A stretch of DNA of 39,310 nucleotides, taken from the IMG/VR virus record IMGVR_UViG_3300044630_002986, positions 1-39,310 of that record. One strand, 5' to 3'. Of the stretch, positions 1 to 39,310 are shown piece after piece. The first letter of the stretch is position 1, and the number at the start of each line of letters is the position of its first letter. Under the pieces are notes generated by a model that did no database searches, was not told the origin of the DNA, and saw only the letters and a program-made list of their open reading frames with translations. Source of the stretch: a virus. Its lineage: Duplodnaviria; Caudoviricetes. Position numbers and translations under genes: made by a program.

Positions 1-1
1 T

Positions 2-142
2 TGTTATTATGTTAATACAATTAATTCTGGTGATTTACCATACACTTTTGGGGTTCCCATCGTACTTAGTAGTTTAACAAGTTTTAACATTAATGTTGTT
101 GATGATAATGGTTGCCAAATAAATCAAATAATAGTAATTTAA
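2..142 (+). CDS. 3' end of a small Cys-containing protein, likely paralog of the 75-aa ORF at 8883-9110 (truncated by the window edge)
   Basis: Frame 2 is open from the window start: CYYVNTINSGDLPYTFGVPIVLSSLTSFNINVVDDNGCQINQIIVI, with TAA at 140-142 overlapping the next ATG (TAATG). Not in the ORF track. Confidence 0.7.
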   Translation, partial: CYYVNTINSGDLPYTFGVPIVLSSLTSFNINVVDDNGCQINQIIVI

Positions 143-2877
143 TGCCTTGTAGTAGTGTATATTGTATAAGTGGGACTGGATTGTATGACGATAATTATGG
201 GATTGCACCTGGATTACACAATGGTTATGATTATTTTACTGGTTCAACATATTTAATTTATTATTCAATAATTGAAAATTGTTGGTGTTTGTCAACAGTT
301 TTAGACGGGCCTTGTCTTTTATTTGGTAAAAGTCCTTGTCTGAGTTCTTGTCCGGATCTTTGTGATTCTTTTTTTAATAGCGGTACTTGTCCAACTCCAA
401 CACCAACACCAACACAAGTTTGTAATATTGATTTTGATGCTATTTTTGATTGTGCTGTTACACCAACACCAACTATTACACCAACAACTACACCAACTCC
501 AACACCAACACCAACAGCATCACCTATAAATATTTGTGGTGGTGTTTCAATGGTTGTTACTGGAATTACATATACACCAACACCTCAACCAACAAGCACA
601 CCAACACCAACTCCAACACCAGATGTCTCAAGACCTTGTAATTTTACCGGATTAGTAACATTTAATACTTTAGAAGGAATCATTTCTTGTGCTAATAGTA
701 AAAGATTTGTTGACTGTCTTAATGGGGTTGAGTATTTTTCGAGTCAAAATATTTTAGATTCAAGTGGTAATCCAATATTACCTGATTATGTTTATGGTGG
801 TTTTGTAAATGGAATTTCAACTTGTTTTATTTATGTTGGTTTAGTTGATAATATAAGTGGTGTTGATAAAATTGAGATTACTAATGAATATGGTCCGGAA
901 AATGAAGGAAGTTGTATCTTCTGTAATTTACCTCCAATAAATCCAATTTGTCAAAGTTGTGATATTGGTTTTGATTTTTACAACCAGAACCCAATTGGTG
1001 TAATTTCTGTTGGTGTTATTACGGCAAGTTGTGAAACAAATGTCACGGACTATGTAATAGAGTGGTACGGTCCTGGTGTTGGTAGTACAAATGTTGTATT
1101 TACCTCTGGTTTAGGTATGGATTATTCTGGTCTATATTTATACCAACATCCATTAACTGGAACTTCTGAAGTGTTAGTTCTTGCTGGAATTTATACTCCA
1201 GTTATATCAAAAATAAAATTAGAAGGTATAGAATATACAGATTTAAATTGTTTTGATTTTACAAAAGTTAATGTTGACGCATTAACTTGTATTAATGGTG
1301 GTCCAACTAACAATCCAAATTATTCACATAAATTAGAATTTAGTACAACTGTCGGTCAAATACCACAACCAATATTAACAACATATGCTTTAGATTCATT
1401 AAAACCATATTTTGCTTATAGGTTCGGAGGTCAGACAATTTTTGACACATTAGAAATTACTTTTTATGGAAGTTCATACACTGGACCAATTTTAGTTGAG
1501 AGTATTTCACAAGGTGTTAATCTGAATGAAAGTAATTTTAGTTTTTCTTTAATACCTAAAAAATTTAAAGGAAATAGCCAAACAGCTTACTTTTCTAAAG
1601 TTTTAAATTTAACTAATTTTACAATAAATCCTGGAGATTATTTAGAAATAAAAATTACACCAAACCCAACTAATAACAATACAAATTGGGAACTTTATTG
1701 TGAATGTTTGGATAGTTTTAATTGTGATGTTTGTTATGATACAAGTATCACACAACCTTTTAAGATAATTGAATCTTCAATAACAACATCAATTTTTGCG
1801 TGTGGTACTAATATTGGTTTTGAGTTGATAGGTTGTACAAATAGTGACTTTAATAAATATTTATTACCGGGTTATGGTCAAAGTTTTGGAACAAATGTTC
1901 AATATATAAATAATTATTACACACCAACACAGCCATTACAAACCGGTTTATTAACACTAACACAAGTCACATCGTGTAATTCGTTTTTGGTTGGGAGTGG
2001 TTCTACATGTAATGTACCATCAACATCAACAATAACATATGACAAAAGTGTTATTGGTGGTGAAGGGTTGATTTCAATGACTTTTACAGATTATAATGAT
2101 TTTCTTACATACTGGAATGGTTGGCAAACAAAATATATGTCATATTCTGGAAATCCAACAGATTGTAATGACATTCAATATTATAGGTTTTTTACATTAA
2201 GGATACCATTGGCTCAAGGTTCTGAACAATGTGGTGACGCAACTGGATATAAAACATATAATATTCACCCATCAGCCATTGTTACATCTGGTGGTACTGG
2301 TCCTTGGTCAATGTCAATTACGATGCCAACAATATCAAATTGTATAAATTTTGGTAGTTGTAGTAATTGTGATGTAACGGTTCAAACTATCATTATTAAT
2401 GATATTAATAATACATCAACTGGTACAACAACTGACATTTCAATCACAACAAACACTGGGTCACGACTAATTAACCCGTTTGAAACCCTTGAATACGTAA
2501 CCTCTGCTTCAACAATTTTTTCAGCGGCAACTCAAACTGCTATTATGTCAATCCCAAAATATATAAATCAAACAATACCATATTCCGGTTCACCATTAAC
2601 ATTAATACCTTCTTTAAGTGCTGAAACTTGTAGTTTTGATAACTGGACTGAAGTACAAACTGGTGTTGCATCTAAAAATTTAAGTTTTTATAGATATTAC
2701 ACTTACTATTATCAGACAAGGTTAACAAATCCACTAAATCCTCAAGACTTTGAAATTTGGGCACCTACTTTTGTAAATGGTGTTTATAACGGATACCCTG
2801 GAGCTCCAATATTAAATAAAATATATGAAAGAATTGGTGGTGTTGGTACAGTAATTGACCCAAATTACTTTGTATAA
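142..2877 (+). CDS. Large Cys-rich, Thr/Pro-linker virion fibre/decoration-like protein
   Basis: Long ORF. ATG at 142, coupled to the upstream stop, is a better start than the TTG at 112. It has three (TP)n tracts, about 35-40 Cys and beta-rich composition. Function is inferred. Confidence 0.7.
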   Translation: MPCSSVYCISGTGLYDDNYGIAPGLHNGYDYFTGSTYLIYYSIIENCWCLSTVLDGPCLLFGKSPCLSSCPDLCDSFFNSGTCPTPTPTPTQVCNIDFDAIFDCAVTPTPTITPTTTPTPTPTPTASPINICGGVSMVVTGITYTPTPQPTSTPTPTPTPDVSRPCNFTGLVTFNTLEGIISCANSKRFVDCLNGVEYFSSQNILDSSGNPILPDYVYGGFVNGISTCFIYVGLVDNISGVDKIEITNEYGPENEGSCIFCNLPPINPICQSCDIGFDFYNQNPIGVISVGVITASCETNVTDYVIEWYGPGVGSTNVVFTSGLGMDYSGLYLYQHPLTGTSEVLVLAGIYTPVISKIKLEGIEYTDLNCFDFTKVNVDALTCINGGPTNNPNYSHKLEFSTTVGQIPQPILTTYALDSLKPYFAYRFGGQTIFDTLEITFYGSSYTGPILVESISQGVNLNESNFSFSLIPKKFKGNSQTAYFSKVLNLTNFTINPGDYLEIKITPNPTNNNTNWELYCECLDSFNCDVCYDTSITQPFKIIESSITTSIFACGTNIGFELIGCTNSDFNKYLLPGYGQSFGTNVQYINNYYTPTQPLQTGLLTLTQVTSCNSFLVGSGSTCNVPSTSTITYDKSVIGGEGLISMTFTDYNDFLTYWNGWQTKYMSYSGNPTDCNDIQYYRFFTLRIPLAQGSEQCGDATGYKTYNIHPSAIVTSGGTGPWSMSITMPTISNCINFGSCSNCDVTVQTIIINDINNTSTGTTTDISITTNTGSRLINPFETLEYVTSASTIFSAATQTAIMSIPKYINQTIPYSGSPLTLIPSLSAETCSFDNWTEVQTGVASKNLSFYRYYTYYYQTRLTNPLNPQDFEIWAPTFVNGVYNGYPGAPILNKIYERIGGVGTVIDPNYFV
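391..621 (+). repeat. Three coding (ACACCA)n-type tracts encoding (Thr-Pro)n linkers
   Basis: Degenerate ccaacaccaaca runs at about 391-413, 458-522 and 572-621. Confidence 0.85.
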
Positions 2878-2906
2878 AAAAAATATCGTCTAAAAAGACG
2901 ATATTT
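2876..2906. terminator. Intrinsic terminator between convergent genes (probably bidirectional)
   Basis: Perfect 11-bp inverted repeat AAATATCGTCT-AAAA-AGACGATATTT (2881-2906). The A-run on its left gives a U-tail on the minus strand. Confidence 0.8.
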
Positions 2907-2931
2907 CAAATTATCGGTATTTTAAACGATA

Positions 2932-3534
2932 TTACTTCCAAATTTCTTTTGATTTCATATAACCTAAAGCACAAGTGTAAGCATCAGTTTGGTCAAAATT
3001 TTCTTTTTTAAGTGTGTTATTTCTAGTATATTGCCAAGTAATTTGTGGTTCTCTTTTTGCCACTTTTTCCCAAATCAACATTTTTTTATCAACATCTTTT
3101 GGTAGTCCACCAAATAAAACGTGTTTTCCTTTATCATTTTCTTGTACTAAATCTGGCCAAGCAAATTTTCTGGCGTTATATGTTGATATAAACTCCGGGA
3201 CAATTCCCAAAATATTATAAATCTCTTTAAAGACAAAACTATTAAATCTTAATAAGGTTTGGATTGTATATACATTATTTGAATTTAATAAAGGTTCTTC
3301 AATTATTACTTTAATAACACCCAAATTCACATATTGTTTTATCTTTTCTCCAACAATTTCAGATTTTAACAATAATTCTTTCATCTTATCGTCATCTTCA
3401 ACTTTTGGTTTTGGTGAAATGTGTGTTAATTCTAATAGGTCTCCTGATTGTATATCAAATAATGCAACTCCAATTGTTTTTGTTGATATGTCAAGACCAA
3501 GAACTTTTGGTGAATTCTTTATTGATTTTTTCAT
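2932..3534 (-). CDS. RuvC-like Holliday junction resolvase
   Basis: RNase H-fold motifs VLGLDISTKTIGVALFD, IIEEP and C-terminal DQTDAY. Length 200 aa. Confidence 0.8.
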   Translation of the reverse strand: MKKSIKNSPKVLGLDISTKTIGVALFDIQSGDLLELTHISPKPKVEDDDKMKELLLKSEIVGEKIKQYVNLGVIKVIIEEPLLNSNNVYTIQTLLRFNSFVFKEIYNILGIVPEFISTYNARKFAWPDLVQENDKGKHVLFGGLPKDVDKKMLIWEKVAKREPQITWQYTRNNTLKKENFDQTDAYTCALGYMKSKEIWK

Positions 3535-3546
3535 AAAAAAGTTTTT

Positions 3547-3580
3547 TTAAAAATATATGGGGAACTTTAATAAATTAAAG
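3547..3580 (-). promoter_or_regulatory. Putative sigma70-like promoter TTTAAT-N16-TATATT upstream of the resolvase
   Basis: The coding strand reads TTTAAT ttattaaagttcccca TATATTTTTAA. The same layout and an identical 13-mer occur at 8835-8867. Confidence 0.4.
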
Positions 3581-3582
3581 GT

Positions 3583-6333
3583 TTAGAAATCTATCTTAAC
3601 CACAAATTGTTGAATACCTTGTCTTAACACCGGTGATTGTAGTTTTGACATAACCATAATATCTTTATTACTATCAAGTAATGCAATTTCTGTAATATAA
3701 GATTTTGTTCCTTGTGTCCAAGTTGGATTTGTTGTATTTTGGAACTCAGCCGAACTTAAATTAATCTTATATCTCATTTCATAAATTGTTGCCTGAATAT
3801 CAGATTCAAGAGAACCATAGAAATAATATTCATCACCAAAGTTTAATTTTGGTTGGGTTGTACCATTTGGTACAAGGTCAATATAATCATTTAAATTATA
3901 ATATGGCGCACTATCATATTGCTCTTTTGTAATTACAAATGTGGTTCCAGTTAAAGATTCTTGTGTTATATAACCATTAAGTTTTTGATTCTCAATTAAA
4001 TAAGTATAATCAATTATTTTCCATAAAGATGGGTTCGGTCTTTCTCCGGTTGTAACCTTTTGTGCTAAAACTTCAAATGTATCTGCAAAAAATCCTCTTG
4101 GTAATTCACAACTTACCGGACATATTGTTGTAGTAGTAGTTGTATATAAACTTCTAATTTTTTCAACAGAAGCAAAGTTTGAATTTTCAGTTGTAAATGG
4201 AATGTTCAATATCGCTTGATTACACCAAATTAAATTGTCACCATTATTTGTTGTTATTACATTTAAATCTTGAGTTAAAATATAACAAGTTTCAACAAAT
4301 GGTATTGTTGTTGTAGTTGTTGTAGTTGGTATTTCACCTTGTGTTAAACAATTAAATTCCGGACCAAATCTAACAGCAACATTTTGTGACACATTTGGAT
4401 TACAGTCATTGTTGTTTCCGACAATTTTTGAATAGTAATTTGAATGTAATGAATTTGTAAATGACATTGTGTTTGATAATCTATATGTTACATACATTGT
4501 TTCACTATTTCCGGTTAATATACCATCATTTGTTGTTCCAGGTATTCCACAAGTATTTGGTGTAATTAAAGAAACTTGAGGTGCGGTTAATGTCCAGTTT
4601 CTATTTGATTTATAAGACATTGCGGCAATAATTTCTTCATCATCAATTATTACTAATTTACTATCTGGGAATACTTTACCAACTCTACTTGGTAATCCAT
4701 TAGCATTTGGATTTGTATCCCAAAGATGATAATATCTAATACCAGGTTGATTCATACCTTCATTTTTGGTTGATTCCAAATAATGAACCTCAAATAAATT
4801 TTTACCATCAAATCCCGGAGGATCAACCCAGAAAGTTTGACCAAAACAACATTCAGGATTTTTATGCCACATAATCCAAGGAATATGTAACTTAAAGTTT
4901 CTTGCCTGACCAGTAGTATCATCAGGATTAGTTGGGTTATATGGTTCTAACGCAAATTTTTCACCATAGAAGAAATCAATTGTTTGATTTGTATAATGAA
5001 TAATTGCAATAGCTTTTTGTTCTTCCGGTGTTACTATAATTTTTTCATCAAATGAGTTATAATAATAAACAGAATCAGTATCTATTTGTCCCTTTTGTGA
5101 TGTATATCCAAAATATTCTTTTGTTCCAATATAATCTATAGAACCAAATTTTGTATAATCTTCATAGAATGTTGAGCTTAACCCGGCTGGAGATTCCGTC
5201 CAAGGAATATTCATATTCCATATTTTAACATCAAATTGATCTATATCGCAAATTGATTCAAAATTTATAACATCATCAGCCCAATGTGGTCTCGGTGTTA
5301 TACTATCATATATTGATGTCATATTTGGTGGATAGATTATTGTCCTTGCAATACAATTAAAATTTGTCAACATTGTAAAATCAGGGGTTACTCTGTCTAA
5401 AGTAATTTTGTCTTCACAAATAGCAACAATTCTATATGTTAGAATTGAATAACAAGAGTGTGTATCCATTAAACACACAGCTGGTGGTGGTGGTGGACAT
5501 GCTCTACTTGGTGTTGGTGTTACACAAGGTGTTCTTGTTGGTGTTGGTGTAGGTGTTGGTGATGCACAAGGATTATAGTTTTGTGTTAAACTTGGTGTTG
5601 GGGTTGGTGTTGGAGTTTGTGTTACAATTGGGGTAGACTCACAATCACTCCAAACTAAAAAGTCATCGTCTTCGGTTGTTATAAACTCATCAAGTTCAGT
5701 CATTATGATACATGTATCAATAATTGGGGTTGGACTTGGTGTTGGGGTTGGGGTTAATGGTGGTAGGTTTGAACATCCACAATTATAATTTCCACTACCA
5801 TCATAAAAAATAGTAATAAAATCACCAACTGATGGTGTGTTTTTATTTGTATAATCACATCCAACATTTGTAATTGTAATTTGATTTGAACCATTCAATG
5901 TTGACATATCAACAACATAATTTGCACTAACAGCATAAATATTACTTGTTAAAGCACTCCAACTTATAGTTGACGCAGTTGTATTACCGGTAAAAAACCC
6001 TCTTAATGGTGCTCTATTAAAAACTGGATCAATACCAGAATCCATATAAGGAATACCAAAAGTATTTCCTTCATTACCGTCAACATAATATGGATATTTT
6101 ACATTTTGTCTATTTGACTGTGGAACACCAGAAATATTTTGTGAATTAAATGGTGGTTCTAAAACAAAACTTTTTGCTTGATTATATGTTGAGGGTAATA
6201 CGTCATATGACACTTCACTATCACCTATTTGGAAATAACTTATATTAAAACTTCCTTGTGAAAGTTTCTGTCTTCCGGCGTCAGTGACTCTTGTATTTAC
6301 GAGTCCAGATGTATTTTTAAGTATATATGTCAT
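3583..6333 (-). CDS. Tail/baseplate fibre-attachment protein with DUF3751-like termini and Thr/Pro linkers
   Basis: N-terminal VTDAGRQKLSQG..ISYFQIGD and C-terminal YITEIALLDSNKDIMVMSKL resemble the two ends of phage tail-collar/fibre (DUF3751-like) domains. (TP)n and poly-Thr tracts lie inside. Confidence 0.6.
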   Translation of the reverse strand: MTYILKNTSGLVNTRVTDAGRQKLSQGSFNISYFQIGDSEVSYDVLPSTYNQAKSFVLEPPFNSQNISGVPQSNRQNVKYPYYVDGNEGNTFGIPYMDSGIDPVFNRAPLRGFFTGNTTASTISWSALTSNIYAVSANYVVDMSTLNGSNQITITNVGCDYTNKNTPSVGDFITIFYDGSGNYNCGCSNLPPLTPTPTPSPTPIIDTCIIMTELDEFITTEDDDFLVWSDCESTPIVTQTPTPTPTPSLTQNYNPCASPTPTPTPTRTPCVTPTPSRACPPPPPAVCLMDTHSCYSILTYRIVAICEDKITLDRVTPDFTMLTNFNCIARTIIYPPNMTSIYDSITPRPHWADDVINFESICDIDQFDVKIWNMNIPWTESPAGLSSTFYEDYTKFGSIDYIGTKEYFGYTSQKGQIDTDSVYYYNSFDEKIIVTPEEQKAIAIIHYTNQTIDFFYGEKFALEPYNPTNPDDTTGQARNFKLHIPWIMWHKNPECCFGQTFWVDPPGFDGKNLFEVHYLESTKNEGMNQPGIRYYHLWDTNPNANGLPSRVGKVFPDSKLVIIDDEEIIAAMSYKSNRNWTLTAPQVSLITPNTCGIPGTTNDGILTGNSETMYVTYRLSNTMSFTNSLHSNYYSKIVGNNNDCNPNVSQNVAVRFGPEFNCLTQGEIPTTTTTTTIPFVETCYILTQDLNVITTNNGDNLIWCNQAILNIPFTTENSNFASVEKIRSLYTTTTTTICPVSCELPRGFFADTFEVLAQKVTTGERPNPSLWKIIDYTYLIENQKLNGYITQESLTGTTFVITKEQYDSAPYYNLNDYIDLVPNGTTQPKLNFGDEYYFYGSLESDIQATIYEMRYKINLSSAEFQNTTNPTWTQGTKSYITEIALLDSNKDIMVMSKLQSPVLRQGIQQFVVKIDF

Positions 6334-6340
6334 TTATAAT

Positions 6341-6348
6341 TATAAATA
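6341..6348 (-). promoter_or_regulatory. TATTTATA motif, putative phage (late) promoter
   Basis: Lies 7 nt upstream of the ATG. The core TATTTAT recurs in eight intergenic spacers of this window. Confidence 0.55.
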
Positions 6349-6367
6349 TTTATATTCTGTTTTTTTA

Positions 6368-7831
6368 TTATGGATTTATAAAAGGACCTGTTATTGATAG
6401 TGCGTTTGGTTGTGGTGGATTTACAAATACAAAATTACAACATTCACAACCATTTGAATTTCTTATATTTGTAATTAAGATTTGGAAAGTTTTATATGGT
6501 TCACCGTAACAAGTTGGTAGTGGTGGTGTTAATATTGATACATTATCTGTAAATGTTCCATTTAAAATATCACCGGATGTCATAGCTATACTTTGCCAAA
6601 CGGTTGTTGTTTGTGTTTTTAATCTTCCATAAACAGAACAAGGTCCAGTAATTGCAATATTTGTTGGGACAATACTTGGTGAACCGGTTGGTGGAACTAC
6701 TATTGAATTTTTATATAAAGTCAAGACATTATTATACGTTTGTGTTGAACTCGGTGGTTGTTTAATGAATGTACTTAAATGTTCTATATCAAAAGTTACT
6801 GTTGTTCCAATAGGGAGTGCTGGACTAATAGTGATATTAAATGTATTTGTTGGTGCATATTGTATATTTAATGTTAAAGTGTATGTTACTGGTGATGGCG
6901 ATGGTGCTAATGTTATTTGTTGACTACTTATTGTACCTACGGAATCTTTTATAAACGCAGAATAGTTACCACCACATAAATTTTGGAAAACTGGTGTTGA
7001 TTGGTATGTAACACCTCCATTTATTGAATATTGATAAGGTGGTGTTCCACCTTGTGCTGCAACCGTAATAGAACCATTACATTGACAAGTTGGGTCATTT
7101 TTATTTACATTTATTTGTAAAGAATTGGTATTAGTACAATTACCTTCAGTAAATAAAACACTATTTACAATTGTATTTGGTGTATTTACACCAACTAATT
7201 GCCAATTTGTTAATGGTAGTGGATCTCCAGTTGATGGATTTGTATATGAATTATTTGTTATATAACCACTTGTAAGTCCAGATACAATCCAAGAATTTAT
7301 TGTATCGGCACTCCAATAAATTAATAGATTTTGTGATGATGCTGACCAACTTGGATACCCATTGTAAAAACCAGAATATGTAAATTGTGTTAATGTGGTA
7401 TTAGTTGTTTGGAACCCATACTTTAAATTAGTGATATTAAGTGATAAACAATAATCACTATATACTTTTTGAGTTGTTGTTTCTGGAATTGTTGTAGTTG
7501 TCGTTGTAATTCCAGTTAAAACACAAGTTGTTGTTGCTGTAAAATCACCATAATAATCAACAACAGTTGCTGTATATTCTCCGGCACCAAGATTAAATTT
7601 TGCTGGTGCAACACTACCATCGTCCCACAATATTGTAAATGGTGGAGTTCCTCCAGTTATTCCAAGTCCAACAACACCATCATATGAATCTGAAAAAGTA
7701 GGTTGTATTGTAAAACAATTAACACCCATTGGGAATATAGTAATTGGGTCGCACTCATTTTTTGGCTGAATGGGTACATCCGGTCTTGGTTGTGATGTTG
7801 TTGTTGTGGTTGTTATACTATATAAACTCAT
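6368..7831 (-). CDS. SprB-repeat-containing virion protein with poly-Thr linkers
   Basis: SprB-like repeats GITGGTPPFTILWDDG..NLGAGEYTATVVD and NGSITVAAQGGTPPYQYSING..FQNLCGGNYSAFIKDS. TTTTTT runs are present. Confidence 0.7.
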   Translation of the reverse strand: MSLYSITTTTTTSQPRPDVPIQPKNECDPITIFPMGVNCFTIQPTFSDSYDGVVGLGITGGTPPFTILWDDGSVAPAKFNLGAGEYTATVVDYYGDFTATTTCVLTGITTTTTTIPETTTQKVYSDYCLSLNITNLKYGFQTTNTTLTQFTYSGFYNGYPSWSASSQNLLIYWSADTINSWIVSGLTSGYITNNSYTNPSTGDPLPLTNWQLVGVNTPNTIVNSVLFTEGNCTNTNSLQINVNKNDPTCQCNGSITVAAQGGTPPYQYSINGGVTYQSTPVFQNLCGGNYSAFIKDSVGTISSQQITLAPSPSPVTYTLTLNIQYAPTNTFNITISPALPIGTTVTFDIEHLSTFIKQPPSSTQTYNNVLTLYKNSIVVPPTGSPSIVPTNIAITGPCSVYGRLKTQTTTVWQSIAMTSGDILNGTFTDNVSILTPPLPTCYGEPYKTFQILITNIRNSNGCECCNFVFVNPPQPNALSITGPFINP

Positions 7832-7855
7832 TTTATTTATTTAATAAATAATCAT

Positions 7856-8833
7856 TTATTTGTTTTTTTCTATAAATGATTTCATAACATCTATATATTT
7901 TATTGTTGTACTACCTTTATCAACATAATCAAAATGATTTGGGTCTTCTTTTAATTTTTCTATTGGGTCAACATTTATGTAATCGCCTTTATAAAATTTT
8001 GTATTTTTAAGATTATCAGTTACTCCGGCCATATGTAAAATTGGGTTTTTATCATATATTACAACTGGATCTGTAGCCCAAGAAAAACTTAATTCATTTG
8101 TTATTTTTGTTTCAAAACCAAATAACCATAAGTTCCAAAGTAGTGCCCACATTTCAGCAGTCCAAAACTGTATTTGTCCAGGATTGATTGGAAATCTTTT
8201 TTGGTAATTCAACATTTGATTATATAGTGGTGTTGAGTCTTTATATATCTTATCCCAAAGTTCAAATGTCGTATTTTTTAATATATACTGGCCGCCTCCG
8301 GAATTTTCTTGATTGTTTTTTATTAAATTTATATCAATACCAACAACATCAGCCATTTCTTGTAATAGTTGTCCTTTTTGTGAATTTGTATGTTGTTGTT
8401 CATACCTATTACAACAATCAATAATGTATTTATATCCAATATAACTTTTTGTGTCTGATAAATAATTTATATCATCATCTAATAATATTTCAAAGTTTGG
8501 TAATCTTGAGAAGATTATGTCAGCATCGTGTAAGAAAAAACATTTTCCATATTCCGGATTATTTTCTAACCATTTTGAGATTAAATATGGTTTTATACTT
8601 GGGATATATGTTTTTTTATTTCTTAAATCTTCAAAAAAATGGACATTTATTCCATATTCTTTTAATTTTTCAGCATCTAATGATGGTTGTTTTTGTCCAT
8701 TACATAGGCCAAATATCACATGTATTTGATTTGGGTTAATCCCATTTTCAATAAAATTATGAACATATAGTTTAACTTGCCAATGAAAATATGAAACATC
8801 AGGTTGTGCCGTTACAAATATAATATCTTTCAT
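7856..8833 (-). CDS. GT-A glycosyltransferase resembling peptidyl-serine alpha-galactosyltransferase / hydroxyproline O-arabinosyltransferase (GT96/GT95-like)
   Basis: Ordered motifs YFHWQ, YIPSIKPYLISKWL, FFLHDADII (DxD) and WTAEMW match my recollection of plant SERGT1 motifs YFDWQ, YPAINKP..V..WL, VILDADMI and WISEMY. Confidence 0.7.
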   Translation of the reverse strand: MKDIIFVTAQPDVSYFHWQVKLYVHNFIENGINPNQIHVIFGLCNGQKQPSLDAEKLKEYGINVHFFEDLRNKKTYIPSIKPYLISKWLENNPEYGKCFFLHDADIIFSRLPNFEILLDDDINYLSDTKSYIGYKYIIDCCNRYEQQHTNSQKGQLLQEMADVVGIDINLIKNNQENSGGGQYILKNTTFELWDKIYKDSTPLYNQMLNYQKRFPINPGQIQFWTAEMWALLWNLWLFGFETKITNELSFSWATDPVVIYDKNPILHMAGVTDNLKNTKFYKGDYINVDPIEKLKEDPNHFDYVDKGSTTIKYIDVMKSFIEKNK

Positions 8834-8834
8834 A

Positions 8835-8867
8835 TTAAAAATATATGAAAGAATAAACTTTATTAAA
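8835..8867 (-). promoter_or_regulatory. Putative sigma70-like promoter TTTAAT-N16-TATATT directly upstream of the glycosyltransferase
   Basis: The coding strand reads TTTAAT aaagtttattctttca TATATTTTTAA t ATG. It shares CATATATTTTTAA with the resolvase leader. Confidence 0.4.
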
Positions 8868-8882
8868 TATTTTGTTTATTAA

Positions 8883-9110
8883 TTAAGAACAGACAATGAA
8901 TTCTTCGTAATCACAATTTACACAATTTGACAGTCTAATTAATACCGATGAGTAAGTTTCAAATATTGGTGGTAATTGAATTGTTATTGTTGGCGGTATT
9001 GAATTATTTATTGTTGCGATTAAAATACAATTATTCCCATAATAGTCACAACAATAAACATCAAAAGGTACTGTCATTCCTGTAACACCACTAAAACTAA
9101 TTTCTGTCAT
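8883..9110 (-). CDS. Small Cys-rich protein (single beta-sandwich-like module)
   Basis: 75 aa with 6 Cys. Starts 1 nt after the upstream stop and resembles the partial ORF at 2-142. Confidence 0.7.
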   Translation of the reverse strand: MTEISFSGVTGMTVPFDVYCCDYYGNNCILIATINNSIPPTITIQLPPIFETYSSVLIRLSNCVNCDYEEFIVCS

Positions 9111-9111
9111 A

Positions 9112-12100
9112 TTAAATAGGTCCTCCGTCAGTTATTGTCCAGTTATTAGGTCCTGTAGTTAACACACCTCTAGCCGTTGCCGCAGCACTTGGTGCTATTG
9201 AATATTGTGAATTACCGGCACTAAATATCACATTTGGTTGTACAGAAGGTAATGTTGCCCAACCAACTAAAAGTGCATTATAATTTGTTGTTGTTAATGT
9301 AACATTACTAAACATATTTGCCATACTTGTTACATTTGATATATCCCAAGAACCAAGGTTTTGTTCAAACTGTATTGCTTGATTAAACATACTTGACATA
9401 TTTGTAACATTTGAGACATCCCAAGAACTAATGTTTTGATTAAATAATTGAGCGTTATAGAACATACCTTGCATATTTGTAACAGAAGATGTATCCCAAG
9501 AACCAATTGGTTGATTAAAGTTAATACAACTAACAAATAATTGACCCATATTAGTAACAGATGATGTATTCCAATTATCAATTAATGGATTTCCACCATT
9601 ATTAAAGTTTTGACATGCGGCGAACATAGCACTAATATCAGTTGCACTTGACATATCCCAATTTGATAGATTACTATCAAATAAAACATCTTTTGTAAAC
9701 ATATTATTAAAATCTGTAACAGATGTTGTAACCCAAAGATTTGAATTATTAATTGTTGTTAGGTCTGAACAAGAACCAAATGTATTTCTTAACGTTAATT
9801 GACCGGTTAAGTCTGGTACGTCAACAACAGTATTTAAAGTTAAATTACCACAACCATTGAAGTGGCCACTGTAAGTATTGCCAAGTTTTAATTGACCCCA
9901 TTTTTCAACAGTTAATATATTTCTACTATATGCAGAATCAAAACTAAACGACCAACCATCAATAGTACCAAATATTTCAACGGTATATACACCAGGTGTT
10001 GCATATGTATGTAATTTTTGTGGACTATTCCAAGAATTAATTGTATTAAATGTTCCATCACCCCAATAAACAGTAAAATTATAATTCCCAGTATCAACTA
10101 ATGGTAATCTAATTTTAAACCCACTAAATGTTGTCCAAGTTGTAATAAATGATGGAATTACAGATGGTGTTGGAGTAACAGTAGGGGTAACCGTAGGAGT
10201 AACCGTAGGTGTAACTGTCATCGTAGGTGTAACCGTAGGTGTAACTGTCATCGTAGGTGTAATTGTAGGCGTAACGGTTGGTGTTGGTGTTGGTGGTAAA
10301 CCACAATAAACACAAGAAATATCATAATCAATTAAAAGATTTATTTTAACCTCAGCATCTGATAATGTATTAAAGTTTGTTGGTTTACAATTTTTATTAG
10401 TATCAGTACAATTATTTATAATTTTTACTGTATTTTTTTCTAAATCAAATTCTACACCGCCAACATCTGGATATTGTAAAAGTAAATCCTCCAAAACTAA
10501 TACCCATTCTTCGTCGGTTGGGTAGTCAGTTAGTCCAAAAGATGTATAAAATGTGGTTTCTTTAATAACACCATCAACAGAAACTTGTGCTGTAAATGTT
10601 GCACTATTTAATTCACAATTTGTATCATCAAATGTTAAATCATAATAACCCTCATTTAACATTTGTAACATACCTCGTCTACCAATAATACCGGTATTTT
10701 GGAAGTTTTGACTACAAATTGTAAAAGATTGTGAACCATAAATAAGTTCAGTTCCAGTTAGTGTTACTGTTTTTGTTAAAACACATCCTTGATTATCAAT
10801 TACTGTAAGTGTATATGTCCCAGCTGTTAAACCAGTTACATTTGGTGTTGTTTGTCCATTTACATTTGAACTCCAATTATATGTGAACGGTGGATTTCCA
10901 CTTGATATTAGTGTTTGAATTTCGCCATCATTACCATTAAATGTTGGTATTGTATATAAATCATAGTAAAGGTTCAATGAACTTGCTATTGTAAATCCAA
11001 CTGATTGTGTACAACCATTAATGTCGAAAACGGTTGCAATATAATTTCCTGGTGATAAATTAATAAATGTTGGTGTATTTTGTATTGGTTGACCGGTTAT
11101 TTGGTATGAATATGGTGTTGTACCACCGGTTGATGCCAATATTGTGACGCTTCCATTATTTAAACCACAACTTGTATCAGTTGTAACGGCTGTTATTGTA
11201 AATAAATCTGTATTTGATATTGTAATTGTTGTAGTATAAACACAAGGTGAACCATTAGATATTTCAAGTGTATAAGTATCAGATGGTAGTCCATTAAAAA
11301 CGGCAGTTGATAAGTTTGTAAAAGTCTGAACAAGATTACCTAAAGAATCTAATAAATTAAAAACAAACGAACCGCTTGGTGATCCAGCATTTACAGAAGC
11401 AGTTATTGTTCCATTATTATTTGAACAAGTAGAATTTGTTGATGTTATTGAGGCAATTGTAAATGCATTTGGGTTTAATAAAAGTATGGAACTAATGTCA
11501 GTACAAAGCCCAGCATCTTGGACAAAGACTGTTAATAATCCATGGCCTAAATTTGTAAATGTATATGATGGTGTAAATGTTACTAATGAGTCACCATTTG
11601 ACCCTGAAAAGAAGTATGGTCCAGTACCACCGGCCACATTGACAATTACTTGACCATCATTATTAAAACAAGTCGGTTGAGTAGGTATTATAGATGTGAT
11701 TGTTATACCTGGAATTGTATTAATTGTTGTCCCAAGTGATGTTGTACAACCATTACTATCAGTAACAGTAACAGTATAAGCATTACTTGTTAATCCGGTT
11801 ATAAAGTCTGTTGTTTCACCATTTGACCATAAATAAGTATATGGTGGAGTTCCAGTAATACCGGTAATATAAATTTTACCATTATTTACAACACCATTAC
11901 AACTATTATTATCAATAACGTAAAACCCAAAATTTAAAGGTGTTGATGAATATATTATACAACTTTCACTCCTACCAGTACAACCACCACCATCGTCACC
12001 AATGACATAATATGTATCAGCAGATAAACTTAATGGGAATGTAAATGTATTTGTAGAAGTTGTCGCACTTTCAATAAAATTATCATTAATATCGTAAAGA

Positions 12101-12471
12101 AATGCAGTACCTTGACCATAAAATGTGGTAAATGTAACATCAAGAGTTCCATTATCTAAACCACATGTTGTTCCTGTTGTATCAATTGACACACAAGTAC
12201 CTGATGAGATATTAATATCAATGTAGTTTATTGATGGTCCAGGAACCAAACAAAAATCTTCAACGGCTAGTGTATAATTACCAGCTGGTAAATTATCAAC
12301 AAAATAATTAAGTGTTGCCGCTGATGTTGGGAACAAACCACTTGTTGTAACTTCATAAACTGTATATGGTGGTGCCGTACTCCCGGTAAATTCAAGATAT
12401 ATCGCACCAAGTGAACTATTAGTACAGTCACCAGTTATTGATAAAGTATATTGTATTGTTCCACAACTCAT
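9112..12471 (-). CDS. Adhesin-like fibre: SprB repeats, (TP)n linker, PKD-like domain and DUF285/BspA-type repeats
   Basis: Multiple GTPPYTYLWSNG..GLT...YTVTVTDSNGC repeats, FTVYWGDG..HTYATPGVYTVEI, and tandem W(D/N)xSxVTNMxxMF..FNQxIxx repeats near the C-terminus. Confidence 0.8.
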   Translation of the reverse strand: MSCGTIQYTLSITGDCTNSSLGAIYLEFTGSTAPPYTVYEVTTSGLFPTSAATLNYFVDNLPAGNYTLAVEDFCLVPGPSINYIDINISSGTCVSIDTTGTTCGLDNGTLDVTFTTFYGQGTAFLYDINDNFIESATTSTNTFTFPLSLSADTYYVIGDDGGGCTGRSESCIIYSSTPLNFGFYVIDNNSCNGVVNNGKIYITGITGTPPYTYLWSNGETTDFITGLTSNAYTVTVTDSNGCTTSLGTTINTIPGITITSIIPTQPTCFNNDGQVIVNVAGGTGPYFFSGSNGDSLVTFTPSYTFTNLGHGLLTVFVQDAGLCTDISSILLLNPNAFTIASITSTNSTCSNNNGTITASVNAGSPSGSFVFNLLDSLGNLVQTFTNLSTAVFNGLPSDTYTLEISNGSPCVYTTTITISNTDLFTITAVTTDTSCGLNNGSVTILASTGGTTPYSYQITGQPIQNTPTFINLSPGNYIATVFDINGCTQSVGFTIASSLNLYYDLYTIPTFNGNDGEIQTLISSGNPPFTYNWSSNVNGQTTPNVTGLTAGTYTLTVIDNQGCVLTKTVTLTGTELIYGSQSFTICSQNFQNTGIIGRRGMLQMLNEGYYDLTFDDTNCELNSATFTAQVSVDGVIKETTFYTSFGLTDYPTDEEWVLVLEDLLLQYPDVGGVEFDLEKNTVKIINNCTDTNKNCKPTNFNTLSDAEVKINLLIDYDISCVYCGLPPTPTPTVTPTITPTMTVTPTVTPTMTVTPTVTPTVTPTVTPTPSVIPSFITTWTTFSGFKIRLPLVDTGNYNFTVYWGDGTFNTINSWNSPQKLHTYATPGVYTVEIFGTIDGWSFSFDSAYSRNILTVEKWGQLKLGNTYSGHFNGCGNLTLNTVVDVPDLTGQLTLRNTFGSCSDLTTINNSNLWVTTSVTDFNNMFTKDVLFDSNLSNWDMSSATDISAMFAACQNFNNGGNPLIDNWNTSSVTNMGQLFVSCINFNQPIGSWDTSSVTNMQGMFYNAQLFNQNISSWDVSNVTNMSSMFNQAIQFEQNLGSWDISNVTSMANMFSNVTLTTTNYNALLVGWATLPSVQPNVIFSAGNSQYSIAPSAAATARGVLTTGPNNWTITDGGPI
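10165..10297 (-). repeat. Coding tandem repeat encoding a (TPTV/TPTM)n linker, including an exact 30-nt duplication
   Basis: AACCGTAGGTGTAACTGTCATCGTAGGTGT occurs at both 10201-10230 and 10231-10260, flanked by degenerate 12-nt units. Confidence 0.9.
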
Positions 12472-15400
12472 TGATTACATAATATATTAAAGTTTATTGA
12501 TGCGTTAATTTCAAATGTTTGTAATATGTTTAACGGAATACAATTACTATTATATACTGTTATAACACCATTATCATTTAAAAAGTAACTTAACCCATAA
12601 TTTTGTAAATCCACTAAAGCTAGAATAACACCTTCAATCCATTGTGATATTGTTGGTGCGCTTATATTTCCATTATTAAGACCATAACCTTGGAAATATA
12701 AATAATTGATAATTGTATTACCATTAAATTTAACATTAACATACCAGTTTGATTGTATTGTATTTGTTAGACAATTATTTATTGGTATATTATTATTTTG
12801 TTTTAAATAATTTGCAACAGTATTAACTAACACATTATTAAATGATTGTGTTGTTGTTGAACCATTAAACCCTTTTAAATTACATTCAATTGATTGTATT
12901 GGACAGTCATATGCAAATATTTGACCCACCAAGTAACAAGGTTTACAAGGTACTGGAATAATCTGACAACCTCTTTGTCTTCTCCACACAAATTTTTGGC
13001 GATGGAATATTGAGTTTTCATATTTAACTCCGGTATTCCAAATGGTTGTTGCCGGAATCATTTGTTCAATCAATCTAACCCAATAGTCACCCATTCCATT
13101 TACATAATCAATCATAGTTTGATATGTGAAATTATCATTTGGGATATTTATTGCTTGTTCAGACTCCAAATATCTCCAATAAATTGATTGTAGGGTTGGG
13201 TAACCACCTGTTTTACCATCAGTTATAAATTGCCTATTTCTTACATTTATTGTATTTTGCCAAAATGTTTGTGCAAACTCAAAAAATGTTTTTTGTTTTG
13301 GTTTTGGTACAATCTCGGTCCAGTCAATACCACCTCTTTGTGGATATGGGGTATTTGGATTTGGGTTACAATATGTTGGTTCAACATAATTTAGACCTTG
13401 TTCTGGTATTGGGTAATTATAAGTTCTTGACATACTCCAAACATCATAAGCTAATCCTTGTGCTGGGTTCATAAAAATATCAACATTCTTAACGTTGAGT
13501 ACTAATCTATCATCACCAATCGTGTATCTTGCGTTAAAATTACCATCTGAACTTTGTCTATTTACATCGTTTGTGTCAATCCAACTTTTTTTATTGTCAG
13601 TAACTCTTCTTAATCTAAAACCAATATCCATATATGGGAAATTAATATATCTTTGTAAATATTGTTCACCATAATTAAAAGGTTGTAATACTGTTTGATA
13701 TGTTGGGTTTGCACCAGTAAATACACTATTAGTTAAATCAACTTGCTCTGGCATCCTATGTTGTGGTGTTGATTCAAACCAACCACCACCTATCTGGAAA
13801 TAATAAGATTCTGATGGTTCAACCATAGCTGGGTAACCATTTTCATCAATTGGGTAGTCAGCAATAGTTGTTGCAACATCCTGTATTATAGTTTGTGTTG
13901 TAATTCCAGTGTATTGTACCCCCATTATTGAATATATGTCATTAGTATCTAATACGGGTAATTCTTGTGAATATGTTCCACCGGAAATTTGAGCATATTG
14001 TGTATCAAATTGATTAATATTTATTTTTTGATCCGCTAAATATACATATTCATTAAATTCAACCAAGGCCTCTGGTGCTCCAATTAGTCTTAATAAAATT
14101 TCTATTGATTTTCTGGTTCCTTTTGATTTAAATAGATATGCCGAGTTTAATATTAAATTTCTGTAGTACTGATAATTTATTTCTTCTGGTGTCATTCCTT
14201 TTGATACACCACTAAAATTACTTTCACTTGTTGAGAACACAGAACTTAATAGTTCTTCGTTTGATATTGGTGAAATATTTATATTCCAACCCAATGTTTG
14301 TGCTAAATTTTTTAATAATTGTGATGGTATATCATTTTTAACATTATATTTTACAGAATTTATTGTTGATAATGCATCAATAAATTGTTTTGTTTGGTCA
14401 AAACTTCTACCATATATTTGTAATACTTTTTCAACTTTTTGATCTGGAGTATCAAACTCTTTAATAGCACCGGTTGTTAAAAACCTTGAAATTAAATTTG
14501 TTTGGTATGTGTCTAGGTTTTCTGCAATTGAGTTTATCTGGTCAAGATAATTTGTAAATCTAACAGTTCTAATATCAAGATTCCAAAAATTAGAATCTAA
14601 TGGGAAATTAACAGTTTCTTTAGCAATATAATATGTTCCATTATCAGTTTCTCTTGGAACCTGGAAAATTGCCGTATATATTGGTGAAATTTGTCTATTT
14701 AATAAAAAATTTTCTACCGTATCAAAATCTTCATTAAAAACTTTATTTGTATAAAAATCATTTGGTCTTATTAATAAAGTTTGATAAGTTACTCCATCAG
14801 CACTAAACGGTTTACCTTGAACTACAATACTTAAAACTTGACTTGTATTATCTGTTGGTGTTATAAAGTTTAAAGGATAGCTTTCATTACCAATGAATAA
14901 CGAATATTTTTGAAATTGGTTTGTTAGATTTCTTAATGGTGATATTTGTATCTCTGATGCTTGGAAATTAACGTTTGCTCTTGTTGTATAATCAATTCCA
15001 AAAGGGTTCCTAATTGAGGAAAGTAAAATTTCAAAAGACGTTTCATCCTCAACCGGATTGTAAACAATATTTTGTGCTGTTTGTTGTTGTAAATAATTCT
15101 GTGTTGTTTCATAAATTTCAAGTCCAGCTGGAAAATAATTTATAATCTTTGATACTGAAACAGAAAAACGTTTAACTAATGATCCGTATAATGTGAAATT
15201 TGTTACTTGTGATAAATCATAGTTTGGGTAAACAGTAAAATTTTTTTCAATTATTGTTTTTGTTTCAACAATTGAGTCAATTCCAATTGATTCCAAATTT
15301 ATTGGGTCAGAAAATGCTCCAATTGAGAATGTCCTATTTTGTTTTTCAGTTATAGCTGTTGTGAACTCAAAATTTCCCTGAGTAAAACCTCCCCCATCAA

Positions 15401-15485
15401 CCAATTGTAATCCAACAAGGTTGTCTGAAAATGTTCCAGCTCCAGAGGCTGATTGTGGTGGACAAGTATATTTTTTAACTGCCAT
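12468..15485 (-). CDS. Baseplate wedge protein with a P2 gpI-like segment
   Basis: IPSQLLKNLAQTLGWN...YYRNLILNSAYLFKSKGTRKSIEILLRLIG matches the gpI/T4 gp7-like pattern. ATGA and TAATG coupling at its ends. Confidence 0.65.
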   Translation of the reverse strand: MAVKKYTCPPQSASGAGTFSDNLVGLQLVDGGGFTQGNFEFTTAITEKQNRTFSIGAFSDPINLESIGIDSIVETKTIIEKNFTVYPNYDLSQVTNFTLYGSLVKRFSVSVSKIINYFPAGLEIYETTQNYLQQQTAQNIVYNPVEDETSFEILLSSIRNPFGIDYTTRANVNFQASEIQISPLRNLTNQFQKYSLFIGNESYPLNFITPTDNTSQVLSIVVQGKPFSADGVTYQTLLIRPNDFYTNKVFNEDFDTVENFLLNRQISPIYTAIFQVPRETDNGTYYIAKETVNFPLDSNFWNLDIRTVRFTNYLDQINSIAENLDTYQTNLISRFLTTGAIKEFDTPDQKVEKVLQIYGRSFDQTKQFIDALSTINSVKYNVKNDIPSQLLKNLAQTLGWNINISPISNEELLSSVFSTSESNFSGVSKGMTPEEINYQYYRNLILNSAYLFKSKGTRKSIEILLRLIGAPEALVEFNEYVYLADQKININQFDTQYAQISGGTYSQELPVLDTNDIYSIMGVQYTGITTQTIIQDVATTIADYPIDENGYPAMVEPSESYYFQIGGGWFESTPQHRMPEQVDLTNSVFTGANPTYQTVLQPFNYGEQYLQRYINFPYMDIGFRLRRVTDNKKSWIDTNDVNRQSSDGNFNARYTIGDDRLVLNVKNVDIFMNPAQGLAYDVWSMSRTYNYPIPEQGLNYVEPTYCNPNPNTPYPQRGGIDWTEIVPKPKQKTFFEFAQTFWQNTINVRNRQFITDGKTGGYPTLQSIYWRYLESEQAINIPNDNFTYQTMIDYVNGMGDYWVRLIEQMIPATTIWNTGVKYENSIFHRQKFVWRRQRGCQIIPVPCKPCYLVGQIFAYDCPIQSIECNLKGFNGSTTTQSFNNVLVNTVANYLKQNNNIPINNCLTNTIQSNWYVNVKFNGNTIINYLYFQGYGLNNGNISAPTISQWIEGVILALVDLQNYGLSYFLNDNGVITVYNSNCIPLNILQTFEINASINFNILCNQ

Positions 15486-16393
15486 TATCCTGTTATGTTA
15501 TTAAAAGCTTTGCTAAAATCAATGTTATTACCTCTATCTTGTCTAACTTCATAAAGAAGTTCATTAAATTGGTCTCTAATTTCGTATAAGTTGTATTGTT
15601 TATAGATATTATTACCACTATCATAAATTGTGTAAACTCCATCATCAATAGACTTGGTTTGATTTCCATAAAGAGCAATTGCTAATGTAGAAATGTCGTG
15701 TTCAGCAATTTCTATTTCCGTTGTTATTGGGTTAAAGAAAGTGTTAGTAATAATAATACTTTGGTCCGGTTGTCCAATAAATGGTGTTGCATTTGGTTTA
15801 TTTGTTGGTGCTGATGATGGTGATAATGTACAAAACATTAAATTTGTTGTACCATCAACATATCTATATCTAATTGATTTTTGTAATGTATTTGTAAGGT
15901 TTTGATATACCGGTTCACAATAAAATGATGAGGTTACAATTCTAAAAAAGTTTGGGATTTTTGTTCCATCACTATTTAGATATTCAACTCTAAATCCAAT
16001 CAAACCTTGATTTACAAACTTATTTCTATATTCGGAAGGAACATTATTTAAATCAATAATAATACCTTTAACATTTGGGAGTGCTGATAAAACACCACAA
16101 TCTGTAATTGTTGTTCTGATTTCAGCAGGTCTAATATAAAGTGTATATATTCCGAGTTTATTGAATTGGTCAACTGGAAGTCTTAAATTATATAATCCCC
16201 CAAGTATTTCAACATTTGCATTACCACCAGTATTTGCGTTATGAAAATATGGTCTTAAAATATTTTTAGCGTCTAACTTTGTTAGAGTAAAATTATCAGT
16301 ATCATCTCTTGATGGTGTATAATTTAAAAGTATTTCAACATCATCAGGACTAACGTCAGAGGGTCTTATTGTTCCGTAAGTTCCAGTAGCCAC
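15485..16393 (-). CDS. Probable virion structural protein (GTG start)
   Basis: 302-aa ORF in the baseplate module, coupled to the downstream gene, with TATTTATA upstream at 16428-16435. Confidence 0.55.
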   Translation of the reverse strand: MATGTYGTIRPSDVSPDDVEILLNYTPSRDDTDNFTLTKLDAKNILRPYFHNANTGGNANVEILGGLYNLRLPVDQFNKLGIYTLYIRPAEIRTTITDCGVLSALPNVKGIIIDLNNVPSEYRNKFVNQGLIGFRVEYLNSDGTKIPNFFRIVTSSFYCEPVYQNLTNTLQKSIRYRYVDGTTNLMFCTLSPSSAPTNKPNATPFIGQPDQSIIITNTFFNPITTEIEIAEHDISTLAIALYGNQTKSIDDGVYTIYDSGNNIYKQYNLYEIRDQFNELLYEVRQDRGNNIDFSKAFNNITG

Positions 16394-16442
16394 AGTTTAT
16401 TATTTTTATTTTTTATTGTCTTCAAATTATAAATACTTAAAA

Positions 16443-17612
16443 TCATTGTTTTTCAACCTTGAAATATCCATATCCATACTTTTCTAAATCTCCGATATTG
16501 TCCACTTCACCAAGTCTTTCTATTTGTTCAAGGCCGGTTATTTTACCTCTTTCGATAAAGATGTTTGTCTGAACTTCTGGTTCGTCAATTACATTTAGGT
16601 ATGCTTCATTTTTTGTAAGTGCTGATAATATTAAATCATTTTGTGTAAATCCAGATGATTCCATAACATAAAGCGTAAAACCATCTTCATAATCATAATA
16701 ATCAATTTCATTTATTGTATAGGCCGTATATATATTTGTGATATCTGGACCCCAAAATGTTCCAATAGTACCGGTTGATCCTGTTACTTGAACGCCAGGT
16801 TTAAATTTTCCGGCAAACAAATTTTGTTTTGGTCCATATTGCGCTAAATCATTTACTGTTGATTGTGTATATCCAGTTATTATAAATGGAACATTTGTAT
16901 AATTAAAACTATAAAATGCGTTTATATCTGTATTTGAGTCACCAGAAAAAATGTAATCATAATTAAACAAAGTTGAGGACCAACTACCTCCAGCTGGAGT
17001 AAAAAAAGCAGTTCCGTTTGGATTTGTTATTGGTACATTTGTGAATGGAACTGTAATTGTTTTAACAACAGTAGAAATACCCCAAGGTGATGTTGCTTTT
17101 AGTGTTATGTTATAATCACCGTCATTCACATAATTATGTGTTAATGGTGCGGTTCCACTTATTTGTTGTGTTGGTGAAAAATCACCCCAGTCAACAACAT
17201 ATGTGACCAAGGATAGAAATTTCTTTAATTCCAGTTCGGATGTATTATAGACCGAAAATGTATATGGTGATAGTATAGTTGATTCAAATAAAAAATTATT
17301 TATCACTTCTTTTTGTAAAATTGCTCCATCAAATAAAGAATAATATCCAATATCAACAGCTGTTTGTGTAAATAGCAGTGGAATTGTAAGTCCGGTTAAC
17401 ACAGATTCACCGTTTGTTCCACCACTTAAAAGTTGTGTAATACCAGTGTAATATCCGGTTACACCAGTATATGTTTCAACTGTTATTCCCGTAATAGGAC
17501 AACAAGGATCAACATCATAAAATGTTTCAGTACCGGCCGTATATTTAACCTGGACAATATCACTTTTAATGTTTTCTGGTGAAATTTTAAAATAATATAT
17601 TTGTGCTTCCAT
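16443..17612 (-). CDS. PKD-domain-containing structural protein
   Basis: YVVDWGDFS..THNYVNDGDYNITLKA is a PKD signature. Confidence 0.6.
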   Translation of the reverse strand: MEAQIYYFKISPENIKSDIVQVKYTAGTETFYDVDPCCPITGITVETYTGVTGYYTGITQLLSGGTNGESVLTGLTIPLLFTQTAVDIGYYSLFDGAILQKEVINNFLFESTILSPYTFSVYNTSELELKKFLSLVTYVVDWGDFSPTQQISGTAPLTHNYVNDGDYNITLKATSPWGISTVVKTITVPFTNVPITNPNGTAFFTPAGGSWSSTLFNYDYIFSGDSNTDINAFYSFNYTNVPFIITGYTQSTVNDLAQYGPKQNLFAGKFKPGVQVTGSTGTIGTFWGPDITNIYTAYTINEIDYYDYEDGFTLYVMESSGFTQNDLILSALTKNEAYLNVIDEPEVQTNIFIERGKITGLEQIERLGEVDNIGDLEKYGYGYFKVEKQ

Positions 17613-17614
17613 TA

Positions 17615-18418
17615 TTAAGGGTCAATGTATTCATACCACATTAGAGGTGAAGTGAGACTACCAATTCTTTGATTGGTTGTTGTGTCAAAAACTTCATAGG
17701 TTTTAGTTTGGTAATCTAAAACCACCTTATAATAAAAATATTTTGAAGTATCAAAATTAAATACGTTTGGTGTTATATTTGGTTGTGGTGTGTTTGTCAT
17801 TTGTTTATATAAACCGTCTTTACCATTGAAGAATTTAGCTTTCATATAAAATTCAGTTAAGTTAATGTAATCTCTTTTTCTTAACCAATAAATGTAATAA
17901 CCTTCTTTATCACCGATACAATCTAAAATCATATCTGGTATTTTAACGTCTACATTACCAATTATTGTGTTTAATGTAACGTTTTGTGTTAATCCTTGTT
18001 GAATTGGTAAAATTATTGTAAAGTACAATGTTTGTGTTTTTTCATCTTGAGTATCATAAAAATCAAGTTTGAAAAAAGACTTTGTAAATGGTTTTGTAAA
18101 ATAATATAATTCTGTGTCCAAAAATCCTTCTGGTGTGTAATCTACAACCCAATTTGCTGGTGTTGCGTTTATAATAGGAACTGTATTATTAAAAAAATGA
18201 AATTTATAATTTATTTCGGTATTTCCATTTAAAAATTCTTTATGTGAGAATCTAACAATCTCAAAATCACCTGGTATACCAATTACCTCTCTAACCATTT
18301 CTTCTTGATATTCTTCAACGCTATCAGTTCTGCCGCCAAAATCCCATTTCATCTCAATAGGAATATTGATAAACTTGTCGTCAATTGGTAATTGTATTTT
18401 TATTTTATTCACATCCAT
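17615..18418 (-). CDS. Hypothetical protein, probably structural
   Basis: 267-aa ORF tightly packed in the baseplate operon, aromatic and beta-rich. Confidence 0.55.
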   Translation of the reverse strand: MDVNKIKIQLPIDDKFINIPIEMKWDFGGRTDSVEEYQEEMVREVIGIPGDFEIVRFSHKEFLNGNTEINYKFHFFNNTVPIINATPANWVVDYTPEGFLDTELYYFTKPFTKSFFKLDFYDTQDEKTQTLYFTIILPIQQGLTQNVTLNTIIGNVDVKIPDMILDCIGDKEGYYIYWLRKRDYINLTEFYMKAKFFNGKDGLYKQMTNTPQPNITPNVFNFDTSKYFYYKVVLDYQTKTYEVFDTTTNQRIGSLTSPLMWYEYIDP

Positions 18419-20129
18419 CTATTATAGGTTCAGCAATTTCGGTTATATTTTGAACACCAGTTCCTTCTGGTGTTATTCTAAAAATTGTATTTACATATGG
18501 ATAGTGTTTTCCATTTGTAAATGGATAATTAACACCCAAACCATTTTGGTCAACATACCCATATTCATATATATCTCTCCATCTAAATCCATTTGATAAA
18601 TTGGAGTAGTAAGCGTAACTTGGTACGTCAGCCACATTTTCATAAATTGATTCTTCAATATAATCAGAATAAACTCTTAATGTTATTGGGTTATGTGGTT
18701 TATAATAATATCCAAATTGATTTGTTTGTAATGCTGTTGTTGCTGAAAGTGAAAACCACTGTGGATTATAAGTTATTTTATGATTATATCTTGATATTAC
18801 TCTTTCTTTTTGATCGTAATCATTCCATTCACAAAAATCACCATCTAATGTATCGTCAATACTTAAATTATCATTATAATAGAATGGACCTTGTGGTGGT
18901 AATGTATTTGAGTTAAATTGTAGTTGTGGGATGTTAAATAAGTTAGTCGGATTTGAGTCCTGCCACCAAGGACTTGGTAAATCCAAATAAAGTGGTAAAT
19001 TAAAATCCCAACCTTGTTTTGTATTTTTTGTCCAACCAAATGAACCTTTCCATATTGTTGTAAAAAATAATTCAGAAACCGGTCTTTTTTGATTATCAAG
19101 TAATGGTTGTAAATCAATATCAGTATTAAATGTTAAAGTATATGATTGACTACCTTCTTTAACAGATGATCTTGCCGTATTATTTGGTGTTAAAACAGCT
19201 TTCTCAAATTTTGAGACACTCCCATATATATTTTGTTCAAAACCCGCTTTTACTAAAACAGCGTCTTCAACATTTGTTAGTATTTTGTGTTTTCTAACGT
19301 AATACTCTGATGTTGTTTCTTCTTTATTAAAAACATTTATAACTCTCTTAAATGTTCCAGTAACGTTCTGATTAAATGTTGTTCCTAAATACCCAACATT
19401 ATCAATATTAAAAATATATTCATCACTACCAAAACCAGAATTACCGAGACTTGAGATTTGGAAGTATTCTTCACCATTATAATTTATTGATAATTTAACA
19501 AATTCACCAACACTTAAACCATGTTTTATTGGTGATTTAAATGATATTATTGTTGAGTTATTATTACTACCAACTAAAATAAAAAATGGTAATCCATCTT
19601 GTGCAACCCAAGTCCAAGACGCATTTGATACAGAATCGGCAAGATATAATTGTTTATTAAAATCATTTTCATATGCATAACTAAGATAATGAGTCCAATT
19701 ATAAGTTGGTGCGTTCTTATTTAAAAAATTAATATGATTATTTAGTGGTTGTGTATAACCAGGTACGTTATTATCGGTTCTTATAAAATCAAATTCAAAA
19801 TATTGTGGGTATCCATCCCAAGCAGATGAATTACTTACTGTATTTGATATTGCATTACTATAGTATAGATTATTTTTAAATGGTACATAACTTGTTTTTC
19901 CAACATATTCATTTTTAAATAATAATGTAAATTTTGTTGTTGGTCTAAAAATTGTAGATTTTTGTCTTTCTTCTGAATATACCTGTTCCAAACTTATATC
20001 AACATTCCTATCAAACTCAACCAACTCTTCTTGTGTTTGAGTTAAAGGAACGTTTAGTGAATAGTTTGTTTCTGGTGCTGATTTATACCTTGCACTACCT
20101 TTAATAAATATTGTTGTTTCGTCTATCAT
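18405..20129 (-). CDS. Hypothetical protein, probably structural
   Basis: 574-aa ORF with an ATGA overlap with the upstream gene. Confidence 0.55.
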   Translation of the reverse strand: MIDETTIFIKGSARYKSAPETNYSLNVPLTQTQEELVEFDRNVDISLEQVYSEERQKSTIFRPTTKFTLLFKNEYVGKTSYVPFKNNLYYSNAISNTVSNSSAWDGYPQYFEFDFIRTDNNVPGYTQPLNNHINFLNKNAPTYNWTHYLSYAYENDFNKQLYLADSVSNASWTWVAQDGLPFFILVGSNNNSTIISFKSPIKHGLSVGEFVKLSINYNGEEYFQISSLGNSGFGSDEYIFNIDNVGYLGTTFNQNVTGTFKRVINVFNKEETTSEYYVRKHKILTNVEDAVLVKAGFEQNIYGSVSKFEKAVLTPNNTARSSVKEGSQSYTLTFNTDIDLQPLLDNQKRPVSELFFTTIWKGSFGWTKNTKQGWDFNLPLYLDLPSPWWQDSNPTNLFNIPQLQFNSNTLPPQGPFYYNDNLSIDDTLDGDFCEWNDYDQKERVISRYNHKITYNPQWFSLSATTALQTNQFGYYYKPHNPITLRVYSDYIEESIYENVADVPSYAYYSNLSNGFRWRDIYEYGYVDQNGLGVNYPFTNGKHYPYVNTIFRITPEGTGVQNITEIAEPIIDGCE

Positions 20130-23100
20130 GCGTCAGGATTAAAAATATAAAGTTTAACAAATTTATCTATTGCTGTTTTACCATTGTTTAAACCAAAATA
20201 GAAATGATTTGGTGCTCCGACAATGATTGAATTACCTAAGGCTGTAACTGATGCATCAGCAACAGCGTCTGGGTTACCGGCTGTAAATTTTGTAATATAA
20301 CCTCTTTGTGTTGTTGTGAAGTTAGATGACTGGAAATACGGATCAACATTATAATCTAAATCTTGGTACCCTTTTGTAAAAAACCCACCTGTTATTGTCA
20401 CATCTGTATCCCAGTTATTATTTTCATTACCAAAAATATAAGCGGATTGATTTTCTAATTTCCATCTATAATTTGGGACATCTTGTGTTTTAGGATAACC
20501 GTATTGATAAAAAACTGGTGGTGTCAAACTATAATACTCATAACCAGGTGTTAATCTTCTTCTGTAGATATATTCTAAATCATCTGTTTCAAAAAATACA
20601 CCAAAAACAGGTCTAGGGTATCCATCACCAGATTGTAAATCTTCACCAAAGAAAATACTATTTGGGTTTGGGTAATTTTCAACAAGGAATGGACTTATTT
20701 TCCATTCTGAATTTATTGATAACATTTGTGCAAAATCACCATCAATTCTATCACCTTCTCTTGTACTATTAAAGAATTGGATTATACCCTTACCTTCAGT
20801 ATTTCCACCAGATGGATTTGTAATTGGTATAATGGCCTGTCTAAATCTGTCATTTAATAATCTAGAAAGGAAACCAAGTTGGATAATACTTGAGTTGTCC
20901 TGGTATGATGTTGATTTAAACTGATCAACAGAGTATCCATTAAAGTTGTCGTTATTACATATTTCACTAATAAAAGCTTCTCTTGGTCCCATATCCGTAA
21001 TTGTTGTTGGGAACTGGATTTGTTTTGTGTTATACCCAACACCTGGGTATCCGTTTAATAAAAATGTTGGTATACCGCTTGTTGATGGTGGATTTTTACC
21101 AATAAATTTAGTTCCATCCCAAGGTGAGGATCTATAATAAAAATTATTCTCCAAATCATTAAATACTATAACATCTTCACAATATGAATATTGTGGTGTT
21201 GTATCTAAAAAGTTGCTATAAATGGCTGTTTTATTAAAATTAAACATATATAAAACACCATTAATCCAGTTATTTTGGAAAACTTGTGCAAACACACCAC
21301 GACATGCTGCAAATGTTATTGTAAATCTTGTTTTCCACTCTAAAAATAATCTAACATCATCATCTACTTGGAACAAATATTGTTTATTTAATAAACAATA
21401 ACAACCTTGTACAACTCTATCTGATGGTATTGAGCAGTTTGGGTTAATTGTTACGTTTGTTCCGGTACCCTGATAACATTCCAATGGTACATATTTTTCA
21501 CATGTTAATGTATCCAAAATAGAACTACTCAAATCAGAGTCAATATTCTCACCTGCTGGTAAATCAGATGCAATACCTATTGTTGGTGATGCCTGTTGAC
21601 CACAAGCGGAATAATAAGTAAAATTATTATTTTGATGTAAAGCATATGATGTTGTATTTTCAACACCAAATTCAACTTTTGTTGATGTTGGTAATCTATC
21701 ACTTCTCATTACAATTTTATTTTTGTTTGAGAAGTTTATAGGTGCTAATGATTGTCTAATATAAGATGGTGAATAACAACCGTAAAGTTTAGGATTTCCT
21801 TGTTGCGCTGGGTATCCAATTTGTAATTTACCTTCAGCACCTATGTCTGGGGTGTCACTTTGGAATCCATTTACATCTAATGGTACGGGGTAATTTGGGT
21901 TTACATTAAATGCATTTGATGCGATAAAAGACCCACCACCAAAATATTCAGCTGAACTATATGGTAATTGTCTTGTATTTGGATTTGTAGTATGTCCATT
22001 TGATGATTGTAATGCTCTTTGTGGGAAAAACCCTGGATTTGGTGAATAAGATTGAGACCCAACAGAATCATCATCTGTTGATAAATAATAATATGGTAAA
22101 GTTGATGTAAATGGTGTAAAATCATTACCAATTGTAAATGTATATGAATCAAAATATAAATTCGTATTACTATTATCCGGAGTAAAATGTGATTGTGGTT
22201 TAACTCCAACCCCTTGAATTGGTATATTCATATAGTACTCACCAGTTACTACATTAGTACCGAATGAATTTCCTAAAATTCTAGATATATCATATTCAAC
22301 TGTTTGTTTTGGTGTGTTTGGGTCAACTCCTCTAACAAATATTAAAACTTCATAATTTCCAGCGTTTGATAATGAATCAATTGCAGCACCACAATTAAAA
22401 TTGTGAGTTGTTGGTGGTACTAAAAGATCCCCACAATAGTATTGGAATACAATCTCGTGATTTAAATACCCTTTAGGGAACAGAGATCCATCATTAAAAT
22501 CTGCGAGATTTGTAAAATCACCAACAGTAAACCCTTCAATTAGTTGGAAGTATTCAATGTCTATTGGGTATTGTAAAAATGTATCTGGTAATGTATTTCC
22601 ATTAATTATAAAAGGTACTTGTGGTGCATTTGAGGTTGGTGTTGCGGCATAAGTAACATTTACAGTTGTAGTACCTGTTAATGTTGTTCCTGTAATTGCA
22701 TTATTGTTAAATTGATTTATTGTTGCACCAGTTAAATTAGGGCCACAATTAGATAGTGAACATTCTTGAAATGACATTAAATTACCTAAACCTATAGTAT
22801 CTTTTGTTCCTGGATTTGCTAAAATTACAACAACTTGGTCTTCATAATACCCAGAATTTAATGTTGGGTTTATAGTTGTTCTTATTTTATTAACATTACT
22901 AAAAAATTTATCTCTTGTATTAAAATCATTTAATTTTTGTGGGAATGGATCTGTAAGTGGGAATGCCCAAGATCTTTTTTGCACCCCCACAAACGGGTAA
23001 ATTTCAGCCGCAAAAATAAATTGTTGTGGTGCTTTTCTTAATATACCATCATTTCCAAATTGTGGTTCAATACTATCAACACCATATGTTCCACTACCAT

Positions 23101-25597
23101 TATCAACATCATAACCAGAAAAAAGTCTTTTAACATCAATTAACGCTCTTGCAACAACATCAGCTTCAATGTCTTGATCACTAGCAGCCGCAAGGAGTGA
23201 CTTAAAATCACAATCATAGTATGGTGGTGTTGGGTAATTACTTGTTCCGGCTTGATTATTAAATGGTCCTTCAGTATTGCTATCAATATCTTCAGTGTCT
23301 GGATTTTTATAATTTGGGTGTTCAAAAATATAAGATTGTGAAATACCAATTGGTGCTAAAAATGAATTTGATTGTGATAATGTAGGATTAGGGTCGGCAT
23401 TTGGGTCTGAATTTTGTTGTGCTTCAATTTCAGCAGATACAGATTGCGTTGTAATATCATCATCTGGTGAAGCATTTTTACAATCACAATCACAAGTTGT
23501 ACAGTCCGGATATGAAATCATTGGAAGTCCAATCCTAGGAAAGTTTTTAATTCTTATTAAGTATTTTATTGTAAAAATTGTAAATGCGACAGCAAGGGCA
23601 AAACGGAAAACAAATCCAAGCGCCTGTACCGCAATTCTAAAATATAACCCAATATTTACAACAGGACCACCTAGAGGGGAGAAAGCTCCGGCTTCAATTC
23701 CTGAGTTAATCCAGTCAATCATATCCCTAACAGCGTCGTAAGCAAAATAAATACCTAAAATAACAAGTAGATATTTTAAAATTGGCCAAATAAATAAAAT
23801 TAAGTGGGCAACAAATAATAAAACAATTATTGGGATTGTTAATATGTTTATTAGTATGTTAAAAACAAAAAATATAAAATCAAAATTTCGTATAATATCA
23901 TTTACTGGAAATGTATTTACGGTTGATTTACAAGTTCTATTATCAATTTCTTTTATTCCTAAATGTTTTGCCCTACCAATTCCTTTTTTATATCTATCAA
24001 GAAATTGTGACGTAGTATATACTTTATTATAATTAAATTCATAAAAAGTATCATTACAATTTATTGCTGATGATGGGTCAACATAATCATCCCAATCTAA
24101 ACTAAATGTGTATGATCTTAACATATCAAAATAATCAGATTGATAATATGTGAAATTAAAACTTTGTGGTAAGTTTGGGTCAGTTGGATTTGCATCAATT
24201 TGGATTGTACCAACTGGTATTGGGATTACATTTGGGTCTCCCGGATAAAGGACACCATTTATGTAAATATTAAAATCTTCAACATTTGATGTGTTTTCTA
24301 AAACCAATCCGCCGGCTCCCGGTAATGTTGTAATTGGACCATTTGTTGAACCTTGTGGTATTGTATATACAAATGTTGATGAGTTATTCGGGTCCAATGG
24401 GTCATTACCAGAACTTGTCCATCCGTGTTCTTTAATGTTTGGTACTAGATAGTTTGCCCTTAAAAATTGATTTTGTAACCCACCTTCGTTATTCCATTTA
24501 AATTTAAATCTATATCTACCTTTTGTTGGGATTCCTTTTGTTGGGTCGCTTGAGATTACTTGTTGTCCAAACTCATTTGTTATAACATAATCCAAATTCA
24601 TTGGGATATTAACCAAATAAGAACCATCACCATCAATTACATTACCATTTTGTTCTAACTGATATTCTTCAAGTATTGGTAAATTTTGTTGGTCAAGAAA
24701 TATTGTTTGTCTTATTGCTTGAATTGACCCACCACCGGCAACTAATTCACAAAGATTTCCAGTATTATTTTTTGGTTTACAATTTCTTTTTAAAGCATCA
24801 TCATCTGTTGTTGAGATAATTGACCCCATAAAAACAGATGTTGGTTGGATACTTATATTACTACTTTGTGTTAAATCAAAGTCACATCTTGTAATACCCA
24901 AAGAACAGATATTTGGTTCACCCCATAATGGTGACACGTCAATAATTTTATTTAACGTTATAAGTTGTGGTAATTCATTTAAATTTGATGAAGTTTTAAA
25001 TTGTGAACCACTAACTTGTGCTTCAGTTGCAAGTCCAGCTTGTATTAAATCCTGTGGTGATAGTGAAAAACAGCCAATATCAGATAAGTCAATATCCATA
25101 AAAAGTGTTTGTGAACCTATCGGAACACCAAAAATCATATAATCACCACTGTCATTTGTTTTTGCTGTGAATTTATAATATTTGTCGTAAATTTCAATTT
25201 GTGTTTGGTCAATAAGAATCTCTTCTTTTGTTGGAAAAGTTCCTGTTGCTGCGTGAGTTGAGTATGATTGTTCTTTTGGTAATAAATTATACCTATAACC
25301 ATCTTCATTTAAATCAGATAAGCTTTTATATGGGTATAAATCAGATATTATTGGGTTATTTTCATCTTCATCTGATAATGGTATGAAAACAGAAACTTTT
25401 GCGTTTGGTAATCCAAACCCATTATTGGCCGACACTCTACCAACAATAACACCATAATCAGAACAAGGTCTTATATAAATGTCACTTTGATTAATTTTTA
25501 AGGAAAGTATTTCCAAAAAATCAAAATCCTGTTCTAACTTTACGTTGATATGTTTATCTACACCGACTTGGGTTCTTATTCTATATGATTTTGGCAT
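20126..25597 (-). CDS. Very large baseplate-associated protein with an N-terminal prealbumin/carboxypeptidase-regulatory-like domain and an internal hydrophobic block
   Basis: 1823 aa. YGVIVGRVSANNGFGLPNAKVSVF..AKTNDSGDYMIFGVPIG is prealbumin-fold-like, and long hydrophobic segments lie at about 23550-23886. It follows the gp6-like gene. Confidence 0.6.
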   Translation of the reverse strand: MPKSYRIRTQVGVDKHINVKLEQDFDFLEILSLKINQSDIYIRPCSDYGVIVGRVSANNGFGLPNAKVSVFIPLSDEDENNPIISDLYPYKSLSDLNEDGYRYNLLPKEQSYSTHAATGTFPTKEEILIDQTQIEIYDKYYKFTAKTNDSGDYMIFGVPIGSQTLFMDIDLSDIGCFSLSPQDLIQAGLATEAQVSGSQFKTSSNLNELPQLITLNKIIDVSPLWGEPNICSLGITRCDFDLTQSSNISIQPTSVFMGSIISTTDDDALKRNCKPKNNTGNLCELVAGGGSIQAIRQTIFLDQQNLPILEEYQLEQNGNVIDGDGSYLVNIPMNLDYVITNEFGQQVISSDPTKGIPTKGRYRFKFKWNNEGGLQNQFLRANYLVPNIKEHGWTSSGNDPLDPNNSSTFVYTIPQGSTNGPITTLPGAGGLVLENTSNVEDFNIYINGVLYPGDPNVIPIPVGTIQIDANPTDPNLPQSFNFTYYQSDYFDMLRSYTFSLDWDDYVDPSSAINCNDTFYEFNYNKVYTTSQFLDRYKKGIGRAKHLGIKEIDNRTCKSTVNTFPVNDIIRNFDFIFFVFNILINILTIPIIVLLFVAHLILFIWPILKYLLVILGIYFAYDAVRDMIDWINSGIEAGAFSPLGGPVVNIGLYFRIAVQALGFVFRFALAVAFTIFTIKYLIRIKNFPRIGLPMISYPDCTTCDCDCKNASPDDDITTQSVSAEIEAQQNSDPNADPNPTLSQSNSFLAPIGISQSYIFEHPNYKNPDTEDIDSNTEGPFNNQAGTSNYPTPPYYDCDFKSLLAAASDQDIEADVVARALIDVKRLFSGYDVDNGSGTYGVDSIEPQFGNDGILRKAPQQFIFAAEIYPFVGVQKRSWAFPLTDPFPQKLNDFNTRDKFFSNVNKIRTTINPTLNSGYYEDQVVVILANPGTKDTIGLGNLMSFQECSLSNCGPNLTGATINQFNNNAITGTTLTGTTTVNVTYAATPTSNAPQVPFIINGNTLPDTFLQYPIDIEYFQLIEGFTVGDFTNLADFNDGSLFPKGYLNHEIVFQYYCGDLLVPPTTHNFNCGAAIDSLSNAGNYEVLIFVRGVDPNTPKQTVEYDISRILGNSFGTNVVTGEYYMNIPIQGVGVKPQSHFTPDNSNTNLYFDSYTFTIGNDFTPFTSTLPYYYLSTDDDSVGSQSYSPNPGFFPQRALQSSNGHTTNPNTRQLPYSSAEYFGGGSFIASNAFNVNPNYPVPLDVNGFQSDTPDIGAEGKLQIGYPAQQGNPKLYGCYSPSYIRQSLAPINFSNKNKIVMRSDRLPTSTKVEFGVENTTSYALHQNNNFTYYSACGQQASPTIGIASDLPAGENIDSDLSSSILDTLTCEKYVPLECYQGTGTNVTINPNCSIPSDRVVQGCYCLLNKQYLFQVDDDVRLFLEWKTRFTITFAACRGVFAQVFQNNWINGVLYMFNFNKTAIYSNFLDTTPQYSYCEDVIVFNDLENNFYYRSSPWDGTKFIGKNPPSTSGIPTFLLNGYPGVGYNTKQIQFPTTITDMGPREAFISEICNNDNFNGYSVDQFKSTSYQDNSSIIQLGFLSRLLNDRFRQAIIPITNPSGGNTEGKGIIQFFNSTREGDRIDGDFAQMLSINSEWKISPFLVENYPNPNSIFFGEDLQSGDGYPRPVFGVFFETDDLEYIYRRRLTPGYEYYSLTPPVFYQYGYPKTQDVPNYRWKLENQSAYIFGNENNNWDTDVTITGGFFTKGYQDLDYNVDPYFQSSNFTTTQRGYITKFTAGNPDAVADASVTALGNSIIVGAPNHFYFGLNNGKTAIDKFVKLYIFNPDA

Positions 25598-25671
25598 TAA
25601 ATTTCACTTTTTTGATAAATAGTTTATTTCCTATTTTAGAAAAATAATCCCATTATAAAAAAAATAAATCA

Positions 25672-27510
25672 TCAAGAAAAATTGATTGTCTTGAAATTCA
25701 ATACTCTAACATTAATATCCTTGTTTGGGAACCTAATTTGATAGATTTGTGTTGGTTCAGCAAAGATTGTATCGGCCACAAGTTCAATTTGTCTTGTTGC
25801 TGAATCCGAATATCTTTGTGATGTTTGTGATGATGAATATTGTCCACCAACATTATTAAAGAATTGTATATCTGATATTGATATTACACCATTTTCATTT
25901 TGGATTAATCTTCTTATTTCAGATACATATATATTTTTACCAAGTTGTTGGGTTAATGGGTTGAAATAATTTGAAATTATATCTATGATTTTTCCAACGA
26001 TTGATCCTTGGTTTTGACTTGCATCCAGTACAACATCAACATTAACTGAAAGGTCAATAACATTTGCTGTTTCAACCGAAATGTAATCATTTATCATTCT
26101 GTAATTTGATAGATAATTTGCAACGTTGTTTTTAAGTGTATTTGAATTAGTTTCAGTTAAATTACCGCTTGTATCATAAGACAACATTTTAATTTTAATT
26201 TTGTTGTTTTCTTCTGTTATTGATGCTTTTGCTGGTGCTCCAAATTGTGATGGCATCATTCTTAATACTGATTCATAATCATTTACAGTTACAGCTCTAT
26301 TTTGCGCTGCAAAGTTAAATGAGACATATTGTCTTACTTCTTCTGTTGTTGGTGCGTCAGCTCCACCGATTGCCGCTGTTACATTGTTTACTTTTAATGA
26401 ATTAACAACAGTTGTGTTTACAGATTCAGATGGTCCATTAACAAAAAATGAAACAGTACCAATTTGATTTATTGTGTTAATACCCAAGTTTGTACTTTGA
26501 CCACCACCAATTCTATACTGAACAAATAATGTTGAGTTTGATTTAAGGGCAGCCCCAAGAGCTAAATTGTTTGAGTATTTACTTAAATTCATATCATAAC
26601 CACCTCTGGCAAACTCTCTTAATTGTTCTTCGGCTGAAACATTTCCACCACCAAATGTCATTTTTAAATAACCCTCCGGTGTATATTCAGATATAAACTT
26701 TGTGTTTGTTGTAATATATCTACCGACTTTAATTCCTGGTTGGTCAGATACTTTTGTTGGGTCCTCAATAAAAACTCTATCTTCAGCCAGAGCTTTTACT
26801 TCATACCATCTATTATCAAGACCTAAAAATTCTTGTGGTTGTGGAACATTTGTATATTGTGTTCCATCTTTTAAAAGAACACTAGTAATACCCAACACAT
26901 TTTTTTCTGGTAAAAATAATTCAAAAAATGGTTTAACATCATTTGGTGTTATTGCTCTTTTGAATACTTTTGTAACACCATTAACAACAACTTCTCTTTT
27001 TGTAATTGTATAATTTAATAATTTACCGTTTGAATCAAAATTTGGAATTTTTAACCTATTTGGTGCTCCTTCAGAATTTATTGGTGATGAAAAATCAATA
27101 TCATAAACAGTTTCAAATGGTTGTCCGGCACCACTTACTTGTGATCCTCGTCTTAAAACACCACAATATCTTAAATCTTCTCTGTCACCAAAAGCCGGTA
27201 CAATAATTGAAAAGTCAACAAGTGCGACTGATGGTCTCTGTCCGGGTATTTTTAAACCGTAAGTCCTTGCAATATTATAGATTGATGATTTTTGTTGTGC
27301 ATACTGTAATACGGTCTCTTGAATACTTCTATCAATATGAAATTGTAGGTTGTCTGTTACGGCAGCATTTAAATCCAACATAACAGAAAATACACCAGCA
27401 TCATTAAAGTTCTGAACTAAATCTGGATAATATGTTCTTGTAAAGTTTATTAACTCGGTTCTAATTCCTTGGAAATCCCTAGTTGTATATGATATTTTCT
27501 TTTCTGCCAT
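25672..27510 (-). CDS. Baseplate wedge subunit, T4 gp6 / baseplate J-like
   Basis: YTTRDFQGIRTELINF, FHIDRSIQET..AQQKSSIYNIARTYG, YRIGGG, AIGGADA and AQNRAVTVNDY. Confidence 0.88.
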   Translation of the reverse strand: MAEKKISYTTRDFQGIRTELINFTRTYYPDLVQNFNDAGVFSVMLDLNAAVTDNLQFHIDRSIQETVLQYAQQKSSIYNIARTYGLKIPGQRPSVALVDFSIIVPAFGDREDLRYCGVLRRGSQVSGAGQPFETVYDIDFSSPINSEGAPNRLKIPNFDSNGKLLNYTITKREVVVNGVTKVFKRAITPNDVKPFFELFLPEKNVLGITSVLLKDGTQYTNVPQPQEFLGLDNRWYEVKALAEDRVFIEDPTKVSDQPGIKVGRYITTNTKFISEYTPEGYLKMTFGGGNVSAEEQLREFARGGYDMNLSKYSNNLALGAALKSNSTLFVQYRIGGGQSTNLGINTINQIGTVSFFVNGPSESVNTTVVNSLKVNNVTAAIGGADAPTTEEVRQYVSFNFAAQNRAVTVNDYESVLRMMPSQFGAPAKASITEENNKIKIKMLSYDTSGNLTETNSNTLKNNVANYLSNYRMINDYISVETANVIDLSVNVDVVLDASQNQGSIVGKIIDIISNYFNPLTQQLGKNIYVSEIRRLIQNENGVISISDIQFFNNVGGQYSSSQTSQRYSDSATRQIELVADTIFAEPTQIYQIRFPNKDINVRVLNFKTINFS

Positions 27511-27515
27511 TTTAT

Positions 27516-27974
27516 TTAAATATTTATAATTACAAAATCACTTGTTTCAAACACATCATTTGTTGATTTATATTCAATTTTTATTCTTGCCGTATGTTCT
27601 TTTTGTGATATTCCAGGAACTTTATATGCTAACTCACCATTACTATCAACATATGTTCCTTTATCCTCGTCCTCTAATGATGCATCTGTAATACTTATAT
27701 TTGTGATTAACAGATTTGGGAGATACTTTTCAACAGAATCTCTAATTTCAGATTCAATATCAGAAAATGTTGGTCCATCTAGTGGTTCAAATATATATTC
27801 ATATAATCTTGTCCCAAAATCTGGTAAAAAGTATCTTGTGCCTTTTCTTGTTAATAATAAGTGAATTAAATTACTTCTTATTTCTTCAGATTTTGTATCT
27901 GAAGCGTCCAAATATTTTCCAACAAAAGAATCTCTAAAGGGAAAATTTATACCATAAGTAATACCATTTGCCAT
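27516..27974 (-). CDS. Baseplate wedge subunit, gp25/gpW-like
   Basis: IRSNLIHLLLTRKGTRYFLPDFGTRLYEYIFEP is the gp25 signature. ATG at 27974 is preferred over TTG at 27980. Confidence 0.9.
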   Translation of the reverse strand: MANGITYGINFPFRDSFVGKYLDASDTKSEEIRSNLIHLLLTRKGTRYFLPDFGTRLYEYIFEPLDGPTFSDIESEIRDSVEKYLPNLLITNISITDASLEDEDKGTYVDSNGELAYKVPGISQKEHTARIKIEYKSTNDVFETSDFVIINI

Positions 27975-28042
27975 ATTCAATAAATATAGTGTTGGTAAAT
28001 TTTATCTAAATAAAAAACCCATTTTATTAGATAGGATTATAA

Positions 28043-28813
28043 TTAGAAACAATTAATTTTTTTTATTTTATTTGCGACTTCAGTAACGTATCCATGTGAT
28101 GTTATATCAATTTTGTCCCATCTTTTAGTGTTATAATTTGGTAAATAATTTTTAACCAATTTATTTGTCACTTTAACATTATTAATCGTTTTACCAGCTT
28201 CACTACAAGGTTTTTTTATTTTTGGATTTGATGTTTCACAATACTTTGTTATTTTATCAAATCCTAGGTTATAGGATGCCACGGCAATGTCCAAAACAGC
28301 ATTGATTGAATTTGATGGTTTCATATTAACAGATTTTGAGTTTTCACTATAACCATTTTTTTTTGCAATATCTATTGCTTTTTTTATGTAAGTATAAACA
28401 GCAATTAAAGCCCCTTCTATTGTCAAAACATTTTCTTTAATTTTTAATGATTTTATTGTTTCTTTTGTCATTTGAGCCGGACCTATCGAACTATCAGAAA
28501 AAATGTGACTTAACTCTTTGAATGGTTCTAAAATGGAATATCGTAATCCAGAACCAAAAGAACTTTCTCTACCAACGACACCTAAAGCAATTTTTAGTAA
28601 AAACTTATCATAACCTTTTTTTATTAGGCTATGTATTGCGGGTATAAAGGCTGGTGGTATACAGGGGTATTTTTTCTTTAAACTTTCAATTTTATCAGAG
28701 AATGGATTTACTTTTTGTTTTGGTTTAAATCTATCCAAACCAACTTGTTCTTTAATAATATCTTTAATTAAAATGTTAAGTTCGGACTCTGTTAGTCTTA
28801 CTATGTTTTTCAT
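28043..28813 (-). CDS. Lysozyme-fold (lytic transglycosylase-like) protein with an N-terminal RLTESEL leader
   Basis: SLT-like motifs ALGVVGRESSFG (catalytic Glu), SIGPAQM, AVASYNLG and C-terminal YVTEV. Confidence 0.65.
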   Translation of the reverse strand: MKNIVRLTESELNILIKDIIKEQVGLDRFKPKQKVNPFSDKIESLKKKYPCIPPAFIPAIHSLIKKGYDKFLLKIALGVVGRESSFGSGLRYSILEPFKELSHIFSDSSIGPAQMTKETIKSLKIKENVLTIEGALIAVYTYIKKAIDIAKKNGYSENSKSVNMKPSNSINAVLDIAVASYNLGFDKITKYCETSNPKIKKPCSEAGKTINNVKVTNKLVKNYLPNYNTKRWDKIDITSHGYVTEVANKIKKINCF

Positions 28814-28841
28814 AGTTATTTTTTATTATAAATATACAGAT

Positions 28842-28870
28842 AAAAAAAAATCCCTACTTTCGTAAGGATT
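28842..28870 (-). terminator. Intrinsic terminator closing the replication operon
   Basis: Minus-strand RNA reads AAUCCUUAC-GAAA-GUAGGGAUU (one G-U pair, GNRA loop) followed by a U-run. It overlaps the TAG at 28854. Confidence 0.85.
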
Positions 28871-29081
28871 CTTTTAAGTTTGTACTACCCTTCTCATATG
28901 AGGGCTCATAAGGGCAATGTTTGCATTTTGAGCCACAGCATTTGCCACGTTTTATATGAAAAGATTCGGTCATTACAATATTTCCAAATTTATCTTTATA
29001 GAAATCTGGTTCTGGAGTTTTTTTTGTTATCTCCTGAACGTATAATTGTTGGACCCAATCTTTTGATGCATTTACATTCAT
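28854..29081 (-). CDS. DUF5522-like small Cys-rich protein
   Basis: FYKDKFGNIVMTESFHIKRGKCCGSKCKHCPY matches the DUF5522 pattern. Confidence 0.8.
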   Translation of the reverse strand: MNVNASKDWVQQLYVQEITKKTPEPDFYKDKFGNIVMTESFHIKRGKCCGSKCKHCPYEPSYEKGSTNLKESLRK

Positions 29082-29082
29082 T

Positions 29083-29163
29083 TTAATTAATTTTTCTTTG
29101 GTTATAAAACGCTAGCAATACTTGATATGTTAGCGTTATGTCATTACCCCAGGTTACTTTCAT
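29083..29163 (-). CDS. 26-aa micro-protein MKVTWGNDITLTYQVLLAFYNQRKIN
   Basis: ATG 2 nt after the nrdJ stop and TAA 1 nt before the next ATG, so it fills the gap exactly. Below the ORF-track cutoff. Confidence 0.6.
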   Translation of the reverse strand: MKVTWGNDITLTYQVLLAFYNQRKIN

Positions 29164-29165
29164 AA

Positions 29166-31025
29166 TTAAACAATTTCACATGCACCTCCAGCACAAGCTG
29201 CTTCACCACGAAGATCGGTATTATCTTGTAACTCAATTACTTTTGTAAGATCAACATTCTTTAACGTTAGAACCAATCTTTCAAAATCTTCTTTTGTACA
29301 ATCTTCAAAAGGTGCTTGTGTGTAAGTACCTCCATTATAAGGTAAAACTGATAATCCGTTATAGAATTTTCTATTTTTCCACATCCAATCACCAACTAAT
29401 TCCCACTCATCTTCTTTAATTGAAACTGTTGCTGATACATTGTGTGTGTTTTGACCGGTTCTATGTCCAGATTTAACCCATTCTTGTGATACTTTTTTAA
29501 CTCGTTCCAACATTTGGAATACAGATTCATATCTCAAAATTGACCCTTCTGGTGCCATTTGTGGAATTGTGATTACAGCGGTATCGTGTGGTCTAAAATA
29601 TTCATCTTCAACAAGTTCCGGGTGATTGATTGCAAGATATGAATATATTGCTTCATTCTTTCCAACACGGATTCTTCTTAAATAATAATCATTATGCCAA
29701 GCGTGAATACCAGATGATGTTCCCAATACTAATGATGAGGTGCCAGATGGTTTAACAGTTGTTGTTCTTGCAGATTTGTTAATACCAATTAAAGTTGCAA
29801 CTCTTTCGTTTTCTTCTTTAACCGCGTTTGCTGCTGCTTTCATATCGTAACCTAATACAACTCCAGAACCAATACCTGTCATCCCAACTCCAATAAGAGC
29901 GTCTTTTTCTGTTGTTCTTTTCCATACGTCTCTTAAATAATGGAAGTCAGTATAACCAGCTTGTAATGTTCCAATAAAGGCCGCCCCTTTAACTCTATTC
30001 TCAAAATCTTCTTGAGATTCTAAATCTGAAGCATTCACCTCACATAAGTTACAGAATTGGTAAGGACGAAGGGCAATCTCACAACAAGGGTTTGTTCCCC
30101 AATCTTTATCGTTTGATAAATAGATTCCAGGTTCTCCAGCTCCAGATAATTCAATTCTTTTCCAAAGGTCCATAAAATATTCTTGTGTTACCTTATGTCT
30201 TAATAGAACAGCCGAATTATTTGCTCTACCTCTTTGTGGATTTGATTCCCACCAGTTTCCGGATTTACAAGAAATCATTTCTTCATCATCAGCGCTAAAT
30301 AATGAAATTAAAGCCGCTCTACGAATACCGCCGGCAAGTACAGCATCAGCAATATGACAAACAATGTCGTGTGTTTCAATTGGTGTTAATTTCTCACTAT
30401 CATTTTTGTTTTCAAACACCTTTGTAATGTTATGAATACAATCTTTTAATGGTTGAGGTCCTGGTGCTTTTCCTCCTGATGTTACAAGAAGAGCTCCTTT
30501 TTGACGAATATCTGAAAAGTCAAATATAGGTGTTGAAGATTTAGTTCCCATATAAGACTCAATCAACACTTTAATCGCATCAGCCCATCCCTCAATAGAA
30601 TCTCCAATTAAGTATCTTCTTGTTCTTGTTGGGTTTGGTTTTTTAATTTCTGGTAATTTATCAACGTGATGTTTTTGTACTGAAAACCCAACGCCGGTTC
30701 CACCTAACAATAAAAACATTGTTTCTGAAAATGCGTCTGTGTGGTCTACCGGTAAGTAAGCACAGTTATAAACTCTGTTTGGTGAGATTTCAATTGGTTT
30801 ACCACCGAATTGTAATGATCTCATTGATGGTAAGATTTTCTTATCATATACCATTTTATAGACGGTTTCAATTTCGTCTTTAATATGTGGGTATTTTTTT
30901 TGGTGCATTTCTTTATTTCTTGTCACCAATTCTTCCCACGTCTCCCTTCTATTTAATTCAGGGACGAATTTAGCGTATTTCATATATACTGTAATATCGC
31001 TTAATATTTTTTGTGAAATATCCAT
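29166..31025 (-). CDS. nrdJ: Class II (adenosylcobalamin-dependent) ribonucleotide reductase, monomeric RTPR type
   Basis: LPSMRSLQFGG, YNCA, GGIRRAA, GEPG, TNPCCEI, FCNLCE, TTVKPSGT and C-terminal CAGGAC. No beta subunit is adjacent. Confidence 0.9.
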   Translation of the reverse strand: MDISQKILSDITVYMKYAKFVPELNRRETWEELVTRNKEMHQKKYPHIKDEIETVYKMVYDKKILPSMRSLQFGGKPIEISPNRVYNCAYLPVDHTDAFSETMFLLLGGTGVGFSVQKHHVDKLPEIKKPNPTRTRRYLIGDSIEGWADAIKVLIESYMGTKSSTPIFDFSDIRQKGALLVTSGGKAPGPQPLKDCIHNITKVFENKNDSEKLTPIETHDIVCHIADAVLAGGIRRAALISLFSADDEEMISCKSGNWWESNPQRGRANNSAVLLRHKVTQEYFMDLWKRIELSGAGEPGIYLSNDKDWGTNPCCEIALRPYQFCNLCEVNASDLESQEDFENRVKGAAFIGTLQAGYTDFHYLRDVWKRTTEKDALIGVGMTGIGSGVVLGYDMKAAANAVKEENERVATLIGINKSARTTTVKPSGTSSLVLGTSSGIHAWHNDYYLRRIRVGKNEAIYSYLAINHPELVEDEYFRPHDTAVITIPQMAPEGSILRYESVFQMLERVKKVSQEWVKSGHRTGQNTHNVSATVSIKEDEWELVGDWMWKNRKFYNGLSVLPYNGGTYTQAPFEDCTKEDFERLVLTLKNVDLTKVIELQDNTDLRGEAACAGGACEIV

Positions 31026-31050
31026 ATTTACAAATTTAATTATTTTATTT

Positions 31051-32442
31051 TTAATTTTCTACTGATTTTTGTTTTTCTTTTTGTTGTCTCTTTTCCAACA
31101 ATTCCTTAACCCTTTGTCGTTGTCTTTCCTCTTTTTGTTCTTCTAAACCTAAGAATGTTGTTGTAGATTCTGTATCAATATCTAGCATTGCATTATCAAA
31201 TTTGCAATTTTCAAATACCACACCGTCATCCCCTATACGAGATTTGGTAATTGCTATTGTGGCAAGTTTCATTTCTTTTTGTTGTAATGACTTTGCTACT
31301 GTTATAATAACGTGACCTACTTGTGCTTTCTTAATTGACCCACCCATTTGGTCTGTTGTTACAACATCTGAAGATATTGATGAACGATTACCTTGTGTTG
31401 CGGTCCAACCAACTATACTTAGTTCATGACACATCGCTTCAAAAGCTCTCATTACAGATCCTTCACTCTTCCATTCGTCTCCTAGGTTTTTATCCGGAAC
31501 AACACAATCAATGTAATCCAAGATAACCATATCAATCTTAATACCGTCAGCAATCATCTTTCTGATTTCATTTTTAATCTGAAGCATTGTTTTGGTGTCA
31601 GATGGTAATTTTTTCAAAATCAACTCGTTTTGCATAGTTTCCTTGATTTCTTTTACTTTTTTCATCACCTCATCTTTTTTGTCTGACAATTCGTCAGGGT
31701 GAATCTTTGTCCAAAGAGTAAAATGTTTCCTTTGTATCACTTTTGGGTTGTCTTCAAAAAAGATTTGAAGAACATTAAATCCAAGGTTGAATGCGTGGTT
31801 TGCAATCTTTGTTGTTAGAGTTGATTTTCCTACTCCGGTTGGTGCAAGTATTACACCAATTTCACCTTTTGCCAATCCTCCTTTTAACAGTCTATCTATT
31901 CCAGGTATACCCATTGGGATTGGGTGTCTGTAGTCGTCATCTAGCACTTGGTCTAGGTTTGAAAAGACATCCATTGCACTTGTGTCTTTTGAACCAACCA
32001 ATAAGGCCTCTCTTACTAATTCTTCTAGGGTGTCATAGTTCTCAAACTCTCCACCATCAATAATTTTTTGTGCCTTTTTCATCACTTTCTGTAACTCTTG
32101 TTGTTTACAGAATTTAAGTGCTTTTTCTTGTACGAAATCCACTCCCTCAATAGGCGCATCCTTGATTTTCTTAATAGTATCAAGAACAACTTTAATAGCA
32201 GTTTCCTGTTGTAATTCGGATTTGGCTACTTGTTCCAGAGTATCAAATGATGGTGTGTGGTCGTATTTTTTATAATACTCTTTTACCATTTGAATAATGA
32301 TTTTGAAATATTTGTTTTCAAAATAACTATTCTCAATTACATCAATGATTGAATGTGAAAATTCTTTGTCTACAATAATTTGGTTAAGTAATTGAATTTG
32401 AAAATTGTTTCCGAGATACTCAAAGTTTTTGTTAGTCGCCAT
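31051..32442 (-). CDS. Replicative DNA helicase, DnaB / T4 gp41-like
   Basis: GGLAKGEIGVILAPTGVGKS (Walker A), ILDYID (Walker B), WTATQGNR and ITKSR. Confidence 0.9.
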   Translation of the reverse strand: MATNKNFEYLGNNFQIQLLNQIIVDKEFSHSIIDVIENSYFENKYFKIIIQMVKEYYKKYDHTPSFDTLEQVAKSELQQETAIKVVLDTIKKIKDAPIEGVDFVQEKALKFCKQQELQKVMKKAQKIIDGGEFENYDTLEELVREALLVGSKDTSAMDVFSNLDQVLDDDYRHPIPMGIPGIDRLLKGGLAKGEIGVILAPTGVGKSTLTTKIANHAFNLGFNVLQIFFEDNPKVIQRKHFTLWTKIHPDELSDKKDEVMKKVKEIKETMQNELILKKLPSDTKTMLQIKNEIRKMIADGIKIDMVILDYIDCVVPDKNLGDEWKSEGSVMRAFEAMCHELSIVGWTATQGNRSSISSDVVTTDQMGGSIKKAQVGHVIITVAKSLQQKEMKLATIAITKSRIGDDGVVFENCKFDNAMLDIDTESTTTFLGLEEQKEERQRQRVKELLEKRQQKEKQKSVEN

Positions 32443-32482
32443 ATATTTTTCCTTCTGTTAGTAATGATAAATACTACTACTT

Positions 32483-32926
32483 TTAGATAAATTGTGGATA
32501 AAAATAATTAAATTTCTTATCTGAAAAAATGTCAGTAAGTTCCGACAATATACTTTTCAGCTTTGGACGTAGGTCTACGGTATATCTCACCTTTGGTGGG
32601 TATACTTTTGCGTCAAATGACCTCTGACAAATTGTCAGGTTTTCTACCTTAATATAAAGGTTAAAATTTTCATCTCCCTCCGTAATTGAAGTATTTAATA
32701 CTTCCGGATTTTCCATAATCTCATATTGGTTCTCCAACATATAAACTACGGACCTCATCTTTAAATCATTTTGTAGGGAGTTACAAAAAGACTTAATGTA
32801 GTCATAAAACTCTTCTGATTTGTGGGCACTTTTATTAAACCCTTTTACATTGAAGAATCTTTGTACTACAATGTTGTCGTTACACATTAACAAAAATTCA
32901 ACTTTTGTTACATCCTGTTCTCTCAT
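32483..32926 (-). CDS. Hypothetical protein in the replication operon
   Basis: 147-aa ORF packed between the exonuclease and helicase genes. No motif recognised. Confidence 0.6.
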   Translation of the reverse strand: MREQDVTKVEFLLMCNDNIVVQRFFNVKGFNKSAHKSEEFYDYIKSFCNSLQNDLKMRSVVYMLENQYEIMENPEVLNTSITEGDENFNLYIKVENLTICQRSFDAKVYPPKVRYTVDLRPKLKSILSELTDIFSDKKFNYFYPQFI

Positions 32927-32930
32927 TTTT

Positions 32931-33947
32931 TTACTTTTTTGGTTTGTTTCTAAAATTTGTTTTTTCTTTCCTTGATAGTTTTAAAAATGGTCTTAAAAAA
33001 TTTACCCAAGCGTCATCACCTTTTGGTAGAAATTTGAAGAACCCGTCCTCCATCATCATCCTAATTAAGTTTCTATGTCCTCTTCCGTCTGGATCCAATG
33101 ACTCCGAGTAATATAAACTAACCAGTTCTTTTCCTTCATCTGAAATAAGTGGGTTCGCAAGGTCCACCAATTTCTCATTTATGATAAAAAATTCTTCTCC
33201 AAAAATCCCTTCTTTGGTTTTTCCACTAAGTAGATTTTGTAAGGCAACATTTCCTTTTTGTTCTGTTAATAACTGTTCAGCCTTTGTTAAAATATCGGTA
33301 TATTTAACCTCACTTTCAAGTATTTCTGGAAATAATTTAAGAAATGTTTTTTCACCCAAATAAAAAATACCATCAATATTATCCGAACTATCACCGGTTA
33401 ATATTTTATAGGTTTTAACATTATAATGGGGGATTTCAGATGAGTCCATCTTAATTCCATCCCCCAATTTATAATATCTCTTATGTTGTGGTGAGTATAT
33501 AGAGACCCTATCAGAAATAAGTTGTGTTAAATCACGGTCAGAAGAAAAAATGGTCTTATCTTCATCCTGGGATATTTGACAATAGTAAGCAACCAAATCA
33601 TCGGCCTCTGATTGTTCAACTTCTAATTGTCTTACAAACATTTCTTCAAGGTATTGTTTTACCCTTTCTTTTTGTTTTAAAAAAGATTGTTCTTTAAAAT
33701 CTTCGTCGTCTTTTTGTTTACGATTTAATTTGTATTTTGGGTATATAATTCTTCTTTGTGATGAGCCGGTTTCACTATCCCAAAACACAACAACTTTATT
33801 GTAATTATTTTCTTCTAAAAATCTTCTTAGAGTGTTTAAAAAATGCCAAGTACCACCAACGTGTTCACCTTTGTTAAAAAAGTCTCTAACACCGTGGAAA
33901 CCGATTTTTAGAAGGTTATTACCATCTACCAATAAAGTTTTAGTCAT
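32931..33947 (-). CDS. 5'-3' exonuclease / flap endonuclease (T4 RNase H / PolI N-terminal-like)
   Basis: LLVDGNNL, VFWD, RRIIYPKYKLNR, EADDL, SSDRDLTQL and LTGDSSDNIDGI..LGEKT. Confidence 0.92.
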   Translation of the reverse strand: MTKTLLVDGNNLLKIGFHGVRDFFNKGEHVGGTWHFLNTLRRFLEENNYNKVVVFWDSETGSSQRRIIYPKYKLNRKQKDDEDFKEQSFLKQKERVKQYLEEMFVRQLEVEQSEADDLVAYYCQISQDEDKTIFSSDRDLTQLISDRVSIYSPQHKRYYKLGDGIKMDSSEIPHYNVKTYKILTGDSSDNIDGIFYLGEKTFLKLFPEILESEVKYTDILTKAEQLLTEQKGNVALQNLLSGKTKEGIFGEEFFIINEKLVDLANPLISDEGKELVSLYYSESLDPDGRGHRNLIRMMMEDGFFKFLPKGDDAWVNFLRPFLKLSRKEKTNFRNKPKK

Positions 33948-34962
33948 TTAATTCTTCGTTTGATTGGTTTGACAATACTGGTTCTTCTTCTACAATGTAA
34001 TCATTAAGGAACTCACTAAATATTGCCTCCATTACTGGAACACATATTGAATTTCCAGCAAGTGATACGTGTCCTTTTGTTGATAGTGATGTTGTTAATA
34101 ATAAATCAATATCTTCATCACGAACACCCATAAATCTATACCCTTCTCTTGCTGTAATATTTCTTACTCTACCGTCTTCGGTCATAATTTGTGGGGATCC
34201 ACTTGTTGTAAGACAAGGTGAACAACCATCAATAGAATAAATCCTTCTTGATTGATCATAACTTATATCATCTCGTCTTGCAATCAATCTACATACCGTA
34301 TTTCCTTTTGGTTGGTGTATTGTATATGGACAATCAATAAACAATTCTGGGTCCTGTGTATCCTCAATAAACGGTCTCATTGGTATTCTTGTTTTTTTGT
34401 GGTTGTCAACGTTTTCCATTCTTTGTTTTACATCTTCTCTTTCACCATCTAAAACTGAAATCATAAATACTCTTTCTCTGTTTTGTGGACAACCGAAGTC
34501 AGCACCATTAAGTAATCTCCAGTATGACGTATAACCAAGACCTCTTAAAAAATAGATATGTTTTTTAAAATTTTCATAATGATTTTTTGAGATTAGATTT
34601 TTAACATTTTCCATTAACAAATACTTTGGTCTATTTGTTGACAAAATTCTTTCAACATCAAATAGCAATCCACTTCTAGTTCCTTCTTTAATTCCTCTTT
34701 GGACTCCGGAAATTGAAATGTCCTGACAAGGGAATGAATATGTTAATAAATCACATTGTGGGAAATTATTGTGGTCAATTTTTGTTATGTCCCCCAAATT
34801 ACCCATTTGTGATTGATGTAAAACATCATAACACTCATTTGCTTGTTTGAAGTTGTCACAATTTGCAACATTTTCATAATTAACCCCAACATATTTCAAT
34901 GCTAGTTCTTGTGTTCCGTATCCGGAAAATAATGAAATAACTTTTAATTTATTCTTGTTCAT
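33940..34962 (-). CDS. DNA (cytosine-5)-methyltransferase
   Basis: Motif I LFSGYG, motif IV SFPCQDIS, motif VI LMENV, motif VIII QNRERVF and motif X AGNSI. Confidence 0.93.
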   Translation of the reverse strand: MNKNKLKVISLFSGYGTQELALKYVGVNYENVANCDNFKQANECYDVLHQSQMGNLGDITKIDHNNFPQCDLLTYSFPCQDISISGVQRGIKEGTRSGLLFDVERILSTNRPKYLLMENVKNLISKNHYENFKKHIYFLRGLGYTSYWRLLNGADFGCPQNRERVFMISVLDGEREDVKQRMENVDNHKKTRIPMRPFIEDTQDPELFIDCPYTIHQPKGNTVCRLIARRDDISYDQSRRIYSIDGCSPCLTTSGSPQIMTEDGRVRNITAREGYRFMGVRDEDIDLLLTTSLSTKGHVSLAGNSICVPVMEAIFSEFLNDYIVEEEPVLSNQSNEELND

Positions 34963-35959
34963 ATACCTTTTCTTCTTTTAAATCAAATTCACCATCAACT
35001 CCGATAATTGTTTTCCAATATTCTGCATATTCACTTTTGTAATTCTCAATTGATTTCTTTTCTTCTGTTGCATCTTTTCCAGGTAAAAACCCATGTGGTG
35101 TTACAATAATCTTACCATCTTCAAAACCAAGTCCATTTATGTGGTTTTTCATAACAGATACTTTTGTTCTTGAAGCAAACTTAACAGTTCTTTTGTCTTT
35201 TGTTGCTGTAATTTTTGTTGTACCGGCACCTTTTTGGTTTCCAAATAAAAATACTAAAGATGAATTTAACCAAATTGCTTCACCACCTTTTGCTTTAATT
35301 TTTGGTTGACCAAATGGATTATCTGGTAATTCAACCCAAGGTTGGTTTACAATAATTAAAGTGTTTTCATATTTTGAATCTGCTTTTCTTGATCCGGATA
35401 TTCTTTGATTGATTCCCATACCAATTTTGTCGGCTAATACACTCGCATTGTGTTGTTTACCACCTTTACCCTCATAAGTCATTTTACACGGAACTGAACC
35501 AACTGAATCCCACATAATACATAGTGAATAGTCTAACTCACCCTTTTCTTGTGCGTCTAATAATTCATTTATATATTCTGTAATTTGTTCTATATAACTA
35601 AAATTATTATTAAATAAGAAGAACCCGTCCCAACCTAACTCACCAGTTTCTTCATCAACAACTTCTTCACATTCAAAACCCATCAATCTTGCGTGGTCAA
35701 ACGACCATTTTTGTTCTGTAATAATGAACACAGGAAGAATTTCTTTCTTTTGTGCGTCAACAGCAGTTTTTACAAGTGCTGTTGTTTTTCCAGTGTCCGA
35801 GTGTCCTAAAAACATATTTATATGTCCCATAGCAGGTCCTGGAAGACCAACCGCGTCAAGGAATGACTCACCTAAATCAAAATACCTTTGTGGTTTGTAT
35901 TTTGCATCAGATGAGAATTTTTTCTTAATTGAACTAAAATCTTTTTTCTTAATTGCCAT
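34949..35959 (-). CDS. RecA/UvsX-like recombinase
   Basis: GHSDTGKTT (Walker A), IMWDSVG, IIVNQ, KAKGGEAI and VMKNHI. Confidence 0.88.
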   Translation of the reverse strand: MAIKKKDFSSIKKKFSSDAKYKPQRYFDLGESFLDAVGLPGPAMGHINMFLGHSDTGKTTALVKTAVDAQKKEILPVFIITEQKWSFDHARLMGFECEEVVDEETGELGWDGFFLFNNNFSYIEQITEYINELLDAQEKGELDYSLCIMWDSVGSVPCKMTYEGKGGKQHNASVLADKIGMGINQRISGSRKADSKYENTLIIVNQPWVELPDNPFGQPKIKAKGGEAIWLNSSLVFLFGNQKGAGTTKITATKDKRTVKFASRTKVSVMKNHINGLGFEDGKIIVTPHGFLPGKDATEEKKSIENYKSEYAEYWKTIIGVDGEFDLKEEKVYEQE

Positions 35960-35963
35960 ATTT

Positions 35964-36623
35964 TTAATTTTTTATTAAAAAGTCAGAAGTTGATGTGTTC
36001 TTACCGTGAATGTACCAAATCATATTTTCAGTATTATCAACTTCTGCTATTTTACATTTATTACACCAACTATCTCTCCACATATTATCTTCAAAACCAT
36101 AAATTGAAGTAATGTCTTTTATTAAGTTCAGTGCTTTAAGGTTAAAGGCAAATGTTGCCGGTATTTTAAAATCACACCCTTCTGGATTTGCTCCCAAATT
36201 ATGATAATTACCTCTTCTTAATAAATTTCCATTTAATTGATATTTGATTCTTGATGATAAAACATCAACATCATTATTATCAAAATAATCAACTATTGTC
36301 TTGATATAATCTTTTTTGTAAATGTCATCATCATCAATCTTCACAAAAATATCATATGTTTCATAATCTTCAACAGCAAATATAGCTTTCATATGATTTG
36401 TGTGTTGATGGTTATTTACTGAAAATATAAATGAATTTTTTTCAGTTTTCAAGTCATGAATTAAAACATTAACATTATTAATATTAAAATTTCGTTGATC
36501 AAGTGTAACGTTAATACTATGGAATATGTTCTCATAACTTTGGGTTGCAATATCTTGGATACAACCCCTTAACATTTTAAACCTATTGTAACTTGGTGTA
36601 AAACACAATACTTTCTTGTTCAT
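35964..36623 (-). CDS. GT2-family (GT-A) glycosyltransferase
   Basis: N-terminal FTPSYNRFKML..QSY, FVKIDDDDIY (DxD), GFEDNMW and C-terminal YIHGKNTS. Confidence 0.8.
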   Translation of the reverse strand: MNKKVLCFTPSYNRFKMLRGCIQDIATQSYENIFHSINVTLDQRNFNINNVNVLIHDLKTEKNSFIFSVNNHQHTNHMKAIFAVEDYETYDIFVKIDDDDIYKKDYIKTIVDYFDNNDVDVLSSRIKYQLNGNLLRRGNYHNLGANPEGCDFKIPATFAFNLKALNLIKDITSIYGFEDNMWRDSWCNKCKIAEVDNTENMIWYIHGKNTSTSDFLIKN

Positions 36624-36634
36624 ATATGAATTTT

Positions 36635-36672
36635 AAAAACTTGGACATCTTGTCTAAGTAGATGTCCAAGTT
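36635..36672 (-). terminator. Hairpin/intrinsic terminator downstream of the ssb gene
   Basis: 13-bp perfect inverted repeat AACTTGGACATCT-N9-AGATGTCCAAGTT (36638-36672) with a short U-tail on the minus strand. Confidence 0.7.
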
Positions 36673-36680
36673 AATTAATA

Positions 36681-37547
36681 TTAGAATGGTAATTCCTCAT
36701 CAACTTCATCATTAGCTTGTGGGTCCTCAACTTTTGTTTGAGTTTTTGTTTTACCACCACCTATTGAGATTTCTTCTTCAGATGTGTTGCTATAGATATA
36801 TTTTCCAGCATCAGTATCCCATCTTGGTGTTTCACCACGAGCAATAGCTTCAAGATATTCAGTAGGTTTTTTAGAATAAACATCTTCCCAAGTAAGTTCG
36901 TCAGCAATCCATTCTGCCATTGTTTCTTCATCTTCGTGAACCGAAGATGGGTCGTCATACATAACTGTTTGGATTACAGTGTAGAATGCACCTTTTGGTG
37001 TTTTAGCTTTTGTCAATTCTAAAATAAGGTCTCTTCCTTTGTCAGCGTCAGCAATATCACCTTTTGCCTTATAGATAGGAATAATTTTATCAAAAATCCC
37101 TTCTTGTTTGTAGTTGTGTTTGAATCTCCAGAATTTAGGCCCATCTTGTTCGTTTTCACGGTCAATTACCTTAACAATATAAAACTTACGAGGTTTATAC
37201 TGTTTTGCTAATTCTTTGTCAGATTCTTTACCAGTTGACATAAGGACATCATAAACTTCACTTAAAGGTGAGCGTTCATTGTCATTTTTTCCTGGATCAT
37301 AAAATTTCTGCCATTTTCCGTCCACAAGAATTTCGTGAAACCATACCTCTTTAAAAGGTGAAGATCCGTCCGGAGTAGGTAAAATACGGATTTTCTTTTG
37401 TGCTTGCTTTTCGTTGTCTTTAAGTATTGCAGCAAAATACTTTTTCATTCTGTCTTCTTGAGACATTTTTGATCCGGATGTGTAATCTCCAGATTTTGAG
37501 TTCTCGTACTGTGAGAGAACCGCGTCTAAAACATTGTTTGTCGCCAT
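36681..37547 (-). CDS. Single-stranded DNA-binding protein, T4 gp32-like
   Basis: IRILP..PFKEVWFH, FYIVKVIDR, GPKFWRF, GRDLILE and an acidic C-terminus ending DEVDEELPF. Confidence 0.8.
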   Translation of the reverse strand: MATNNVLDAVLSQYENSKSGDYTSGSKMSQEDRMKKYFAAILKDNEKQAQKKIRILPTPDGSSPFKEVWFHEILVDGKWQKFYDPGKNDNERSPLSEVYDVLMSTGKESDKELAKQYKPRKFYIVKVIDRENEQDGPKFWRFKHNYKQEGIFDKIIPIYKAKGDIADADKGRDLILELTKAKTPKGAFYTVIQTVMYDDPSSVHEDEETMAEWIADELTWEDVYSKKPTEYLEAIARGETPRWDTDAGKYIYSNTSEEEISIGGGKTKTQTKVEDPQANDEVDEELPF

Positions 37548-37580
37548 TTTTATATTTGTTTTTAAAAGTTTACAATAGAA

Positions 37581-37609
37581 ATTATAATTAAAATTTGTGT
37601 CGCAGTCAA
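37581..37609 (-). promoter_or_regulatory. Consensus sigma70-type promoter TTGACT-N17-TATAAT driving ssb and the replication operon
   Basis: The -35 box is at 37609-37604 and the -10 box at 37586-37581, with a 17-nt spacer, just after the upstream terminator. Confidence 0.75.
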
Positions 37610-37618
37610 TAGGGTATT

Positions 37619-37657
37619 AAAAAAAATTGTTTAAGGTCGCAAATTACGACCTTAAAC
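37619..37657 (-). terminator. Intrinsic terminator
   Basis: 11-bp perfect stem GTTTAAGGTCG-N7-CGACCTTAAAC (37629-37657) right after the stop at 37659, followed by an 8-U run on the minus strand. Confidence 0.85.
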
Positions 37658-37658
37658 C

Positions 37659-38321
37659 TTATTTGTTAAAATTTTCATCATCACTCCAATCATTAAAAGT
37701 GTCTTCAATTTCATTTGGTGAATAATCTTCAACATCATCAGTTGTTAAGACATATTCATTTTTGCCACTTTTTTCCATTTCTTCTTGTTTATCAGCAAAG
37801 AAATCTGATAATTTTTGTTTAAATGGTCCTGAATCTAAACTTCTCAATTCTAATTTTTCTTGAGCGGTTTTTGGTCTAAACTTATCAAATTTTTGTTCCA
37901 AAGAATTTAATGATGAAACAATATTATCCATTTCTTTCAGTTTGTCTTCCAAACCTTTAATCTGATTGAAAAGATTTTCAAAGTACTCTTCTTGTTTTGT
38001 TTCAATATTTTTTTGAGAATTAACTAAATCTGTAATATCTAATTCTTCAGTTTCATCACCCTCTTTACCAACTTCTTCAACATCTGGGTCAGTCGCTGGA
38101 TCTACCGGAGCCGGACCACCTGCCGCAGCATCTGGAGCCGGGCCACCTGCTGGTGGAGCACCACCCGGAGGAGGAGGAACATCACCACCCGGAGGAGGAG
38201 GAACATCACCACCCGGAGGAGGAACATCACCTGGTGGTGGGGGAACTTCTTGTTCATTTAAATATTTATTGATACTTTTGTATCTATAAATTTCTTCTAG
38301 TATTTTTTTTTCAACACTCAT
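37659..38321 (-). CDS. Acidic, Pro-rich coiled-coil protein (possible prohead core/scaffold or internal head protein)
   Basis: DVPPPPGG repeats, an acidic linker and a heptad-like segment (YFENLFNQIKGLEDKLKEMDNIVSSLNSLEQKF). Function is inferred. Confidence 0.55.
   Translation of the reverse strand: MSVEKKILEEIYRYKSINKYLNEQEVPPPPGDVPPPGGDVPPPPGGDVPPPPGGAPPAGGPAPDAAAGGPAPVDPATDPDVEEVGKEGDETEELDITDLVNSQKNIETKQEEYFENLFNQIKGLEDKLKEMDNIVSSLNSLEQKFDKFRPKTAQEKLELRSLDSGPFKQKLSDFFADKQEEMEKSGKNEYVLTTDDVEDYSPNEIEDTFNDWSDDENFNK
38161..38229 (-). repeat. GC-rich coding tandem repeat (24, 24 and 21 nt) encoding DVPPP(P)GG
   Basis: CCACCCGGAGGAGGAGGAACATCA at 38161-38184 and 38185-38208, with a one-codon-shorter copy at 38209-38229. 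Confidence 0.9.
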
Positions 38322-38325
38322 TATA

Positions 38326-38550
38326 TTAACCGTTTAATAAAGTTTTTATACCAGTTTTTGTTTCATCCTGGATTTTTTTGTTCGTTTTCATAGTATTATC
38401 AACTCGTTCAATTAAACCGTCTTTTTCTTTTACGACGTAACAATCACCAGTATCTAAATCACATACTTGTTTCATTCCATTACCCATATCTTTTTCAGAC
38501 ATTCTGGTATTTTTACCAAGGTAATTATCTAATATTAATTTTGTGTTCAT
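38326..38550 (-). CDS. Small hypothetical protein with a CDLDTGDC motif
   Basis: 74-aa ORF with TATTTATA 14 nt upstream, ending 4 nt before the next gene. Confidence 0.6.
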   Translation of the reverse strand: MNTKLILDNYLGKNTRMSEKDMGNGMKQVCDLDTGDCYVVKEKDGLIERVDNTMKTNKKIQDETKTGIKTLLNG

Positions 38551-38597
38551 AATTTTAATTTATATATAAATATCTTTATTTTTAAAAAAGTTTTAAA

Positions 38598-39310
38598 TTA
38601 ATTACCTGCTGATGTAAGACTTAAACCTGGTACTGGATTTGATGATACGATTAAATCATAACCTTCAGTAAACTTATCTTCTAATCTTTTCTTATCTTCC
38701 TCAAGTAATTTATCATAAACATCTCTTGGTTGTTCAATTGGCCAATTTAGAACATAAACCTCAGCATATTTTTTAATATCTGCATTTTTTAATGTTGTTA
38801 ATTTTCCAGCAAATTTTGAGATAAAGAAATTCAAATAATCTTCAAAAGAATTAAAGGCTGCCAACGGTATATTGTTTATATTATCACCTTTATCAACACA
38901 GATGTATTTTGAATTAAAGTACTTATTACCGGCAGCCCCATATGTATCTGAAAGTGGTATTGTTGAGTAATTATTTTCGTAAGCTGAAAACCCTGTTTTA
39001 GTTCCAGAATCTACATACATACTTGTAAATATAAATATCATAAACTCATTTGTTGATTGTTCTGATAAAGATGGGAAACTAGCTGTTATACCATCAAATA
39101 TTTTTTTCTTAGCGTCAGCAAATGTTATAGATGTTAATTTTGGACTATCAACTGTTGTGTATGCTTTATATGCTTGTGCTAATTTATCACTACAAGTTTG
39201 TTCTTTTGATAATGTTTCATCACCACCAAAAGCATTATCTAAAACAATACTTTTTTGGTTTAGTATATTTCCTTCTGAAAATTTTATTTGTTTGTTTTTC
39301 TCTTCAATTT
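38598..39310 (-). CDS. 3' end of a larger hypothetical protein (start lies beyond the window)
   Basis: The frame of the 147-aa ORF stays open from 39041 to the window edge (..IEEKNKQIKFSEGNILNQKS..QSTNEFMIFIF..). Confidence 0.7.
   Translation of the reverse strand, partial: IEEKNKQIKFSEGNILNQKSIVLDNAFGGDETLSKEQTCSDKLAQAYKAYTTVDSPKLTSITFADAKKKIFDGITASFPSLSEQSTNEFMIFIFTSMYVDSGTKTGFSAYENNYSTIPLSDTYGAAGNKYFNSKYICVDKGDNINNIPLAAFNSFEDYLNFFISKFAGKLTTLKNADIKKYAEVYVLNWPIEQPRDVYDKLLEEDKKRLEDKFTEGYDLIVSSNPVPGLSLTSAGN

Follow-up and report, generated by a model that had tools for sequence, protein, structure and literature searches.

Phage-encoded glycosylation of virion proteins is known from the mycobacteriophages, in which capsid and tail tube are modified and the particles are shielded from antibodies, as stated in the available portions of PMC12363180 and PMC12619734. 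The systems cited in these portions are Che8 gp108-110, Corndog gp38, and Myrna (Freeman et al. 2023). In plants, HPAT (GT95) and SGT1/SERGT1 (GT96) are initiating enzymes, the HPATs are Golgi type II membrane proteins, and GT95 and GT96 are called related in the accessible sections of a review (PMC8012813). The pairing described here, of a phage glycosyltransferase (GT) with runs of Thr, was not found in the accessible parts of the open-access PMC and bioRxiv literature, including PMC6821194, PMC6669764, PMC6563214, and PMC10799837.

The DNA analysed here, which we call the window, is a 39.3-kb piece (39,310 nucleotides, 13% complete) of a low-GC phage with a contractile tail, whose near-complete relatives measure 257-318 kb. 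Its genes include baseplate gp25 and gp6-like genes, a class II ribonucleotide reductase, DnaB, RecA/UvsX, a gp32-like SSB, and RuvC. The stretch is present in 20 runs from 17 studies, with 16 of the runs labelled lake water and no RNA dataset among the listed runs that hold the region. SprB repeats, together with the best cultured match to the 325-aa protein discussed below, which is Chryseobacterium phage MA9V-3 at 39% identity (tblastn, GenBank phage records), suggest Bacteroidota as the host phylum. The features of the central gene are as follows.

7856-8833, minus strand: 325-aa soluble glycosyltransferase of predicted GT-A fold, PHROG 4417, a remote HPAT/PF23452 relative by sequence alignment
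8519-8527, minus strand: DxD motif, D103-A-D105, predicted metal and nucleotide-sugar site (D103 in 74/75 and D105 in 75/75 alignment rows)
8147-8164, minus strand: family motif W-T/C-A-D/E-M-W, aa 224-229, which aligns with WESDM of the bacterial PF23452 family
8033-8035, minus strand: His267, invariant in 75/75 rows of the family alignment

The reading frame is intact, and the motifs from which the original prediction had named a DxD glycosyltransferase were all located: YFHWQ at aa 15-19, YIPSIKP..ISKWL at aa 76-89, LHDADII at aa 101-107, and WTAEMW at aa 224-229. By GT-A precedent, we take His267 to be the likely third metal ligand. No transmembrane stretch is present (maximum 19-residue hydropathy 0.82), and the domain begins at residue 5. 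The protein matches the profile of PHROG 4417, a family of unknown function, over its full length (E 4.5e-70, positions 3-290/293). This family includes Lactococcus bIL285 Orf45, 1706 Orf14, and LP65 Orf49, and from the available part of PMC12619734 it could be one of the four core glycosyltransferase groups of the moraphages. It is a large family, with 1292 members in the 90% collection and 848 clusters when grouped at 50% identity, and it occurs in 77/50,697 GenBank phage records. Searches of Pfam (to E 10), NCBIfam, and PDB sequences with the 325-aa protein gave no match, and the family profile reached PDB entries at best with E 0.16 and 0.66.

The AlphaFold model, built from a 75-row alignment, has a pLDDT of 96.9, and in it a GT-A Rossmann-like fold covers the whole domain, in agreement with the proposed identity. 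Foldseek placed UGGT (GT24) and glycogenin (GT8) first (E about 4e-7 to 2e-6), while VIA-align gave glycogenin a Z of 15.0 (rmsd 3.6, 230 aligned), followed by Skp1 alpha-galactosyltransferase at 14.2, UGGT at 13.9, LgtC at 13.7, WbbM at 13.6, and GlyE at 13.4. From this model the protein is confidently predicted to be a GT-A-fold glycosyltransferase nearest the GT8/GT24 group. The likeness to glycogenin, Gat1, UGGT, LgtC, WbbM, and GlyE is that of best solved structural matches (Z 13-15), but identities are 7-12%, TM-scores lie near 0.45, there is no sequence-level match, and the acceptors of these enzymes are mixed. The fold leaves the acceptor undecided, since enzymes acting on proteins and on lipopolysaccharide (LgtC, WbbM) fall within about 1.5 Z of the top.

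The order of motifs had been likened to that of plant HPAT and SERGT1, and this likeness holds up as a remote superfamily kinship, known through bacterial PF23452 relatives. The 325-aa protein itself has no PF23452 match (the curated cut-off of 23.9 bits is not reached), a direct PF23452 search of the window yielded no candidate, and 3/75 family members reach the profile weakly (best E 0.046). A PF23452 search of four genomes holding family members recovered one separate bacterial gene above the cut-off, and 44/44 rows of the family of this gene match PF23452. When the phage family (75 rows) was aligned with this bacterial family by hhalign, the probability was 94.9% (E 4.4e-8, 267 columns) and the WQ, DxD, W..D/EM, IxH, and F/Y-K motifs were in register, which makes the plant-type resemblance real at the superfamily level. 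In the ESM Atlas the top ten named matches all belong to the HPAT family or clan, one cluster being 88% PF23452 and 56% eukaryotic. No plant or algal protein was among the best 120 of 233 matches in a search with the bacterial PF23452 alignment, and no HPAT or SERGT1 structure was among the matches of the fold searches. As judged from these alignments, the 325-aa protein is a remote HPAT relative that shares superfamily-level ancestry with the plant enzymes via the bacterial PF23452 family.

The likeness to plant HPAT and SGT1 thus consists of remote full-length homology and common motifs, and would extend to function if the phage protein is, as we propose, an initiating peptide O-glycosyltransferase acting on repetitive hydroxy-amino-acid tracts. 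By analogy it may work like such an enzyme, but it is not an HPAT member by cut-off, anchor, or acceptor. Plant HPATs are membrane-anchored (type II), whereas the phage enzyme is soluble and below the Pfam cut-off; the plant HPAT acceptor is hydroxyproline, whereas the trait linked to the phage gene is poly-Thr and no prolyl hydroxylase was found in five near-complete relatives. UDP-arabinofuranose is unlikely as its donor. With the mycobacteriophage systems the likeness is that a phage GT is proposed to act on exposed C-termini of capsid and tail-tube proteins, in our case from genetic linkage alone. There is usually one GT here rather than a cluster, the acceptor would be a dedicated Thr run that comes and goes with the gene, and the hosts are Bacillota and probably Bacteroidota, unlike those of mycobacteriophages. 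Comparison by hhalign with single-sequence templates of Che8 gp108, gp109, gp110, and Corndog gp38, among which gp110 and gp38 are essential GTs, gave E 0.13-0.72, with no detectable relation, and no Mycobacterium phage is among the 77-78 tblastn matches of the 325-aa protein.

The four large proteins nearest the GT had been said to carry Thr-Pro or poly-Thr tracts, and all of them do.

112-2877 (142-2877 in the original prediction), plus strand, opposite to the GT: 921-aa protein in which three (TP)n tracts occur but no run of 5 Thr
3583-6333, minus strand: putative tail-module protein of 916 aa, conserved in the lineage, with one run of seven Thr, one of six, and three (TP)n tracts
4306-4326, minus strand: run of seven Thr, aa 670-676 of the 916-aa protein
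4126-4143, minus strand: run of six Thr, aa 731-736 of the 916-aa protein
5536-5754, minus strand: the three (Thr-Pro)n tracts of the 916-aa protein, retained in GT-less relatives too
6368-7831, minus strand: 487-aa SprB-repeat protein with two runs of six Thr, directly downstream of the GT, predicted acceptor
7796-7813, minus strand: run of six Thr, aa 7-12 of the 487-aa protein
7490-7507, minus strand: run of six Thr, aa 109-114 of the 487-aa protein
9112-12471, minus strand: 1119-aa protein with SprB and DUF285/PARCEL repeats, upstream of the GT, with a Thr/Pro linker at about aa 727-769 and no run of 5 Thr

The window therefore holds two types of tract: seven are of the (TP)n kind, and the other type consists of runs of 6-7 Thr, four in all, of which 3583-6333 and 6368-7831 contribute two apiece. 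In a chance test on the 25 window ORFs of 120 or more aa, the expected number of runs of 6 or more Thr was 0.03 against 4 observed, that of TP tracts was 0.015 against 7, and none of 2000 within-protein shuffles reached either count. In some relatives with the GT, the slot homologous to the 921-aa protein bears Thr runs. Contigs from two further lake metagenomes are identical across the GT and the first part of its poly-Thr neighbour (X2 7535-8953, X4 7310-8858), so this gene order is no assembly artefact.

The surrounding genes had been described as a block of mucin-like fibre genes. Three of the four tract genes do share a strand, in a series that lies downstream of the baseplate genes (gp25 and gp6-like), and this neighbourhood and the SprB and DUF285/PARCEL repeats are in keeping with such a block. 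None of the four has a fibre family match, though, and 112-2877 lies on the other strand beyond a RuvC gene. The term mucin-like is too strong for Thr runs of 6-7 residues, and we regard the Thr-run proteins of the window as putative virion components. A GT-bearing relative has a 455-aa protein with 20 runs of 5 or more Thr, a true mucin-like tail (L388:2486-3853).

The relation between gene and tracts in the window's own lineage was followed with the gene of the 916-aa protein as anchor, which gave 80 loci, 64 with the GT; once truncated anchors, GT-less loci with less than 9 kb upstream, and duplicates were dropped, 54 rows including the window remained. The anchor bears a run of at least five Thr in 44/46 GT-bearing rows versus 0/8 GT-less rows, and for the whole locus the counts are 45/46 versus 0/8. 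One exception, L335, has an intact GT, no run of five Thr in 20 kb, and a (TP)n neighbour; in another, L331, the anchor has four Thr in a row only. The GT family is absent from three GT-less records that are 96-100% complete, in searches that detected the positive controls. A six-Thr codon pattern has 2, 0, and 2 genome-wide overlapping matches in these three records versus 5-14 in seven GT-bearing ones; the reversed pattern was left unused as a control because it is not neutral, matching ACA/CCA repeats too. Two GT-less genomes, G001 and G003, each retain one run of seven Thr in a small Ala/Thr-rich protein. In the jumbo relatives the tail sheath (PHROG 23) lies tens of kb from the GT, and a loop of it carries at least five Thr in a row in 5/7 GT-bearing versus 0/5 GT-less genomes, the sixth GT-bearing genome having a Thr/Ser run and the seventh (G016) a (TP)n tract at this place. 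The same loop has (TP)n in GT-less G002 and an 80-160-aa insert instead in four GT-less genomes (L389 versus L379, L387, and L396-L398).

The original prediction held that the main acceptors are (Thr-Pro)n or hydroxyproline linkers, in the manner of plant extensins. HPAT kinship would fit this, (TP)n tracts do occur in 45/46 GT-bearing jumbo loci, and in two loci, L335 and L127, the GT adjoins TP-rich genes. The tracts are just as regular without the enzyme, however, being present in the anchor of 44/46 GT-bearing and 7/8 GT-less rows and in 8/8 GT-less loci as a whole. Phylogenetically independent pairs, taken from trees built on a core free of tract columns, gave the same picture: for the three own-lineage pairs, 2.8 on average agree for Thr runs, while for (TP)n 0.4 go the same way, 0.2 the opposite way, and 2.5 show no difference. 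Many siphophage tags are moreover Pro-free, and PF13640 genes, the one Pfam family in which prolyl 4-hydroxylases were sought among the phage genes of five genomes, were found in 0/5 near-complete relatives, two of them GT-bearing. We consider such linkers very unlikely as the main acceptors. (TP)n was rejected as the linked trait on its persistence in GT-less relatives, and the hydroxyproline route on the lack of a PF13640 gene in the 5 genomes and on the Pro-poor nature of the tags that co-vary with the GT. The (Thr-Pro)n tracts are probably independent spacers, which could be modified too when the enzyme is present. Of the nucleotide-sugar enzymes, a further expectation, NDP-sugar epimerases (PF01370) do not track the GT either, being present in 1/2 GT-bearing and 2/3 GT-less genomes.

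The expectation that the GT co-occurs with Thr-rich virion genes was confirmed far more widely than had been supposed. Six cultured phages were picked from the tblastn list as different lineages, and in 6/6 the GT lies just downstream of Thr-run genes that encode capsid, decoration, or tail-tube proteins. Five others were also inspected: bIL285 and 1706 have tails of the nine-Thr type, 9183 has a weak tail, and LP65 and 521B have other Thr repeats. Orf51 of LP65, which is Thr-tailed, is annotated as found in virions, while from the virion proteome table of 521B, in the accessible part of PMC6563214, the GT and the Thr-repeat proteins 174/175 are all missing. Of 80 GTDB loci, the 65 with at least 3 kb upstream were counted, and a gene with five or more Thr in a row lies within 8 kb in 38/43 stand-alone homologues (5/43 have none nearby) versus 2/22 longer fused ones.

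Paired controls were anchored on structural genes instead of the GT. The Bacillaceae-type major tail (tube) protein has a Thr tail in 8/8 loci with the GT versus 0/27 without (all 35 loci, some GT-less ones with short flanks). The corresponding counts in distinct rows are 4/4 versus 0/21 for the bIL285-type tail protein (80 loci reduced to 25 rows, 7 short-flank loci dropped) and 8/8 versus 0/13 for the phiFL-type tail protein (27 loci reduced to 21 rows, 2 dropped). In Lactobacillus, phages iLp84 and R9.1 have the GT and Thr tails on capsid and tail tube, whereas iLp1308, CL1, and R26.9 have neither, though their capsids are 96-98% identical to those of GT-bearing phages; JNU_P10 has no capsid tail, and its locus stops just past the capsid gene. 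Two prophages retain Thr tails though the GT is in pieces. Most often the tags take the form of short C-terminal tails (major capsid and tail-tube proteins) or of a loop in the tail sheath, and they are not confined to fibre stalks; those of siphophages are mostly Pro-free Thr runs. Lactococcal tags on capsid and tail proteins have a common short acidic/His motif after the Thr run (L369, L370). The repeat of LP65 (L371:5058-7101) is of the T-T-T-E-T-Q type and that of 521B (L373:4709-6957) of the T-T-V-A/K-P type, and both phages have divergent enzymes; these different repeats suggest that changes in the tag go hand in hand with changes in the enzyme.

In five groups of related phages, the GT is thus present almost exactly where capsid or tail proteins bear Thr runs. 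The independent pairs on the trees number 3, 3, 1, and 2, which with the Lactobacillus contrast makes about ten, none of them in the opposite direction. No single family is significant alone; when the families are combined by hand, all of the 9 or 10 contrasts agree, for a two-sided sign-test p of 0.004 to 0.002. Such an association could also arise if the enzyme's target were phage DNA or glycans of the host surface, with the Thr tails hitch-hiking on the same recombined cassette. LgtC, which acts on lipo-oligosaccharide, and WbbM, which acts on O-antigen, are among the top fold matches, and many siphophages have the tail directly upstream of the GT, where one crossover could move both. Against this, tags occur on several non-adjacent genes, at positions -6, -5, and -1 relative to the GT in Bacillaceae prophages, on the tail tube five genes downstream in bIL285, and on the jumbo sheath, and the protein is soluble and encoded inside structural gene blocks. 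Hitch-hiking on one cassette fails as an explanation for tags that are as many as six positions, or tens of kb, away from the GT, and a host glycan or DNA target appears highly improbable to us.

Our main reading is that the 325-aa enzyme O-glycosylates Thr runs on virion proteins using a host nucleotide sugar, to which we give a probability of roughly 80%. The enzyme would be made alongside the late structural genes and act in the cytoplasm late in infection; its ligands would be a divalent metal and a nucleotide sugar common in the host, such as UDP-glucose, UDP-galactose, or UDP-GlcNAc. That the donor would be a common host sugar follows from small siphophages carrying the GT alone. A monosaccharide would be added to Thr hydroxyls in exposed flexible runs on the capsid, tail, and putative fibre proteins that the phage itself encodes. 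GT8/GT24 enzymes are retaining, and likeness to them suggests an alpha linkage. With hundreds of capsid, tube, or sheath copies, siphophages would acquire a dense sugar coat; in the window phage the tags would be on putative tail-module proteins, and in relatives on the sheath. This mechanism would need no prolyl hydroxylase. The glycan may shield or extend exposed tails and loops, and as a guess the benefit would be shielding from proteases or antibodies, solubility, or adhesion.

Two other readings accept the Thr runs as the enzyme's partners but differ on what it does to them. In one, the runs receive a group that is not a simple sugar (for example sugar-phosphate or phosphocholine), or the enzyme only extends a primer laid down by another. 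GT-A folds do include phosphotransferases (GNPTAB Z 9.7; CpsY Z 9.7, with a weak profile match at E 0.66), and Gat1, UGGT, LARGE1, and GlyE, all among the top fold matches, are chain-extending enzymes. But sugar transferases score 4-5 Z units above the phosphotransferases, and small siphophages carry gene and tags without a second GT annotated alongside. HPAT and SGT1, moreover, initiate chains according to the available sections of PMC8012813, and we think this reading quite unlikely. In the other, the protein would be non-catalytic and bind Thr runs as a part of the virion or as a chaperone. Its position within structural operons would fit this, yet the DxD, His267, and the WxxD/EMW motif are near-invariant, and the annotations of 1706 and LP65 name its neighbours as structural but not the protein itself. 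It is also absent from the 521B virion proteome table of PMC6563214, and a non-catalytic role seems scarcely credible.

Glycosylation of the Thr runs by the enzyme may be part of a wider scheme, for which we rate the odds at slightly better than even. This is a portable two-part "glycotag" system, a cytoplasmic enzyme of the HPAT/SERGT superfamily with a short poly-Thr tag that can be placed on any capsid, tail-tube, sheath, or fibre protein. Siphoviruses, herelleviruses, and jumbo phages of two bacterial phyla would repeatedly have acquired and lost it, the tag co-evolving with the enzyme, and the superfamily would glycosylate bacterial ribosomal peptides and be the prokaryotic root of plant wall-protein O-glycosylation.

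The bacterial homologues offer context for the main reading. In a few loci, chromosomal Bacteroidota homologues adjoin peptide-modification genes, and in the bacterial PF23452 family 16/44 rows have a fused PqqD domain (PF05402), which we take to be a peptide-recognition module. Such neighbours and fusions suggest that members throughout the superfamily act on peptides. An additional glycosyltransferase domain (GT60, O-fucosyltransferase, GT6, GT7, GT29, GT2, or GT25) was found in 14/75 long homologues scanned, which fits an initiating enzyme with extenders. The homologues at L198, L189, L203:8001-10123, and L186 are mostly fused to a second domain and lie in or beside ribosomal-peptide clusters. 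L198:2293-10873 is a grasp-with-SPASM cluster, L198 and L189:8007-10723 have weak lanthionine-synthetase-like neighbours, and in L186 a peptidase ABC exporter is near the homologue. The ribosomal peptides of these Bacteroidota clusters are candidate glycosylated peptides. The PqqD-fused subfamily (P0329-P0399) is named only "PqqD family protein" by its sources. A cluster of an Acidimicrobiales genome (L190/L363, G013) contains a PF23452-positive gene, a fused family member, and GT60-like, oxygenase-like, and NDP-sugar epimerase genes, some labelled by eye, and looks like a bacterial peptide-glycosylation locus. In a phage-like locus (L168:8001-9952, P0167) a radical SAM/SPASM domain comes after the homologue or is fused to it.

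If the enzyme acts as proposed, it would represent a second route of virion glycosylation, unrelated to that of the mycobacteriophages and spread over dairy, gut, staphylococcal, and freshwater phages. PHROG 4417 would gain a proposed function, the poly-Thr tails on capsid and tail proteins would be explained, and the target of the enzyme could be read from sequence as poly-Thr. Long-studied dairy phages (1706 and the IL1403 prophage bIL285) would, if the glycotag reading is true, be unrecognised glycoviruses. Near-isogenic cultured pairs such as iLp84 and iLp1308 make the ecological role directly testable, and a single soluble enzyme paired with a tag of six residues would offer a simple means of O-glycosylation in bacteria. 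The phage enzymes would also be tied to the ancestry of plant GT95/GT96.

Among the replication genes of the window, a C5 cytosine methyltransferase and a 219-aa GT2-like glycosyltransferase flank RecA (33940-36623, minus strand), possibly a DNA-modification pair separate from the virion GT. A 220-aa protein without a family match (37659-38321, minus strand) has a repeated Pro-rich motif, D-V-P-P-P-P-G-G, and a coiled-coil-like tail. Genes of 404-410 aa, read by eye, occur near the GT.
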